Source: Alphaproteobacteria bacterium
GTDB taxonomy: Bacteria; Pseudomonadota; Alphaproteobacteria; CAAGCB01; CAG-977
DNA: 64,000 nt
Assembly (NCBI GenBank): GCA_024407875.1
Contig: JAKSVT010000005.1
Location: 1,474 to 65,473 of the forward strand
Direction of reading: 5' to 3'
Part shown: positions 1 to 64,000 of the stretch, piece after piece
Layout: each line of letters opens with the position of its first letter
Numbering within the stretch: the first letter of the stretch is position 1
The notes under the pieces: generated by a model
Databases searched by the model: none
The model's input: only the letters and a program-made list of their open reading frames with translations
Told to the model about the DNA's origin: nothing
Program-made: the position numbers and the translations under genes

Positions 1-1
1 T

Positions 2-496
2 CAAATCATATCAAAAGCGGAACTTTAGGGAGGAAAAATTTGCGCAGCTCTTGATAGACAGCATCCGCGAGATTTATTTGATATCAAAAATTTATTTTCT
101 ATTCATGGAATAACAGAGGATATAAAGCAAGGCTTCATTTCTCTGTTACTCGGTGGAAATCGTCCATTAAATGAAATTTTAGATCCAAAGTTTCAAATGC
201 AAGAATCAACTATAAAAACAGAATTTGATGGTATGAGTGATCAAGCTTTTACTTTTGATGACGCAAAAGCAACATTTTATATGTTAGTCAAAGAGATAAA
301 TTCTTCTCTAAATGGTAATGATAAACAATTGTTACTTGATTTTGTTCAGCTAAAAGCAGATTTATCTGCTTCATCTATTCCTAATTTAGATAAACTTCCG
401 GGAATTAAGTGGAAAATTAAAAATCTTGAAAATTTAAAAGAAACTAATCCTGAGAAGTTTAAGGAACAATACAAAAAATTAAAAGTGGTTTTGTAA
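2..496 (+). pseudogene. AbiEii/AbiGii-family nucleotidyltransferase toxin, 3' portion, interrupted by an in-frame TAG (5' part lies outside the window)
   Basis: Reading the frame of the tracked 99-aa ORF back to nt 2 gives QIISKAEL*GGKICAALDRQHPRDLFDIKNLFSIHG...LPGIKWKIKNLENLKETNPEKF. The A-L-D-R-x-x-P-RDLFDI block and the C-terminal WK-x-x-NL block match my memory of the AbiEii (DUF1814) family. The only interruption is TAG at 26..28. Confidence 0.55.
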
Positions 497-530
497 ATTT
501 TTTTTAATGTCCACAATTCAGTTTGCGGCC

Positions 531-1940
531 TCATATAGTGTCTAATATTTTATCTTCATTTATCAATATAATGTTGCTGTTTTTCTTTGCAATGTCTAAT
601 AAATGTTCAGTAAAGCCACTTTTTGAGAATATACCATATGTTATATCATATCCTCTGAAATCATTAACTTTACATTTTTCTACCAATTTTGCGTAGACAT
701 TTACATCAACAGGCTTTGTATCGTTATAATATTTGCATTCTGCTGCAAAAATACACTTATTGCTTTCATCAACAGCAACTAAATCAATTTCTACATTTTT
801 ATCCCAATAAGACCCTATACGAGATGGTGTAAAATTAATCTGTTTATTTCTACATAGTTCGGTAAATATGTTTTTGCAAACTTCTTCATAAACGAATGCA
901 ACATGATTATCAATAAAGTTAGTTGATAGTTTATCTTTGACAAAGCTAATGTTATCAAGTTCTAGTTCACCTTTATATGGAAATACAAACATAAACCAAA
1001 AACGGATGAATATATCTTTGATGTAATATAATCCCTTACGACTTTTTTCTGGCTTTTTCTCTGTTACGGGTACTCGTTTTTCTAACAAAAATAATCCCAT
1101 TAAAGTTTCAAGATAAGGACTTAACTTATTACCCTCAGTTGACATAGTAGATGATATTTCGGAAAGCTTATGATTGTTTTGTGCAATAGCTTTCATAACT
1201 GAATAGTAATTAACTGGCTCTTTAATCTCTTTGTTGAGCAAAAATGCAGGTTCTTCATATAAAAATCCATTTTTGTTAAGTATAACACGAGAGATGTTAT
1301 ACATCAATTCGCTGTCATTATCAAAAAATTCTAAGTACTTAGGCACACCACCGATAACAGAATATAGCTCAACCACATCTGAAAAGGATTTGTAGCTAAA
1401 ATGATTTCTTATCTCAGAAAATGTTAAAGGCGCTAATCTGATTTGAGAAGTTCTACGACCATATAACGGACTATTTTCCGATAGAACCTGCTTTGTCATC
1501 ATATTTATATAGGATCCGCAGATAATAACCATTACATTTTGTTTAGATAAGATTTCATCCCAAACCTTTTGAAAAATTGAAGTAAAAGCAGGATTTGTGT
1601 TAACAATGTACTGAAACTCATCAATAACAAGTACTTTTGTCTTATTACTTGGAACATCAACAAAAACTTTAAATAAGTCAATCCAATCATTGAAATTAGC
1701 TTTAGCAATAAATTCTTGCTGCGCAAATTGTGATAAATTAGAGGCAAATCGTTTCATACTTTGCGGTTCTGATTCTTCTGTAGCAAGAAAATATAAAGCA
1801 GGCTTATCTTTGATAAACTCTTGTATAAGTGCTGTTTTTCCGATACGTCTTCTTCCATATAACACAACAAAAGAATGCTTACTGTTGTATTCTTGCTCCA
1901 AATCACTAAGTTCCTTTGTTCTACCTATAAATTCCATCAC
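531..1940 (-). CDS. ATP-binding protein, archaeal-type ATPase domain plus DUF234-like C-terminal PD-(D/E)xK-like module
   Basis: 469-aa ORF. N-terminus FIGRTKELSDL...VVLYGRRRIGKTAL (Walker A), VLVIDEFQY (Walker B), C-terminal EIDLVAVDE...FAAECKY nuclease-like D...E-x-K motif. Confidence 0.8.
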   Translation of the reverse strand: MMEFIGRTKELSDLEQEYNSKHSFVVLYGRRRIGKTALIQEFIKDKPALYFLATEESEPQSMKRFASNLSQFAQQEFIAKANFNDWIDLFKVFVDVPSNKTKVLVIDEFQYIVNTNPAFTSIFQKVWDEILSKQNVMVIICGSYINMMTKQVLSENSPLYGRRTSQIRLAPLTFSEIRNHFSYKSFSDVVELYSVIGGVPKYLEFFDNDSELMYNISRVILNKNGFLYEEPAFLLNKEIKEPVNYYSVMKAIAQNNHKLSEISSTMSTEGNKLSPYLETLMGLFLLEKRVPVTEKKPEKSRKGLYYIKDIFIRFWFMFVFPYKGELELDNISFVKDKLSTNFIDNHVAFVYEEVCKNIFTELCRNKQINFTPSRIGSYWDKNVEIDLVAVDESNKCIFAAECKYYNDTKPVDVNVYAKLVEKCKVNDFRGYDITYGIFSKSGFTEHLLDIAKKNSNIILINEDKILDTI

Positions 1941-2260
1941 ATCACCTATATATTAAACTTTAATATAATATAGATTAGACTAATTTAAATTATATTGCAA
2001 AAGTTTTTTTAATAACAACTCCTGAAGAAAAGAAGAAATCTGTATTAATTAAACAATTAGCTAAAGCTTCACGAATAGCTCTATGCATTGGAGTTTCATC
2101 TACTCAAAAAATCCCTTGCATATTCACTAAAAAAATTCTGGAAATTCATATAATATTTATAATGTATGTTGTATTCGATTCTATAATAGTTATATATAAA
2201 ATAAGAAATTTTCTGTCATGCAAATACCATTTCAAACATTTTTGGAGCAAATTAAAACAA

Positions 2261-4039
2261 ATGAATGTGTTTAATTTTTTTCATAGTGAAAAACTTTTAA
2301 ATAAAATTGTTATTTCTTCAATTTGCGTTTATTTTTTTGCCTCAGTTATATCCTATTTAGGTGGATTTATCGATGGAATTATTGTCTGTAAACTGATAGA
2401 TCCAATTTCGTTTTCTACCATATCAATTACCTCGCCTTTTATGCAAGCCTCTAAAATTTTTATGAATATTTTAGTGGTTGGAACACAGATACTTTGTTCA
2501 ACCTCCATAGGTAAAAAAGAACTAGAAAAGACAAAAAAAATAGTTTTTTTATCTGTTGTTTTGGCCTTTGTGATTTCTATTATTTTGGCAATACTGACAA
2601 TTATTTTTATATCACCAATTACACATTTTCTTTTAATAGGAAAAACAGAAAATTCAGAAGTTGTTTCAAATATAAAAAGTTATTTAATTGGAACTGTATG
2701 GAGCTTTTTCCCTATATTTATTATGACTACATTTCCATCAATTGTTCAAATTGATGGGGATAAAAAGCGATGTTTTCTTGCCCCAATTCTTTTTTCAATT
2801 TTTAATATTGCATCTGACTTAATTAGTGTTTTTATATTTAAAGGTGGAATGTTAGGAATAGGTTTAGCAACGTCTATCAGCTATTATATTGCTGCAGGAT
2901 ATTTATTTTTACATTTCTTTTCTAAAGAACATTATTTAAATTTTAAATTTTTCAAAATAGATTTAATTGAAATATTTCAGTTAATCAAAGCTGGATTAAC
3001 AGAAGGACTAAATAAATTTTTTATTTTTATTTCAGAATTTATGATTAATGCAATCTTTTTATTACTTTCAGATAAATATCTTTTACCTGTTTTAGGAATA
3101 TACGTTTGTTTAATGAATTTATTTAATTGTTTTCCTAAAACGTTTGGAAAAATAACATTAACTTTAAGTTCAATAAAGATAGGAGAAAATGATAAATTTG
3201 ATTTAAAAAAAATTTTAATTATTCTTCTTAAACATTCTGGATTGATAACAATTTGTTTAGGCGGTGTTTTGTTTATATCAACTCCATTAGTCGTCAGAAT
3301 GTTTTTAGATTCAAATTCAGAATGCTTCAACCAGGCATGTGTAGTTGTTAGATTTTTAGCATTAAATCTATTTGCGCAAAACTTATCAATGATTATCTTA
3401 AGTTATTATCAAGCAATAAAAAGTCATAGAATAGTCATTTTTATGAATTTAATTCAAAGAATATTTGCTCCTTTGACAATATCATTGATTTTTGCTGATT
3501 TAATGGGATATAAAACTATATTTTTTGCAGATTTTCTATCAAAATATGCCGTTTTACTTTTTGTTGTTTTATACGCTATTATTTACAATAAAGGAAAATT
3601 TTCTGTTGAAAATATGATAATGCTTCCTAAAAATTTTGGCATTGAGGCAAAAGATTATGTTTCTTTTTATGTAACATCATTCGATGATGCAATGAGAAAC
3701 TCTAAAGATATTAAAGCGTTTTGTTATGAACATCAATGTAATATAAAAAAGACATTTTTTATTCAGATTGTCTTCGAAGAAATTACGAAAAATATTTTTT
3801 ATCACGGTAAATTAAAAAATAAGAATAATTTCGTGAATATTCGCTTGTTTAAGAAAGACGAAGATATTTATTTGATTATTCAAGATGATAGTTCAATTTT
3901 TGATATTGCAAAATGGTATTATCAAAATAATTCAAAAGAATTGGATAAGAATTTAGGTTCAAAATTGATTATGAACTTAACAAAAAAAGTTTCATATTTT
4001 AACTTATATGGCATTAATTCAACACAATTGATTTTTTAA
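2261..4039 (+). CDS. MATE-like polytopic membrane protein fused to a C-terminal SpoIIAB/RsbW-like GHKL ATPase domain
   Basis: The tracked ORF runs 2162..4039; ATG at 2261 (MNVFNFFHSEKLL...) is the likelier start. About 450 aa of repeated hydrophobic helices have MATE-like character. The last ~130 aa contain EEITKNIFYHG (the E-x3-N-x3-H N-box as in SpoIIAB), IIQDDSSIFD and NLGSKLIMNL. Confidence 0.6.
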   Translation: MNVFNFFHSEKLLNKIVISSICVYFFASVISYLGGFIDGIIVCKLIDPISFSTISITSPFMQASKIFMNILVVGTQILCSTSIGKKELEKTKKIVFLSVVLAFVISIILAILTIIFISPITHFLLIGKTENSEVVSNIKSYLIGTVWSFFPIFIMTTFPSIVQIDGDKKRCFLAPILFSIFNIASDLISVFIFKGGMLGIGLATSISYYIAAGYLFLHFFSKEHYLNFKFFKIDLIEIFQLIKAGLTEGLNKFFIFISEFMINAIFLLLSDKYLLPVLGIYVCLMNLFNCFPKTFGKITLTLSSIKIGENDKFDLKKILIILLKHSGLITICLGGVLFISTPLVVRMFLDSNSECFNQACVVVRFLALNLFAQNLSMIILSYYQAIKSHRIVIFMNLIQRIFAPLTISLIFADLMGYKTIFFADFLSKYAVLLFVVLYAIIYNKGKFSVENMIMLPKNFGIEAKDYVSFYVTSFDDAMRNSKDIKAFCYEHQCNIKKTFFIQIVFEEITKNIFYHGKLKNKNNFVNIRLFKKDEDIYLIIQDDSSIFDIAKWYYQNNSKELDKNLGSKLIMNLTKKVSYFNLYGINSTQLIF

Positions 4040-4165
4040 ACAAACTCTCAAATTTAATTAGTGGCATTCCTTTTAAGAAGCAAAACTCCTTTAAAAAAAT
4101 GTTAAACAAAGCATATTACTTTATAAAAAAAGCGATTTTTCAATCAGTTAGAAAACAATTTTAAT

Positions 4166-4192
4166 AAAAAGCCTCATAATGAGGCTTTTTTT
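4166..4192. terminator. bidirectional intrinsic terminator between the MATE-like gene and the porin gene
   Basis: aaaaagcctc-ataat-gaggcttttttt: perfect GC-containing stem flanked by an A-run and a T-run. Confidence 0.75.
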
Positions 4193-4212
4193 CTCTTAAA
4201 TGAAATCGTGGA

Positions 4213-5436
4213 TTAAAATTCAACCTTTAAACCTAAAACTGCTAAAGGAGATTTATTATCTTTATGTTCTGCAGAATCAAATTTAGCATATCCTAAATCT
4301 AACCAAGTGCTTACACCTTTAGAAATAGTATATTTCAATCCTAAAATACCCATTGAAAATACATCTTTTTTATCTTCTAAATTAATATTGTTAGCTCTTG
4401 ATTGAATAAAGCTTAAAGATGATGATAATGGACCAAATTTATGACTAATACCTGCTGTCCAAACATATCCATTATTCATTACAACACCTTTACGTTTAGC
4501 TAATAATTGAGCTGTTTCCTGGCTCATATTAACATAAGAATATGTTCCACCAACACTCCAATTTCCCCAAGAAAGTGTCGTTCCAAAACCATATTGGTAA
4601 ATATTATCTTTTTCAATGCCGTCAATTGTATCTTCTGGTATATTTAAATCTTTGTTCTTAGCTTTGTACCAAGTATAATCAGCGCTCAAAGCCCAAGTAT
4701 ATTTTCCAAATTCTGCTTCATAATATGCTACAGAACTTGCACCATATTTAAACTTAATAGCATTTTTTTCATAAAATGAATTATTTGGTTGCATTCCTTT
4801 ATCTGAAGGCATAGCAGAAACACCTAAAACCAAAGTATGATTTTCTGAAAACTTAAATTCTGGTGTTAAGTAGTTAATTTTTGCAGAATCATTATCTAAT
4901 ATTGGATATGAAGATGGGTTTATAGCAAAATTCTCGTCAGATCCATCATATATAAAACTAAAAGCATCTGAATCATTTATTCCCATTCCGCTTTCATCTG
5001 GAGCTGTTACAGCTAATATTTTAGCAACATTTGGCTTATTACCAACCATAAAACGTCCAAAATCTGTATCTAAATTAAAATAAACTTCATCCATTTCAAC
5101 AGAACCACGTACAGTATCTAATTGCATAACAAAGCTTAATTCATTACCATTATTGTATCTTTTTTTACCAGAAAAATCTATTTCTGCATCTGTCCATAAA
5201 AAAGCATCATCAGAATCTTGAGATACATATCCACTTTCATGAACTGTTTTATCTTTAGCTCCCTTTCTACTATTATGAGAAACACCTAAAGCCCAATTCA
5301 AATGACCACTAATAGAGAACTCTAAATCAGAATTATCATAACTTACATAATTCGTCTGTTGTTCAGCAGCATTTGCTTCATAAGGCAAAATCAATCCTAC
5401 TAAAGCAATTGTACCCATTAACTTTTTAAAATTCAT
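4213..5436 (-). CDS. outer-membrane porin (beta-barrel)
   Basis: 407 aa. Signal peptide MNFKKLMGTIALVGLILPYEANA, alternating amphipathic strand pattern, terminal LGLKVEF with C-terminal Phe. Confidence 0.7.
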   Translation of the reverse strand: MNFKKLMGTIALVGLILPYEANAAEQQTNYVSYDNSDLEFSISGHLNWALGVSHNSRKGAKDKTVHESGYVSQDSDDAFLWTDAEIDFSGKKRYNNGNELSFVMQLDTVRGSVEMDEVYFNLDTDFGRFMVGNKPNVAKILAVTAPDESGMGINDSDAFSFIYDGSDENFAINPSSYPILDNDSAKINYLTPEFKFSENHTLVLGVSAMPSDKGMQPNNSFYEKNAIKFKYGASSVAYYEAEFGKYTWALSADYTWYKAKNKDLNIPEDTIDGIEKDNIYQYGFGTTLSWGNWSVGGTYSYVNMSQETAQLLAKRKGVVMNNGYVWTAGISHKFGPLSSSLSFIQSRANNINLEDKKDVFSMGILGLKYTISKGVSTWLDLGYAKFDSAEHKDNKSPLAVLGLKVEF

Positions 5437-5448
5437 GAAAATCTCCTA

Positions 5449-6114
5449 TTATTTTCTTTCACCAAATATTGCTGTGCCAACACGTACGCAAGTTGCTCCT
5501 TGTTGAATTGCTAACTCATAATCAGCACTCATTCCCATTGATACTTTTTCTAATCCATTTTCTGTAGCTAATTTTTTTAAAAAAGCAAAATGAGCAGATG
5601 GTTCATCTTCCGAAGGAGGAATACACATTAAACCAACAACATTTAAATTTAATTTTTTACAATCATTAATAAAAGCTGTTAAACTTTCTTTTTCTATATC
5701 AAGACCACCTTTTTGTGGTTCGCTTCCTGTATTTACTTGGATGTAAACAGGAATATTTTTATTTTGAACTTGCATCTCTTTAGATAATTTTTCAGCTAGT
5801 TCAATTCTATCTACAGATTGTATACAATCAAAGAAAGATACAGCTTCTTTTACCTTGTTTGTTTGTAAAGATCCAATTAAGTGAACTTTTATATTTGAAT
5901 ATTTTTCACGTAGAGGTTCAAATTTTTTAATAGCTTCTTGAACTCTATTTTCTCCAAATAAAAATTGTCCTTCATTAATAACACTTTCGATATCTTCAAC
6001 ACTTTGAAATTTCGAAACTGCCATTAATTCAACGTCTTCTACCTTACGTCCACAATCTTTACATGCTTTTTGAATATTTTCTTTTATTTCTGATAACTTA
6101 GTCATAATTAACAC
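5449..6114 (-). CDS. yggS: YggS-family pyridoxal-phosphate homeostasis protein
   Basis: LMAVSKFQSVEDIE...FGENRVQEA...HLIGSLQTNKVK motifs. ATG at 6105 is an alternative start to GTG at 6114. Confidence 0.9.
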   Translation of the reverse strand: MLIMTKLSEIKENIQKACKDCGRKVEDVELMAVSKFQSVEDIESVINEGQFLFGENRVQEAIKKFEPLREKYSNIKVHLIGSLQTNKVKEAVSFFDCIQSVDRIELAEKLSKEMQVQNKNIPVYIQVNTGSEPQKGGLDIEKESLTAFINDCKKLNLNVVGLMCIPPSEDEPSAHFAFLKKLATENGLEKVSMGMSADYELAIQQGATCVRVGTAIFGERK

Positions 6115-6121
6115 ACTAAAA

Positions 6122-7375
6122 TTATTGGTTCATAGAGTTGATAAAATCTTGGTTATCTTTTGTTAATTTCAACTTATCCATCAAAAATTCCATAGCTTCA
6201 GCAACACCCATAGGCATTAATACTCTACGAAGCATCCACATCTTAGGTAATAAATCATTTCCAATTAACAATTCTTCCTTACGTGTACCAGACTTTGTAA
6301 TATCAATAGCTGGGAATATACGTTTATCAGAAACTTTACGATCCAAAATAATTTCAGAATTACCTGTACCTTTAAATTCTTCAAAAATAACTTCATCCAT
6401 ACGAGAGCCTGTATCAATTAATGCTGTAGCAATAATTGTTAAAGAGCCACCTTCTTCGATATTACGTGCTGCACCAAAAAATCTCTTAGGCTTTTGTAAA
6501 GCATTAGCATCAACACCACCTGTTAATACTTTTCCTGAGCTTGGAACAACTGTATTATATGCACGAGCTAGTCTTGTAATTGAGTCTAATAAAATAACAA
6601 CATCACGTTTGTGTTCAACTAAACGTTTTGCCTTTTCTATTACCATTTCTGCAACTTGAACGTGTCTACTTGCTGGTTCATCAAAAGTAGATGAAATTAC
6701 TTCACCCTTAATTGTACGAATCATTTCTGTTACTTCTTCAGGACGTTCATCAACCAATAAAACGATTAAATAAACTTCCGGATTATTAGCAACAATAGCA
6801 TGTGCTATATTTTGTAGCATAACTGTTTTACCTGTTCTTGGAGGAGCAACAATCATACCACGTTGACCTTTACCTTGAGGACATATTAAATCAATAATAC
6901 GACCTGTCATATTCTTACTGTCATTAGGATTTTCCATCTTAATTTTTTCAGTAGGATGTAAAGGTGTCAAGTTATCAAAGTTAATACGATATCTTAAAGA
7001 TTCAGGATCTGTGTAATTTACTTTAATGATTTTTGATAATGAGAAATATCTTTCATTACCTTGAGGTGCTAGAATTTCACCTTCTACTGTATCACCTGTT
7101 CTCAAACCATATTTCTTTACCATTTGTGGTGAAACATAAATATCATCACTTCCTGCTAAATAATTTGATTCTGCTGAACGTAAGAAACCAAATCCATCTT
7201 GAAGAACTTCTATAACGCCTTCATCATAGAAAACTTCTTCGTTCTTAGCTAATTGCTTTAAAATAGCAAATGTTAATTCTTGAGTTCTAAGAGTAGATGC
7301 ATTTTCAACATCTAAATGCTCCGCCATGCTGACTAATTCAGCCGGAGACTTTTTCTTTAAATCTTTTAAGTGCAT
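6122..7375 (-). CDS. rho: transcription termination factor Rho
   Basis: 417 aa. N-terminal Rho_N and cold-shock-like region, [22 protein letters not shown] Walker A, full-length match to Rho architecture. Confidence 0.97.
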
Positions 7376-7502
7376 AGTATTTCACTTTTTTAATAATATA
7401 ACAATATCTTGGAAAAATTCCACGAAGAACATCGTGTAATTGCATTTTTTATACACTTTTTCTCAGCTAGTCAACAAAAATAGAATAAAACTATTTAAAA
7501 AA

Positions 7503-8081
7503 TTAAATTTTCTTAATTAATTCTGTAAGTTTGTATATTCCTGCAACTTTTGCCGCATTGTATTCTAAAGAGCCATCTAGTGAAACTTCCCATTGATGAG
7601 CCTTTTTCACAGCTAATTCATAAAATGGCATTTTTGACAAATCAAAATAAGGGTTTCTATCATGTTTATATGAAGGCATAATCTCTTCTAATCTTGATTG
7701 CGCCGTTTGTTGGCAATTAACATTATCAATATTATTATGTAGCAAAGGCCAAATTTCTATACAAGGTTTCATAAAAGCCAATTTTATATCTTTTCCACTT
7801 TGTTTAAGTATATTAATTGCCGTTTGTACTATTTGATCTCTTCCATCATAGTCAAAAACAACCCAAATTTGACTTTTACTATTTTTTAAGTCTTTATAGT
7901 GATTAATTGCTTCCTTTACTAAATGAATTGGATCAGAATTAATGCACATTTTATTTAATTTAACAATTGATGATTTTTTTTGTTGCAAAACAAACTTTTG
8001 TAAATAATCAATTTCTGTTTTACCTTCACAAAAAACATGAATTATTAGCTTGAATTGTATTCGTTTACCAAAATTATTCAT
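7503..8081 (-). CDS. RloB-like (Toprim-like) protein, partner of the upstream AAA_21 ATPase
   Basis: IIHVFCEGKTEIDYLQKF and WVVFDYDGRD motifs typical of the RloB family. ATG at 8081 overlaps the ATPase stop (ATGAATAA), implying translational coupling. The tracked TTG start at 8096 is less likely. Confidence 0.75.
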   Translation of the reverse strand: MNNFGKRIQFKLIIHVFCEGKTEIDYLQKFVLQQKKSSIVKLNKMCINSDPIHLVKEAINHYKDLKNSKSQIWVVFDYDGRDQIVQTAINILKQSGKDIKLAFMKPCIEIWPLLHNNIDNVNCQQTAQSRLEEIMPSYKHDRNPYFDLSKMPFYELAVKKAHQWEVSLDGSLEYNAAKVAGIYKLTELIKKI

Positions 8082-9360
8082 TTTCAAAGGCCCCAATCAT
8101 AGGAATTGCTCCATATTTTCCTTGGATATATCCTTTTTGTAAATCTTTATCAAAACGTGGTGTAAATTGATATAAGGAATATAAATCTGTAGATCCATCT
8201 TGACGCTTTTCAGTAAACCATATTTCATCTGTGCGCCAAATATCATTTGCCATTAAATTTAGGTCATGTAATGTGACAATGAGTTGTCCTAAACTATTCT
8301 CATTTTCCATATGTTCCTGAATTAAAAACTTACTTAAAAAAGGGTGTAATCGACAATCTAATTCATCTACAAATAAACATGTATTAGGATTTCTAAGTAA
8401 GAAAAATGACAACGATAAATCTATTAAACGTTTAGTTCCGTCAGATTCTTCGTTAATTTTAAAACTAACCTCATTATGTATTGTTCTTAATTCAAACCCT
8501 TTTACTTCATTTTGATTAATAACGATAGCTATAATATTACCATCCGAAGTTTTAGAGAATAAAGTTCCCTCATTATAATTGCGATTAGATTTTAAAGCGG
8601 ATTTAAAATAATTTTCGGTTTCATCTTTCGATAAAAGAACCCACATTACATCTGAAATTCCTAAATCGGCAATTTTAAGTAATCTTTTTAAATAATTTTG
8701 ATAATCATATTGATTAAAATACAAACCAAAAGCCACAGGATTTATATAGCTATTGGGATTTGCTATAACTAGTTGTTCAAAAAAATTTAACGTATCTATT
8801 ATGTAGTTAGAGCCACAAATTTTAGAGCGATTATCTTCTATACCATCTTGTGCAAGTTTATACAAAAAAGTTGTAGATGATTGAAAAGTTCTATTGTTAA
8901 ACCAATCAGAGCTTTTTTCCAACATCCCTTTTATTTCAACTTTTAAAAACTTTCTCGTAAATAATTCTTTTAAATTTCCATTTTTTTGTAAAATAGATAA
9001 TTGTTCAAAAGGAATTTCAATTCCATTTGTCTTTAAACTATATCTGTATGAAATACCATTTATTTGAAAATCAACTTCAAATTCGGTATATTCCGTATTT
9101 TTTGATAACTTAAACTGATGAGCTAAAATAAATTTTGTATTTTCCGATAATACGCATGAACAAAATGCTTCAAGAGCACGCACAAAATTTGTTTTTCCTG
9201 ATGCATTTGCACCATAAATTGCTGCTCCCTTTAAAACTTTAAAAAAATTATTTTTTATTAAATGATTTGAATGTTGTTTTGATATTTTTCCTGAAAATAA
9301 AGAAAAATTTATTTTTTCATTTATCGAACCGAAATTAGAAACAGAAAAATTTAAAAGCAT
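8074..9360 (-). CDS. AAA_21/ABC-type ATPase (AbiLi/OLD-N-terminal-like)
   Basis: 428 aa. Walker A GANASGKTNF, Walker B LFVDELDCRLHP, late TLHDLNLM H-loop-like block. Immediately upstream of, and overlapping, the RloB-like gene. Confidence 0.8.
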   Translation of the reverse strand: MLLNFSVSNFGSINEKINFSLFSGKISKQHSNHLIKNNFFKVLKGAAIYGANASGKTNFVRALEAFCSCVLSENTKFILAHQFKLSKNTEYTEFEVDFQINGISYRYSLKTNGIEIPFEQLSILQKNGNLKELFTRKFLKVEIKGMLEKSSDWFNNRTFQSSTTFLYKLAQDGIEDNRSKICGSNYIIDTLNFFEQLVIANPNSYINPVAFGLYFNQYDYQNYLKRLLKIADLGISDVMWVLLSKDETENYFKSALKSNRNYNEGTLFSKTSDGNIIAIVINQNEVKGFELRTIHNEVSFKINEESDGTKRLIDLSLSFFLLRNPNTCLFVDELDCRLHPFLSKFLIQEHMENENSLGQLIVTLHDLNLMANDIWRTDEIWFTEKRQDGSTDLYSLYQFTPRFDKDLQKGYIQGKYGAIPMIGAFENE

Positions 9361-9411
9361 TTTTTCCTCTCATGCATAATTTATCTATTGTTATATTTTA
9401 CTCATATTTTA

Positions 9412-9453
9412 CAAAAAAACAACAGATTATGTGAAAATTTCACATAATCTGTT
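9412..9453 (-). terminator. intrinsic terminator downstream of ychF
   Basis: Near-perfect inverted repeat aacagattatgtgaaa/tttcacataatctgtt (9421..9453), followed on the minus strand by GTTTTTTTG. Confidence 0.7.
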
Positions 9454-9510
9454 ATAAAAATAGCGAATTTTATAATTTTTTAAGCAAAAAATAAAAATTT
9501 TATCAATTTT

Positions 9511-10614
9511 TTATACATTGAACAAGAAATGGCAAATATCGCCGTCTTGCATAATATATGTTTTTCCTTCAGAACGTAATTTTCCTAATTCACGAGCTTT
9601 TGCTTCAGATTTGCATTCAACAAAGTCTTCATAAGAAATTATTTCTGCACGAATAAAGCCTTTTTCAAAATCAGAGTGAATTACACCAGCAGCTTGAGGA
9701 GCTGTAAATCCATCTTTAATTGTCCAAGCTTTTGATTCTTTAGGGCCTGTTGTAAAATATGTCTTCAATTTTAACAACTTATATCCAGCCTTAATTACAC
9801 GATTAAGACCTGTTTCTTCTAAGCCTAATGTTTCTAAAAATTCTTTTTGTTCTTCAGCATTTTCTAATAATGCAACTTCAGCTTCAATAGCCGCAGAAAT
9901 TACTACAGCTTCATTTCCTTGTTTTGCAGCCATTTCAAATACACGCTTAGAAAATTCATTACCTGTTGCAGCAGATGCTTCATCAACATTGCATACATAC
10001 AAAACAGGTTTTGATGTCAATAAGAACAATGAATTATAAATTTTTAATTTTTCTTCATCATCAAATTTAACTGTTCTTGCAGGTTTTCCATTACGCAAAG
10101 CATCTAAAACAGGTTGCATAACAGCTACCATATCTTTGCCTTCTTTTTCTCCAGAACGAGCTTTCTTTTCAAATGGAACTATACGGCGTTCAAGAGAATC
10201 TAAATCAGCAAGCATTAATTCAGTTTCAATTGTTTCTGCATCACGTACAGGATCAATAGAACCTTCAACGTGTGTAATATCACTATCTTCAAAACAACGT
10301 AAAACGTGTACAATTGCATCAACTTCTCTAATAGAAGCTAAAAATTGGTTTCCTAAACCTTCACCTCTACTTGCACCCTTAACCAATCCTGCAATATCCA
10401 CAAATTCTAATTGAGTATAAATTGTTTGTTTTGAACTAGAAAGTTGAGATAAAACTTCTAATCTTGGATCAGGAACAGCTACACGACCAACGTTTGGTTC
10501 TATAGTACAGAAAGGATAGTTCGCTGCTTGTGCAGCTTGAGTAGCAGTTAATGCATTAAATAAAGTAGATTTACCAACGTTTGGCAACCCAACAATTCCA
10601 CAATTAAATCCCAT
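9511..10614 (-). CDS. ychF: ribosome-binding ATPase YchF
   Basis: MGFNCGIVGLPNVGKSTLFNALT P-loop, 367 aa, C-terminal TGS-like MQDGDICHFLFNV. Confidence 0.96.
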   Translation of the reverse strand: MGFNCGIVGLPNVGKSTLFNALTATQAAQAANYPFCTIEPNVGRVAVPDPRLEVLSQLSSSKQTIYTQLEFVDIAGLVKGASRGEGLGNQFLASIREVDAIVHVLRCFEDSDITHVEGSIDPVRDAETIETELMLADLDSLERRIVPFEKKARSGEKEGKDMVAVMQPVLDALRNGKPARTVKFDDEEKLKIYNSLFLLTSKPVLYVCNVDEASAATGNEFSKRVFEMAAKQGNEAVVISAAIEAEVALLENAEEQKEFLETLGLEETGLNRVIKAGYKLLKLKTYFTTGPKESKAWTIKDGFTAPQAAGVIHSDFEKGFIRAEIISYEDFVECKSEAKARELGKLRSEGKTYIMQDGDICHFLFNV

Positions 10615-10632
10615 TTTTAAAATCCTTTAAGT

Positions 10633-11205
10633 CTATTTATTTTTTAATGCTATTTGTGATGTAAATTCACCTGTTCCTTTTGATAATAATACAGGCAAAT
10701 TATCAGCAACTAATTCTAATAAGTTTTGTAAAATCTTTTTATCTGATGAACCAAAACCTGACAATACCCAATCAACAACTTGATCTTTATTGTTTGGTTT
10801 TCCTACACCTATTCTTACTCTTGTGTAATTAGGTGTACAATGAGCATCAATACTCCTTAATCCATTATGGCCACCAGCACCACCAGCAACTTTTGCTTTT
10901 AGTTTTCCTACAGGCAAATCCATGTCATCATGAATAACATATACATTATTAACAGGTATTTTATAAAAATCCATACAAGCTCTAACAGCTTGTCCTGAAT
11001 TATTCATATATGTTTGAGGCCTCATCAATAACACTTTATTACCATCAATTTCTCCGCTCATGACTTCAGCATTAAATGCTGATTTAGCGTTAGAAAAATT
11101 ATAACGACGGACAATTTCGTCCGTCGCCATAAATCCAGTGTTATGTCGAGTGTTTTTATATTCATTGCCTGGATTTCCCAAGCCAACAATTAAAAACATA
11201 GACAC
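10633..11205 (-). CDS. pth: peptidyl-tRNA hydrolase
   Basis: FLIVGLGNPGNEYKNTRHNTGF signature, 190 aa. Confidence 0.96.
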   Translation of the reverse strand: MSMFLIVGLGNPGNEYKNTRHNTGFMATDEIVRRYNFSNAKSAFNAEVMSGEIDGNKVLLMRPQTYMNNSGQAVRACMDFYKIPVNNVYVIHDDMDLPVGKLKAKVAGGAGGHNGLRSIDAHCTPNYTRVRIGVGKPNNKDQVVDWVLSGFGSSDKKILQNLLELVADNLPVLLSKGTGEFTSQIALKNK

Positions 11206-11222
11206 TATCCTTTATATTTTGA

Positions 11223-11864
11223 TTACTTCTTTGCAGCGTCAGCAGCAGGAGCAGCAGCAGCTGTAGCAGCAGCAACTGGAGCTTTTTCAGCTTCTTCATT
11301 TGAAGATACTGTAGCAATAGCAGCAATTGTAACATCTAATGCTTCAACAGGATGTACACCTTCTGGGAACTTAACATCACCCATCTTAACAACGTCGTTA
11401 ATCTTTAAGCCTGTTAAGTCAACGATTAATTTTTCTGGAATATCCTTTGGTTTACATGAAACTGTAATTGTTCTGTAAATAGCATTCAATGTACCGCCTA
11501 ACTTGATACCTGTGCAAGCAGCTTCGTTTTCGTAAAGAACTGGAACATCGATTGTTAATTCTGTATTTTGTGATACGCGTAAGAAATCTACGTGAATAGG
11601 TCTATCTGTTACAGGATGATATTGAATATCTTGACAAATTGCATGATATTTTGTTTTACCTACTTCGATTTCGAACAATCTTGTTTTGAAACCCTTTTGA
11701 CGCATTTGAGCATCTAAATCAAGGGCACTAATTGCGAACATTACAGGTTCTTTCTTTTCACCATAGATAACACCAGGGATTAAACCTGCACGACGTTCAG
11801 CACGAGCTGCCCCCTTACCTGCTGTTTTACGTTCATTTACTTTAATTGAGCTAATATTAGCCAT
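11223..11864 (-). CDS. rplY: 50S ribosomal protein L25/general stress protein Ctc
   Basis: 213 aa. Ctc-type two-domain L25 (RRAGLIPGVIYG..., HPV...HVDF) with an Ala-rich C-terminal tail. Conserved rplY-pth-ychF order. Confidence 0.93.
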   Translation of the reverse strand: MANISSIKVNERKTAGKGAARAERRAGLIPGVIYGEKKEPVMFAISALDLDAQMRQKGFKTRLFEIEVGKTKYHAICQDIQYHPVTDRPIHVDFLRVSQNTELTIDVPVLYENEAACTGIKLGGTLNAIYRTITVSCKPKDIPEKLIVDLTGLKINDVVKMGDVKFPEGVHPVEALDVTIAAIATVSSNEEAEKAPVAAATAAAAPAADAAKK

Positions 11865-11891
11865 TTTCTTAAATCCTTTATAAATATTAAA

Positions 11892-11921
11892 ATCATTCGG
11901 CCTCCAGGGGTGCCGAACGAT
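11892..11921. terminator. GC-rich hairpin between the EamA-family gene and rplY (probable terminator)
   Basis: aatcattcggc...gccgaacgatt arms (one mismatch). T-rich sequence on both sides (ctgtttttt on plus, ttttaatattt on minus). Confidence 0.45.
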
Positions 11922-11973
11922 TCTGTTTTTTATAGTTTTTTGCCAAAAAAATCAAGTTTTATTTATAAAATGA

Positions 11974-12912
11974 TTACTTTTCTTTTATTGCTTTCTTTGT
12001 TTTGCGTAAGTTACATAATTTTTTATATCTTGCAGACCTACTTATTTGCTTTCCACTTACAATCATGGTAACAGATAAAACAACCAAAACTATTCCTATT
12101 ATCATTTTAGATGTTAGAATTCCGTCAAACAATAATACATTTATTACTACTGCAGTTACAGGTTCTAAAGCTCCTAAAATTGCAACAGGTGTTGGACCTA
12201 CAATATTAATTCCCGCTGATGTGGCCATCAATGATATTACAGTACAAACTATTGCACTACCTATACCACATAACAAAGTAAAAACATTAGGAGCTACTAT
12301 AAAATCTACTCCGCCTCTTAATCTAAACAAAAATACAATTACACCAATACTAACTGCATAAAAAGTAATTATATCCGAGCTCATCCCTTGAACTTTTGAC
12401 ACCTTTACGCCAACAAGATATAATGCATAACATATTGCTGATAAAAATACATAGAATATGCCAAGAGTACTTGATTCTCCACCATCAGATTTACATAATA
12501 AATTAATACCAACTGTTGCTAAAATTAAACTCATTATTGTAATTATTGACATTTTTTCATGAAAGAAAACTGTCATTAATAATGAAACCAAAACAGGATA
12601 CACAAACAAAATAGCTGATGCAATTCCAGCATCCATTTTCTGATATGCTAAGAATAAAAATAAAGAAGAACCTGCCATAAATAATCCCATAGCAATCAAT
12701 GGAATTATCTGGTCTTTTTTTACTCTAAATGATTTTTTGCTAAATTTTATTAATAGAGCTAATGCAATTATTGACAATCCGTATCTATAAACTAATACAC
12801 TGTCAACATCTAACCCGTTCTTATACATAGGTAATGCAAATAACGGATTAAGTCCATAAGATATTGAAGCAATTATGCCAAACAAATACCCTTTAAATTT
12901 ATTATTACTCAT
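11974..12912 (-). CDS. DMT/EamA-family transporter
   Basis: 312 aa, ten predicted hydrophobic helices arranged as two similar halves, typical EamA-like pattern. Confidence 0.8.
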   Translation of the reverse strand: MSNNKFKGYLFGIIASISYGLNPLFALPMYKNGLDVDSVLVYRYGLSIIALALLIKFSKKSFRVKKDQIIPLIAMGLFMAGSSLFLFLAYQKMDAGIASAILFVYPVLVSLLMTVFFHEKMSIITIMSLILATVGINLLCKSDGGESSTLGIFYVFLSAICYALYLVGVKVSKVQGMSSDIITFYAVSIGVIVFLFRLRGGVDFIVAPNVFTLLCGIGSAIVCTVISLMATSAGINIVGPTPVAILGALEPVTAVVINVLLFDGILTSKMIIGIVLVVLSVTMIVSGKQISRSARYKKLCNLRKTKKAIKEK

Positions 12913-12919
12913 CTCTTAT

Positions 12920-14545
12920 TTATTCACAAAAAGGCAATTCAACGAATTCTGAAACTAAAATGGTAGTCGTTAAAATTATAATCAAGAATACTAACCAAGG
13001 TAAGAAATTCTTTCTAATAATAAACCCTTCTTTACCATAAATTCCTGTTGTTGCACATACTGCAATAATATTGTTTATACAAATCATATTGCCTATAGCA
13101 CCACTTAAATTTTGCAAAGAAACAAATATTATTTGAGGCATTAATAACAATGTTCCTGTTTCAAATTGTAATGATGTAAACATTAAATTTGATACAGTAT
13201 TTGATCCAAACATAAAAGTTCCAATTGACCCTATTACAGGAGAAATCAATACATATTTTTGCCCAGCAATATCAGCCAGTCCTTTTGCCATAGAAAACAA
13301 CATAGATACATTGCCTGAATTATTATAGCTAGAATAGCGATATATATAAAGTAGAGCAAAACCGAAAACTAATGCTAAAATAGCTCCATAAACTTGTTTA
13401 AATGATAATACAAAAATTTCCTTTAAATCTTTTCTATTCAATTTGTATATATAAGAAGAAACAAGAACTACAAATACAAAAGGAAATAAGCCAGGATTGT
13501 TTAACCATTTAAACGTAAATACCGCCTCTTTTATTCCAAATATTCCTTTATATGTAATTGCCATATTAGCAACATAAGGCTTTAAACCAAAACTTGGAAT
13601 TCTTGTCATCACTAACCATAAAGCAATTAATATATATGGCATCCAAGCCTTTAATAATCCCATCTTTATTTCTTGATTTGATGTTTGAACGTTATTTTTA
13701 ATTTCATTTTCAACTTTTTCTTTTGGAACAAACATTCCTCTTTTTGCTGCAAAAATTGCTGCAAACATTGCTATACAAGATGCTCCAATACTTACAAGCT
13801 CAGATCCTACAAATTTAGCTATTGTAAATGAAACTATCGAATATATTGAACATGTGTATACACAAAATGGAATTACAGGTAGTGCATTTTTTAAAACAGG
13901 AAATTTCTTTAGTTTTAAAAATACACATACCACCATAAAGGTTACTGCAAAAGAACCCACATTCAATCCAAGTGCTGTTATTAAATTTAATTGTTCTTTC
14001 CACATTTCAATATTCATATTGTGAGATAAAAGAACATCTTTTACAGATTCAAATGCTACATTTGTTGGTGTTCCTGCGGCTCCAAAAGATACTGGAACAG
14101 AATTAAATAATAAGCATGCTATTGCAGCTATTAAAGGATCAAATCCTAAGGCAACTAACAAAGGTGCAGCTATTGCAGCTGGTGTACCAAAACCTGCAGC
14201 TCCTTCTAAAAATGAAGAAAAAGCAAAACCTATTATAATTAATTGTATTCTTGCATCAGATGTAATTCCATTAAACATATTTTCAATTGTATTCATTGCC
14301 TTTGCTTTTTTGAGCATTGTCATAAGCAATATAGCTCCAAATATAATCAATATTACATCTATTGAACTTATTACTCCCGTAAATGAAAAAGCAGCTATGT
14401 GAACTAAATCCATTTTCCAAAAATAATAAGCAAGAACACAACATAATCCCCACGCAATAGGGAATACTTTTTTAGCAGGCATATTAACAAATACTGTCAA
14501 TATAACTGTTAGTAGTATTGGCAAAGCAGCAATAAACGGTAACAT
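12920..14545 (-). CDS. lctP: L-lactate permease (LctP family)
   Basis: [33 protein letters not shown]...[13 protein letters not shown] aligns by eye with the E. coli LldP core. 541 aa. Confidence 0.85.
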
Positions 14546-14570
14546 CTTTAAACCTATTTCAAATTATAAT

Positions 14571-14586
14571 TGTTTCACGTGAAACT
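14571..14586. promoter_or_regulatory. parS site (tgtttcacgtgaaact, 15/16 to the palindromic consensus)
   Basis: Matches TGTTTCACGTGAAACA. Directly abuts the mnmG stop codon, in the 41-nt mnmG-lctP gap. Confidence 0.8.
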
Positions 14587-16449
14587 TTAATTCTTTTTGA
14601 TATATCCTAAAATTGCAGTAACTGCAGCTGGTGTTACACCACTAATACGACTTGCAGCTCCTAATGTTTCAGGTGTTGCTTTAGTTAATTTCATAACTAT
14701 TTCGTTTGATAATCCACCAATTTTCTTATAATCAATATCTTTTGGAATTTTTAAAGCTTCGTCTTTTCTAAATGCTAAAATATCACTCATTTGATGTTGT
14801 AAATATCCAGCATATTTAGCTTCAATTTCTAATTGTTCAATTACATCTTCACGAACATTTTGAAGTTCAGTCCAATGTGAAGCTAATCTTTCCCATGTAA
14901 TATCATCATAAGCTAATAAATCCATTCCGTTTCTATGAGATCCGTCTTTATTAACCATAAATCCTAATTTTTCTAATTCTCTTGGTGTTCCACCAATATT
15001 TTCAAGCATAGCTTTAGCATCTTCTATTGCTTTTTTCTTTTCTAAAAATGCTTGTTTACGTTTCTCACCAACAACTCCAACTTCAATTCCTTTTGGAGTT
15101 AGACGCATATCAGCATTATCCTGACGTAAAATTAAACGATATTCTGCTCTAGATGTAAACATACGATAAGGTTCATCAACACCTTTTGTTGTTAAATCGT
15201 CTAACATAACTCCTAAATATGCATCTGCACGATCTAAAATAAATTCTTTATCAGGATCTTTTGCTTTTAATGCTGCATTTATACCCGCTAAGCATCCTAA
15301 AGCTGCAGCTTCTTCATAACCTGTTGTACCATTCAATTGTCCTGCAATAAACATGCCACTAACTTTTTTAGTTTCAAGTGTTCTACGCATTTCCATTGGA
15401 TCAACATAATCATATTCAATTGCATATCCTGGACGAATAATTCTTACATTTTCTAATCCTGCAATTGAATGAATCATTGCATCTTGTACATCTTCAGGTA
15501 AAGAAGTCGAAATTCCATTTGGATAAATAGTATCATCATCTAAACCTTCTGGTTCTAAGAATACATGATGAGATTCTCTATCTGCAAACTTTACTAATTT
15601 ATCTTCAATACTTGGACAATATCTAGGACCTATACCTTTAATTTGTCCTGAGAACAAAGGAGCTCTTGACATATTTGCACGAATAATTTCGTGTGTCTTT
15701 GTATTTGTTGAGGTAATATAACATGCAATTTGAGGAACTGTTATTTCTTCATCCATAAATGAAAATGGAACTTTTTTCTCATCTCCAAATTGTTCTTGAA
15801 CCTTTGAGTAATCAATTGTTTTACCATCTAATCTAGCAGGAGTACCTGTTTTTAATCTTCCAACTCTTAATCCCATAGCAACAAGTGATTCTGTCAAGTG
15901 TTCGCATGAAATTTCACCAACACGACCACCTACCGTTTTATTTGGACCAATATGCATTAAGCCTTTTAAAAAAGTTCCAGCTGTTAGAACTATTGATTTA
16001 CAAAGATATTTTTCACCATCAGCAGTTTCTACACCTGTTACTTTCTGTTCGCTTCCTTCTTTCACAAAATTAATTTTTTCAACAGCTCCTTCTTTAACTG
16101 TTAAATTTTCATAATGTAAAAGTTCATTTTGCATAGCTTCACGATAAAGTTTTCTATCAGCTTGCGTACGTATTCCTTGAACAGCTGGACCTTTTGAAGA
16201 GTTTAACATTCTAAATTGAATGCCTGCTTTATCTGCCATACGGCCAATAACACCATCTAAAGCATCAACTTCACGTACCAAATGTCCTTTTCCTAAACCT
16301 CCAATAGCTGGATTACAAGACATCTCACCCAAAGTTGATATTTTATGAGTTAATAATAAAGTATCTGCACCCATACGAGCAGATGCTGTACAAGCTTCAC
16401 AGCCAGCATGACCACCGCCAATAACGATGACGTCATAAACATGTTCCAT
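14587..16449 (-). CDS. mnmG: tRNA uridine 5-carboxymethylaminomethyl modification enzyme MnmG (GidA)
   Basis: [18 protein letters not shown] motif, 620 aa, full-length GidA pattern. Confidence 0.97.
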
Positions 16450-16514
16450 TTTTAGCGCCTTTAATAAAACTTATTTTACTTAAAAAATTTGGCTTTTATA
16501 TATACCTAATTTAT

Positions 16515-17873
16515 CTATTTTCCAATACAAAAATCACTGAAAATAATATCCAATAATTCATCTATTTGTACTTGGCCCGTAATCTTACCTAAAGCTCTCA
16601 TCGCCATACGTAAATCCTCAGCCATTAATTCTAATTCAGATAAATCTGTTTTTGTTAAAGAATGATTCAAAAATTCCAAACATTCATTTAAGTGATTGCG
16701 ATGACGAAGTCTGGTTAAAGAAGGTTCTTCACGTAAATTTAAGGTTCTTTCAACTTGATCACCAATTATATTTAACAACTCTTCTAGTCCTTCTTCAGTC
16801 TTTGCACTAACTGGAATTAAGCCTGAAGGCACTTTTTGAGCCTTATCTATCTTATTGATAATTCTAAGCATGTTTCGGTTTCGGAATAAGTTTGTTTCAT
16901 TTTCGAAATGATTTATGATATTTTTTTGATTATTTTCATCTAATTCTTCACCAAAATCTTCAGCAGAATAAACTGAAAGTATTAAATCAGCATCTTGAGC
17001 TCTCTTTTTTGCTCTTCTTACACCTTCTGCTTCAATTTCTTCATCAGTTTCTCTTATACCTGCCGTATCAGCAATTACTACTGGAAAACCTCTAATATCT
17101 AATCGTACTTCAATTATATCTCTTGTTGTTCCAGCAACAGAAGATACAATAGCAACGTCTTTCTGAGCGAGCTTATTCATTAAAGATGATTTTCCAACAT
17201 TCGGCTCGCCAATAATGCAGATTTGAAAACCATCTCTTAGGATTTCTCCCCTATGGTCGTCACTTAGATGCTCTGAGAGAGCTGATTGTAACTTTTTGAT
17301 CTTTCCTACAATCTTGCTCGCCACATCGTCCGGAATTTCCTCTTCAGGGAAGTCAATATAGGCCTCAATCCAAGCTAAAAGATGAACTAAATCAGCCCTC
17401 CAATCCTCGTAAATCCTAGCAAGAGCACCATCCATCTGTCTTAAAGCTTGCTTTCTTTGTTCCTCTGTTTCTGCATCAATTAAGTCTGCCATCCCTTCTG
17501 CAGAAGTTAAATCCATTTTTCCATTTTCAACAGCTCTTCTTGTAAACTCTCCTCGTTCTGCATAGCGGAAATCTTCTAACTTCTCTAATTCAGTTAAAGT
17601 CTTTTTAATTATAGCTCTGCCACCATGCATATGAAGTTCAACAACATCTTCACCAGTAAAACTATTAGGATTTGGAAAATAAATAACTATTGGTTGATCA
17701 ATAACTTCACCTGATACAGTTCTCAATTTAGTTAAAATCGCACTTCTAGGTTCTGGATTTTTTAAATTTGTCATCTTATCCATAACCAATTTTGCATTAG
17801 GTCCAGAAATTCTAATAATACCAACACCTGCTTTTCCAGGAGCTGTAGCAGGAGCAAAAATTGTATTTTTCAT
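16515..17873 (-). CDS. mnmE: tRNA modification GTPase MnmE (TrmE)
   Basis: GEPNVGKSSLMN G1 motif, DTAGIRET, C-terminal FCIGK. Confidence 0.97.
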   Translation of the reverse strand: MKNTIFAPATAPGKAGVGIIRISGPNAKLVMDKMTNLKNPEPRSAILTKLRTVSGEVIDQPIVIYFPNPNSFTGEDVVELHMHGGRAIIKKTLTELEKLEDFRYAERGEFTRRAVENGKMDLTSAEGMADLIDAETEEQRKQALRQMDGALARIYEDWRADLVHLLAWIEAYIDFPEEEIPDDVASKIVGKIKKLQSALSEHLSDDHRGEILRDGFQICIIGEPNVGKSSLMNKLAQKDVAIVSSVAGTTRDIIEVRLDIRGFPVVIADTAGIRETDEEIEAEGVRRAKKRAQDADLILSVYSAEDFGEELDENNQKNIINHFENETNLFRNRNMLRIINKIDKAQKVPSGLIPVSAKTEEGLEELLNIIGDQVERTLNLREEPSLTRLRHRNHLNECLEFLNHSLTKTDLSELELMAEDLRMAMRALGKITGQVQIDELLDIIFSDFCIGK

Positions 17874-17875
17874 TT

Positions 17876-18421
17876 TTAGTTTCCTCTATCTCTCTTTAGC
17901 AAAACATAATAAGCACCATCTCCACCATCTTTAGAAGCTGCTATTGAAAAAGATAATACAAAACTTCTAATTTCTGGATGATTTATCCAAGAAGGAAAAG
18001 CATTCTTTATAACGCCTCTTCCCATATATCCGCCTCGTCCTGTAATAACTAAGACACAACGATGATGAGATTTTCTTTGCCAAGCTATAAAATTCTTTAA
18101 TGCTTCAAAGCCTGTTTCTAATGTATGTCCATGTAAATCCAAAGTTCCTTCAATTTCCATTTTACCTTTTTTAAACTTCAATCCTGTCTTTGAATCTAGA
18201 TTATCAATTCCTCCTTCTACTAATGGAGGATAATTTTTAAAATCAGTTAAGACATCATGATTTAAGGATTTTAAAGGAACACTCAATCTTTTTTGAGCTG
18301 AAATTACAACTTTCTTTTTCTTTAAAGGCCCTTTTTCTCCTAAAGGACGAACTGTCGATATAACTGCTTTCCATAAATCATCAGAATTATCAGTTATATC
18401 TTGAACTTTATCATTGTTCAT
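17876..18421 (-). CDS. Smr/MutS2-C-terminal-domain protein
   Basis: LDLHGHTLETGFEALKNFI...VLVITGRG Smr-domain signature. 181 aa. Confidence 0.85.
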   Translation of the reverse strand: MNNDKVQDITDNSDDLWKAVISTVRPLGEKGPLKKKKVVISAQKRLSVPLKSLNHDVLTDFKNYPPLVEGGIDNLDSKTGLKFKKGKMEIEGTLDLHGHTLETGFEALKNFIAWQRKSHHRCVLVITGRGGYMGRGVIKNAFPSWINHPEIRSFVLSFSIAASKDGGDGAYYVLLKRDRGN

Positions 18422-18941
18422 TTTTTTCTTCTTCAGGCTCTTTTTCTTTTGAATTTACTTCTGGTTGAATCAATTCATCTACAGGAATTAAATCAGGAAA
18501 ATATGATTGTATAAATTCTTGCCATCTTTCTTTTCCTGCAACACAATTATATCTAGGATCAGCCGTTAAATATATTGTCCAACCACCATATCTCCAAGCA
18601 ATTAAAAACTTTTCAATCTTAGGAACAACAGCATGTATCAAACGATTTGTCATAAATGGCTCTAAAAACATAGGCATAAACAATGCATAACCTAACATAA
18701 ACAATGTCATAACTAATGTACCCATTGTTAAATTTACAATATACATTGTTGCTATAGCCAATATTAACAAAACAAATAAAGGCAAAAAGTTTTCCCAAGG
18801 ATTAAAAAAAGGAGAACCTACTTTATTTAATCTTTTAAAATCAATTTTTACAAAAGCTCTTTGTTCAACAATAGCACGTTGAAATCCTTGAAAAAGGAGT
18901 ATATCTTCTCTTGAAGGTGGCTTAATTGGTGGTTTTTTCAT
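18411..18941 (-). CDS. hypothetical membrane protein
   Basis: 176 aa, two central hydrophobic helices, acidic/lysine C-terminus. Overlaps the smr start and abuts the mltA stop, so it sits in the operon. Confidence 0.6.
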   Translation of the reverse strand: MKKPPIKPPSREDILLFQGFQRAIVEQRAFVKIDFKRLNKVGSPFFNPWENFLPLFVLLILAIATMYIVNLTMGTLVMTLFMLGYALFMPMFLEPFMTNRLIHAVVPKIEKFLIAWRYGGWTIYLTADPRYNCVAGKERWQEFIQSYFPDLIPVDELIQPEVNSKEKEPEEEKNEQ

Positions 18942-18942
18942 T

Positions 18943-19998
18943 TTAAAAGTCCTTTGGAATTAAAATATAATATTTTCCTCTAGAATGCATTCTCCCTGCA
19001 TAGTGAAGAGCTCCTTTTCCTGTTCCCCAAAAGAAATCTCCACGAACAGGACCTTTAATAGCAGCTCCCGTATCTTGTGCTGACATTAATCTTTGTAATG
19101 GTTGTCCATCAGGTCCTGTTGTATCTAACCACATAAAACTTCCCATAGGAATATAATTAGGATCAACAGCTAAACTACGCATTGGTGTTAAAGCAACACC
19201 CATAGATCCAATAGCTCCTGTTACTTCAGTTGCTTTAAAGAAAATATAACGTTCGTTTTTATTCATTAATTTTTCGCCTTCGTAAGGATTTTCTATCAAC
19301 CACTCACGAATATCTTGGGCTTTATGAATACCTAACTTCTTTAAATCTTGACCTATTGCATAAAAAGGTCTGTTATTACTTCCATCAAATGATAATGATA
19401 ATTCTGTATCGTCAGGCAATCTAATTAATCCAGAACCTTGAATTTGTAAAAAGAACAAATCTGCTTTATGTTCTATATAAACAAGAGCTTTTAAATGTGT
19501 TGATTTATTTATTTGTTCTCTTGTTAAATATTTAGATGTTCCTAAATCTTTTGGTCTTGCATAAACAGGAACATTAAATCTTGATGTTCTTGTTAAACTT
19601 CCATCAATCATAGGACGATAATAACCTGTAAAAGCCCCCATCCCCTTTTGAAGAACAGCTTTCATATTTTCTCTTATAAATTCTCTTAATTCATCAGATG
19701 ATTCAAAATCTATAGATAAAAAGTCTTCACAAAAAGGTATCCATTTAATGTCTTTTTTCATCATTACTCTGCATGATGAAACTAAAGCAGGCAAAGCCTC
19801 AATCATATTATCTTGATCAAAACCTGGCAAAAACTCACTAGATTGAGGTTTCTCAGAATAATCTTTGGAATATCCTTCACTATAATTTGAATTTGAGTAA
19901 AAATTAGACCTAGGAGCTCTATTTTTTGAACTTGGACGGTCTGAACCACATCCAATTAATGAGGCCATCAGCAAAAGAACAAATATTTTTCTTATCAT
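18943..19998 (-). CDS. mltA: membrane-bound lytic murein transglycosylase A
   Basis: Lipoprotein signal LLMASLIGC, MltA-specific and 3D-domain blocks (AVDPNYIPMGS..., AQDTGAAIKGPVRGDFFWG). Confidence 0.9.
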   Translation of the reverse strand: MIRKIFVLLLMASLIGCGSDRPSSKNRAPRSNFYSNSNYSEGYSKDYSEKPQSSEFLPGFDQDNMIEALPALVSSCRVMMKKDIKWIPFCEDFLSIDFESSDELREFIRENMKAVLQKGMGAFTGYYRPMIDGSLTRTSRFNVPVYARPKDLGTSKYLTREQINKSTHLKALVYIEHKADLFFLQIQGSGLIRLPDDTELSLSFDGSNNRPFYAIGQDLKKLGIHKAQDIREWLIENPYEGEKLMNKNERYIFFKATEVTGAIGSMGVALTPMRSLAVDPNYIPMGSFMWLDTTGPDGQPLQRLMSAQDTGAAIKGPVRGDFFWGTGKGALHYAGRMHSRGKYYILIPKDF

Positions 19999-20825
19999 TT
20001 TTCTTCAACTTTTTCTTGTTCTTCTGCGTTTTCTACTACTTCTTCAGCTGAATTTTCTTCTTCTTTTTCATCTTCATAAGGATGTGTTGCCACTAAAGTC
20101 CATGTAGGATTTGTATCTTTTGTGTCCTTTCTAAAAGTCCAAACATCTGTAACTGTTTCTATATAAGTAGGATCACCACAAATAATTTCGCCTTTTTCAT
20201 TTTTAACAATATTTGTTTGTTCAGTTAAAAATTTAACAGAAATATCAACTACTCTTCCTACATTTACAACTTTTAAAATTTCAACATTTTTAAAGCCAAT
20301 TAAACTAAATTCTGCTACTTCTTTATTTTCAATACGACTATCTATAATTTTGCAAAACTTTGTATAGATGTTTCTACCGAGCAATTTCTTTAAAGCTTCT
20401 TTATCATTTTTAGCAAATGACACTGCTATATACTCAAAAGCAACACCTACTTTAGATAAAAATTCCTTCATATCAAAATTTGGCAATTTGTTTTCAATAG
20501 CAGTGACTTGCTTTAAAACATTACCTTTTAAAATTACAGAACCATCTTGAGGTAATTCAATTTTATTTTCTTTCTTATTATCCTCAGAATTTCCTTCTTT
20601 TGCTTCCTCATTTAAAGAGCTTTCTTTCACAGTCTCTTTAGTTATATTAGAAACATTTTCATATAAATGAGATTTTCTTTCTTCTTTATTTTGTTTGCTA
20701 TTTTCGTCTTTATTTGAGCCCAAAATTGACTTTAAGCGGAACAATAATAGTATCGCTAATATCAACAAAAACAAGAAATCTGCAGAATGAAACATCTTAA
20801 AATCGTCCTTTACATAATTTTTCAA
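19995..20825 (-). CDS. Tim44-like domain protein
   Basis: N-terminal TM helix and a C-terminal Tim44-like fold region (...DVWTFRKD...NPTWTLV). Lies between mltA and secB, as is typical of alphaproteobacteria. ATGA overlap with mltA. Confidence 0.8.
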   Translation of the reverse strand: MKNYVKDDFKMFHSADFLFLLILAILLLFRLKSILGSNKDENSKQNKEERKSHLYENVSNITKETVKESSLNEEAKEGNSEDNKKENKIELPQDGSVILKGNVLKQVTAIENKLPNFDMKEFLSKVGVAFEYIAVSFAKNDKEALKKLLGRNIYTKFCKIIDSRIENKEVAEFSLIGFKNVEILKVVNVGRVVDISVKFLTEQTNIVKNEKGEIICGDPTYIETVTDVWTFRKDTKDTNPTWTLVATHPYEDEKEEENSAEEVVENAEEQEKVEEK

Positions 20826-20873
20826 TAATGATATACAACAAAATAAACTTTATTTCAAATGGAGATAATTATT

Positions 20874-21362
20874 ATGGCAAAAAAATCTGAAGAAAAAATA
20901 GAACAAAAACCACAAAATACTCAACAAATTAATATATTAGGCCAATACATAAAAGACGTTTCTTTTGAAGCTCCTAATACACCTGCTCTTTTTAAAGAAA
21001 TGAAAAAAGCTCCTGAAGTTTCTGTAAATGTTGATTTACAAGCTTCAAAACAAGAAGAAGATATTTATGAAGTTACTCTTCATGTTCGTACAGAAGCAAA
21101 AATCGATGATAAAGTTTGTTTCTTATGCGAAGTAACTTATGGTGCATTATCTAAAGTTATTTGCGATCCAAAAGTATTAGAACCTATTTTGTTAATTGAA
21201 ATTCCTCGTATGTTATTCCCATTTGTACGTAACATTATTGGCGATATGACACGTGAAAGCGGCTTCCCTCCATTATGGATTAATCCAATTGACTTCGTAG
21301 GAATGTACAATCAACGTGCTGAACAATTAGCTAAAAGAGCTAAAGAAGAAGCAAAAGCTTAA
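20874..21362 (+). CDS. secB: protein-export chaperone SecB
   Basis: INILGQYIKDVSFEAPN...FPPLWINPIDFVGMY. GGAGA sits 8 nt upstream of ATG 20874; the tracked ORF starts at 20859. Confidence 0.93.
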   Translation: MAKKSEEKIEQKPQNTQQINILGQYIKDVSFEAPNTPALFKEMKKAPEVSVNVDLQASKQEEDIYEVTLHVRTEAKIDDKVCFLCEVTYGALSKVICDPKVLEPILLIEIPRMLFPFVRNIIGDMTRESGFPPLWINPIDFVGMYNQRAEQLAKRAKEEAKA

Positions 21363-21373
21363 TTAAAATTAAA

Positions 21374-21405
21374 GAGAGGATATTTTAAAAATCCTCCCTT
21401 TTTTT
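21374..21405. terminator. intrinsic terminator between secB and the autotransporter gene
   Basis: gagaggat...atcctc(c)c hairpin followed by ctttttttt. Confidence 0.6.
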
Positions 21406-21418
21406 ATATATATTCTTT

Positions 21419-23710
21419 TTAGAAATCGTATCTTACAGAGACTGTTCCTGTATGATTTTGATAATGTTGTCTATATTCACCATTATAATCTAAAGATACA
21501 TTCCAATTATTAGTTAATTTAGCATCAGCACCTAAAGATAATTCTGTTCCAAAGCGTTTTAATCTTCCATCTTCGCTCATTAATTTTGTGTTAGCTGATG
21601 AAATTACTACTTTGTTATTATCTGATTTTACATCATAGATAAATCCAAGTGATGCTTTTGGTTTAACTTCTTTACCATTTACATTATAAGTATCGTTCCA
21701 TCCTAATTGAACTACTGCTGTTAATGTATTTGAATCTTTAGATTTAATCTTTGTATCATCTTCATGATATGACTTTTGTTCAACTCTTACATAACGTAAA
21801 CCAGCAGCAGGTATTAATTTACCAACTTTTGAACTCATTTCATATCCTGCTAAAGCATCCATTGAATAGAAATTAGATTTAATATCTTTATCACTGCCTT
21901 TTGGATCTGCTTTACTAAAACCATAACCTAATGAACCATTTATGAACATTTCATTTGGTTTATATTGTCCATATGCATAAAATGCGTGTGTATCTATATT
22001 AGTTTTAGATCCACTAGATTTCATATTTGATTTTGTGTAAGCATATGCTAAACCAGCAATTACATTATCTGTAACTTCTGTATCAGCACCTATTAAAACT
22101 CCTTCAGAATGGCCTTTAAATCCTACTGATGCTGATGATTTTTCACGGTCAACTTTACTATAAATTGCTTGTGCCCATAAACCTAACTTAGAATCTTCAT
22201 CACCACCGCTTTGACCTTTTTTAACATTACTATTATTAGATGATGGTGTCGAACTATTTCCTAAATTTGCAAAACGTCCTCTTAATGATGTATTTACCGC
22301 TGTATTTGTTGAATTAAGAGCATTGTTTACACCAGAAAAAACACCTTTAACAATTTCTTCTTCAATATCATTTTGTAGTAATTCTTGTTTTAAAAACGTA
22401 AATTGTCCTGTTGTCTTATCATATAAAACTGTATAAGTAAAACCGCCTAAATTATAAGAAGAAGGACCTGTATAATCTGTATATGCCAATAATGATTGAT
22501 TATTACTAAATGTTATAGTCGTTTCATCTTGTGAAGCTTCAGAAATTAAATTTAAACCAACAATATTCAAACTCCCATTTTCGCTTATTGTAATTGCATC
22601 ATCGAATCTGTCAATTTCTTGTGTTGCTAAATTTACATCAACATACAGAAGAGATTTTGATCCACTTTTAAGTGTTAATTTTTCAATATATGATGGTAGT
22701 ATTTTAACAGCTCTTCGATCACGTAAATCTAAAGTAGATCCATTTAAAACAACATTATTTATTATTCCCTCAATATCATATTCTTTTAATTTCCAAGTTG
22801 CTCCATTAGAAAAATTTAAATTAAGACTTGCATTATTATATATTTTTCCTGAAAGTATAGTATTAGTAAAATTAACTGTCGTTATTGCACCAACCGAAGT
22901 AGAATAAATACTGAAAGCATTACCACTATTAGCTGTATTTATAGCACTTATAGCTTGTCCTCCATTACCATTAAAAGATACCTCTAATGTACTATTATCA
23001 TTAAATATACCATAAGCAATACTACCTTCTGAATATGTTTTCGCGGAAATACTTCCTAAATTAGAAACTGTTGCTTTTCCTCCATTATTTAAATTTATAC
23101 CATAAGCATTACCAGTTTGACTTTCAACTGTAATAGAATTTTTGTTTTCAAAAGTAATTTCATTATTTCCAGAATTTGAAACTGCAATACCAATAGCTTC
23201 ATATTGACTAAGATATTCAACAGGTGTATTTATTGATTTAACAATAATATTTCCAAGACGTTTAATACTAGACGCATTTCCTCCAGAACTCTCCAATATA
23301 ATGCCTCCAGCATTTAATATAGAACTAATATCAATTCCTTCTAAAAGAGAAGTAGCCTCAACATGAAAACCTATTCCTGTAGAAAATATACCATAAACAT
23401 TATTAATAGAAAGACCATTAGTTTTAATTATAGAAACATCATTACCAAGTATTTTATTTTCTTTATCTCCACTAGTAAGATCATAAGTATACACACCAAT
23501 CCAATTTTGATGGCTATAAGTATTTTCTCCATTATTATATGTTGTAGAACCATCTGTAATATTAATTACAATAGGAGATGATGTTGTTTCAGCTAAAGCA
23601 TTACTACTATATAGCAAACCAAAAGCAACTGCATTCAACATTGCACATTTAATTAAAATAGCACGATACTTTTTTGATAATTCTTTAATAGCAGTTTTCG
23701 TAATCTTCAT
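21419..23710 (-). CDS. autotransporter (type Va) outer-membrane protein
   Basis: 763 aa. Signal-like N-terminus, Gly/Asn/Ser/Thr-rich repetitive passenger, C-terminal ~270-aa barrel with alternating pattern ending VSVRYDF. Confidence 0.8.
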   Translation of the reverse strand: MKITKTAIKELSKKYRAILIKCAMLNAVAFGLLYSSNALAETTSSPIVINITDGSTTYNNGENTYSHQNWIGVYTYDLTSGDKENKILGNDVSIIKTNGLSINNVYGIFSTGIGFHVEATSLLEGIDISSILNAGGIILESSGGNASSIKRLGNIIVKSINTPVEYLSQYEAIGIAVSNSGNNEITFENKNSITVESQTGNAYGINLNNGGKATVSNLGSISAKTYSEGSIAYGIFNDNSTLEVSFNGNGGQAISAINTANSGNAFSIYSTSVGAITTVNFTNTILSGKIYNNASLNLNFSNGATWKLKEYDIEGIINNVVLNGSTLDLRDRRAVKILPSYIEKLTLKSGSKSLLYVDVNLATQEIDRFDDAITISENGSLNIVGLNLISEASQDETTITFSNNQSLLAYTDYTGPSSYNLGGFTYTVLYDKTTGQFTFLKQELLQNDIEEEIVKGVFSGVNNALNSTNTAVNTSLRGRFANLGNSSTPSSNNSNVKKGQSGGDEDSKLGLWAQAIYSKVDREKSSASVGFKGHSEGVLIGADTEVTDNVIAGLAYAYTKSNMKSSGSKTNIDTHAFYAYGQYKPNEMFINGSLGYGFSKADPKGSDKDIKSNFYSMDALAGYEMSSKVGKLIPAAGLRYVRVEQKSYHEDDTKIKSKDSNTLTAVVQLGWNDTYNVNGKEVKPKASLGFIYDVKSDNNKVVISSANTKLMSEDGRLKRFGTELSLGADAKLTNNWNVSLDYNGEYRQHYQNHTGTVSVRYDF

Positions 23711-23796
23711 TTATAAGTTTCCTAATATAGAGAATATTAAAAGATAGGGAATTCTCGTTTATTTTTACTATTTTTTCAAGATATAAAGTAATTAAA

Positions 23797-23837
23797 ACTA
23801 AAATTAATGGCATATTCTTATAAAAATATGCCATTAA
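23797..23837 (-). terminator. intrinsic terminator downstream of the glutamate dehydrogenase gene
   Basis: ttaatggcatat/atatgccattaa 12-bp stem followed on the minus strand by TTTTAGTTTT. Confidence 0.7.
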
Positions 23838-23865
23838 CTTAATTATTATTTAAAATATAAAAATT

Positions 23866-26154
23866 TTATGCCTTTAAAGCTTCAAATTTTTCATTTGGTT
23901 TTGTAGCTAATTTCTTAGCTTCTTCATCTATTGAACCATCTAACCCAGTTCTCAAAACTGTAGCTGTCATATTTTCTAATTCAACAATAACCTTACGATA
24001 TAAATCCATACGTGTTGCTTCATCAACATTTTTAGTTTCAATTGCTCTATATACAGTTTCTGTATCATAAGCTTTCTTAACAACTAAATATGCTTTAACA
24101 ATATCAACAACTGGAGCTTCAATATCTTTGCGTACACTTGAAATAAAGTTTACACCCACTCTGTTAACAAAATTGTTAACAACTACTGTACCAATAATTT
24201 CACGACGTAAACGATGAGCTAACATTTCTTTCTTCCAATCTTTAACCATTGATTTAGGGAAGTAAGAAATTAATTGTTCTTCTAATGATGTATCATCAAA
24301 TAAGTCACTATTTAATAAGTGATCAAATAATGTCAATTTTGAATATGCCATCAATACACATAATTCTGAACGAGTTAAGCCAATACCTTTTGTAAAGCGC
24401 TTATCCATTTCTGCATCTGTTGGTAAGAATTCTAATGCACGATCAAGTTTTTCTTCTTTTTCTAATACGTTCATTAATTTTTTATTACCAGGAATACTCT
24501 TTGCACCACGATGATACATATAAGAAATTACTTGTGTTTGATAGAAGTTATCGCTCAATACTAATTCAGCAATTTCATCTTTTAAACCACTTAAAATTTG
24601 ATTACGTTGTTCATTTGTAATCTTTCCAGCTTGAACAGCTTCGTTCAACATAATCTTTAAGTTAACTTCATGGTCAGAACAGTCAACACCAGCTGAGTTA
24701 TCTACAGCATCTGTGTTTAATTTAATTCCTAACAAACCACATTCTACACGGCCTCTTTGTGTCATGCCAAGGTTTGCACCTTCACCAATGATTTTTGCTC
24801 TAACATCTGTACCATTAATACGAATTGCAGCATTAGCAGCATCTTTAACATCCATTGGATTTTCATCTGATGCTTTAATATATGTTCCAATACCACCAAA
24901 GAATATCAAATCTACTTGTGCTGTTAAAATAGCATGAATCAATTCGTTAGGTGTTACTTCTGATTTTGTTAAGCCAAAGCATTGCATTGCTTCTGGAGAT
25001 AATTTCAAAACTTCATCTTTACGTGAGTAAACTGCACCACCTTTTGATAATTTTGAAGTATCGTAGCAATCCCATTGCTTTTCTGCTTTGAACAAACGTT
25101 GACGTTCTTCAAAACTTACCTTTGGATCTGGATTTGGATCAACAAAAATTTGTGTTCCGTTGAATGCACCAACCAATTTCATTGATTTTGATAATAACAT
25201 AGCGTTTCCGTAAACGTCACCGCTCATATCACCAACACCAACACATGTAAATTCTTCGTCTACTGACTTTCCACATTCCTTGAAATGACGGGCAACACTT
25301 CTCCAAGCACCACGAGCTGTAATAGCCATACCTTTATGACTAAATCCTGCACTGCCACCTGAAGCAAAAGCATCGCCTAACCAGAAATTGTATTCTAATG
25401 AAATAGCATTAGCAATATCTGAGAATGAAGCTGTACCCTTATCAGCAGCAACTACTAAATAAGGATCATTTTCATCATAACGAACTGTATTTTCTGGATT
25501 TACAATCTTTCCTTTTACAAAGTTATCTGTTAAATCCAACATACCACGAATTAATGTCTTATAGCATTCAATAGCATTATCACGAATTTCTTCACGTGTT
25601 CCATTTACAGGAGCATTCTTTGGATAGAAACCTCCCTTTGAACCAACTGGAACAATAACAACGTTCTTTACTTGTTGAGCTTTAACTAAACCTAAAATTT
25701 CTGTTCTAAAGTCATCTTTACGATCTGACCAACGGATACCACCACGAGCAATTTTACCAAAACGTAAGTGAACACCATCCATATCTTTTGAATATACGAA
25801 AATTTCGGCCATTGGACGTGGTTTTGGTAAATGATGAATTTCACCACTCTTTATCTTAAAAGAAACATAATCCTTATCACCTTGGAAATAGTTTGTTCTA
25901 ACTGTGGCTTTTAAGAAAGAATAAACAGCTTTTAAAGCTATATTATTAGGTAAAATTTGATCAATCTTTGCTACTACTGCATCAACATCTCTGTTTTCCA
26001 ATTTTGGATCAAATTTTGTTTTAAAATATTCAATAAATAAGTCAGCAACAGAAGAGTTTTCATTGAATGCTTGTAAAACAGCATCCTTTGTTGCTATTGT
26101 TGTTTGACGAATATAAGATGCAAAAGCATCTAATAAAAATTCGCGTGTTTTCAT
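23866..26154 (-). CDS. NAD-specific glutamate dehydrogenase, large-GDH (Bac_GDH) family, short form
   Basis: VHLRFGKIARGGIRWSDRKDDFRTEILGLVKAQQVKNVVIVPVGSKGGF and downstream catalytic blocks. ATG 26154 (MKTREF...) is the likely start, giving ~762 aa; the tracked ORF extends to 26223. Confidence 0.85.
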   Translation of the reverse strand: MKTREFLLDAFASYIRQTTIATKDAVLQAFNENSSVADLFIEYFKTKFDPKLENRDVDAVVAKIDQILPNNIALKAVYSFLKATVRTNYFQGDKDYVSFKIKSGEIHHLPKPRPMAEIFVYSKDMDGVHLRFGKIARGGIRWSDRKDDFRTEILGLVKAQQVKNVVIVPVGSKGGFYPKNAPVNGTREEIRDNAIECYKTLIRGMLDLTDNFVKGKIVNPENTVRYDENDPYLVVAADKGTASFSDIANAISLEYNFWLGDAFASGGSAGFSHKGMAITARGAWRSVARHFKECGKSVDEEFTCVGVGDMSGDVYGNAMLLSKSMKLVGAFNGTQIFVDPNPDPKVSFEERQRLFKAEKQWDCYDTSKLSKGGAVYSRKDEVLKLSPEAMQCFGLTKSEVTPNELIHAILTAQVDLIFFGGIGTYIKASDENPMDVKDAANAAIRINGTDVRAKIIGEGANLGMTQRGRVECGLLGIKLNTDAVDNSAGVDCSDHEVNLKIMLNEAVQAGKITNEQRNQILSGLKDEIAELVLSDNFYQTQVISYMYHRGAKSIPGNKKLMNVLEKEEKLDRALEFLPTDAEMDKRFTKGIGLTRSELCVLMAYSKLTLFDHLLNSDLFDDTSLEEQLISYFPKSMVKDWKKEMLAHRLRREIIGTVVVNNFVNRVGVNFISSVRKDIEAPVVDIVKAYLVVKKAYDTETVYRAIETKNVDEATRMDLYRKVIVELENMTATVLRTGLDGSIDEEAKKLATKPNEKFEALKA

Positions 26155-26263
26155 AAAGGTTCCCCTAAAAAATAAAAAAATTTTATGCCACAATTTATAC
26201 CAAGAGCCGTATAACTGCAACATTTTTTGTAATTCAAAAATATTTTTTTTCTATTAAAAATTT

Positions 26264-26309
26264 CAAAAAAAACGGTCTAAACTTCAATTTTGTTTAAACC
26301 GTTTTTTTC
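26264..26309 (-). terminator. intrinsic terminator downstream of the CorC/HlyC-family gene
   Basis: aacggtctaaac...gtttaaaccgtt stem flanked by A/T runs. Confidence 0.65.
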
Positions 26310-26333
26310 TTTTTATTTTTCAAATATATCTAC

Positions 26334-27695
26334 CTATTGAAGACTTCTTTCAATTTCTTCTTCTTGGGCTTGATATTCATCAAGATTTTCTTCTTCTTTT
26401 ACGATAGCTCTAATCTTCTTTACTCTAAAACCATCAACATCAAGAATTTCAAAAAAGCACTGTGGACTTTCAACAGTATCTCCAATTTGAGGCTTTTTAG
26501 CTAATAACTTGAATATGTAAGCACCTATTGTTTCTTCAGCAGATTCACTATCTACACGTAAATTCATAAATTCTGCAGCTTCATCCAACAATGTTGAATC
26601 TAAGAATTCAAAGCTTCCATCATCTTTTTTAACCATTTCAGCTTCTTCATTACCATCGTGTTCATCTTGAATATCACCAACCAATTCTTCAAGAACATCC
26701 TCTAATGATATTAAACCTGAAGTTCCGCCATATTCGTCTGTAACAATAGCTAAGTGAATTCTCTTTGTTTTCATGGTGTGCAAAACATCAGACATAGACA
26801 TGTTTTCTGGAATAAACAATATTTCGCGCAACATTTCTTTGATGTTTTTCTTATCTGTATTCATCAGCATATCACGCAAATGAACCATTCCAACCACATT
26901 ATCTTTATCCTCATCACAAACAGGATAACGCGTAAAATTAGTTTGTTTAACTAAATCAAAGTTTTCTTGATATGAATTTTCCAAAAACAAACATTCCATT
27001 TCTTGTCTTGGAACCATAATTTCACGAGCTGTTTTATCAGAAAAATCTACAGCATTTCTAATAATTTCACTTTCTGTTTTGTCAATTAATCCACTTCTTT
27101 GTGAAGCTCCTGCTATTGACTTAATCTCATCATCATTAATAAAGTTAGTATCATCATCAAAATCTGAAACTTTTGAACCCATTACTTTTGCACATAACTT
27201 TGTTATGAAATCCAAAACAGCTAATATTGGCTTAAATACTAATGTAAATATATAAAAAGGTCTTACAACGAAAGAGAATGGCTTTCCTTCTTGCTTTAAT
27301 GCAAACATTTTAGGCAATAATTCACCAAAAATAATATGGAAAAATGCCATTGATACAAAAATTAAACCTAAGCCTAAAACAGCATCATAAACAGGTCCAA
27401 TATGAGGAAAGTCAATAACATGTACTAAATGTTGTAAGAATGCTATACCTGTTATTCCCCCTAATATTAAAGAAGAAAAAGAAATTCCACATTGAGCAGC
27501 TTCAATATACTTATTTGTATTGTCTACCATCTTTAAAATTAACTTAGATTTTTTATCTTTTTCTGTTTCTAATTCATCTATTGTAGAAAACTTAAATGTT
27601 AACAATGAATGCTCTGCTATAACAAAAAAAGCATTTAACATAACACATAAAAAAGCAATTGCTACTATTAACGATGGTGATAAGTGAGGTAACAT
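26334..27695 (-). CDS. CNNM/CorC/HlyC(TlyC)-family protein (DUF21 + CBS pair + CorC_HlyC)
   Basis: 453 aa. Four N-terminal TM helices, CBS-pair region (REIMVPR...VVGMVHLRD...), C-terminal transporter-associated domain. Confidence 0.88.
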   Translation of the reverse strand: MLPHLSPSLIVAIAFLCVMLNAFFVIAEHSLLTFKFSTIDELETEKDKKSKLILKMVDNTNKYIEAAQCGISFSSLILGGITGIAFLQHLVHVIDFPHIGPVYDAVLGLGLIFVSMAFFHIIFGELLPKMFALKQEGKPFSFVVRPFYIFTLVFKPILAVLDFITKLCAKVMGSKVSDFDDDTNFINDDEIKSIAGASQRSGLIDKTESEIIRNAVDFSDKTAREIMVPRQEMECLFLENSYQENFDLVKQTNFTRYPVCDEDKDNVVGMVHLRDMLMNTDKKNIKEMLREILFIPENMSMSDVLHTMKTKRIHLAIVTDEYGGTSGLISLEDVLEELVGDIQDEHDGNEEAEMVKKDDGSFEFLDSTLLDEAAEFMNLRVDSESAEETIGAYIFKLLAKKPQIGDTVESPQCFFEILDVDGFRVKKIRAIVKEEENLDEYQAQEEEIERSLQ

Positions 27696-27698
27696 TTT

Positions 27699-27863
27699 TT
27701 ATCCATAAACAAAATTAAACGTAAAAAACAAAGGGACATAGAATCCCTTTTTATCAAAAATACTATTATGAAAATTTTTGAAATTAGAAATAACGGACAA
27801 GCTGTTTAAACATAACTTTATATTTAACAGTCGCACGGGTCCAGAGTCAGATGATGTGTTCAT
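27699..27863 (-). CDS. candidate 54-aa leader/small ORF upstream of the CorC-family gene
   Basis: Below the ORF-track size cutoff. GAGGA lies 7 nt upstream of ATG 27863. Translation: MNTSSDSGPVRLLNIKLCLNSLSVISNFKNFHNSIFDKKGFYVPLFFTFNFVYG. Stop TAA is 3 nt before the corC-like ATG. No homology recognised. Confidence 0.3.
   Translation of the reverse strand: MNTSSDSGPVRLLNIKLCLNSLSVISNFKNFHNSIFDKKGFYVPLFFTFNFVYG
27722..27753. terminator. terminator-like hairpin inside the small ORF, 27 nt upstream of the CorC-family start
   Basis: aaaggga-catagaa-tcccttt with T-runs on both strands (minus strand: ...CCCTTTGTTTTTTA). Confidence 0.55.
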
Positions 27864-27941
27864 AATTATTTCCTCTAATATGCTGTTGATTATAATAAAA
27901 ACAAAAACATATTTCCATATAAATTTTAACTTTTATTAAAA

Positions 27942-29225
27942 TTATTTAGCATCAAGGCTTAAAACATTTTCTTTAAATACGTCTCCGCGCTCTTCAAAAT
28001 TTTTATAAACACCATAACTTGGAGCTGCAGGAGAAAGTAAAACAACATCACCAGGTTTTGCCATTGAAAAAGCTCTTACAACAGCTTCTTTCATGTCTTT
28101 AACCTCATAAACAATACCTCCAGCTTCCTCAACTTCTTCACAGATTCTTCTTCCTGTTGGAGGCATTGCTAATACAGGAATATCATTATCTTTTACATAT
28201 TTAGCTAATTCTACGTAGTCTTGTTCTCTATCATGACCACCTGCAAGCAAAATAATATTACATCCTGTATACGATTTCATTGCAGCAATAGCTGTTTCTG
28301 GTGTTGTAGAAATACTATCATCAACATATCTAACACCGTTAATAAAGGCTATCTCTTGTAATCTATGAGGCAACGGCTCAAATGAACGAATATGTGCTTC
28401 ACATTCAGTTAATTCAACACCTAATTCTTTCATTACAGATAATACAGCGCATATATTTTCAATATTATGAGCTCCTTTTAAAGGAAGCATCATTGAGGTA
28501 AATAATTTTTCAGTACCATCATAGAACCATCCATTAAATTCATGAACACCATCCATATTATTATAATGAATTAGGTCTTTCTCTTCTCTAGTATGAAAAG
28601 CTAAAGTTCCATTATTATAATTTACAATAGCTTTTTTACCAGGATCACGAACTCTTAAAATATTCAACTTATCTTTATAATAATTTTCGTGTGTTAAGTG
28701 CCAATCAATATGTTCAGGATACAAATTTAAAACAACTGTTAAATCAAAACCATGAATTAAATCTGTACATTGATAAGAAGACATTTCAACAACAATAACA
28801 TCGTAATCTTCTAAATGCTCTGCTAATTCAATTGCTGGAATTCCAATATTTCCACATAAGCCTACTCTATATCCTAATTCTTTTAATACATGATATATCA
28901 AAGATGATGTGGTTGATTTACCTTTTGTTCCTGTAACACCAATTAAGAAAGGTCTATCTTCAGGCATCATTAAAGCAGCTTCCATGAACAAATTTGTTCC
29001 AGAAGTAAATACTGATCCAAATCTTTTTGCGTTTGAAATTTCGCTACGATAATTGCTAATTCCAGGAGATTTTACAATAACACCACTTAAAGAAGAAACA
29101 GGATCTACTACTGTCTTTACATTATTATTTCTGTGTTCCAAAAATATTTGTACAGCTCGGCCTTCTCTTCCATCTCCCCAAACTGTAATATTCCTATTCT
29201 TTAATTCTTCTAACAGCATCTTCAA
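27942..29225 (-). CDS. MurD-family UDP-MurNAc-L-Ala:glutamate ligase (candidate MurD2)
   Basis: 427 aa. Rossmann-like N-terminus VWGDGREGRA, Mur ligase P-loop GVTGTKGKSTT, C-terminal Mur ligase domain. Not in a dcw cluster; overlaps its upstream partner by 32 nt. Confidence 0.8.
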   Translation of the reverse strand: MKMLLEELKNRNITVWGDGREGRAVQIFLEHRNNNVKTVVDPVSSLSGVIVKSPGISNYRSEISNAKRFGSVFTSGTNLFMEAALMMPEDRPFLIGVTGTKGKSTTSSLIYHVLKELGYRVGLCGNIGIPAIELAEHLEDYDVIVVEMSSYQCTDLIHGFDLTVVLNLYPEHIDWHLTHENYYKDKLNILRVRDPGKKAIVNYNNGTLAFHTREEKDLIHYNNMDGVHEFNGWFYDGTEKLFTSMMLPLKGAHNIENICAVLSVMKELGVELTECEAHIRSFEPLPHRLQEIAFINGVRYVDDSISTTPETAIAAMKSYTGCNIILLAGGHDREQDYVELAKYVKDNDIPVLAMPPTGRRICEEVEEAGGIVYEVKDMKEAVVRAFSMAKPGDVVLLSPAAPSYGVYKNFEERGDVFKENVLSLDAK

Positions 29226-30543
29226 AGCTCCGTGGAATCAATGTATCTTCATTTATTGAAAATATATTATTCCTTATTTCTTCTTCATTCAAAGAATATT
29301 TTGACAATACTTCTTCTTTTAAAGTTTCTACAACTATATCACCATTATAATCTTTATTTTTTATTAATTGTAAAAAGGCCCATACAGATTCTTTTATTTC
29401 CCCAACACATTCAAAAGGTTTAAATGCTGATAGACCCAATAGTTGTCTAAACCCTTCAATTTGCGATTCGTCATTTAATGGATTAAATTTAAAAATATTC
29501 ATTAAACGCTCTTTACTCATAAAAGCTGATAAGGCTAACAAAACAAATCTGCATTTATCACAATTACCACACCAGTAAGAAATTCGTTTTGTCTCATCTA
29601 ATCTGAATGCATGATTACAACTTGTAAATACAGAATCATACTTTGTTTTTCTAGCAAATCTTTGAGCAATCATTATTTCTGATAATGGGCGCAAAAAGGA
29701 AAAATAATTAAATTCAGGGAATATAGGTTTTGTAATTTTTTGGAAATTCTTCTCGAACTCAATAGATTTACTCCATTGATGATTTACCATCTTTCCATTC
29801 AAAAATGTATTTCCCACATTTGCTGATCTTTCATTAGACATTGCTACGTCTGTAAAATTATATAAAACAGCACTGCACAACAAAATAAAAGCTATAATTC
29901 CCGTAATTGGAACATGTCCATTTAAAACGCCTTCTGTTCCATTAATTTCAATTAATTTTGGGGAAATCTTTCTTTTTACTTCTATTGAATCTAATCCTGA
30001 TAGTTCAATTGTTTCTTTAATTGGCCTTGGTCTTCCTACTGCAAATAAAGTAGGTTTATAGCCAGCATCATTTAAAGTTTCCATTGTAACTATTGAATCT
30101 TTTCCTCCACCGACAGGAACAACAACTCTCTTATTCCATGAAAGTTTTTCTTTTAATATTTCACGTGAAACATTTTCTGATTTAAAATTTATTTCTGGTA
30201 TTACATTATTTCGATAAGAAAATTCACCTAAACCTGATTCATAAAACAACTGGAAAAAATCAGCTTCCTCTTTTGAAAGAGGTTTTGTCATAACATTCAT
30301 AGATTTAGGAATAAATGCTTTATAGTAGCTAATGCCTGCTGCAATATGTAATAAACGCATACATTCATTAAACAAGTTTCTTTTTTCTTCTTGCAATAAA
30401 GGAGCATTCACAAAAGTAATCTGCTCTGTAAATGATAAATCATTATCAAAGCTGTAATTTAAATTAATTGTCCTGTTATTTTCATCATAAGAAAAAGATG
30501 TAAATTGGAATTCTTTATATTTTGAATTGTAACTATAATCCAT
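29194..30543 (-). CDS. PP-loop-like ATPase of unknown name; candidate MurL (UDP-MurNAc-L-Ala-L-Glu epimerase)
   Basis: 449 aa. VVVPVGGGKDSIV PP-loop-like motif, CGNCDKCRF cysteine cluster. Operonic with the MurD-like ligase, as in the Xanthomonas MurD2/MurL pair. The assignment is from memory of that pairing, not from alignment. Confidence 0.5.
   Translation of the reverse strand: MDYSYNSKYKEFQFTSFSYDENNRTINLNYSFDNDLSFTEQITFVNAPLLQEEKRNLFNECMRLLHIAAGISYYKAFIPKSMNVMTKPLSKEEADFFQLFYESGLGEFSYRNNVIPEINFKSENVSREILKEKLSWNKRVVVPVGGGKDSIVTMETLNDAGYKPTLFAVGRPRPIKETIELSGLDSIEVKRKISPKLIEINGTEGVLNGHVPITGIIAFILLCSAVLYNFTDVAMSNERSANVGNTFLNGKMVNHQWSKSIEFEKNFQKITKPIFPEFNYFSFLRPLSEIMIAQRFARKTKYDSVFTSCNHAFRLDETKRISYWCGNCDKCRFVLLALSAFMSKERLMNIFKFNPLNDESQIEGFRQLLGLSAFKPFECVGEIKESVWAFLQLIKNKDYNGDIVVETLKEEVLSKYSLNEEEIRNNIFSINEDTLIPRSFEDAVRRIKE
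30157..30172. promoter_or_regulatory. intragenic parS-like site (tatttcacgtgaaaca, 15/16)
   Basis: One mismatch to TGTTTCACGTGAAACA. Lies inside the 449-aa ORF. Confidence 0.55.
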
Positions 30544-30627
30544 TTTATGCCTTCATTTTTTACTTATTATAAATAAAATTAAATTATAGTTTTATCAAGT
30601 ATTTTAAGAAATAAGATTATTTTACCA

Positions 30628-31296
30628 ATGAAAAAGCATAAAATTTATTTATATATTATTTTAATTGTTTGTTCTTTAATTCTTATAAAAGGATCTTTTA
30701 TAATAAAAGGTTATTTAACCTATAGAAATAAATCAAATATGGAACAAGGATTTATTTCATATAAAAAAGGTGATTATAGTGTTGCATTTAAGGCCTTTTT
30801 AAATGAAGACGTAATTTATAATCCTGTTGCCTCTTTCATTGTCGGTGAAATGTATATGAATGGAAAAGGCGTAGATAAGAACAAAGAAAGAGCTATTATG
30901 TATTATGAAAAAGCAGCTTTATACAAATATGCTCCTGCACACACTACTTTAGCCATTATTTATTTTAATGATGGCGAAATTGACAAAGCTATTTCTCATG
31001 CAAAAATTGCTTCTGATTTAAATGATGCCGAAGCATCAATGCTTTTAGCTACTCTTTACGAAAATGGATTTATAGATAAAGACCATAATTTACCTGATTA
31101 TAAAACAGCAGCTTTATATTATGAAAAAGCTTCTCAATTAGGAAATTTAGACGCTAAAACAGCTTTAATGTCATACTACAAAATGGGAAGAACTGGCATT
31201 AATAAAAACGAATATAAAGCAGCAAGACTTCAAAAAGAAATAAAATCTATAAAAGATGCTCGTAAAAAACTAGGAAATATAAATGCTAATGAATAA
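30628..31296 (+). CDS. Sel1-like repeat (SLR) protein, membrane-anchored or secreted
   Basis: N-terminal hydrophobic helix. Repeated A-x-x-Y-x-x-G-x-G-V-x-x-(D/N) units such as GEMYMNGKGVDKNKERAIMYYEKAA. Confidence 0.8.
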   Translation: MKKHKIYLYIILIVCSLILIKGSFIIKGYLTYRNKSNMEQGFISYKKGDYSVAFKAFLNEDVIYNPVASFIVGEMYMNGKGVDKNKERAIMYYEKAALYKYAPAHTTLAIIYFNDGEIDKAISHAKIASDLNDAEASMLLATLYENGFIDKDHNLPDYKTAALYYEKASQLGNLDAKTALMSYYKMGRTGINKNEYKAARLQKEIKSIKDARKKLGNINANE

Positions 31297-32752
31297 ATCA
31301 AAAAATAGTTTTAAATCTTTATATATTCTTGCTTTTTTATCTGCTGTAAATATTTTTTACTCTAAACCTTCTTTTGCTTTACCAATTCAAGATGCTTATA
31401 AAATGCTAGAAGAAGGAAAATTAGATGAAGGCATTGCTTTACTAAGAAAACTCGCTGCAACTAATACTCCTCAAGCAGCTCAACTTTTAGAATATGCTAT
31501 TTCAGCAAAGAAAAATCTTCCTCCTCCTGTGTTTTCTTATGAAAAAGATTTAAGACACTTAAGCAAAGGACATAAAAACGCTATCGATGGATTAGGAATT
31601 ATTACAAGATTTAAAGGCGATTTTAGTGGAATTTCAGGTCAAATGGAAATGCAGTCTTTAATTCAAGCGGCACAAACTAATCCAAATGCCCAATACAAAT
31701 TGGCTTTATTATTCCAAGAAGGAATAGGCGTTCCTTATAATTTAAAAAATGCTCACTATTATTTTAAAAAGGCTTCACAAAATAATAATCCTAACGCCTT
31801 AAACTCTTATGGGGTTTATGCTAGATTTGGTTTAGGCACTAATAAACCTGATAAAGATGCTGCTGAAATATCTTTAAAAAAAGCCGTTTTATTGAATAAT
31901 CCATATGCTTTTTTCAATTTATCTAGTTTATATTTAGATAAGAAAAAATGGATGGAAGCTTATCTTTTAGCTACATTTGGTAAATCTAGATTATCAAATA
32001 ATACAGAACATAAAAAATATGATGGAAAATATAATATTTATGCTAGAGCTGCAAAAAAAAGATTAACCCCTCTTGAACAAGCTTACTTAAAAAAATATGT
32101 ACCTTATTGGATGAGTTCTGTTTTAAACAAAGATGATTTAGAAGGAAGAATTTTTCCAAAAGCTTTGCCTTTACCTCCTAAAGAAATGATAAAAAAAACT
32201 ACTTGGTTTGAAGCTATAAATGCTGGGGCTTTTGACGGTAAATATAAAGATATTCCTCCTTTAATGCCTAATTGGGTACCTTTTGAACTTGATCAAAAAG
32301 ATATAAATGATTTAACTAATAAAAATCCTTTAGCACCATCTCCAGAAACTGAAGAAGTTATCAACACTCTTTATTACAGAAGAGCAACACCATCTAAATT
32401 TAAGTTAACTTTAAATAAGAAAAACAATTCTATTCCTGTTATGGAAGGAGATGTTTTTGAAATCTATGTTTATTCAAAATTAACGGAAAATGAATTAACA
32501 AAAAAAGGGGGACACTTTTATAAAGACAATACAGATTACAAAATCTATTTAGATAATGCTTCTGGTGCTCTTATGAGTGACAACAAACCTGTTTTAACAG
32601 CATTAAGTATTGAAACTAGAAATGAAGAAACCTGGTTTTCTCAAACTTTTAAAGCCATAAAAAAAGGAAAATCAGTTATACGATTTATCCCTCAAAATGC
32701 AACAGAAGACCATCCTTTAGTTCCAATTACTTTAACTGTTGATGTTAATTAA
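31283..32752 (+). CDS. Sel1-like repeat protein with an unassigned ~200-aa C-terminal domain
   Basis: Signal-like N-terminus. SLR units (ALLFQEGIGVPYNLKNAHYYFKKAS...) in the first ~270 aa, then a beta-rich C-terminal part with no motif I recognise. 14-nt overlap with the upstream SLR gene. Confidence 0.7.
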   Translation: MLMNKSKNSFKSLYILAFLSAVNIFYSKPSFALPIQDAYKMLEEGKLDEGIALLRKLAATNTPQAAQLLEYAISAKKNLPPPVFSYEKDLRHLSKGHKNAIDGLGIITRFKGDFSGISGQMEMQSLIQAAQTNPNAQYKLALLFQEGIGVPYNLKNAHYYFKKASQNNNPNALNSYGVYARFGLGTNKPDKDAAEISLKKAVLLNNPYAFFNLSSLYLDKKKWMEAYLLATFGKSRLSNNTEHKKYDGKYNIYARAAKKRLTPLEQAYLKKYVPYWMSSVLNKDDLEGRIFPKALPLPPKEMIKKTTWFEAINAGAFDGKYKDIPPLMPNWVPFELDQKDINDLTNKNPLAPSPETEEVINTLYYRRATPSKFKLTLNKKNNSIPVMEGDVFEIYVYSKLTENELTKKGGHFYKDNTDYKIYLDNASGALMSDNKPVLTALSIETRNEETWFSQTFKAIKKGKSVIRFIPQNATEDHPLVPITLTVDVN

Positions 32753-32787
32753 AAAAAAGGGCATGATTTTATATCATGTCCTCTTTT
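32751..32787. terminator. bidirectional intrinsic terminator (SLR operon / purB)
   Basis: aaaaaaaa-gggcatgat-tttat-atcatgtcc-tctttt. Confidence 0.75.
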
Positions 32788-32809
32788 CATTTATATCTTT
32801 TTAAAAGCC

Positions 32810-34102
32810 TTATTTTATAACTCTCTTAAATACCTTATCAATTTGAGTTGTATAGAAGTTTAAGTCAAACAAATCTTCTAATTCTTTCTTGTTTAATACA
32901 CTCATAACTTCTTCATCAGCTTCTAACAAATCTTTAAATGTACCTTCGTTAGCCCATACTTTCATAGCATTACGTTGTACCATTTTATAAGCATCTTCTC
33001 TTTTTTGACCTTTATCAACCATAGCCAACATAACACGTTGTGAGAATATTAATCCTTTCAATCTATTAATATTGTTCATCATATTTTCTGGATAAACTAA
33101 TAATTTTTCAATTATTCCTGCTATTCTATTTAAGATGAAATCCATTCCAACCATAGCATCTGTTGCTATAATACGTTCATTAGAAGAATGAGAAATATCC
33201 CTTTCATGCCATAATGCAACATTTTCCATTGCAGGAATTACATAAGAACGCATCAATCTTGCTAAACCTGTTAAATTTTCTGATAAAACAGGATTACGTT
33301 TATGAGGCATAGCTGAAGATCCCTTTTGTCCTTTAGAGAAAAATTCTTCAACTTCTCTTACTTCTGTTCTTTGTAAATGTCTAATTTCAACAGCAAGTCT
33401 TTCAATAGATGATGCTAATACACCAATTACACTAAACAACATTGCATATCTATCACGAGGAATTACTTGTGTTGATACAGGTTCTGCTCTTAAACCTAAC
33501 TTTTTAGCAACATATTCTTCTACAAAAGGATCTACTGTTGCAAATGTACCAACTGGACCAGAAATAGCACAAGTAGCTACTTCTTCTCTTGCTTGTAATA
33601 AACGTTCTTTATTACGTTCAAACTCTGCATAGAAACCTAATAATTTTAGTCCAAATGTTGTTGGTTCAGCATGAATGCCATGGCTTCTTCCCATACATAA
33701 TGTAAATTTATGTTCTAATGCTCTTGTCTTTAATGCGTTTAATAATCTATCTACATCTTTAACTAATATGTCTATACTTTGTGTAAGGCGTACATTAAAT
33801 GATGTATCTAAAATATCTGAAGATGTCATTCCTTGATGCATAAAACGAGCAGCTGATCCAACATTTTCACCTACATTTGTTAAAAATGCTATTACGTCAT
33901 GTTTTACTTCAGCTTCAATTTCATCAATACGAGCAATATCAAATTTGCCCTTTTCTTTAATTTCTTTTACTGCTTCTTGAGGAATCTTCCCCATTTCTGC
34001 CATAGCTTCGCAAGCATATGTCTCTATTAAAAGCCATGTTTTAAATTTATTTTCATCTGTCCAAATAGCAGACATCTCAGGGCGAGAATAACGTGGAATC
34101 AT
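32810..34102 (-). CDS. purB: adenylosuccinate lyase
   Basis: GSSAMPHKRNP signature, 430 aa, full-length fumarate-lyase-family pattern with PurB C-terminus. Confidence 0.96.
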   Translation of the reverse strand: MIPRYSRPEMSAIWTDENKFKTWLLIETYACEAMAEMGKIPQEAVKEIKEKGKFDIARIDEIEAEVKHDVIAFLTNVGENVGSAARFMHQGMTSSDILDTSFNVRLTQSIDILVKDVDRLLNALKTRALEHKFTLCMGRSHGIHAEPTTFGLKLLGFYAEFERNKERLLQAREEVATCAISGPVGTFATVDPFVEEYVAKKLGLRAEPVSTQVIPRDRYAMLFSVIGVLASSIERLAVEIRHLQRTEVREVEEFFSKGQKGSSAMPHKRNPVLSENLTGLARLMRSYVIPAMENVALWHERDISHSSNERIIATDAMVGMDFILNRIAGIIEKLLVYPENMMNNINRLKGLIFSQRVMLAMVDKGQKREDAYKMVQRNAMKVWANEGTFKDLLEADEEVMSVLNKKELEDLFDLNFYTTQIDKVFKRVIK

Positions 34103-34172
34103 TTTTTTTCCTTTTTATAAAATTACAAAGTATGTTATAAAGTAAGTAGACTATATAAAAGGGAGACAAAAA

Positions 34173-34487
34173 ATGCAAACACAAAACATCATTAAAGCAA
34201 AAGATTATTTAATTGAAGAAAACAATAAGAACGAAAATGAATGTGCTGTAGAAATGGATGATGATGACGTAATTTTGCATATATTTGGAGATCAACCTGA
34301 TTACAACAATCCTGACTTTGAAAAATTATGGTCAGAATTTTCTAATAAAAGTGTTTCAGAAATTAGTGAATATTGTTTATCTCAAGGTGTTGATATAATG
34401 AACGGTGACAATCCTGTTGTTAAATTTAGAGATATTGCTGTTATGCTAAAGGCTATTGAAATTGGTTTACTAGAGTTAAAACAATAA
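34173..34487 (+). CDS. hypothetical acidic protein
   Basis: 104-aa ORF with GGGAGA upstream of the ATG. No recognisable motif. Confidence 0.45.
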   Translation: MQTQNIIKAKDYLIEENNKNENECAVEMDDDDVILHIFGDQPDYNNPDFEKLWSEFSNKSVSEISEYCLSQGVDIMNGDNPVVKFRDIAVMLKAIEIGLLELKQ

Positions 34488-34517
34488 GAAAAAATTGAAT
34501 TATTAAAAATAGGAAAG

Positions 34518-35492
34518 CTAAAACTTTCCTATTTCTTTTTTTATCGCTTTATATATTTTCTTTATATCGTATACAGGCAATAATGAATAAATCAGAAAAT
34601 CATGTAATAGACCTTTGCCAATGTACATATCACAATTCACATTTAATGATTTTAATTTTTGATAATATCTTACAATATCATCCTTAAAAATTTCATTTTC
34701 ACCTACTGTTATTATAATCTTTGGGAAAGAACTATTATAACCATTAAAAAAATATGGACTAAATCTATAGTCTTTCAGATCTCTATCTTTAGAAATTATT
34801 TTTGAAATTAGCTTCATTGGTTCAATTCCAAATATTGGATCTTTATTTTCTAACTTCTTATATACTTCAGGCTCATTACTATAACTTAAATCAACAACAG
34901 GAGACATAGCCACTATAAGTTTAGGCATAATCAACTTATTTTCAAAAGCTTTTATTAACATAGAAATTATGTAATTACCACCAGCAGAATCTCCCATCAA
35001 AATAACATCTTTAAATTGCTTTGTTATGTTTTCATAAAAAGAAACTAATTCATCTAAAGATTCTAAAAAATCATTTTTAGGGCATAATTTATATATAGGA
35101 ACTATGATAAAGTAGTCTTCCTTATAAGCTAATTTATCACAAAATTTCATAGTCTTTTCATCTAAATTAAAAATCCAACCTCCACCATGAACAAATAAGA
35201 TTGTCTTTTTAGATTTATTCTGATTACCAAATGTTATTACCTGCATATCATCATAGAAATATTCATTTAGTTCACTTCTAAATTTATATTTTTTTAAATC
35301 AATCAATGAAGAGTTGTTATCTAAGTTATTTAAAAATACTTCTAATTTATCAGTTTCTTTAAACAATCCATCATTAGTCATCTTCTTTAATGCATCATTT
35401 AAAAACACATTAAGAAACTTTGTTGAAATAAAATGAATCAATACACTTAACAAAACAATTGCTATTACTACATAGAAATATTTCACGACCAC
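34518..35492 (-). CDS. alpha/beta hydrolase (esterase/lipase, Abhydrolase_3/HSL-like), membrane-anchored
   Basis: HGGGW oxyanion motif, GDSAGG nucleophile elbow, late D and H (LLHDF), N-terminal TM helix. Confidence 0.85.
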   Translation of the reverse strand: MVVKYFYVVIAIVLLSVLIHFISTKFLNVFLNDALKKMTNDGLFKETDKLEVFLNNLDNNSSLIDLKKYKFRSELNEYFYDDMQVITFGNQNKSKKTILFVHGGGWIFNLDEKTMKFCDKLAYKEDYFIIVPIYKLCPKNDFLESLDELVSFYENITKQFKDVILMGDSAGGNYIISMLIKAFENKLIMPKLIVAMSPVVDLSYSNEPEVYKKLENKDPIFGIEPMKLISKIISKDRDLKDYRFSPYFFNGYNSSFPKIIITVGENEIFKDDIVRYYQKLKSLNVNCDMYIGKGLLHDFLIYSLLPVYDIKKIYKAIKKEIGKF

Positions 35493-35528
35493 ATCTCCTT
35501 TATTTTTTTGTTATTTTATCACTATTAT

Positions 35529-35544
35529 TGTTTCATGTGAAACA
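35529..35544. promoter_or_regulatory. parS site 1 (tgtttcatgtgaaaca, 15/16)
   Basis: Match to the TGTTTCACGTGAAACA palindrome, in the intergenic region upstream of rsmG-parAB. Confidence 0.85.
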
Positions 35545-35566
35545 TATAAAACAGAAATTACACTAA

Positions 35567-35582
35567 AGTTTCATGTGAAACA
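35567..35582. promoter_or_regulatory. parS site 2 (agtttcatgtgaaaca, 14/16)
   Basis: As site 1. Confidence 0.75.
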
Positions 35583-35605
35583 TTATTTAAAATAAAAACA
35601 GCAAA

Positions 35606-35621
35606 AGTTTCACGTGAAACA
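35606..35621. promoter_or_regulatory. parS site 3 (agtttcacgtgaaaca, 15/16)
   Basis: As site 1. Confidence 0.85.
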
Positions 35622-35710
35622 TAAAAATTCATTTTTTTAAAAATTTTACTTGTAAAACATCTTATTTTTTTATTATTAATAGAAAAAAAGACAAAGAAGC
35701 GTCACAAAAT

Positions 35711-35726
35711 TGTTTCACGTGAAACA
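35711..35726. promoter_or_regulatory. parS site 4 (tgtttcacgtgaaaca, 16/16 perfect palindrome)
   Basis: Perfect consensus. Confidence 0.92.
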
Positions 35727-35752
35727 ATTTAACAAACAAAGAAAAACACAAA

Positions 35753-35768
35753 TGTTTCATGTGAAACA
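35753..35768. promoter_or_regulatory. parS site 5 (tgtttcatgtgaaaca, 15/16)
   Basis: As site 1; 25 nt upstream of the rsmG start. Confidence 0.85.
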
Positions 35769-35792
35769 TAAAACAGTAATAGGAATAAAAGT

Positions 35793-36413
35793 TTGATAAC
35801 TTTAGATAGAGATAACACATTAAAACAGATAAACGCTTCTGAAGAAGTTTCAAAAAAACTAGATATATATGTCGAAACTTTAGAAAAATGGCAAGGATTT
35901 ATGAATCTTGTTAGTGATACTACCCTACCAATAGTATGGACAAGACATATATTAGATAGTGCTCAACTGTACAAATTAATAAAGAACGAAGATAAAATTA
36001 TAGTTGATTTTGGAAGTGGTTCAGGCTTTCCTGGATTGGTGTTAGCTATATTAGATGATAAAAACAGAGAATATCATTTAATAGAAAGCGATGGAAAGAA
36101 ATGCAATTTTCTAAACGAAATAGTTAAATTATGTAATTTGAACGTAATAGTACACAACGAAAGAATAGAAAAAATTAAAAATTTAAAACCTAATGTAATA
36201 ACAGCAAGAGCTCTTACTTCATTAGTGGAATTAGTAAAATATGCCAATATGTACACTTCAGAAAAAACAAGATACATATTCATGAAAGGAAAAAAAGCTC
36301 CTGAAGAAATAAAAGAATGTCAGAAGCAATTTAAAATAGAATTTGAAAAAATAAACAGTATTACAAGTCCAGAAGGTCAAATATTAATAATAAACAAGGT
36401 AACAAAAAAATGA
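35793..36413 (+). CDS. rsmG: 16S rRNA (guanine527-N7)-methyltransferase RsmG (GidB)
   Basis: DFGSGSGFPGLVLAI SAM motif, 206 aa, TTG start with AGGA upstream. 4-nt overlap with parA. Confidence 0.93.
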   Translation: MITLDRDNTLKQINASEEVSKKLDIYVETLEKWQGFMNLVSDTTLPIVWTRHILDSAQLYKLIKNEDKIIVDFGSGSGFPGLVLAILDDKNREYHLIESDGKKCNFLNEIVKLCNLNVIVHNERIEKIKNLKPNVITARALTSLVELVKYANMYTSEKTRYIFMKGKKAPEEIKECQKQFKIEFEKINSITSPEGQILIINKVTKK

Positions 36414-37204
36414 CAATAGATAAGAAACCAAAAGTTATATCTATATGCAATCAAAAAGGTGGCGTTGGTAAAACAACAACAGCTGTTAATTTAGCAACAG
36501 CAATTGCAAGTAGAAAAAAAGTTTTATTAATAGATTTAGATCCCCAAGGTAATGCAACCGTTTCTTTAGGTATAGAAAGAAAAAAAGTTCAAAAAAATTC
36601 ATACCAAGTATTAATGGGTGATGCTTCATTATCATCATCAATTGTATGGACTAATATACCTAATTTATCAGTAGTGCCAGCATCAAAAGATTTAGCTGGC
36701 GTAGATTTTGAATTATCTAAAAAACAAGGTCCACAATTCTTTTTAAAGAATGCTTTTGAAAAAGAAAACATTGCTTATGATTATATTTTTATAGATTGTC
36801 CTCCATCTGTTGGAATGTTGACAATAAATGCAATGGTGGCTTCAGATTCAATAATTGTACCAGTTCAATGCGAATATTTAGCAATGGAAGGTGTAGCAGA
36901 TTTAATGAAAACTATTTCAAAAGTTCATCTAAATCTCAATCCTAGATTAAAAATTCAAGGTATAGCTCTTACCATGTATGATGCAAGAACAACACTTTCT
37001 AGAGAAGTTGCAAATGATGTAAGAAGAGTATTTGCACAAGCAAACACCCATGTATATCAAACAGTAATCCCTAGAAATGTTAGATTATCAGAAGCACCAT
37101 CACATGGTAAACCAATTATTCTATATGATGTAAGATCAATAGGATCTACTGCATATATACAATTAGCAAAAGAAGTTTTAAGACAAGAGGGTAAAAATGA
37201 GTAA
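36410..37204 (+). CDS. parA: chromosome partitioning ATPase ParA
   Basis: NQKGGVGKTTTAVNLA deviant Walker A, 264 aa. Confidence 0.96.
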   Translation: MTIDKKPKVISICNQKGGVGKTTTAVNLATAIASRKKVLLIDLDPQGNATVSLGIERKKVQKNSYQVLMGDASLSSSIVWTNIPNLSVVPASKDLAGVDFELSKKQGPQFFLKNAFEKENIAYDYIFIDCPPSVGMLTINAMVASDSIIVPVQCEYLAMEGVADLMKTISKVHLNLNPRLKIQGIALTMYDARTTLSREVANDVRRVFAQANTHVYQTVIPRNVRLSEAPSHGKPIILYDVRSIGSTAYIQLAKEVLRQEGKNE

Positions 37205-38261
37205 AAAAGGTTTAGGACGTGGATTAAGCGCCTTATTGGGTGACGACGATTTTACTGAAAACGAAGAAACAGTAAGTTCAAATCAAGAAGAACCTAAAAG
37301 AGGAATATCAACTCTTGAGTTATCAAAACTTCAACCAAGTCCATGGCAGCCAAGACATGTATTTGATGAAGAAGCTATAAATGACCTCGTTGAATCAATT
37401 AAAAACAGAGGCATATTACAACCTTTATTAGTAAGAGAATTAAAAGACGAAAAAGGGAAATATGAAATTATCGGTGGTGAACGTCGTTGGAGAGCTTCAC
37501 AAAAAGCAGGATTAACTGAAGTACCAGTAATAATAAAAGACTTTACAGACCAAGAAGCTTTAGAAGTTGCATTAGTCGAAAACTTACAACGTCAAGATTT
37601 AAATGCCCTAGAAGAAGCTGAAGGCTATCATAGATTAATGAATGAATTTAAAAATACTCAAGAATCATTAGCCAAAGCTGTAGGAAAAAGTAGAAGTCAC
37701 GTTGCAAACACAATGAGATTATTACAATTACCTGATTCAGTAAAAGAATTACTTGAAACAGGAAAGCTAACAGGAGGACATGCAAGAGCTTTATTAAATG
37801 CAAAAAATCCTGAAGATCTAGCAAAAATTGTAATAGATAAAGGACTTAATGTAAGACAAACAGAACAATTAGCTGCAAATTCTGAAAAAGTAAAACCACA
37901 AAAGAAAAAGAAACAATCATCATTATCAGGTGATTTTAAAGAAATAGAAAAACAAATTTCAGAAATAGTAAAGCTTCCAACACTCCTTAAAACAAAAGGT
38001 AATGGCGGTGAAATTATAATAAGTTTTGCTGACTTAGAAGAATTAGATAAATTTATGGATCTTATAAGTTCTAAATCTTTTTCTAAAAAAGAAAAAATAG
38101 AAGAAGAACAACTAGAAACTAATCCAGATGAAATTATGAATAAATTCAATGATGATGAAATTATAGTTTCAAAAAACGAAAATGAAGAAATAATCGATGC
38201 TGAAAATAATGATCAAGAAGTCATTGAAGTGAATTCTAGCGACGAAGAAATAATAAAATAA
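37197..38261 (+). CDS. parB: chromosome partitioning protein ParB with an acidic C-terminal extension
   Basis: QPRHVFDEEAINDL, GGERRWRAS box, HTH region. The last ~55 aa are D/E/I-rich. Confidence 0.95.
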   Translation: MSKKGLGRGLSALLGDDDFTENEETVSSNQEEPKRGISTLELSKLQPSPWQPRHVFDEEAINDLVESIKNRGILQPLLVRELKDEKGKYEIIGGERRWRASQKAGLTEVPVIIKDFTDQEALEVALVENLQRQDLNALEEAEGYHRLMNEFKNTQESLAKAVGKSRSHVANTMRLLQLPDSVKELLETGKLTGGHARALLNAKNPEDLAKIVIDKGLNVRQTEQLAANSEKVKPQKKKKQSSLSGDFKEIEKQISEIVKLPTLLKTKGNGGEIIISFADLEELDKFMDLISSKSFSKKEKIEEEQLETNPDEIMNKFNDDEIIVSKNENEEIIDAENNDQEVIEVNSSDEEIIK

Positions 38262-38282
38262 CACACAAAGTAATATTAAATT

Positions 38283-38327
38283 GGCTGACAGCGTTCATAT
38301 TTTTAATACAAAAACGCTGTCAACGCC
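38283..38327. repeat. GC-rich inverted repeat with a 17-nt loop between the convergent parB and hemW genes
   Basis: tgacagcgtt (38286..38295) / aacgctgtca (38313..38322), plus outer ggc/gcc. Probably a bidirectional terminator. Confidence 0.5.
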
Positions 38328-38410
38328 TTAGTTTTACTTAAACACAAGCTATTTTGATAGAAAAATTAAGAAGGGCTGTTTTTATTAAAATATGCAAAAA
38401 AAAATGAAAA

Positions 38411-39544
38411 TCATTTAATTAAATTTGAACATATAGAATTGAGCAGCAAAATTCCTTTATTCGACAATTTTACAGAATTTTCATCGAGCAAGACAAAGCC
38501 TTCTTTCACATAATTTTCTAATATTACGGAATCGAAATAAAAAAGAGGTGATTTTCCTATAATTTTACGAAATTTTAAACAATCAATTCCATCTCTTGTA
38601 CGTAATCCTGTGAATATAAGTTCTTCTGCCTTTTCTTTCGTATTCAAAACGGTTTTTTCAAAACCTTCATTTTGTAATATTTTTGTAATATTATTTTCAT
38701 GAGAAGTTGCAAAAAATTTATCATCAAAAAAATATCTTCCATGAGCAGAAGGACCTACTCCGATCCATTCTCCCCCTTGCCAATATAAATTATTATGTTT
38801 TGATTCAAATCCAGGAACAGCATGATTGGAAACTTCATATCTAAAGATTCCATTTTTTTCACAAACCTCATTTGTCATTTCATAAAGATCAGCTGCTAAA
38901 TCATCATCACAAGAAGTAATTCCTCTTTTATAAAAATTAGTATTTTCTTCTATCGTCAATTGATACAGCGAATAATGATTAAGATTTAAGCTCAATGCTT
39001 TTTCTAATTCTAAATTCCAAGACTTTAAAGTTTGATTTGGCCTTGCATAGATTAAATCAATAGATACATTTTCAAAAATTTCTTTTGCATTTTTTATCAC
39101 ATCTAAAGCTAAATTCGAATCATGAAGCCTTCCTAAAAACTTCAAATCATTATCAAACAAGGCCTGAACCCCTATAGATAATCTATTAATTCCTGCCTTT
39201 TTTAAATTATACATATATTCTTTTGATAAAGAAGACGGGTTTCCTTCTAAAGAAACTTCAATATAATCTTCTGTTTTCCATAAATCCCTTATCTTATTAA
39301 TAAGTTTACTTATAAAAGTAGTAGGTAATAAAGAAGGCGTGCCTCCACCAAAAAAAATAGATGAAACAACTTTATTAGAGGTTTCTTTATGGTACATCTC
39401 TAATTGATAGCAATAAGACTTATAATACTGATCAAAATCAATATCATACTCACCATTTAATTTTCTTGGGACACAACTATAGAAATCACAATATGGACAT
39501 TTTGACTTACAAAAAGGCCAATGAATATATATTCCAAAATCCAT
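38411..39544 (-). CDS. hemW: radical SAM heme chaperone HemW (HemN-like)
   Basis: IHWPFCKSKCPYCDF CxxxCxxC motif, 377 aa, HemN_C-like C-terminus. Confidence 0.9.
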   Translation of the reverse strand: MDFGIYIHWPFCKSKCPYCDFYSCVPRKLNGEYDIDFDQYYKSYCYQLEMYHKETSNKVVSSIFFGGGTPSLLPTTFISKLINKIRDLWKTEDYIEVSLEGNPSSLSKEYMYNLKKAGINRLSIGVQALFDNDLKFLGRLHDSNLALDVIKNAKEIFENVSIDLIYARPNQTLKSWNLELEKALSLNLNHYSLYQLTIEENTNFYKRGITSCDDDLAADLYEMTNEVCEKNGIFRYEVSNHAVPGFESKHNNLYWQGGEWIGVGPSAHGRYFFDDKFFATSHENNITKILQNEGFEKTVLNTKEKAEELIFTGLRTRDGIDCLKFRKIIGKSPLFYFDSVILENYVKEGFVLLDENSVKLSNKGILLLNSICSNLIK

Positions 39545-40153
39545 TTATTTTAAAAAGTAATCTATAAATTGTTTTAAAGCATTTGCTCTATGAGATATCT
39601 TATTTTTTACATCACCAGATAATTCAGCAAATGATTTATCATAACCATCAGGAACAAACATTGGATCATAGCCAAAACCTGCATTTCCTCTTGCTGGCCA
39701 ACATAAAGAACCATTAACAATGCCTTCAAATGTCTTCGTTTCACCATTAGGAAAAGCTACAGCAATTGCACAAGAGAAGTGAGCACTTCTATCCTTATTA
39801 TCTGTTTTTTCTTTTAATTCTTCATCCAAGCATTTCATAGCATAATCAAAGCCATTTTTCTTAGGCTCATTATATCTAGCACTATAAATACCTGGTCTAT
39901 TATTTAAAGCATGGACACAAAGTCCCGAATCATCTGCAATAGCAACCATATTTGCTTCTTTACTAGCACTAATAGCTTTAATTAAAGCGTTTTCAACAAA
40001 TGTAGTACCAGTCTCTTCTGGTTCAGATAATTTTAAATCATCTGCAGATAAAACTTTAATATCATATGGTGCTAAAATCTTCTGCATTTCAGCAACTTTA
40101 CCTGCATTATGTGTAGCCAAAACTAACATATTAGTATTTAACTTATTAGACAT
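39545..40153 (-). CDS. rdgB: XTP/dITP diphosphatase (RdgB/HAM1 family)
   Basis: LVLATHNAGK...EETGTTF.ENA..KA...DDSGL...GFGYDPMF...SHR motifs. Confidence 0.93.
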   Translation of the reverse strand: MSNKLNTNMLVLATHNAGKVAEMQKILAPYDIKVLSADDLKLSEPEETGTTFVENALIKAISASKEANMVAIADDSGLCVHALNNRPGIYSARYNEPKKNGFDYAMKCLDEELKEKTDNKDRSAHFSCAIAVAFPNGETKTFEGIVNGSLCWPARGNAGFGYDPMFVPDGYDKSFAELSGDVKNKISHRANALKQFIDYFLK

Positions 40154-40171
40154 TTGAAAATCCTTGAAAAA

Positions 40172-40885
40172 TTAAATTAAAGCTTGTCTTTGAATTTCTT
40201 TTAATTCATTAGTGCCTTTTACAGCTAAATTATATAATTGAGTGAATTGCTCAGGTGTAAAAGGAACTCTTTCAGCTGTTCCTTGAATTTCAACTATACC
40301 ACCACGACCAGTAATAACAAAATTTGAATCTGTTTGAGCATTTGAATCTTCTACATAATCTAAATCTAATACAGGTGTTCCATTATAAATGCCACAAGAA
40401 ATAGCTGAAACTGAAACAACAATAGGATCAGAAAATAAAACTTTTTCTTTTAATAATTTATTTATTGCTAAACGTAAAGCAACATATCCACCAGTAATAG
40501 AAGCTGTTCTTGTACCACCATCTGCTTGAATAACATCGCAGTCTACTTTGATACAAATTTCACCTAATCGTGCCATATCAACACAACTTCTTAAAGAACG
40601 TCCAATTAATCTTTGAATTTCTTCAGTTCTTCCAGATTGACCTTTTTTTGCTTCTCTTTCCATACGAGTACCCGTAGCACGTGGAATCATACCATATTCT
40701 GCTGTAACCCAACCTTTACCAGTCCCTTTCATCCAACCAGGAACATGATCTTCAACACTTGCTGTACAAATAACATGTGTGTTTCCACACTTAATTAAAC
40801 AAGATCCTTCAGCATGCATATTTACATTAGGTTCAATACTTACCTTACGCATTTCATCAAATTCACGATTAGACGGACGAAGCAT
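40172..40885 (-). CDS. rph: ribonuclease PH
   Basis: [11 protein letters not shown]..., [33 protein letters not shown] motifs. 237 aa. Confidence 0.96.
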
Positions 40886-40992
40886 TTTAATTCTCCATAA
40901 AAAATTGATTTACAATACTTGATATTTTTAATAATACTTACTAAATTATAAGTAAAGATGTAATTTAATAATTTTTTAAGGGTTTTAATAAG

Positions 40993-41673
40993 ATGTCTCA
41001 TAATAAAAGAGAAAAAGAATTTACTGAAAATGAAGCAACAAATGAAGAAGTAAATGAGGAAATAAAAGGTGAAGAAACTGTAGCAGAAAATGAAGAAGTT
41101 ACTGAAACTGTAGAAGAAAATAAAACTACAGATGAACATGCTGAAGCTGTTGCAGGAATGAAAAAAATTGAAGAACTCGAAGCAGAAGTTGCAAAATACA
41201 AAGACCTTTATATTAGAGCTCAAGCAGAAATGGAAAATTTGCGTCGTAGAACTCAAAATGAATTAATCTCTAGAACAAAATTCGCAATTACAGACTTTGC
41301 AAAAGATATCTTATCTGTTGCAGATAATTTAACTCGTGCAATGTCCGCTATGCCTAAAAAAGAAGACGCTGATGAAAATGTAAAGAACATTATCATTGGC
41401 TTAGAAATGACACAAAAAGAATTAGAAAATTCATTAAGTAGAAATGGCGTAACACCAATTGAAAGTGTAGGAAAAGTATTTAATCCAAATTGGCATAAAG
41501 TAGTTCAAGAAATACAGGATGAAACAAAGCCTAATGGAACAATTACACAAGAATGGCAAAAAGGCTATTTAATTGGTGGAGATAGAGTATTACGTGAAGC
41601 TGTTGTTATTGTAACAAAAGGTGGACCAAAAGAAAATGCCGATAGCAAATCTCACATAGATACTACAGCTTAA
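40993..41673 (+). CDS. grpE: nucleotide exchange factor GrpE
   Basis: Acidic N-terminus, coiled coil ...YIRAQAEMENLRRR..., C-terminal beta domain ...GYLIGGDRVLREAVV. Confidence 0.94.
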   Translation: MSHNKREKEFTENEATNEEVNEEIKGEETVAENEEVTETVEENKTTDEHAEAVAGMKKIEELEAEVAKYKDLYIRAQAEMENLRRRTQNELISRTKFAITDFAKDILSVADNLTRAMSAMPKKEDADENVKNIIIGLEMTQKELENSLSRNGVTPIESVGKVFNPNWHKVVQEIQDETKPNGTITQEWQKGYLIGGDRVLREAVVIVTKGGPKENADSKSHIDTTA

Positions 41674-41707
41674 CAAAAAAATTAACTAAATAGGCTTTAA
41701 ACAAAGC

Positions 41708-42502
41708 CTATTTTTTTATCAAAGAAAATAAAAAGAAAATACAACAAATTATCTCAATCATTGGTGATGTAGGAACGTCAAAAATTACACTACAAATCAA
41801 TCCTAAAATAATTGATAAACATCCAATTATACTAGCAAAAACAACTGACTTTTCAGGAGTTTTAGCAATTTTAATAGCCGTTGCTGCTGGAATAATTAAT
41901 AGGGCAGAAACCAACAATAAACCTGTGGTTTTAAAACAAATCCCCGTAAAGACAGCTAGCAAAACAGTAAAAATTCTTTTTTGAACAACAACATTAATTT
42001 TTTCACTTTGAGCTAAATCTATACTAATTGCACAAAGCAATTGTTTGTCCCAATTCTTATAAAGAACATACAAACATAATAATCCTGCTATTAACATTGT
42101 ATATATATCAAACATAGATACAGATAAAACATCACCAAATAAATAGCCTTCGAGGCTAGATCTTAAATTAGGTAAAAATGATAATCCTACTAAACCTAAG
42201 CATAATGACGTTTGTGCTATAATTAATAAAAATATATCTATTCCTAAAACCGTTCTTTGTGGGATTTTAAGTAATACTAAAGCTAAAACTAATAATAAAA
42301 TTAAAACAGAAATATTTAAATTAATACCTAAAAAGGCTCCTAAAACAACACCTAACAAAGCACTGTGAGATAGTGTATCACTGAAATATGCTGTCTTATG
42401 CCAAATCATTACAGAACCAATAGGGCCCGCAAGAAAAGCACAAATAATGCCAGATAATAAAGCCCTGATTATAAAAGGTTCAAAAAAATCACTTATGTTC
42501 AT
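41708..42502 (-). CDS. znuB: zinc/manganese ABC transporter permease (ZnuB-like)
   Basis: 264 aa, ABC-3 family pattern (...FSDTLSHSALLGV...). Overlaps znuC. Confidence 0.85.
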   Translation of the reverse strand: MNISDFFEPFIIRALLSGIICAFLAGPIGSVMIWHKTAYFSDTLSHSALLGVVLGAFLGINLNISVLILLLVLALVLLKIPQRTVLGIDIFLLIIAQTSLCLGLVGLSFLPNLRSSLEGYLFGDVLSVSMFDIYTMLIAGLLCLYVLYKNWDKQLLCAISIDLAQSEKINVVVQKRIFTVLLAVFTGICFKTTGLLLVSALLIIPAATAIKIAKTPEKSVVFASIIGCLSIILGLICSVIFDVPTSPMIEIICCIFFLFSLIKK

Positions 42503-43193
42503 GGCTTATATCCCCATGTAATGTATGACAATGATCATGATGGTGCGTATATAAAGATGTATATTCAGATAAAGTTTGTACTTTTTCTGGAAGTCCAGAA
42601 CAACAAATATGATGATTTAAACAAATGACATTATCTGTATTTTTCATAACAACAAATAAATCATGAGATACCATCAAAACTGCTGTTTTAGAATTTTTAT
42701 TAATATCTCCAATCAAAGCATATAATTTTTCAGAACCTATTGGATCTAAACCTTGAGCAGGTTCATCTAAAACTAATAAATTTGGTTTACGAAGTAATGC
42801 TCTTGCAAGCAAAACTCTTTGTGTTTCGCCACCAGATAATTGACTTAATTGCCTATTTAATAAATTGCGAATTCCTGTTTTATCAAGAACTTCTTCAAAA
42901 TTATTATCTTTCTTTTCTAAACATAAATGAAGAAATCTATCTACATTTATGGGAAGAACTGTATTTATATTAAACTTTTGAGGAACATAACCAACAGTAT
43001 AATTGTCAGGTTTAATTAGCTCTCCTTTTGTAGGTTTTAATATGCCTAAAATAATTTTAAGTAGTGTCGATTTTCCAGCACCATTTGGCCCAATTAAAGT
43101 TGTAATCTTTTCATCTGGAACATCAAATGAAACATCATCTAATATAGTAAAACCATCATTAGATATATAAGAAATATGTTTTAATTTTATCAT
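42489..43193 (-). CDS. znuC: zinc ABC transporter ATP-binding protein (ZnuC-like) with a His-rich tail
   Basis: GPNGAGKSTLLK, LSGGETQRV, LLVLDEP. C-terminus HHHDHCHTLHGDISHEHK. Confidence 0.88.
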   Translation of the reverse strand: MIKLKHISYISNDGFTILDDVSFDVPDEKITTLIGPNGAGKSTLLKIILGILKPTKGELIKPDNYTVGYVPQKFNINTVLPINVDRFLHLCLEKKDNNFEEVLDKTGIRNLLNRQLSQLSGGETQRVLLARALLRKPNLLVLDEPAQGLDPIGSEKLYALIGDINKNSKTAVLMVSHDLFVVMKNTDNVICLNHHICCSGLPEKVQTLSEYTSLYTHHHDHCHTLHGDISHEHK

Positions 43194-43267
43194 TTTTTTT
43201 GATATAAAATCTAAATTGTTATTTGCTAATTTGCATTTTATTTATTTTGAAAGAAATATAAAGAATT

Positions 43268-44089
43268 ATGTTTAAGAAAATTATTGTTTTTTGTTGTTTA
43301 TTATCTTTTTTTGCAAATAAAGCTCATTGTGAAGAAACAAAAATTCTTTCCTCTATACTGCCTTTAAATTCTATTGTATCAAAGATTTCAAATCAAAAAA
43401 CGAACGCTCTTTTAAATGGAAATTATTCCGTTCATCATTACTCATTAAAACCGAGTGATTTAAAGCAAATTAACGATGCTGATATAATATTCTGGGGAGG
43501 AAAAGAATTAGAACACTTTCTAGTAAAACCTGTTCAAGAAAAAAACAATATTTCTTTTTTAAAAGATAATGAAAATCCTCATTTTTGGCTAAACATTGAA
43601 AAAATTAATAATGTAATCAATGAAATAAAAGTTGCTTTAACTAATATAAATCCAAACAATAAGAAAATTTATGAAGAAAATTCCGATAATTTAAAGAATA
43701 AAATCAATGAAATCATTGAAAAAGCAAAAAATGATTTAATTCCATATTCAAACAAACCTTTTATTGTTGGACATGATGCTTTTGATGATTTTGAAAAAGC
43801 TTTAGGTATAAAAAATATAGGCATTATTTCACCTGACGAACATCATGAAATTACTCCTTCAAATATGATCAAATTGAGAAAAACTATAGAACAAAATCAA
43901 CCTATTTGCATATTTTTAGAAACAGGAACAAATCCAAATAAAATAATGCCTTTAATTGAAGGATATAATGTTAAATTAACTTATTTAGATCCTATGGGAA
44001 TTTCATTAAATAAAGATGATGAAAATTTTTATATAAGTTTAATTCAAAATTTGATAAATAATATAAAGAATTGCTTAAACAAACTATAA
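43268..44089 (+). CDS. znuA: metal (zinc) ABC transporter substrate-binding protein (ZnuA-like)
   Basis: Signal peptide, cluster-9 SBP pattern (...HHYSLKPSD..., ...NPHFWLN..., ...HDAF.DF...). Divergent from znuCB. Confidence 0.82.
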   Translation: MFKKIIVFCCLLSFFANKAHCEETKILSSILPLNSIVSKISNQKTNALLNGNYSVHHYSLKPSDLKQINDADIIFWGGKELEHFLVKPVQEKNNISFLKDNENPHFWLNIEKINNVINEIKVALTNINPNNKKIYEENSDNLKNKINEIIEKAKNDLIPYSNKPFIVGHDAFDDFEKALGIKNIGIISPDEHHEITPSNMIKLRKTIEQNQPICIFLETGTNPNKIMPLIEGYNVKLTYLDPMGISLNKDDENFYISLIQNLINNIKNCLNKL

Positions 44090-44099
44090 AAGAATTATC

Positions 44100-45626
44100 A
44101 TGTTTAAAAAGAAAATTTTATTATTATTGTTATGTTGTTTAATATTTTCAAACAAAGCTTCTTTTGCACAACAATCTATAAACTCTGATTTATTAAACGA
44201 AAAAATTCACATTTGTATTGGACCAGAAACTAGAAATTTCAATTCAAAAGATGAAAGAGATGTTGCTAATTTAATTGAAACAGCTCAACGCCATTATAGA
44301 TTTGAAGGAAAGAACTTTCCAAAAATGACCATAATTCCTAATTGTACACGTAAGAATTGTGGGGATATGATAGCAAGTGCATATGCACAATACCTTCCTT
44401 TTAGAAATTTTATAAACAGAGTTATAATTTTATCTAACAACTCTAATAAAAAGAAATTTGGCTTAATATTATCTGATGCCAAAGAATGGCAAATAGGGAA
44501 AAATAAAATTTTAGTTGATGTCTCAATGAACAATAAACTAAAAGAAATTCAAGGCATAGGATTTGATGAAGCTGATCATTTAGGAAATTATAATTTAGAA
44601 GCTCAAATACCTTTTATATTAAAAACTTTTACAAATAATATAAAAATTGTTCCTATTTTGGCTGGTGAAATAGGCGATGATCAATTACATGATTTAATGG
44701 ACTTCTTCTGGGATGATCCTGGAACAATATTTATTACTGTTATGAATTTAAGTTCTAGTGAAAAACTAAAAACAGCACAAGAAAACTCAGATAAATTAGC
44801 CCGTATAATCAGAAAAATGGAAAACGCTTCAATTAATAAAAATTTATCTAATAGTCCTGAATTAATTAGTGGCATTTTATCTTATTTAAGAAACAATGCC
44901 GCCGAAGTTGAACAATTAGATTATAAAATCTTAGAACCTGATATTTTCTCAGATAATAATGAATACTTTGGAGCTGCTATCTTTAGCATTTATAAAACAA
45001 ATACTGACTCTGAAAAAATAAGAATTCAGTTTGAAAAATCCGTTAATGAAAACAAAAATCTTCTTTTAAAATTGGCAGGAAGATCAATAAAAAGCGGAAT
45101 TAGAAATGGAAGACAAATTTATCCTAGAGCTTCAGAGTTTCCTCCAGAATTATCACAAAAGGGTGCTTCTGTAATAACTCTACATACAAATGGTCAACTA
45201 AGAGGAGCTTATAGCTCAACATCAGCCAAAAGATCTCTTTTGGAAGATATTGCCCTAAATGCTTATAATGCAGGATTTAACGATTATAGATTTGATGCTA
45301 TTTCTCAAAATGAATTAAAAGATACGGAAATAACATTAAGTGTTTTAACTGAACCTCTTTTAATGCAATATGAATCAGAAAAAGATGTTATAAAGCAATT
45401 AAGACCAGGCGTTGATGGTGTATACCTAAGAGAAAGAAAAAACAAATCAACATTCTTACCTCAAGTTTGGGAAGCTTTTGCTACACCTGAAGAATTTTTG
45501 AAGAAGTTAAAACATGCTGCAGGATTACCAGAAGATTATTGGTCTCCAACAATTAAAATATATCATTTTGAAATGTTAACTTTCTATAGTGGTGATTTAG
45601 AAAATCCACAATCTATTTGGGAATAA
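44100..45626 (+). CDS. signal-peptide-bearing fusion of a Memo-like (AmmeMemoRadiSam B-like) domain and an AMMECR1 (A-like) domain
   Basis: The N-terminus MFKKKILLLLLCCLIFSNKASFA looks like a Sec signal. The middle segment ...DHLGNYNLEAQIPFILKTF...KIVPILAG resembles the Memo EHS-x-E-x-x-LPFL block. The C-terminal GASVITLHTNGQLRGAYSS...STFLPQVWE is the AMMECR1 signature region. Confidence 0.7.
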   Translation: MFKKKILLLLLCCLIFSNKASFAQQSINSDLLNEKIHICIGPETRNFNSKDERDVANLIETAQRHYRFEGKNFPKMTIIPNCTRKNCGDMIASAYAQYLPFRNFINRVIILSNNSNKKKFGLILSDAKEWQIGKNKILVDVSMNNKLKEIQGIGFDEADHLGNYNLEAQIPFILKTFTNNIKIVPILAGEIGDDQLHDLMDFFWDDPGTIFITVMNLSSSEKLKTAQENSDKLARIIRKMENASINKNLSNSPELISGILSYLRNNAAEVEQLDYKILEPDIFSDNNEYFGAAIFSIYKTNTDSEKIRIQFEKSVNENKNLLLKLAGRSIKSGIRNGRQIYPRASEFPPELSQKGASVITLHTNGQLRGAYSSTSAKRSLLEDIALNAYNAGFNDYRFDAISQNELKDTEITLSVLTEPLLMQYESEKDVIKQLRPGVDGVYLRERKNKSTFLPQVWEAFATPEEFLKKLKHAAGLPEDYWSPTIKIYHFEMLTFYSGDLENPQSIWE

Positions 45627-45628
45627 AA

Positions 45629-46045
45629 ATGAATACAAAAAAAATTGTATATGTAGTTGCTGGAGCCTTAGTAAATAATAAACATCAAGTTCTTATGGCT
45701 CAAAGACCTGAAGGTAAAAACTTAGCTGGATATTGGGAATTTCCTGGTGGAAAAATAGAAATTGAAGAAACTCCTGAAGAAGCCCTTGTACGAGAATTAA
45801 AAGAAGAATTAAATCTAAATATTAATATAATAGATTTAAAACCTCTAACTTTTGCTTCTCATGATTATAAGGATTTTCACTTAGTAATGCCTTTATTTTT
45901 ATGTAAAAAATGGGAAGGCAATCCTGAATCTATGGAAAAACAGTCTTTTGCTTGGATTAATATTGAAGATTTAAATAATGATCCAAATAGACCATTAGCT
46001 CCAGCAGATATTGAAATGGCTAAAACCATCCAAAAATTGCTCTAA
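45629..46045 (+). CDS. NUDIX hydrolase, MutT-like (8-oxo-dGTP diphosphatase family)
   Basis: Nudix box GGKIEIEETPEEALVRELKEEL. ATG 45629 is 2 nt after the upstream stop; the tracked TTG start is at 45617. Confidence 0.85.
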   Translation: MNTKKIVYVVAGALVNNKHQVLMAQRPEGKNLAGYWEFPGGKIEIEETPEEALVRELKEELNLNINIIDLKPLTFASHDYKDFHLVMPLFLCKKWEGNPESMEKQSFAWINIEDLNNDPNRPLAPADIEMAKTIQKLL

Positions 46046-46110
46046 AAATAAACAAAAAATAAACATTTTTGACTTAAACTTTCTTTAAACGATAAAGAAG
46101 GGGATTGGCT

Positions 46111-47133
46111 ATGTCAAGACTTACAAATGAAGAAAGAGATCGTATCAAAAACGAAGATTTATTAGGTTTTATTGCTGATTTTGGTGGAACTAATGCTCGT
46201 TTTTGTATAGTAAAAAATAATGGTGAATTAGATTTAGCTTCAAAATATAGTGTAGATAAATATGGTTCTATCGTGGATATTATAAAAGAATATTTTGATT
46301 ATGTTTATAAGCATAGCAGAATTTCAAAAATAAAGAACGGGGCCATTTGTATTGCTTGTCCTGTTTTAGGAGATGAAGTTCATTTCACAAACAATTCATG
46401 GACATTTTCCATATCAAATGTTCAAAAAGCCTTAGAGTTAGATACACTAACCGTTGTAAATGATTTCGTTGCACAAGCTTTAGGCGTTTTAAAAACACCA
46501 GATATTGAAGTCATATACGAAGGTAAAAAAACTATTGAAGAAAATATTAGAAACAACTCTCCTGTTGGCGTAATAGGCCCAGGAACAGGACTTGGTGTTT
46601 CTATTTTAATACCAACACAAAATGATTATATTGCTTTACCTACTGAAGGTGGACATGCAACCATTTGTGCTTCTAATGAAGTAGAATTTCAAATTATTGA
46701 ACGTCTACGTAAACTTTACGGCCATATATCAGCAGAACGCGTCATATCAGGAAAAGGATTAGAAAACATTTATGCTGTTTTGACGTATACACAAGACGAA
46801 AAAGTTATGCCTGCCGCAAAAATTACAGAAAACGCTTCAAAAGGCGACAAAATGTGCTTAATTGCTGTAAATATTATGTTTGATTTCTTAGCTTCTTTTG
46901 CAAGTAATCTAGCATTAACATGTGGTGCTTTTGGAGGAATCTATTTGGCAGGTGGTATTCTTGCTCATGAAAATGTATTTAAATTATTTAAAGAATCTAA
47001 TTTTTTAAATAGATATTTTGAAAAAGGACGCTTTAAATCTTATATGGAACAAATTCCTGTCTATTGTGCAACAGGAGAAAACCCTGCAATGTATGGTTTA
47101 CAGGCCATTTTGAAAAAAAATGCAAAAAATTAA
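46111..47133 (+). CDS. glk: glucokinase
   Basis: IADFGGTNARFCI ATP-binding motif, 340 aa, Glk-family length. AGAAGGGGA upstream of ATG 46111. Confidence 0.88.
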   Translation: MSRLTNEERDRIKNEDLLGFIADFGGTNARFCIVKNNGELDLASKYSVDKYGSIVDIIKEYFDYVYKHSRISKIKNGAICIACPVLGDEVHFTNNSWTFSISNVQKALELDTLTVVNDFVAQALGVLKTPDIEVIYEGKKTIEENIRNNSPVGVIGPGTGLGVSILIPTQNDYIALPTEGGHATICASNEVEFQIIERLRKLYGHISAERVISGKGLENIYAVLTYTQDEKVMPAAKITENASKGDKMCLIAVNIMFDFLASFASNLALTCGAFGGIYLAGGILAHENVFKLFKESNFLNRYFEKGRFKSYMEQIPVYCATGENPAMYGLQAILKKNAKN

Positions 47134-47183
47134 AAAAAACTCTTGCATTATTTTTAAAGGTTTAATATAAAGGACTTTGTCGC

Positions 47184-47262
47184 GGGGGTGTAGCTCAGTT
47201 TGGTTTAGAGTGACGGCCTGTCACGCCGTAGGTCGCGGGTTCAAGCCCCGTCGCTCCCGCCA
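47184..47262 (+). tRNA. tRNA-Asp (GUC)
   Basis: Manual cloverleaf: acceptor GGGGGTG/CGCTCCC, D arm GCTC/GAGT, anticodon stem ACGGC/GCCGT with loop CTGTCAC, T arm GCGGG-TTCAAGC-CCCGT, encoded CCA. Confidence 0.92.
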
Positions 47263-47263
47263 T

Positions 47264-47295
47264 TAAAAAATTCCCTTTTTCAAGGGATTTTTTTT
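47264..47295. terminator. intrinsic terminator after tRNA-Asp
   Basis: tccctt-tttc-aaggga followed by tttttttt, with an A-run upstream. Confidence 0.75.
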
Positions 47296-47574
47296 ATGCT
47301 TATTTTAATCAAGCTTTTTTCTTTATATTACTTGGTATCGCGGTTTTGCGCTTTTCATAAAAAAAGCCATAAACCGAGAAACCTTATTTTATTTATTAAT
47401 ATGGCCACATATTAATCCACCTCCTTATATTTTGTTTTTAGTTTATTTTCTTATAAAACGAATAAGAAAAAAATAGGTTACAGATAAACAAAAAAATAAG
47501 GTTATTCCTAAATTTGGAATAAATGCTTTTTAGAATAACAAACAACTAGATATAAATCTTCTGCTAAAATAATT

Positions 47575-48813
47575 TTAAATAGGATTTGATAATAATCCAT
47601 CTGCCAATTTAGGTTCAAACCATGTAGATTTAGGAGGCATAATTTTATTTTCATCTGCTACAGATGTTAATTCTAACATTTGTGTAGGATACATAGCAAA
47701 AGCAACAGACATTTCTTTTGAATCAACTCTGCGCTTTAATTCAGACAAACCTCGCATTCCTCCTACGAAGTCTATACGTTTGTCTTTTCTTGGATCTCCT
47801 ATACCTAAAATTGGGGTTAAAACCAAATCTGACAAAATACTTACATCTAATAATTTAACTGGATCTTTTGTATCTAAAGGTTTCTTTAAACTCATTTCAT
47901 ACCATTTATAATCAATATACAATCCAAATGTATTATTATGTGTAAGCTCTAATTTTTCTACTTCTTTCAAATTAAAATTAATAGATAATTTTGCTAAAAA
48001 TTCTTCAACAGAATTTCCATTTAAATCTTTAACAACTCGATTGTAATCTAAAATTTTCATTTGATTAATTGGAAACGCAACTGCCAAAAAATAATTATAA
48101 TTTTCATTTCCTGTATGATTTTTATTTGTTTCTTTGTTTTTCTTCTGAATTCTTGATGCTGCAGCACTACGATGATGCCCATCAGCAATGTATACAGTCT
48201 TAACTTTATCAAATGAATCTTGAATTGTTTTAATATCTAAATCATCATCTATTCTCCAAATAGTATGACGAACATCATTATCTCCAATTGCACTATATAA
48301 ACATTCTTTAGATGTAACTTTCTTAATTACCTCTTCAACTAAAGGAACTTCATTTTCTTTATATGCTAATAATGCAGGACCAGTTTGACATCCAACAGCT
48401 TCAATTTGCTTTACACGATCATCTTCTTTTTCTACTCTTGTTAATTCATGACGACGAATACGTCCTTCATTATAAGCTTCAACTGATGCAGAAACAGCTA
48501 ATCCTGTTTGAATATGGTCACCCATTTGAGCGCGATAAACATAAAAACAAGGCTTATCTTCTTTTATTAAAACACCTTTTTCAAGCATATTATTGTAATT
48601 TTTAGCACTTGTTTGATAAACTTTATCATCATATACAGAAATTTCTTTATCTAAATCAATTTCTGATTTAGAAATATGTAAAAAGGAATATGGTTTGCCA
48701 ACAGCTTTTTCTCTAGCTTCATCTGAATCTAAAACATCATAAGGAGGAGCTATTACTTCTGAAACTGTTTTTGATGTTGGACGAACTGCACAGAAAGGAC
48801 GAAACAAAGGCAT
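47575..48813 (-). CDS. DUF1015 family protein
   Basis: MPLFRPFCAVRPTS...VIAPPYDVLDSDEAR is the characteristic DUF1015 N-terminus, so ATG 48813 is the likely start; the tracked ORF extends to 48927. ...IADGHHR... motif present. Confidence 0.85.
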   Translation of the reverse strand: MPLFRPFCAVRPTSKTVSEVIAPPYDVLDSDEAREKAVGKPYSFLHISKSEIDLDKEISVYDDKVYQTSAKNYNNMLEKGVLIKEDKPCFYVYRAQMGDHIQTGLAVSASVEAYNEGRIRRHELTRVEKEDDRVKQIEAVGCQTGPALLAYKENEVPLVEEVIKKVTSKECLYSAIGDNDVRHTIWRIDDDLDIKTIQDSFDKVKTVYIADGHHRSAAASRIQKKNKETNKNHTGNENYNYFLAVAFPINQMKILDYNRVVKDLNGNSVEEFLAKLSINFNLKEVEKLELTHNNTFGLYIDYKWYEMSLKKPLDTKDPVKLLDVSILSDLVLTPILGIGDPRKDKRIDFVGGMRGLSELKRRVDSKEMSVAFAMYPTQMLELTSVADENKIMPPKSTWFEPKLADGLLSNPI

Positions 48814-49721
48814 TGACTGAATACTCCATTTTAAAAGATAAACTATTTGGCGAACTATATAACGCAATTTATAAAGAAAATAAAGTAATTCTTGTCTGTG
48901 GCCCAACAGCTGGAGGAAAATCAGCAATTGCTGATGAAATAGCTGATAAATTTAATGGAATTGTTATTAATTCTGATAGTATGCAAGTATTTAAAGATAT
49001 TCCAACTTTAACAGCAAGACCTTATAATACTAAAAATTCTCTGTTATATGCCTTTTTAGAACCTAATGATAAATTTAGCGTATTTAAATGGGTAAAGATG
49101 TGCGCTCAAGCCATTAATAAAGCTAAAAAACTAAATAAAACTCCCATTATTGTTGGAGGCACAGGATTTTACTTTCAAACCTTAACCCAAGGTATTTCAC
49201 CTGTCCCTGAAACAACTGAAGAAATACGAAAAAAAGTAAAAGAAAAATTTTTAAATATGGGAGAAGAAACTTTTAAATTAGAATTGAAAAGTAAATGCCC
49301 TGATTTTAATTTCTCTGATACTCAAAGAATGATAAGAGCTATGGAAGTATTTGAACAAACAGCTATTTCAATAACAAAATGGCAAGAAAAACCAGCTATT
49401 AGATATGTAGATGCAAACTTTTATGGTATATATGTAAATCCAATAAGAGAAACTTTATATGATCGATGCAATAAAAGATTTTTACAAATGATAAAATCAA
49501 ATTCATTAATGGATGAAATCGATGAATTAATGAAAAAAAATCCTAATGAAAATTCTCTTATTATGAATGCTATTGGACTAAAAGATATTTTAAACTATAG
49601 AGAAGGAAAAACTTCTTTAGAAGAAGCTATTTCTCATTCACAACAATTAACCAGAAATTATGCAAAACGCCAAGTTACTTGGTTTAATCATCGTTTTAAT
49701 GCCGATTTTATTATATCTTGA
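48771..49721 (+). CDS. miaA: tRNA dimethylallyltransferase MiaA
   Basis: ILVCGPTAGGKSAIA P-loop, ...PIIVGGTGFY..., ...YAKRQVTWF.... The true start is probably downstream of 48771 (for example TTG 48813). Confidence 0.9.
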   Translation: MMLDELHRKDETKALTEYSILKDKLFGELYNAIYKENKVILVCGPTAGGKSAIADEIADKFNGIVINSDSMQVFKDIPTLTARPYNTKNSLLYAFLEPNDKFSVFKWVKMCAQAINKAKKLNKTPIIVGGTGFYFQTLTQGISPVPETTEEIRKKVKEKFLNMGEETFKLELKSKCPDFNFSDTQRMIRAMEVFEQTAISITKWQEKPAIRYVDANFYGIYVNPIRETLYDRCNKRFLQMIKSNSLMDEIDELMKKNPNENSLIMNAIGLKDILNYREGKTSLEEAISHSQQLTRNYAKRQVTWFNHRFNADFIIS

Positions 49722-49786
49722 TAAAGAACTTGTTTTATATTATAAAAAATCATTCAACAATTAGTTTATTAATATGAGGACATGAT

Positions 49787-50098
49787 ATGAAGAACTTTGG
49801 TGAAATTTTAAAAAAAGCTCAAGAAATGCAAAAAAAAGTAAATGAAATGCAAGAAGCTCTAGCAAATGCAGAAGTTGAAGGCGTTGCTGGTGGTTCAATG
49901 GTTAAAGTATTAATGAGCGGTGATGGAAGAGTTAAAAAGATTTCTATCGATAAATCTTTAGCTGGTGATACAGATATGTTGGAAGATTTATTACTAGTTG
50001 CTTTCAATGATGGTAAAAGCAAAGCTGAAGAAATAGCAAATAAACAAGCTGACGATATGAAATCTGGTTTAAATTTGCCTTTTAAATTACCATTTTAA
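49787..50098 (+). CDS. ybaB: nucleoid-associated protein YbaB/EbfC
   Basis: 103 aa. MQKKVNEMQEAL...VEGVAGGSMVKVLMSGDGRVKKISIDKSL pattern. Confidence 0.92.
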   Translation: MKNFGEILKKAQEMQKKVNEMQEALANAEVEGVAGGSMVKVLMSGDGRVKKISIDKSLAGDTDMLEDLLLVAFNDGKSKAEEIANKQADDMKSGLNLPFKLPF

Positions 50099-50119
50099 AC
50101 AAAATTTTCTAAAGCAAAT

Positions 50120-50707
50120 ATGACAGAAATAGAAGAACTCATTAAACAATTTGCTCATATTCCTGGATTTGGAAAAAGTTCAGCTAGACGTGCTGTTTTA
50201 TACTTAATGAAGAAAAGAGAAAAGGTTATGAAGCCTTTGATTGATTCTATGGAAAAAGTATTAGAAACTATTAATCCTTGTCCTATTTGTGGCAATTTAG
50301 ATTCTCAAACTCCTTGTCATATTTGCTCAGATCAGAAAAGAGATTCTTCTGTTATTTGTGTTGTTAAAGACATAGCAGATTTGTGGGCTCTAGAAAGAAG
50401 TGCTTGTTTTAATGGTAAATATCACGTTTTAAATGGCGTTCTTTCCCCAATAGATGGAATTGGTCCTGAAGAATTGGGCGTACCAGCTTTAATAAAAAGA
50501 TTAAAAGCTAGTCCCGTAAAAGAAATAATAATGGCTTTACCTACATCAATTGAAGGTCAAACAACTCTACATTATATTTCTAGTACTTTAAAAAATAACG
50601 GTATTGATGTTAAAGTTTCCTCTCTAGCTAGAGGCATTCCTTTTGGTGGTGAATTGGATTATATGGATGATGGAACAATATCTTTAGCTATTAAAGAACG
50701 TCTTTAA
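50120..50707 (+). CDS. recR: recombination protein RecR
   Basis: HhH N-terminus, CPICGNLDSQTPCHIC zinc finger, Toprim ICVVKDIADL... Confidence 0.95.
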   Translation: MTEIEELIKQFAHIPGFGKSSARRAVLYLMKKREKVMKPLIDSMEKVLETINPCPICGNLDSQTPCHICSDQKRDSSVICVVKDIADLWALERSACFNGKYHVLNGVLSPIDGIGPEELGVPALIKRLKASPVKEIIMALPTSIEGQTTLHYISSTLKNNGIDVKVSSLARGIPFGGELDYMDDGTISLAIKERL

Positions 50708-51276
50708 TCTAAATCATCTTCTTCTAAAATTAAATCGTTAACTAAATTCTCATCATATGTATTTTCGTTTTCTTCCTCTGTTTCATTATCATGAGGACGT
50801 ATATATGTGATGAAAGATCCTTGGAATTTACTCATAACAGATTTAACTATTGGCAATTCTCTTGTTGTCGCCCAAATATTTAACTGTTCTTCTTTCTTTT
50901 CTGCATTATAAGTCTTTCCATTATCGGAATTTACAACTCTAACAACCCAATTTTCTTTTGTGTTCTTTTGAATAAATTTCAAAAGATCTGCAGCTAAGTT
51001 TGGAAGATTTCTACAAGGAGATATTTCTATACAACCTCTTGTAAAAGAAACTACTTTTGCATAATTAGCTATATCTGTACTTAATTTAATTTCTTTTTGC
51101 TCATAAGCTAAATTTGAAACATCTGCAATAGATGTAAAAATATAATTTCCTTGAGAATCCTGTCTTACTTTCTTATTTTCTCTAATTTCTATTTTAGGAA
51201 GATTTATAGATAAAATATCAGCACCATAATTCATCTGTTTTTTCTCTACCACAGATGAATTCGTATTATTTGGCAA
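50704..51276 (-). CDS. dnaX: DNA polymerase III tau-specific C-terminal region (second ORF of a split dnaX, -1 frame relative to the first)
   Basis: 190 aa from a TTG. The pattern ...IADVSNLAYEQKEIKLSTDIANYAKVVSFTRGCIEISP...LAADLLKFIQKNTKENWVVRVV... resembles the C-terminal segment of full-length alphaproteobacterial DnaX as I remember it. The frame is open upstream to 51378. Confidence 0.65.
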   Translation of the reverse strand: MPNNTNSSVVEKKQMNYGADILSINLPKIEIRENKKVRQDSQGNYIFTSIADVSNLAYEQKEIKLSTDIANYAKVVSFTRGCIEISPCRNLPNLAADLLKFIQKNTKENWVVRVVNSDNGKTYNAEKKEEQLNIWATTRELPIVKSVMSKFQGSFITYIRPHDNETEEENENTYDENLVNDLILEEDDLD

Positions 51277-51291
51277 AGGTGTTTTAGAACC

Positions 51292-51342
51292 CGCCCCTGT
51301 TATACTTTGGGGCGTTGTGCAAAAGGGAGGGCACCTGCCCCT
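51292..51342 (-). promoter_or_regulatory. candidate -1 programmed ribosomal frameshift cassette in dnaX
   Basis: mRNA: AGGGGCAGGUG-CCCU-C CCU UUU-GCACAA-CGCCCC-AAAGUAUAACA-GGGGCG. Heptamer (51327..51321) is phased X XXY YYZ with the 0 frame. A 6-bp all-GC stem (51314..51309 / 51297..51292) starts 6 nt downstream, and the 0-frame UAA lies in the loop. Confidence 0.55.
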
Positions 51343-52523
51343 GTTGGTAATTGGCCAACATTTCCTGCTTGAATTTCCTTAACTAAATCTGCTGGTGTAG
51401 GTAATTCGGATGCATAACCTAAACGAACTAATAACATTTCAACAGCATTTTTACTAGAAGGGGCTATGGTTGCTTCACTAATTCCTTTTAAAATCATCTG
51501 CCATGTTCTTGTTAAAACTGACATTGGAATCTTTTTACTTATTTCAACACAAGCTTCTCTTTCATTTGCTGCCATAGTAGGATCATCAGCCAAAGCTGGA
51601 GCTAATTTAACTCTTGTAATCCAATGTGTTAAATCAAGCATATCCTGCAAAACAATAATTGGATCAGCACCATTTAAATATTGCTCATTAAATAAATTTA
51701 AGGCTTCTGTGATTTTTCCTTCCATAACGGTTTTTAGTAAAGATATTACTTTTGACTTATCTGCCAAACCAATCATAGAGCGAACAAAATCAGCTGTTAC
51801 ATTTCCACCGCCATGAGCAATAGCTTGATCTAATAAAGACAAACCATCACGAACAGAACCATCTGCAACTTTTGCAATTAATTGAAGAGCTTCATCTTCT
51901 GCTTTTAAATGTTCTTTTTCTAAAATATTTTTAAAGTGACTCGTCAACAGTTCAGGTTCAACTCTTTTTAAATCAAATCTTTGGCAACGAGACAAAATTG
52001 TAGTTGGAACTTTACGAATTTCTGTTGTAGCAAAAATAAATTTAACTTTTTCTGGTGGTTCTTCCAAAGTTTTCAACAAAGCATTGAATGCTTCATTTGT
52101 TAACATATGAACTTCGTCGATGATATAAATTTTATATCTAGCACTTGTCGGATTATATTTTGTTGTTTCAATAATTTCTCTGATGTTATCAATACCACGT
52201 GTACTTGCAGCATTCATTTCAATAACATCTATATGTCTATCTTCTGCAATAGCTCTACAATGTTCACATACACCACAAGGCTCAGTTGTCATTCCACCTT
52301 TGCCATCTGGTCCAATACAGTTTAATGCTCTAGCTATAATACGAGCAGAGGTTGTTTTACCAATACCTCTAATACCTGTAAGCATATATGCTTGTGCTAC
52401 ACGTCCCGAATCGATTGCGTTTTTTAATGTTCTAACAAGTGCATCTTGACCAATTAAATCTGAGAAAACACTTGGACGATATTTACGTGCCAAAACACGA
52501 TATTCAGAAACATTATCGGCCAT
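51300..52523 (-). CDS. dnaX: DNA polymerase III subunit gamma/tau, AAA+ domains I-III (first ORF of a split dnaX)
   Basis: YRPSVFSDLIGQD, LTGIRGIGKTTSARIIA, zinc module CGVCEHC, IYIIDEVHML, SRCQRF. Stops at TAA 51302..51300 after 407 aa. Confidence 0.95.
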   Translation of the reverse strand: MADNVSEYRVLARKYRPSVFSDLIGQDALVRTLKNAIDSGRVAQAYMLTGIRGIGKTTSARIIARALNCIGPDGKGGMTTEPCGVCEHCRAIAEDRHIDVIEMNAASTRGIDNIREIIETTKYNPTSARYKIYIIDEVHMLTNEAFNALLKTLEEPPEKVKFIFATTEIRKVPTTILSRCQRFDLKRVEPELLTSHFKNILEKEHLKAEDEALQLIAKVADGSVRDGLSLLDQAIAHGGGNVTADFVRSMIGLADKSKVISLLKTVMEGKITEALNLFNEQYLNGADPIIVLQDMLDLTHWITRVKLAPALADDPTMAANEREACVEISKKIPMSVLTRTWQMILKGISEATIAPSSKNAVEMLLVRLGYASELPTPADLVKEIQAGNVGQLPTGAGALPFAQRPKV

Positions 52524-52563
52524 AAAAACCTCTTAAAATAAAACAACAATATATAGGATAAAT

Positions 52564-52653
52564 GGAAACCGGTATGCGACCCGAATTAACTGTTACGGCT
52601 GCTTTCTTCCGAACCTGACCGGGTTGGCAATCTTTTCGCCCGCACCGATTTCC
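52564..52653 (-). ncRNA. ffs: signal recognition particle RNA (4.5S type)
   Basis: Minus strand reads GGAAAUCGGUGCGGGCG...CCAACCCGGUCAGGUUCGGAAGAAAGCAGCCGUAAC...CGGGUCGCAUACCGGUUUCC. It contains the conserved GGUCAGGUxCGGAAGxAAGCAGCC domain IV core, and the termini pair with each other. The position directly upstream of dnaX is classic. Confidence 0.9.
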
Positions 52654-52782
52654 GAAATATCTTTTAAGACATTTTTAAATAAAAGTGCAAGTTATTTTTT
52701 GTTTTAGTATCTAAAACTTGACAAAAAGCCAATTTTTTTGCTCTTATGTATGTAATTAAGCAATATTATGAAAGGATTTAAT

Positions 52783-53739
52783 ATGGCTCTAGCAATCGTA
52801 TTTCCTGGTCAAGGCGCTCAATTCGTTGGAATGGGCAAAGACCTAGCAAACGCTTATACTGAAGCAAAGGAAGTTTTTCTAGAAGTTAATGATGCTTTAA
52901 ATGAAGATTTATCAAAAATGATGTTTGATGGATCTATGGAAGACTTAACTTTAACTCAAAATACACAACCGGCAATGATGGCTGTAAGTATGGCTATAAT
53001 TCGTGTATTACAACAACAAGGTCATATTTCTATAGCTGATACATTCCGTTATTGTGCTGGTCATTCTTTAGGTGAATACACAGCTATTTGTGTTGCTGGT
53101 GGATTTAGCATTACAACTTGTGCAAAGTTGTTGCGTAAACGTGGTTTAGCTATGCAAAATGCAACACCTGTTGGAACTGGCGCTATGTGTGCATTGCTTG
53201 GAGCAGATATGAAAGTTGCCACAGAAATTGCAAAAGAAGCCGCTCAAGGTGAAGTTTGCGTTGCTGCTAACGATAATGCTCCTGGTCAAGTTGTATTATC
53301 AGGCACTACAGCCGCAATTGATAGAGCTATCGAAATAGCAAAAAACAAAGGTTTAAAACGCACTGTTAAATTAATGGTTAGTGCACCATTCCATAGTCCA
53401 TTAATGAAACCTGCTGAAGAAATAATGAAAACAGAATTAGAAAACGCAGAAATTCATGATTTACGTTTTCCTTTAATAACAAACGTTGATGCAAAAGCTG
53501 TTTGGAAAAAAGATGATGTTCGAAAATCTTTAATTCGTCAAATAACAGGCGCAGTACGTTGGAGAGAAAGCATGTTATTGGCAGAAAGCAATGGCGTTAA
53601 AACTGTCGTAGAAGTAGGTGCTGGAAAAGTCTTAACCGGACTTACTAAAAAGATTTCTCCAAATTTAAAAACTATAACAATAAATACACCAGATGATATA
53701 AACAGCTTTATTGAAAACTGGGTAAAGGAATTTGAATAA
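52783..53739 (+). CDS. fabD: malonyl-CoA:ACP transacylase
   Basis: FPGQGAQ, GHSLGEY motifs. AAAGGA lies 6 nt upstream of ATG 52783; the tracked ORF starts at 52768. Confidence 0.95.
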   Translation: MALAIVFPGQGAQFVGMGKDLANAYTEAKEVFLEVNDALNEDLSKMMFDGSMEDLTLTQNTQPAMMAVSMAIIRVLQQQGHISIADTFRYCAGHSLGEYTAICVAGGFSITTCAKLLRKRGLAMQNATPVGTGAMCALLGADMKVATEIAKEAAQGEVCVAANDNAPGQVVLSGTTAAIDRAIEIAKNKGLKRTVKLMVSAPFHSPLMKPAEEIMKTELENAEIHDLRFPLITNVDAKAVWKKDDVRKSLIRQITGAVRWRESMLLAESNGVKTVVEVGAGKVLTGLTKKISPNLKTITINTPDDINSFIENWVKEFE

Positions 53740-54488
53740 TGCCTGATTTTACAAATAAAAGCGTTTTAATTACAGGCGCAACAGGCGGAATAGGAAGTGA
53801 ATTAACACGTCAATTTCTAGAAAATAACGCTACTGTAGTTTTAACTGATAGATCTGAAGAAAATTTAGTTAAATTTAAAAGCAATTTTTCTGAAGAAATT
53901 CAAAAAAGAATATTTATATTTCCAGCAGAATTGACTAATACCGAGTCACTTCAAAACTTGGTAAAATTTGCTGAAGAAAATACCGGAAAAGTCGATATTT
54001 TGGTAAATAATGCAGGTCTTACTAAAGACGGATTATTTATGAGAATGAATGAAGATGATTGGAATTTAGTCTTAAATGTTAATTTAAGTGCTGGATTTAA
54101 ATTATGTAAAGCTGTTATTAGAGGAATGATTAAACGTAGATACGGAAGAATTATTAATATGGCTTCTGTTGTTGGTTATTCTGGAAATATAGGCCAAGCA
54201 AATTACTCTGCTTCAAAAGCTGGATTAGTTGCTATGACGAAATCTTTAGCTCAAGAAGTAGCTAGTAGAAACATTACAGCCAACTGTGTAGCACCTGGTT
54301 TTATTCAAACAAAAATGACTGATGCTTTACCAGAAGAAGTAAAAACGGACTTATTAGGCCGTATCCCAACACAAAGATTTGGTCAACCTAGCGATGTTGC
54401 TAATGCTGTTTTATTTTTAGCAGATGAAAAAACAAGCTATATTACAGGTCAAACTATACATGTAAATGGTGGAATGTTCATGATTTAA
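53739..54488 (+). CDS. fabG: 3-oxoacyl-ACP reductase
   Basis: ITGATGGIG, NNAG, YSASKAG SDR motifs. Located between fabD and acpP. Confidence 0.95.
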   Translation: MPDFTNKSVLITGATGGIGSELTRQFLENNATVVLTDRSEENLVKFKSNFSEEIQKRIFIFPAELTNTESLQNLVKFAEENTGKVDILVNNAGLTKDGLFMRMNEDDWNLVLNVNLSAGFKLCKAVIRGMIKRRYGRIINMASVVGYSGNIGQANYSASKAGLVAMTKSLAQEVASRNITANCVAPGFIQTKMTDALPEEVKTDLLGRIPTQRFGQPSDVANAVLFLADEKTSYITGQTIHVNGGMFMI

Positions 54489-54646
54489 AAGTTAAAAACA
54501 ACTATTATCTATTTGATTTTAAATAGAAATATTTTTTTTAGCATTTTTTAGTAGAATTTTAAATTTTAATATGATAAATAAACTCTGATTTTTGAATATG
54601 AGATGCTTTTTTGCGTTGATTATTCGTTTTTAAAAAGGATAGTAAA

Positions 54647-54880
54647 ATGAGTGATATTGCCGAACGCGTAAAAAAAATTGTCGTTGAACACTTAGGTGTT
54701 GATGCTGCAAAAGTTACAGAAGCTTCCAGCTTTATTGATGATTTGAACGCAGACAGCTTGGATACTGTTGAATTAGTAATGGCTTTCGAAGAAGAATTTT
54801 CAGTTGAAATTCCTGACGATGCTGCAGAAAAGATTTTAACAGTTCAAGACGCTATCGATTATATTTCTAAAAACGTCTAA
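54647..54880 (+). CDS. acpP: acyl carrier protein
   Basis: 77 aa. [19 protein letters not shown] phosphopantetheine-attachment motif. Confidence 0.97.
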
Positions 54881-54970
54881 GATTTTCCAAAAAAGAATGC
54901 CGTTTCCGAACATTTGATTTTAAATTAAGGATGCGGCATTTTTGTATGGTTTTAACGGAATTCATTTAAA

Positions 54971-56224
54971 ATGCGTAGAGTAGTTGTAACAGGAATTGGC
55001 GCCATAACTCCATTTGGTGTGGGTGTTGATTGTATGTTTAATGGGTTGATTAATTCTAAATCAGCCGTAAAAACTAATACGCGTTTTGATGTTACTGATT
55101 ACTCCAGCAAAATTGCTGGTTTAGTCCCTTATGGTACTGGTGAAAACGAATTTAATCCAGATAACTACTTAGAACCTAAAGAACAACGTCATTATGATAC
55201 CTTTATTATCTATGGATTGGCTGCTGCAAAGTTAGCCCTTGAAGATTCAGGATGGGTACCACAATCTGATGAAGATCGTTTTTCTACTGGTGTTCTTTTC
55301 GGTTCAGGAGTAGGAGGTGCAGCAGCAATTGAAAATGCTCGAGACACCATTAATAAATCTGGACCTCATCGTATATCGCCATTTCTTGTACCTAGCTTAA
55401 TTATTAATATGATTTCTGGGTTGGTATCCATAAAATATGGTTTTTATGGGCCAAATAAGGCTTGCGTATCAGCTTGTTCCACGGGAGCTCACGCAATCGG
55501 TGACGCTGCTCGCCATATTATGTTTGGTGATGCTGATGTTATGGTTTGTGGTTCAGCAGAATCTCCTGTCATTGACATTTCTGTCGCTGGTTTTGGACAA
55601 CTGCGCGCTTTATCAACACATTTCAATGATACCCCTGAACTAGCATCAAGACCATGGGACAAAGCCCACGATGGTTTTGTCCTGGGAGAAGGTGCCGGTT
55701 CTTTGGTATTAGAAGAATATGAACATGCTAAAGCAAGAAATGCAAAAATTTATGGAGAGTTAGTCGGTTATGGTTGTTCTGGCGATGGTTTCCATATTAC
55801 AGCACCTGCAAGTGATGGACGCGGAGAAAAAGCTGCAATTAACGCTGCATTGAAAAATGCTAATTTGAATTGTAGCGATATTGATTACATTAACGCCCAT
55901 GGAACATCAACTCCTACCGGAGATTCTATTGAAATTGAATCTGTTAAATCAGTATTTGGTTCTAAAAACTTTATTATGAGCTCAACAAAATCTGCAATGG
56001 GACATTTAATTGGTGCTGCAGGTTCTGTAGAGGCTATAGTTTGTTTAAAATCTATGGAAACAGGTATTATTCCTCCAACAATAAATCTAAACGATCCTAT
56101 TGATGAAGCTATTGGAGAAAACTTAGTAGCTAATAAAGCACAAGAACATAAAGTAAATATAGCTTTATCAAATTCATTTGGATTTGGTGGAACAAACGTT
56201 AGTTTGATATTCAAGAAAATTTAA
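54971..56224 (+). CDS. fabF: 3-oxoacyl-ACP synthase II
   Basis: RRVVVTGIG..., active-site ACSTGAHAIGDA, ...NAHGTSTP..., ...SNSFGFGGTN. Confidence 0.96.
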   Translation: MRRVVVTGIGAITPFGVGVDCMFNGLINSKSAVKTNTRFDVTDYSSKIAGLVPYGTGENEFNPDNYLEPKEQRHYDTFIIYGLAAAKLALEDSGWVPQSDEDRFSTGVLFGSGVGGAAAIENARDTINKSGPHRISPFLVPSLIINMISGLVSIKYGFYGPNKACVSACSTGAHAIGDAARHIMFGDADVMVCGSAESPVIDISVAGFGQLRALSTHFNDTPELASRPWDKAHDGFVLGEGAGSLVLEEYEHAKARNAKIYGELVGYGCSGDGFHITAPASDGRGEKAAINAALKNANLNCSDIDYINAHGTSTPTGDSIEIESVKSVFGSKNFIMSSTKSAMGHLIGAAGSVEAIVCLKSMETGIIPPTINLNDPIDEAIGENLVANKAQEHKVNIALSNSFGFGGTNVSLIFKKI

Positions 56225-57459
56225 TGAAAAAGTTAGTTTTTCTCTTAAAATTAAGTATATTAGCTGTCTTGTTAATTTTATCAGGCAGCGTTTTTGGTTA
56301 TTATTCAAAAATAACAGAATTATCAGATACTACTGAACCTACTGTTTTTATTGTTGAAACTGGAGATTCTTTTTCTCGTGTTGCCTATAAATTAAAAAAG
56401 GCGGGATTAATTAATTCTCCAACACTTTTAAAAATTGCAGGTTATGTAAAAGGAAAATCAACAGCTTTAAAAACTGGTGAATATACTATTCCTGCTCATG
56501 CTAGTGCTTCTGAAATCTTAGATATATTATCTCAAGGAAAATCCGCTTTAAGAAGAATAACTATTCCTGAAGGTAAAACTTCTGCCCAAATTTATGATAT
56601 CTTATTAAGCGTTGATAGTATGTCTGGTGAATTACCAGAATTACCTAAAAATGGTACATTATTACCAGAAACATATACTTATAGCTATGGCTTCCCAAGA
56701 AATATCATTTTAGATAGAATGAAAAATGCTCTTACAAAAACTCTAGATGAACTTTGGGAAACAAGAGATGATGATTTGCCTTATTTAAACAAATACGAAG
56801 TTTTAATTATGGCATCTATTATCGAAAAAGAAACAGCTTTAGCATCTGAAAGACCTCATATTGCTAGCGTTTTCATAAATAGACTTCGTAAAGGAATGCG
56901 TTTACAAACCGATCCTACTGTAATTTATGCTGTTACAAATGGAACAATGGAATTAAAACGCAAATTAACTCTTGAAGATCTAAGAACTCCTCATCCTTTC
57001 AACACATATACAACAAAAGGTTTACCTCCTGCTCCTATCTGTAATCCAGGAAGAGATTCCATAAATGCTGCTTTACATCCAATGATTACAAAAGATTTAT
57101 ATTTCGTTGCAGATGGAACCGGTGGACACTCTTTTTCTGAATCATTTGATGCTCACAAGAGAAACATATCTAGTTGGAAAAGAACTTTAAAGAAGCAACG
57201 TATGGAAAAAGTTCGCCAACGTAAACAATTAATGCTTGCTAAAAAAAGAGAACTTCTAAAGAAAGAAAAAGAAGCTAAATTAGCTGGATTGAAAGAAAAA
57301 CAAAATAAAGCTTCTGAAATTGCTTTAAATCCAAATGAAAAAGAAATTGTTCCTATGTTAGAAACTCTCGATGAAAATACAGAATTATTAGAAGACAATA
57401 TTCCAAACGCTACCGTATTATCAATTGATGATGATCAATTAGATAAATTAATTCAATAA
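56224..57459 (+). CDS. mltG: endolytic murein transglycosylase MltG (YceG-like) with a ~90-aa charged C-terminal extension
   Basis: N-terminal TM helix, ...ASIIEKET..., ...LQTDPTVIY..., ...YNTYTTKGLPPAPICNPG... motifs. K/E-rich tail from about residue 318. Confidence 0.92.
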   Translation: MKKLVFLLKLSILAVLLILSGSVFGYYSKITELSDTTEPTVFIVETGDSFSRVAYKLKKAGLINSPTLLKIAGYVKGKSTALKTGEYTIPAHASASEILDILSQGKSALRRITIPEGKTSAQIYDILLSVDSMSGELPELPKNGTLLPETYTYSYGFPRNIILDRMKNALTKTLDELWETRDDDLPYLNKYEVLIMASIIEKETALASERPHIASVFINRLRKGMRLQTDPTVIYAVTNGTMELKRKLTLEDLRTPHPFNTYTTKGLPPAPICNPGRDSINAALHPMITKDLYFVADGTGGHSFSESFDAHKRNISSWKRTLKKQRMEKVRQRKQLMLAKKRELLKKEKEAKLAGLKEKQNKASEIALNPNEKEIVPMLETLDENTELLEDNIPNATVLSIDDDQLDKLIQ

Positions 57460-57473
57460 GTTAAGGTAAAATA

Positions 57474-57854
57474 ATGTCTGATTATTATAATTCTATAGAT
57501 GTTCACATTGGAGCAAGACTAAAACTCTGTAGAACAACCGCTAACTTAACTCAAGAACAATTAAGTGAACAAGTAGGTTTAACATTTCAACAAATACAAA
57601 AATATGAACATGGATTAAATCGTATATCTGCAAGCAGACTATATGAATTTAGTCAAATTTTTAGAGTTCCTATTAGTTTCTTTTTTGAAGGTATTGATAA
57701 CTCAAACGAACATTTAACAGAAATATCTTATTTCACAGACAATCCTGAAACACAAAAAGAAACTCTGGAATTAATTAACGCCTTTTTCTCTATTGATGAT
57801 CGTAATGTAGCAAAATCTTTATTAGATTTAGCAAAAACTTTATCTAAAAATTAA
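57474..57854 (+). CDS. XRE-family helix-turn-helix transcriptional regulator
   Basis: IGARLKLCRTTANLTQEQLSEQVGLTFQQIQKYEHGLNRISASRL HTH_3-type motif. 126 aa. Confidence 0.85.
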   Translation: MSDYYNSIDVHIGARLKLCRTTANLTQEQLSEQVGLTFQQIQKYEHGLNRISASRLYEFSQIFRVPISFFFEGIDNSNEHLTEISYFTDNPETQKETLELINAFFSIDDRNVAKSLLDLAKTLSKN

Positions 57855-57948
57855 AAAAAATACACATTTATAAAAAAATATTCACAATTTCATAATATTT
57901 ATACTATACTCTAATTTAAAGCTAAAAATACGAATATGGGTATAAATT

Positions 57949-60663
57949 ATGGAATTTTCTAAAATAGGCCTAACACCGCAAATATTCGGAATTATAGGTG
58001 TTTTATTTACTCTTTCCTATATAAAAGGAATGGAGGAAATAAGTAAGGGCTGCAAGCTTATGTTCTGGGGATTTGTATCTCTTTTACTTGCAAAAATTTT
58101 CATAATTACTGGATATAAATCTGTAGGATTTGGTAATTTTGCTTTTTTATCTGCTTTATTATCATCTGGCTTCTTATTAATTTTAGCTAGTTTAGCTTTA
58201 AGGAATATTCCTATTGCAACATCCGTTGTGATTAGCTCTTTAGCCTTACTTATAGCTTGGTCTTACTACATTGGAATTACAACAAATGATGCTAGTTTGG
58301 CAAAGTGGTCAATATTAGGTTCCGGATTAGGCTATGTATTTTTATGTTCAGCTTTTTGGCATAGAAAAAATGCTGAAAATTCTTTGGGCTATATTTTAGC
58401 TGGTTGGGTAAATGTTATTTTAATTTTGCTTAAAATAGCTAATGCTCGTACTTGGGGTGCTGATACAATGAGCACAATTGCAAGTACAGAAGCTGTATCA
58501 TATTTATTCCTTATGTTCGCTTTATTAATGATTTCAAATAATATGATGGCTGACCAATTTGACTCATTGGTTAAAGCTAAAGAAGATACCCAAAATCGTT
58601 TAAAAGAAATGGTTAAAATGTCTCCATTCCCTATTATCATTTCTAAGCACCCGAGTGCTGAAGTAATGTTAATGAATGATTCTGCTAAAAAATTGTTTGG
58701 TTTACGTAGAGACGGTAATGTTCCTTCAAACTTTAGAATAAATAATTACTTTGCTGATCCAGGAAGACAGGAAGAGTTATTAGCCCAAATTGGTAAAGAA
58801 CGTGTAGTTGATGATTTCGAATTCCAATTAAAATCAAAAAATAGTGAAGGTTTACCTGTTTGGTTATTAGTTTGTGCTCGTATTTTTGACTACGATAAAA
58901 AAATTGCCTTATACATGGCTTTCCAAGATATTTCTGATCGTAAGAACAAAGAATTACAATTATTCGATCAAGCAACCCGTGATCCTATGACAAAATGTTA
59001 TAACCGTCGTCAATTTAATGAATTGGCAAAGAACGAAGTACAACGTTCTCGTCGTTATGGTCACCCATTCTGCTTATTCATGATTGATGCTGACCACTTT
59101 AAATCAGTTAACGATACACATGGCCATGCAACAGGTGATAAGGTTTTGATGTCTTTAGCAGATTGTTGCAGAAGAACTCTTCGTGAATCAGATATTATTT
59201 CACGTTTCGGTGGTGAAGAATTTGTTATCGTTTTACCAGAAGCATCTCTAGAAGATGGTCATAAAGTTGCTGAAAGATTACGTATCCGTATTTCAAAAAT
59301 ACGTGTAAAGAATGAACAAAATGAAGATGTTCAATTTACTGTAAGTATCGGTTTAGTTCCTTCTACTGTAACAGACAACATTGAAGATATGTTAAAAATG
59401 TCTGATGAAGCTTTATATGAAGCTAAAGAACATGGTAGAAACCAAGTTGTTATCTATGGAGAAAATGGTCCTGATAGATCCATTCCTGTTCCTAATGATG
59501 CAGCTATCGAAAAAGTAAAAGGTGAAGATAATTACTATTTCACACCGGAAAAAATGGTAATGCCTTCTAATACTCCAAGACCAGTTCAAACTTTTGAAAA
59601 CTCTGCAGAAAAGAAAAAAACTCAAAATCTTGATACTGCAATTGCTGGCGTAAAGGCTTCTGCTAATCAATATATTGATGATGGTTTAGATGAAGATTTA
59701 GATGATGGTATTCCATTAGGAAAAGATAGTGGTAGAGCTATGGGTGTCTCATTGGATGAGATTTATGATGCTGATGAAGATGATGATCCTGCATTCAAAT
59801 CAAACATAGCAAATAGAGTTGCTCCTCCTACAGCAATGCCAAGTTTTTATTCTCAAGAAGAAATAGAACAAAATAACGCTCAAGAACTTTCTTCAAATAA
59901 TGAACAACCTTTAGAACAGGAAGAAAGTATACCTGTACCTACACAAGAAGAAATGGTTGAAGAAGAATTACCTATAGAACAAGAAGCAGAAATTCCTCCT
60001 CAAGAACAAGTTCAATATGAAGAACAAGAAATTGTTGAAGAAGAAGTTATTGAAACTCCTATGGAACAGCAAGAATATTCTGAAACTGAATTTGTAGAAA
60101 CTCCTATTGAAGATAATTCTCAAGAATTAGTTGAAGAACAACCAAATTATGAAACTCAAAATGATTATTCAGCTCCTATTGAAGAAGAAAATGTAGAAGT
60201 TCCTTCTAATGAAGCTGTTCAAGAAGATTATGCTAGTGAAGAATTAATACAAGAGAATGTTTTACAAGAAGATGTTCCTCAAATGGAAGTTCCAAGTGTT
60301 CCTGAAGAAGAACAATTTGTAGAAGATACAGAAATTCCACAAGAAACTGATTTTTCATTACCTCCTGTTGAAGAAAACATTAGTGAAATTCCAGAAATGG
60401 AAGCTCCTAAACCAGAATTTGAAATACCTGTTCCTGTTGATATGGATGGTGAAGAAGAAACAGCTAATAAATTTGCAGCAATGCCTGTTCCTCCTCCTGT
60501 ATCAGTTCCAGCTGGTATAACTACTCCCCCTAGAGTTTTAAAGAAAATTGTTTTGAAAAAGATGCCTATTAAGGCTCCATTTAGCACACCAGGTCAAATG
60601 CCAGGCATTGTTAAGTTGAAAATTCCAAAAACATTAAATCCTTCTTCTACTACCGAAGAATAA
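57949..60663 (+). CDS. membrane-anchored PAS-GGDEF diguanylate cyclase with a long acidic/proline-rich C-terminal region
   Basis: About 200 aa of multiple TM helices, a PAS-like segment, and a GGDEF domain (DADHFKSVNDTHGHATGD, RFGGEEF, EALYEAKEHGRNQV). The following ~400 aa are E/Q/P/V-rich low complexity. Confidence 0.88.
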   Translation: MEFSKIGLTPQIFGIIGVLFTLSYIKGMEEISKGCKLMFWGFVSLLLAKIFIITGYKSVGFGNFAFLSALLSSGFLLILASLALRNIPIATSVVISSLALLIAWSYYIGITTNDASLAKWSILGSGLGYVFLCSAFWHRKNAENSLGYILAGWVNVILILLKIANARTWGADTMSTIASTEAVSYLFLMFALLMISNNMMADQFDSLVKAKEDTQNRLKEMVKMSPFPIIISKHPSAEVMLMNDSAKKLFGLRRDGNVPSNFRINNYFADPGRQEELLAQIGKERVVDDFEFQLKSKNSEGLPVWLLVCARIFDYDKKIALYMAFQDISDRKNKELQLFDQATRDPMTKCYNRRQFNELAKNEVQRSRRYGHPFCLFMIDADHFKSVNDTHGHATGDKVLMSLADCCRRTLRESDIISRFGGEEFVIVLPEASLEDGHKVAERLRIRISKIRVKNEQNEDVQFTVSIGLVPSTVTDNIEDMLKMSDEALYEAKEHGRNQVVIYGENGPDRSIPVPNDAAIEKVKGEDNYYFTPEKMVMPSNTPRPVQTFENSAEKKKTQNLDTAIAGVKASANQYIDDGLDEDLDDGIPLGKDSGRAMGVSLDEIYDADEDDDPAFKSNIANRVAPPTAMPSFYSQEEIEQNNAQELSSNNEQPLEQEESIPVPTQEEMVEEELPIEQEAEIPPQEQVQYEEQEIVEEEVIETPMEQQEYSETEFVETPIEDNSQELVEEQPNYETQNDYSAPIEEENVEVPSNEAVQEDYASEELIQENVLQEDVPQMEVPSVPEEEQFVEDTEIPQETDFSLPPVEENISEIPEMEAPKPEFEIPVPVDMDGEEETANKFAAMPVPPPVSVPAGITTPPRVLKKIVLKKMPIKAPFSTPGQMPGIVKLKIPKTLNPSSTTEE

Positions 60664-60682
60664 ATAATTTTAAGTGAACATT

Positions 60683-62290
60683 ATGGCTAAAAATACAGGA
60701 ATTATTAAATCAATAATTACAGTAGGTTCTGGTACTATGGTTTCTAGAGTACTAGGCTTTGTAAGAGACGTATTAATCGCAAATTTTTTAGGCGCAGGAA
60801 TGATTGCTGACGCATTCTTTGTTGCTTTTAAATTACCTAATCTATTTAGATCATTATTTGCAGAAGGTGCCTTTAACGTTGCTTTTGTACCTATGTTTTC
60901 AGAAAAATTAGCAGCAAAAGATGATAAAAATGCAAATGAAACTGCAAAAAATTTTGCAAAAGAAGCAATGACTGCATTGTTTTACATCGTATTGTTATTT
61001 TCTGCTTTAGCTGAAATTTTAATGCCTTTGGTAATAATGGTTCAAGCTCCAGGATTTTTAGATGAACCTGAAAAATTTCAAACAGCAATATTGATGTCTA
61101 GAATAACATTTCCATATTTATTGCTAGTATCTTTAAATTCTTTACAATCAGGTGTTTTAAATTCTCTTGGTTTCTTTGCAGCAGCTTCACTAACGCCTGT
61201 ATTATTAAACATTACTATGATTGCATCATTGTTTGCTATAGCTCCTCTTTGTGGAGGAAATTATGGTTTTGCTCTTGCTTATGGTGTAACTATTGCTGGA
61301 GTTTTGCAATTTTTATTCTTAGTTTACCATACAAGACATGCGGGATTTCCAATTGGTATAATGGGACCTATAAAATTATTAAAACGCAAATCTAGTGATT
61401 TAAAAACATTATTAAAAAGAATTATCCCTGGCGTTTTTGGTTCTGGTATCTACCAAATCAATATGTATTTAGACACGTTGTTCTTGTCATTTTTATCAAC
61501 TGGGGCTGTTTCATGGCTTTATTATGCAAATAGATTATATCTATTACCTGTAGGAATAATTGGAGCTGCTATTGGTACAGCTTTATTACCTGTTTTGACA
61601 AGGCAATTAAAGTCAGGTGAAGTAGAATTAGCTCAAAATTCATTAAATAGAGCTTTAGAATTTGCTATGTTATTAACTATGCCTGCAGCTGCAGGATTAA
61701 TAGCATTAAATTATCCTATTATTTCAGTTCTTTTTGAACGTGGAAAGTTCTTACCTGAAGCAACACTAAATACATCTTATGCTTTATCAGCATATGCAAT
61801 TGGATTACCTGCTTATATTTTAACCAAAGCTTTAGCTCCTGTATTTTATGCAAGAGGAGATACTAAAACTCCTGTTAAAATAGCTTTAGTTGCATTATTT
61901 GGATATATAGGTTTATGCTCTGCTTTCTTATATTTATTACCGGGTAATATTAGCTATTTAGCTATCGCTCTTGCTTGTGGAATTGTCGCATGGATAAATG
62001 TATTCCAATATGTAATCCGTATTAAAAAACAAAAATTACATAAAACAGATAAAACATTATGGAAGCGTCTTTTATCTATTACAATATCTTCTACAATCAT
62101 GTGTATAATAGTAAGATTTTGTTATAATTATTCCTTAAAATTTAATTGGTTATCATCAGATAATGAAATAATTAGATTTACTGGTTTATCCATTTTATGT
62201 TTAATTGGTGGCTCTGTTTTTGGCGTTTTAGTTTTATTAACTAAAGGCGTAAGAATAAGCGATATTAAGCGCATTATTAAGAGAAAATAA
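60683..62290 (+). CDS. murJ: lipid II flippase MurJ (MviN)
   Basis: MVSRVLGFVRDVLIANFLGAG...ADAFFVAFKLPNLFRSLFAEGAF signature. About 14 TM helices. ATG 60683 is preferred over the tracked GTG at 60674. Confidence 0.93.
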   Translation: MAKNTGIIKSIITVGSGTMVSRVLGFVRDVLIANFLGAGMIADAFFVAFKLPNLFRSLFAEGAFNVAFVPMFSEKLAAKDDKNANETAKNFAKEAMTALFYIVLLFSALAEILMPLVIMVQAPGFLDEPEKFQTAILMSRITFPYLLLVSLNSLQSGVLNSLGFFAAASLTPVLLNITMIASLFAIAPLCGGNYGFALAYGVTIAGVLQFLFLVYHTRHAGFPIGIMGPIKLLKRKSSDLKTLLKRIIPGVFGSGIYQINMYLDTLFLSFLSTGAVSWLYYANRLYLLPVGIIGAAIGTALLPVLTRQLKSGEVELAQNSLNRALEFAMLLTMPAAAGLIALNYPIISVLFERGKFLPEATLNTSYALSAYAIGLPAYILTKALAPVFYARGDTKTPVKIALVALFGYIGLCSAFLYLLPGNISYLAIALACGIVAWINVFQYVIRIKKQKLHKTDKTLWKRLLSITISSTIMCIIVRFCYNYSLKFNWLSSDNEIIRFTGLSILCLIGGSVFGVLVLLTKGVRISDIKRIIKRK

Positions 62291-62372
62291 TAAAATTGCT
62301 TTATTAAAGCATTTATAGTAAAATATGCAAAATTTAAATTTTTATGCTTAAATTTTATGAAAGGATGTTTAA

Positions 62373-63245
62373 ATGAAAAAAGCATTATTATTAGGTTCTT
62401 GTTTAGCTTTAATTGCTGGTGTAGCTCATGCAGAAACAACAGATATCATGAACCCTTTTTACCAAGTAAAACAAGGAAAAGTAAAAAGCACAACTTCTTA
62501 CAAATATAGTCGTTATAAATTAAAAGCAGATGAAGATGACAAAGCTTTTTTAAAAACAAGAGAATTATCTGAAAATATTAATGTTGGCATTTTAGATCAG
62601 CTTTCTTTAGATTTAGAAGCTTCTCGCATAAGAGAAAGAGGAGAATTTTATGGATTTGACGATGGATCATATACTAAAGAAACAGAATCTGAAAGATATC
62701 ATAATTTAGGATTTGGTTTAACAGGAAAAATCATTGATAACGACCAATTTAAATTACAAGGATCCGTTTCTTTCTTAAGTAAAGATGACAACCAAGAACG
62801 TTATATGAATTATTCTCTAAAATTTGGATATAGCTTAAATGAAAATACAGATTTATTTGTAAAAGGTTCATTTACAGATGGAAAAGATAGAGATACAAAA
62901 TCCGATGATCCAAATACAGATTTAAGATATTATGATGCACAAGTTGGCGCTTATACAAAATTAAATGATTTTGGTTTAACTTTAGATTTAGGATATAGAA
63001 GAGAACATTCTTTATATCACAATAAATATGAAGGTAATGATAATTTAAAATATTATTATGTTGAAGGACAAGCAGCATATCAATTTAATGACAAAGTATA
63101 TGTAAGCCTTGATGGAAAATATTCTTTCCATGAAAAGTTTTCAACAAAGAGTGTTACAGATAATGTAGGCGACTACGTTGAAGGTAGCAAATTAAAAAGA
63201 ATTTCAAAAGTTGAAACAACATTATCTTTGAATGTTTTATTCTAA
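62373..63245 (+). CDS. outer-membrane beta-barrel protein (unassigned family)
   Basis: Signal peptide MKKALLLGSCLALIAGVAHA/ET, alternating strand pattern, terminal LSLNVLF. Confidence 0.65.
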   Translation: MKKALLLGSCLALIAGVAHAETTDIMNPFYQVKQGKVKSTTSYKYSRYKLKADEDDKAFLKTRELSENINVGILDQLSLDLEASRIRERGEFYGFDDGSYTKETESERYHNLGFGLTGKIIDNDQFKLQGSVSFLSKDDNQERYMNYSLKFGYSLNENTDLFVKGSFTDGKDRDTKSDDPNTDLRYYDAQVGAYTKLNDFGLTLDLGYRREHSLYHNKYEGNDNLKYYYVEGQAAYQFNDKVYVSLDGKYSFHEKFSTKSVTDNVGDYVEGSKLKRISKVETTLSLNVLF

Positions 63246-63264
63246 TATAATTATTAGTTAACAT

Positions 63265-63287
63265 AAAAGCCCCTAAAAGGGGCTTTT
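63265..63287. terminator. bidirectional intrinsic terminator (OMP gene / tRNA-Ser)
   Basis: aaaagcccc-taaaa-ggggctttt. Confidence 0.8.
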
Positions 63288-63298
63288 ATTGTAGTATA

Positions 63299-63388
63299 TG
63301 GCGGAAAGAGAGGGATTCGAACCCTCGGATGAGCAAGCCCATCAACAGATTTCGAGTCTGCCGCATTCGACCACTCTGCCATCTTTCC
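63299..63388 (-). tRNA. tRNA-Ser (CGA)
   Basis: The reverse complement folds manually: acceptor GGAAAGA/TCTTTCC, anticodon loop CUCGAAA, long variable arm, T arm GAGGG-TTCGAAT-CCCTC, encoded CCA. 90 nt. Confidence 0.92.
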
Positions 63389-63482
63389 AAGACGAAAACG
63401 ATGTTATATTAATTCAAAATTGTTTTCAATGTTTTATTTGCAAACAATTAAAAATGAGATAGTAAAAAGGATACATAACAAA

Positions 63483-64000
63483 GTGATAAAAGCAGCTTTT
63501 TTTGACATAGATGGAACCTTAGTAAGTTTTAAAACTCATATTATTCCTAAATCAACAATTGAGGCTTTAAATTTTTTAAGACAAAAAGGCATAAAACTAT
63601 ATATTGCTACAGGAAGAGCTCCAAGTTCTGCTAAATTTGTCCTTAATCACTTTGATTTTGATGGATTTGTCTGTATGTCAGGACAATATTGTTTTGATAA
63701 AACAGAAACTATTAATGAAGATCCTATAAACAATAATGATATTTTGAAATTATTTAATTATTTTGAACAAAATAATATTGCTAGTGCTTTTGAAACAAAA
63801 TCTACAATCTATTTTAATAGGGTTAATGATACAATGTTAGCCTTTTTAAATAAAATAGGTAAAACAAAACCCGATGGAGATATTGTAGATATATCTAAAA
63901 TTAATGAACCTATTTATCAATTAACATCATACATAACAAAAGAAGAAGAAGATATTATTATGAAAGAATTTCCATCTCTTAAATCTATGAGATGGTATCC
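63483..64000 (+). CDS. HAD-superfamily hydrolase, Cof-type (IIB), 3'-truncated by the window end
   Basis: GTG start. (M)IKAAFFDIDGTLV motif I, ...LYIATGRAP... motif II. Runs off the window end. Confidence 0.8.
   Translation, partial: MIKAAFFDIDGTLVSFKTHIIPKSTIEALNFLRQKGIKLYIATGRAPSSAKFVLNHFDFDGFVCMSGQYCFDKTETINEDPINNNDILKLFNYFEQNNIASAFETKSTIYFNRVNDTMLAFLNKIGKTKPDGDIVDISKINEPIYQLTSYITKEEEDIIMKEFPSLKSMRWY

What the first reader, a model, noticed from the sequence alone, without database searches (positions are those of the whole stretch)
51292..51342. dnaX is split, and the junction looks like a complete -1 programmed frameshift cassette with inverted logic (tau by frameshift, gamma-like product by termination)
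On the minus strand the clamp-loader AAA+ ORF (52523..51300, 407 aa) ends at UAA.

The next ORF (51276..50704) looks like the tau-specific C-terminus. It is in the -1 frame, and that frame is open from 51378, so the two frames overlap by about 78 nt.

Inside the overlap I read four elements:
- A heptamer C CCU UUU (51327..51321) exactly phased as X XXY YYZ on the 0-frame codons cuC-CCU-UUU (Leu-Pro-Phe).
- A 6-nt spacer, GCACAA.
- A 6-bp all-G:C stem CGCCCC/GGGGCG (51314..51309 with 51297..51292). Its 11-nt loop contains the 0-frame stop. Such a stem is conspicuous in this AT-rich genome.
- A G-rich Shine-Dalgarno-like tract AGGGGCAGGUG (51342..51332) 4-14 nt upstream of the heptamer.

These are the same three element classes used by the E. 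coli dnaX frameshift site (SD-like, slippery heptamer, downstream hairpin). In E. coli, however, frameshifting truncates the protein to gamma. Here a -1 shift would instead fuse the ORFs (...GALPF|CTTPQSITGAGSKTPLPNNT...) into a ~606-aa protein, the usual size of full-length tau, while termination gives a 407-aa gamma-like product. I am not aware of this gag-pol-like arrangement being described for dnaX.
Basis: partly seen in the sequence, partly recalled or inferred. Interest (0 to 1): 0.85.

Follow-up and report, generated by a model that had tools for sequence, protein, structure and literature searches.

The report
Frameshift-dependent tau in split dnaX
The replication clamp-loader gene dnaX of this AT-rich alphaproteobacterium is conserved as two overlapping reading frames joined by a classic ribosome-slippage signal, so the full-length tau protein very probably needs a programmed -1 frameshift; this reversed layout has been described before in other bacteria, so it is a new example, not a new principle.

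Summary
On the minus strand, dnaX ORF1 (52523..51300, 407 aa, domains I-III) ends at a UAA. The tau-specific C-terminal domain (PF12362) continues in the -1 frame to 50704.

The 78-nt overlap holds four elements:
- an in-phase C_CCU_UUU heptamer;
- a 6-nt spacer;
- a 6-bp all-G:C hairpin with the stop codon in its loop;
- a Shine-Dalgarno-like tract whose AGGGG part lies 10 nt upstream of the heptamer.

This is not a sequencing error or a pseudogene. Four independent SRA assemblies plus one NCBI assembly, in two lineages only 86% identical (dS 0.5-0.8), keep the same layout. Both frames are under purifying selection (omega 0.08 and 0.22). All five substitutions within the cassette avoid the proposed elements. 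Seven of 11 four-fold sites in the cassette stretch (spacer and loop excluded) are G/C, against 9% G/C in the genome.

The best explanation is a -1 programmed ribosomal frameshift that gives tau (606 aa), with termination giving a gamma-like 407-aa product. No expression data were available.

The novelty claim fails. Two-ORF dnaX genes that need recoding to make tau were reported by Antonov et al. 2013 and reviewed by Atkins et al. 2016. Those cases are mostly poly-A sites in Chlorobi and Bacteroidetes. This is a new member, with a different heptamer, in Alphaproteobacteria.

The parts
51300..52523 (-). dnaX ORF1 in the 0 frame. It encodes 407 aa (44.7 kDa) covering clamp-loader domains I-III. 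This is the gamma-like product made when ribosomes do not shift and terminate at UAA 51302-51300.
   Evidence: ORF list. Pfam finds DNA_pol3_delta2, AAA, DNAX_ATPase_lid and DNA_pol3_gamma3. Omega is 0.078 against lineage L003.
51332..51342 (-). Internal Shine-Dalgarno-like tract AGGGGCAGGUG. The AGGGG part (51342-51338) lies 10 nt 5' of the heptamer, the same spacing as in E. coli dnaX. It is inferred to be the 5' stimulator.
   Evidence: The duplex with the canonical anti-SD is -8.7 kcal/mol, stronger than the SDs of more than 90% of gene starts in the window. The tract is identical in both lineages. The 9-14-nt spacing rule comes from PMC5009743. The organism's 16S 3' end is not in the window, so the anti-SD sequence is assumed.
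51321..51327 (-). Slippery heptamer C_CCU_UUU, in phase on 0-frame codons cuC-CCU-UUU. tRNA-Pro and tRNA-Phe can re-pair in the -1 frame on CCC and UUU.
   Evidence: It is the only efficient-class in-phase heptamer in ORF1. H_HH.U_UU.Y is among the most efficient classes in E. coli (PMC4066793). It is invariant in all four assemblies.
51315..51320 (-). 6-nt spacer GCACAA between the heptamer and the hairpin.
   Evidence: There is one substitution in lineage L003 (51318 A>C) and the length is conserved.
51292..51314 (-). 3' stimulatory hairpin. The stem is 6 bp, all G:C (51314-51309 paired with 51297-51292). The 11-nt loop (51308-51298) contains the 0-frame stop UAA at 51302-51300.
   Evidence: Minimum free energy is -12.2 kcal/mol (z = -2.9) in the window and -11.7 kcal/mol in L003. 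It is the only such stem in 64 kb. Both arms are invariant and the loop carries 3 substitutions. There is no covariation because the stems never vary.
50704..51321 (-). [quoted passage not shown] It comprises a linker and the C-terminal domain PF12362, and ends at stop 50706-50704. Fused to ORF1 it gives a 606-aa, 67.2-kDa tau.
   Evidence: Translation. Pfam PF12362, E = 7e-17. Omega is 0.22 against L003. It is colinear with uninterrupted relatives and keeps the invariant residues of the domain.

Best explanation
dnaX in this clade is a recoded gene.

Proposed mechanism:
- Ribosomes translate domains I-III in the 0 frame.
- At C_CCU_UUU (51327-51321) the G:C hairpin 6 nt downstream holds them up. 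An rRNA:mRNA (SD-like) pairing 10 nt upstream probably helps.
- A fraction slips one base back. tRNA-Pro re-pairs from CCU to CCC, and tRNA-Phe from UUU to UUU.
- These ribosomes continue in the -1 frame through the linker and the C-terminal domain, by homology the part of tau that binds the polymerase and helicase. The product is full-length tau (606 aa).
- Ribosomes that do not slip melt the stem and terminate six codons later at the UAA in the loop. The product is a 407-aa gamma-like clamp-loader subunit.
- Frameshift efficiency therefore sets the tau:gamma ratio.

What is shown: the sequence elements, their conservation across two lineages, and purifying selection on both frames.

What is inferred: the slippage itself, its efficiency, and the roles of the SD-like tract and the hairpin.
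For: 1. The split is real and old. The 407-aa ORF1 plus a separate C-terminal ORF is found in four independent Logan SRA assemblies (SRR17543911, SRR21575978, SRR18398418, SRR18398384). The same 407-aa protein is also on record in NCBI assembly GCA_024500545.1, whose DNA could not be retrieved. The assemblies represent two lineages with 86% nucleotide identity and dS 0.51-0.76.
2. Both parts are selected as protein. Omega is 0.078 for ORF1 and 0.22 for the -1-frame part. The C-terminal part keeps the invariant residues of PF12362 and is colinear with uninterrupted 550-580-aa relatives.
3. The cassette elements are invariant and the rest varies: 0 of 30 substitutions in the SD-like tract, heptamer and stems against 5 of 21 elsewhere (Fisher P = 0.0087). 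Identity drops from about 90% to 60-70% shortly downstream of the 3' arm.
4. G/C is held against a strong AT bias. Seven of 11 four-fold sites in the cassette stretch (spacer and loop excluded) are G/C, against 9.3% genome-wide (P = 1.5e-5). The cassette is the GC maximum of the gene in both lineages.
5. The geometry is canonical: an in-phase X_XXY_YYZ heptamer, a 6-nt spacer, a hairpin of -12 kcal/mol, and AGGGG 10 nt upstream, within the 9-14-nt rule.
6. The heptamer class is among the most efficient in E. coli and is the West Nile virus -1 site.
7. The window is 91% coding with no other split gene found.
8. There is precedent for dnaX genes in which tau needs recoding.
Against: - There are no expression data: no trans-frame peptide, no ribosome profiling, no reporter assay.
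- Only two lineages are available, and the stems never vary, so there is no compensatory covariation to prove the hairpin.
- The stem has only 6 bp, against 11 bp in E. coli dnaX.
- Half of the SD-like tract (AGGUG, 4 nt upstream) sits nearer the +1-stimulatory distance than the -1 one.
- The 16S anti-SD of this organism was not seen.
- A TTG (51276) and an ATG (51234) in the -1 frame are conserved in both lineages, so separate initiation of ORF2 is not formally excluded.
- A heptamer alone would occur by chance in the overlap about 12% of the time.
Confidence: 0.8

Rival explanations
1. A naturally split tau. ORF2 is translated as its own polypeptide, by initiation or by termination-reinitiation at TTG 51276 (21 nt after the ORF1 stop) or at ATG 51234. 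The C-terminal domain then works as a separate subunit that joins the clamp loader non-covalently or not at all.
For: - The TTG and the ATG are conserved in both lineages.
- The G-run of the 3' stem arm gives a possible SD for the TTG, at -5.8 kcal/mol in the window and -3.7 in L003.
- Gene callers annotate ORF2 as a separate 176- or 190-aa gene.
- Purifying selection on ORF2 fits this model as well as it fits a frameshift.
Against: - This model does not predict an in-phase efficient slippery heptamer, a 6-nt spacer, a hairpin, or a strong internal SD 10 nt upstream. It also does not predict that these stay invariant while neighbouring bases change.
- The G-run ends about 13 nt from the TTG, which is long for an SD. 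The SD for the ATG is weak and not conserved (-2.9 and +0.4 kcal/mol).
- From established knowledge of E. coli tau, its role is to tether the polymerase and helicase covalently to the clamp loader. To my knowledge no functional split has been described.
- The -1 frame stays open with no indels for all 29 codons between the heptamer and the ATG in both lineages.
Confidence: 0.09
2. Transcriptional slippage. RNA polymerase adds one extra U or C at CCCUUUU in a fraction of transcripts. Standard translation of the edited mRNA then gives tau, as proposed for the poly-A two-ORF dnaX genes.
For: Antonov et al. 2013 attribute most two-ORF dnaX genes to transcriptional realignment. Thermus dnaX uses this mechanism. 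One added base in the T4 or C3 run would fuse the frames.
Against: - The runs here are only 3 and 4 nt long. Documented slippage sites are homopolymers of about 8 nt or more, or 9-10 A.
- The hairpin lies downstream of the site. It is not yet transcribed when the polymerase is on the run, so its conservation is unexplained.
- The codon phasing of the heptamer and the SD-like tract at 10 nt are ribosomal features.
Confidence: 0.05
3. Artefact or decay. The frameshift is a sequencing or assembly indel, or a recent inactivating mutation in a degrading gene.
For: Short homopolymers (C3, T4, C4, G4) lie around the junction. All nearest relatives outside the clade have a single ORF.
Against: - The same frame structure appears in four independent read sets, and the same ORF1 protein in one NCBI assembly. 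Two lineages differ at 14% of bases.
- Omega is 0.22 on the downstream frame across dS of about 0.76.
- The position of the 0-frame stop is conserved.
- The window is 91% coding with no other broken gene.
- tau is essential in studied bacteria (abstract of bioRxiv 10.1101/2022.11.10.516041, listed).
Confidence: 0.02

Closest known systems
Two-ORF dnaX genes in which recoding is required for tau (GeneTack cluster of Antonov et al. 2013, PMC3711429; restated in Atkins et al. 2016, PMC5009743)
   Same: - dnaX is split at the DNA level by a -1 frame change just after domain III.
- The 0-frame stop for the gamma-like product follows closely after the shift site.
- tau is obtained only by recoding.
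- Atkins et al. mention a candidate (Chlorobium phaeobacteroides) with E. coli-like stimulators.
   Different: - Of the 17 reported genes, 12 have poly-A runs of 7-10 A, and transcriptional realignment is favoured for them. The species named (Figure S3 and main text) are Chlorobi, Bacteroidetes and one Verrucomicrobia species; the other five genes are not itemised in the text I read.
- Here the site is a non-poly-A X_XXY_YYZ heptamer (C_CCU_UUU) with a G:C hairpin and an SD-like tract, in an AT-rich alphaproteobacterium.
- It evidently arose independently, because the nearest relatives have a single ORF.
E. coli / Salmonella dnaX -1 programmed ribosomal frameshift (A_AAA_AAG)
   Same: - The same gene and the same position, at the end of domain III.
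- The same three signal classes: an SD-like sequence 10 nt upstream, a slippery heptamer, and a stem-loop 6 nt downstream.
- Two products that share domains I-III.
   Different: - In E. coli the 0 frame encodes tau, and the shift leads to a stop one codon later, giving gamma. Here the outcome is reversed.
- The heptamer is C_CCU_UUU, not A_AAA_AAG.
- The stem has 6 bp, not 11 bp.
- The 0-frame stop lies inside the loop.
Thermus thermophilus dnaX transcriptional slippage (A9), and the A10 sites seen here in three uncultured alphaproteobacterial MAGs (L007-L009)
   Same: A recoding signal at the domain III/linker boundary of dnaX that yields a short and a long product.
   Different: These are homopolymer-based. 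tau is in frame, and gamma comes from slipped transcripts that meet stops in both other frames. The window clade has no homopolymer and has the inverted outcome.
Caulobacter crescentus DnaX, where gamma is made by proteolytic processing of tau
   Same: An alphaproteobacterium that makes both a long and a short DnaX form.
   Different: The short form is made after translation, by proteolysis of a single-ORF tau. No recoding is involved.
West Nile / Japanese encephalitis virus NS1' -1 frameshift site
   Same: The identical slippery heptamer, C_CCU_UUU, followed by a structured stimulator.
   Different: It works on eukaryotic ribosomes in a viral polyprotein with a larger stimulatory structure. 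The resemblance is limited to the heptamer.

Membership tests
-1 programmed ribosomal frameshift cassette (bacterial, dnaX/IS type) | X_XXY_YYZ heptamer in phase with the upstream frame, allowing both tRNAs to re-pair in the -1 frame | tested here: met
   C_CCU_UUU at 51327-51321 on codons cuC-CCU-UUU. It is the only efficient-class in-phase heptamer in ORF1.
-1 programmed ribosomal frameshift cassette (bacterial, dnaX/IS type) | The heptamer is shift-prone on bacterial ribosomes | tested here: met
   Tested through the literature, not by assay here. H_HH.U_UU.Y is listed among the most efficient motif classes in E. coli, and C_CC.U_UU.U is among the motifs with more than 0.1% shifting without a stimulator (PMC4066793).
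-1 programmed ribosomal frameshift cassette (bacterial, dnaX/IS type) | Stable downstream RNA structure starting about 5-9 nt after the heptamer | tested here: met
   A 6-bp all-G:C hairpin starts 6 nt downstream. It folds at -12.2 kcal/mol in the window and -11.7 in L003 and is unique in the 64 kb. The structure is predicted, not probed. There is no covariation because the stems are invariant.
-1 programmed ribosomal frameshift cassette (bacterial, dnaX/IS type) | Upstream SD-like sequence 9-14 nt from the shift site (an optional stimulator) | tested here: inconclusive
   AGGGG lies 10 nt upstream and fits the rule. AGGUG at 4 nt does not. The duplex with the canonical anti-SD is -8.7 kcal/mol, but the organism's 16S 3' end was not available.
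-1 programmed ribosomal frameshift cassette (bacterial, dnaX/IS type) | Signals and the two-frame layout conserved in relatives, with both frames under purifying selection | tested here: met
   Two lineages with 86% nucleotide identity and four assemblies agree. Omega is 0.078 and 0.22. Substitutions are 0 of 30 in the elements against 5 of 21 elsewhere. Only two lineages exist in the searched collections.
-1 programmed ribosomal frameshift cassette (bacterial, dnaX/IS type) | A trans-frame protein demonstrated, dependent on the heptamer | not testable with these tools
   This needs proteomics, a western blot or a reporter assay.
Two-ORF dnaX with tau by recoding (Antonov 2013 class) | A dnaX homologue spanning two adjacent ORFs with a -1 frame change at the DNA level, placed after domain III | tested here: met
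   ORF1 carries delta2, AAA, lid and gamma3. ORF2 carries PF12362. The junction lies in the linker and the fusion is colinear with single-ORF relatives.
Two-ORF dnaX with tau by recoding (Antonov 2013 class) | Poly-A run of 7-10 A at the junction (12 of the 17 described members) | tested here: not met
   The longest runs at the junction are T4, C4 and G4. This feature is typical of most described members but does not define the class.
Pseudogene / assembly error | Relaxed selection downstream of the lesion, further disruptions, or no reproducibility | tested here: not met
   Omega is 0.22 and there are no stops or indels. The layout is reproduced in four read sets, and the ORF1 protein in one NCBI assembly. 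The window is 91% coding.

The most novel reading that the evidence does not exclude
The two ORFs are expressed as two separate polypeptides, for example by termination-reinitiation at the conserved TTG 21 nt after the ORF1 stop. This bacterium would then run its replisome with a naturally split tau. The domain that binds the polymerase and helicase would be a free subunit, not covalently tethered to the clamp loader. To my knowledge that architecture has not been described for any bacterial replisome.
Probability: 0.08. Interest if true: 0.75.

Novelty: new member of a known kind. Interest (0 to 1): 0.45.

Why it matters
DnaX is the organising subunit of the bacterial replisome. Why many bacteria make both a long (tau) and a short (gamma) form is still debated. 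Three routes to the two forms are recognised: ribosomal frameshifting, transcriptional slippage and proteolysis.

This locus is a clean, conserved case in which the essential long form depends on a -1 ribosomal frameshift at a canonical non-poly-A heptamer with E. coli-like stimulators. It arose independently in an AT-rich alphaproteobacterial clade whose relatives use single ORFs. Some of those relatives carry Thermus-like A10 sites, and Caulobacter uses proteolysis.

It matters in three ways:
- It adds a well-defined test case for convergent evolution of the tau:gamma ratio.
- It is useful for genome annotation. Gene callers split the gene into a clamp-loader gene and a separate gene carrying only the PF12362 (DUF3646) domain.
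- It shows that G/C-rich recoding signals can be held against an extreme AT bias (9% G/C at four-fold sites).

It does not overturn anything, because the inverted logic was already published in 2013.

Tried and rejected
- Search for more lineages with the split. The ORF2 protein search found only the window's own cluster and one 72%-identical cluster. The ORF1 search found nothing between the window's own >90% cluster and the 79%-identical single-ORF relatives.
- JGI metagenomes. The peptide scan confirmed no relative. A DNA pattern across heptamer, spacer and stem gave one hit (L086), which lies inside an unrelated gene and is a chance match.
- The genome-contig scan did not return the window's own species.
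- The exhaustive HMMER search with the C-terminal part returned many short PF12362-only proteins. Most begin inside domain III, so they are contig-truncated fragments. They could not be looked up, so they say nothing about other split genes.
- An E. coli-type precursor site in the nearest single-ORF relatives (L087, L089, L090) was looked for. There is no in-phase heptamer in their linkers.
- Covariation support for the hairpin is impossible to obtain, because the stems are invariant in the two lineages.
- A longer structure around the site: 96-nt folds are no better than shuffles (z = -0.46), so only the local hairpin is supported.
- A literature search for the assembly accession GCA_024500545 found nothing.
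- An apparent 859-nt non-coding gap at 48928-49786 was an artefact of my ORF filter. A 316-aa ORF fills it.

Full report
**1. Observation**

- ORF1 of dnaX runs 52523..51300 and encodes 407 aa. Its stop is TAA at 51302-51300.
- The -1 frame is open from 51378 down to the stop at 50704.
- Within the 78-nt overlap, CCCTTTT (51327-51321) is phased as cuC-CCU-UUU.
- A 6-nt spacer, GCACAA, follows.
- Then comes the stem CGCCCC (51314-51309) paired with GGGGCG (51297-51292). Its 11-nt loop contains the 0-frame stop.
- AGGGGCAGGTG lies at 51342-51332.

Pfam places DNA_pol3_delta2, AAA, the ATPase lid and DNA_pol3_gamma3 (domain III) in ORF1. It places PF12362, the gamma/tau C-terminal domain, in the -1 frame. 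A -1 slip on the heptamer gives a 606-aa, 67.2-kDa protein. Termination gives 407 aa, 44.7 kDa.

**2. Is it more than chance?**

The heptamer alone is not. This genome is 30% GC, and efficient-class in-phase heptamers occur at 0.0045 per codon, so 0.12 are expected in a 26-codon zone. The combination is unusual:
- The hairpin is the only perfect 6-bp all-G:C stem-loop in the 64-kb window. It folds at -12.2 kcal/mol, z = -2.9.
- The 51-nt cassette is 61% GC against a gene mean of 33%. That puts it in the top 0.05% of 51-nt windows in the 64 kb.
- Four-fold degenerate sites in the window's genes are only 9.3% G/C. Across the cassette stretch (spacer and loop excluded), 7 of 11 four-fold sites are G/C (P = 1.5e-5).
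- The SD-like tract pairs with the canonical anti-SD at -8.7 kcal/mol. This is stronger than the SDs of more than 90% of real gene starts in the window.

**3. Is the split real?**

- The 407-aa protein belongs to a 90%-identity cluster with three members, all 407 aa.
- Their contigs come from three different SRA runs, and the same protein is also on record in NCBI assembly GCA_024500545.1. A fourth run carries the second lineage's ORF2.
- L001 is identical to the window and L002 is 99.6% identical. L003 and L085 belong to a second lineage that is only 86% identical over the locus.
- All four contigs show the same frame structure, the same position of the 0-frame stop, and the same heptamer and stem arms.
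- Between the two lineages dS is 0.51 (ORF1) and 0.76 (-1-frame part). Omega is 0.078 and 0.22. The downstream frame is therefore a translated, selected coding region.
- The window is 91% coding with no other split gene.
- A sequencing error or a decaying pseudogene is effectively excluded.

**4. Pattern of substitutions**

In the 51 nt from 51342 to 51292 the two lineages differ at five positions:
- 51330, between the SD-like tract and the heptamer;
- 51318, in the spacer;
- 51305, 51303 and 51299, all in the loop.

Identity is about 90% across the cassette. It falls to 60-70% shortly downstream of the 3' arm, in the poorly constrained linker. Because the stems never vary, there is no compensatory covariation. 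The hairpin is supported by its predicted stability, its uniqueness, its invariance and its retention of G/C, but not by covariation.

**5. Relatives**

- The fused protein aligns colinearly with uninterrupted DnaX proteins of 550-580 aa. These are 79% identical over the N-terminal part and about 60% identical overall. The junction falls in the variable linker after domain III.
- The nearest relatives have 48-56% GC, a single ORF and no in-phase slippery heptamer in the linker. They also have a co-directional dnaX-ybaB-recR operon.
- The nearest named genus is Thalassospira, at 64% identity. Other relatives are uncultured Alphaproteobacteria.
- The split and its cassette are therefore a derived feature of a small AT-rich clade.
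- No further members were found in the protein collection or in the JGI metagenomes.

**6. Mechanism**

The layout matches a bacterial -1 programmed ribosomal frameshift.
- C_CC.U_UU.U belongs to the H_HH.U_UU.Y class, which Sharma et al. 2014 list among the most efficient heptamers in E. coli. It is also the West Nile virus NS1' site.
- The hairpin starts 6 nt after the heptamer, as in E. coli dnaX.
- According to Atkins et al. 2016, SD-like stimulators act at 9-14 nt for -1 shifts and at 3 nt for +1 shifts. AGGGG lies exactly 10 nt upstream. The AGGUG part, at 4 nt, is outside the -1 range, so the SD contribution is plausible but unresolved.

Ribosomes that shift make tau. Those that do not shift terminate six codons later, inside the loop, and make a gamma-like protein ending after domain III. 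This corresponds to E. coli gamma.

**7. Rivals**

- Separate translation of ORF2. A conserved TTG at 51276 and an ATG at 51234 exist. However, their SD support is mis-spaced, or weak and not conserved. This model also does not explain the conserved heptamer, spacing, hairpin and upstream SD. I give it about 0.09.
- Transcriptional slippage. This is unlikely because the runs are only 3-4 nt, against the 8-10 nt of documented sites. The conserved hairpin also lies downstream of the site. I give it about 0.05.
- Artefact or pseudogene. About 0.02.

**8. Comparison with what is known**

It has.
- Antonov et al. [quoted passage not shown] They found 17 genes in 12 genera. Twelve have poly-A runs, and transcriptional realignment is favoured for those.
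- Atkins et al. [quoted passage not shown] - Sharma et al. 2014 repeat the point.

The present case differs in three respects:
- the taxon, which is Alphaproteobacteria;
- the slippery sequence, which is a non-poly-A X_XXY_YYZ heptamer;
- a complete set of E. coli-like stimulators.

It is best filed as a new member of a known kind.

**9. Noticed in passing**

Three uncultured alphaproteobacterial MAGs fetched as relatives (L007-L009) have a single-ORF dnaX with a conserved A10 run directly after the motif that ends domain III. Stops follow within 4-6 codons in the -1 frame and 1-6 codons in the +1 frame. This is the Thermus-type layout for making gamma by slippage. In this part of the Alphaproteobacteria the same boundary of dnaX therefore carries recoding-type signals in both orientations. 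Caulobacter makes gamma by proteolysis.

**10. Verdict**

- The interpretation as a -1 PRF that produces tau is supported at about 0.8 confidence. It has not been tested experimentally.
- The novelty claim is not upheld.
- Interest is moderate (0.45). This is a clean, independently evolved and annotation-relevant example. It would be a good experimental system for studying control of the tau:gamma ratio.

Noticed in passing
L007:4125-4134, L008:4125-4134, L009:4128-4137: Three uncultured alphaproteobacterial MAGs have a single-ORF dnaX (580-584 aa). Their DnaX N-terminal part is 58-61% identical to the window's. Each carries a conserved A10 run directly after the LPxPxQLV[DE]E motif that ends domain III. 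Stops follow 4-6 codons downstream in the -1 frame and 1-6 codons downstream in the +1 frame. This is the Thermus-type layout, with tau in frame and gamma by slippage. I did not find it reported for Alphaproteobacteria in the papers I read.
   Followed up: partly
window 49787-50707 (+) versus 50704-52523 (-): In the window clade, ybaB-recR is inverted relative to dnaX. The genes are convergent, and the recR and dnaX ORF2 stop codons overlap by 4 nt at 50704-50707. The nearest single-ORF relatives (L087, L089, L090) keep the usual co-directional dnaX-ybaB-recR operon. The inversion and the dnaX split are both specific to this clade.
   Followed up: partly
window 52560-52654 (-): A bacterial small SRP RNA (ffs; Rfam RF00169, 55.7 bits) lies immediately upstream of dnaX on the same strand, ending 36 nt before the dnaX start codon.
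   Followed up: no
whole window (54 ORFs): There is an extreme AT bias at synonymous sites. Only 9.3% of four-fold degenerate sites are G/C, although the region is compact (over 91% coding). It encodes functions typical of a non-reduced genome, including a GGDEF protein of 904 aa, glucokinase and MurJ. The nearest DnaX relatives come from genomes of 48-56% GC, so this clade has undergone a strong compositional shift.
   Followed up: partly
window 51342-51321 (-), L003:4184-4207: In 96-nt folds, the G-rich SD-like tract can pair with the slippery-site region. In L003, GGGCAGG pairs with UUUUGCC. This alternative upstream helix would include the heptamer. The 96-nt folds are no better than shuffles (z = -0.46), so it is probably not meaningful.
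   Followed up: partly
protein P0139 (HMMER hit): A 1194-aa representative protein matched residues 144-180 of the ORF2 query in 19 separate stretches (E = 8.5e-25). It looks like a repetitive or artefactual translation, not a DnaX relative.
   Followed up: no
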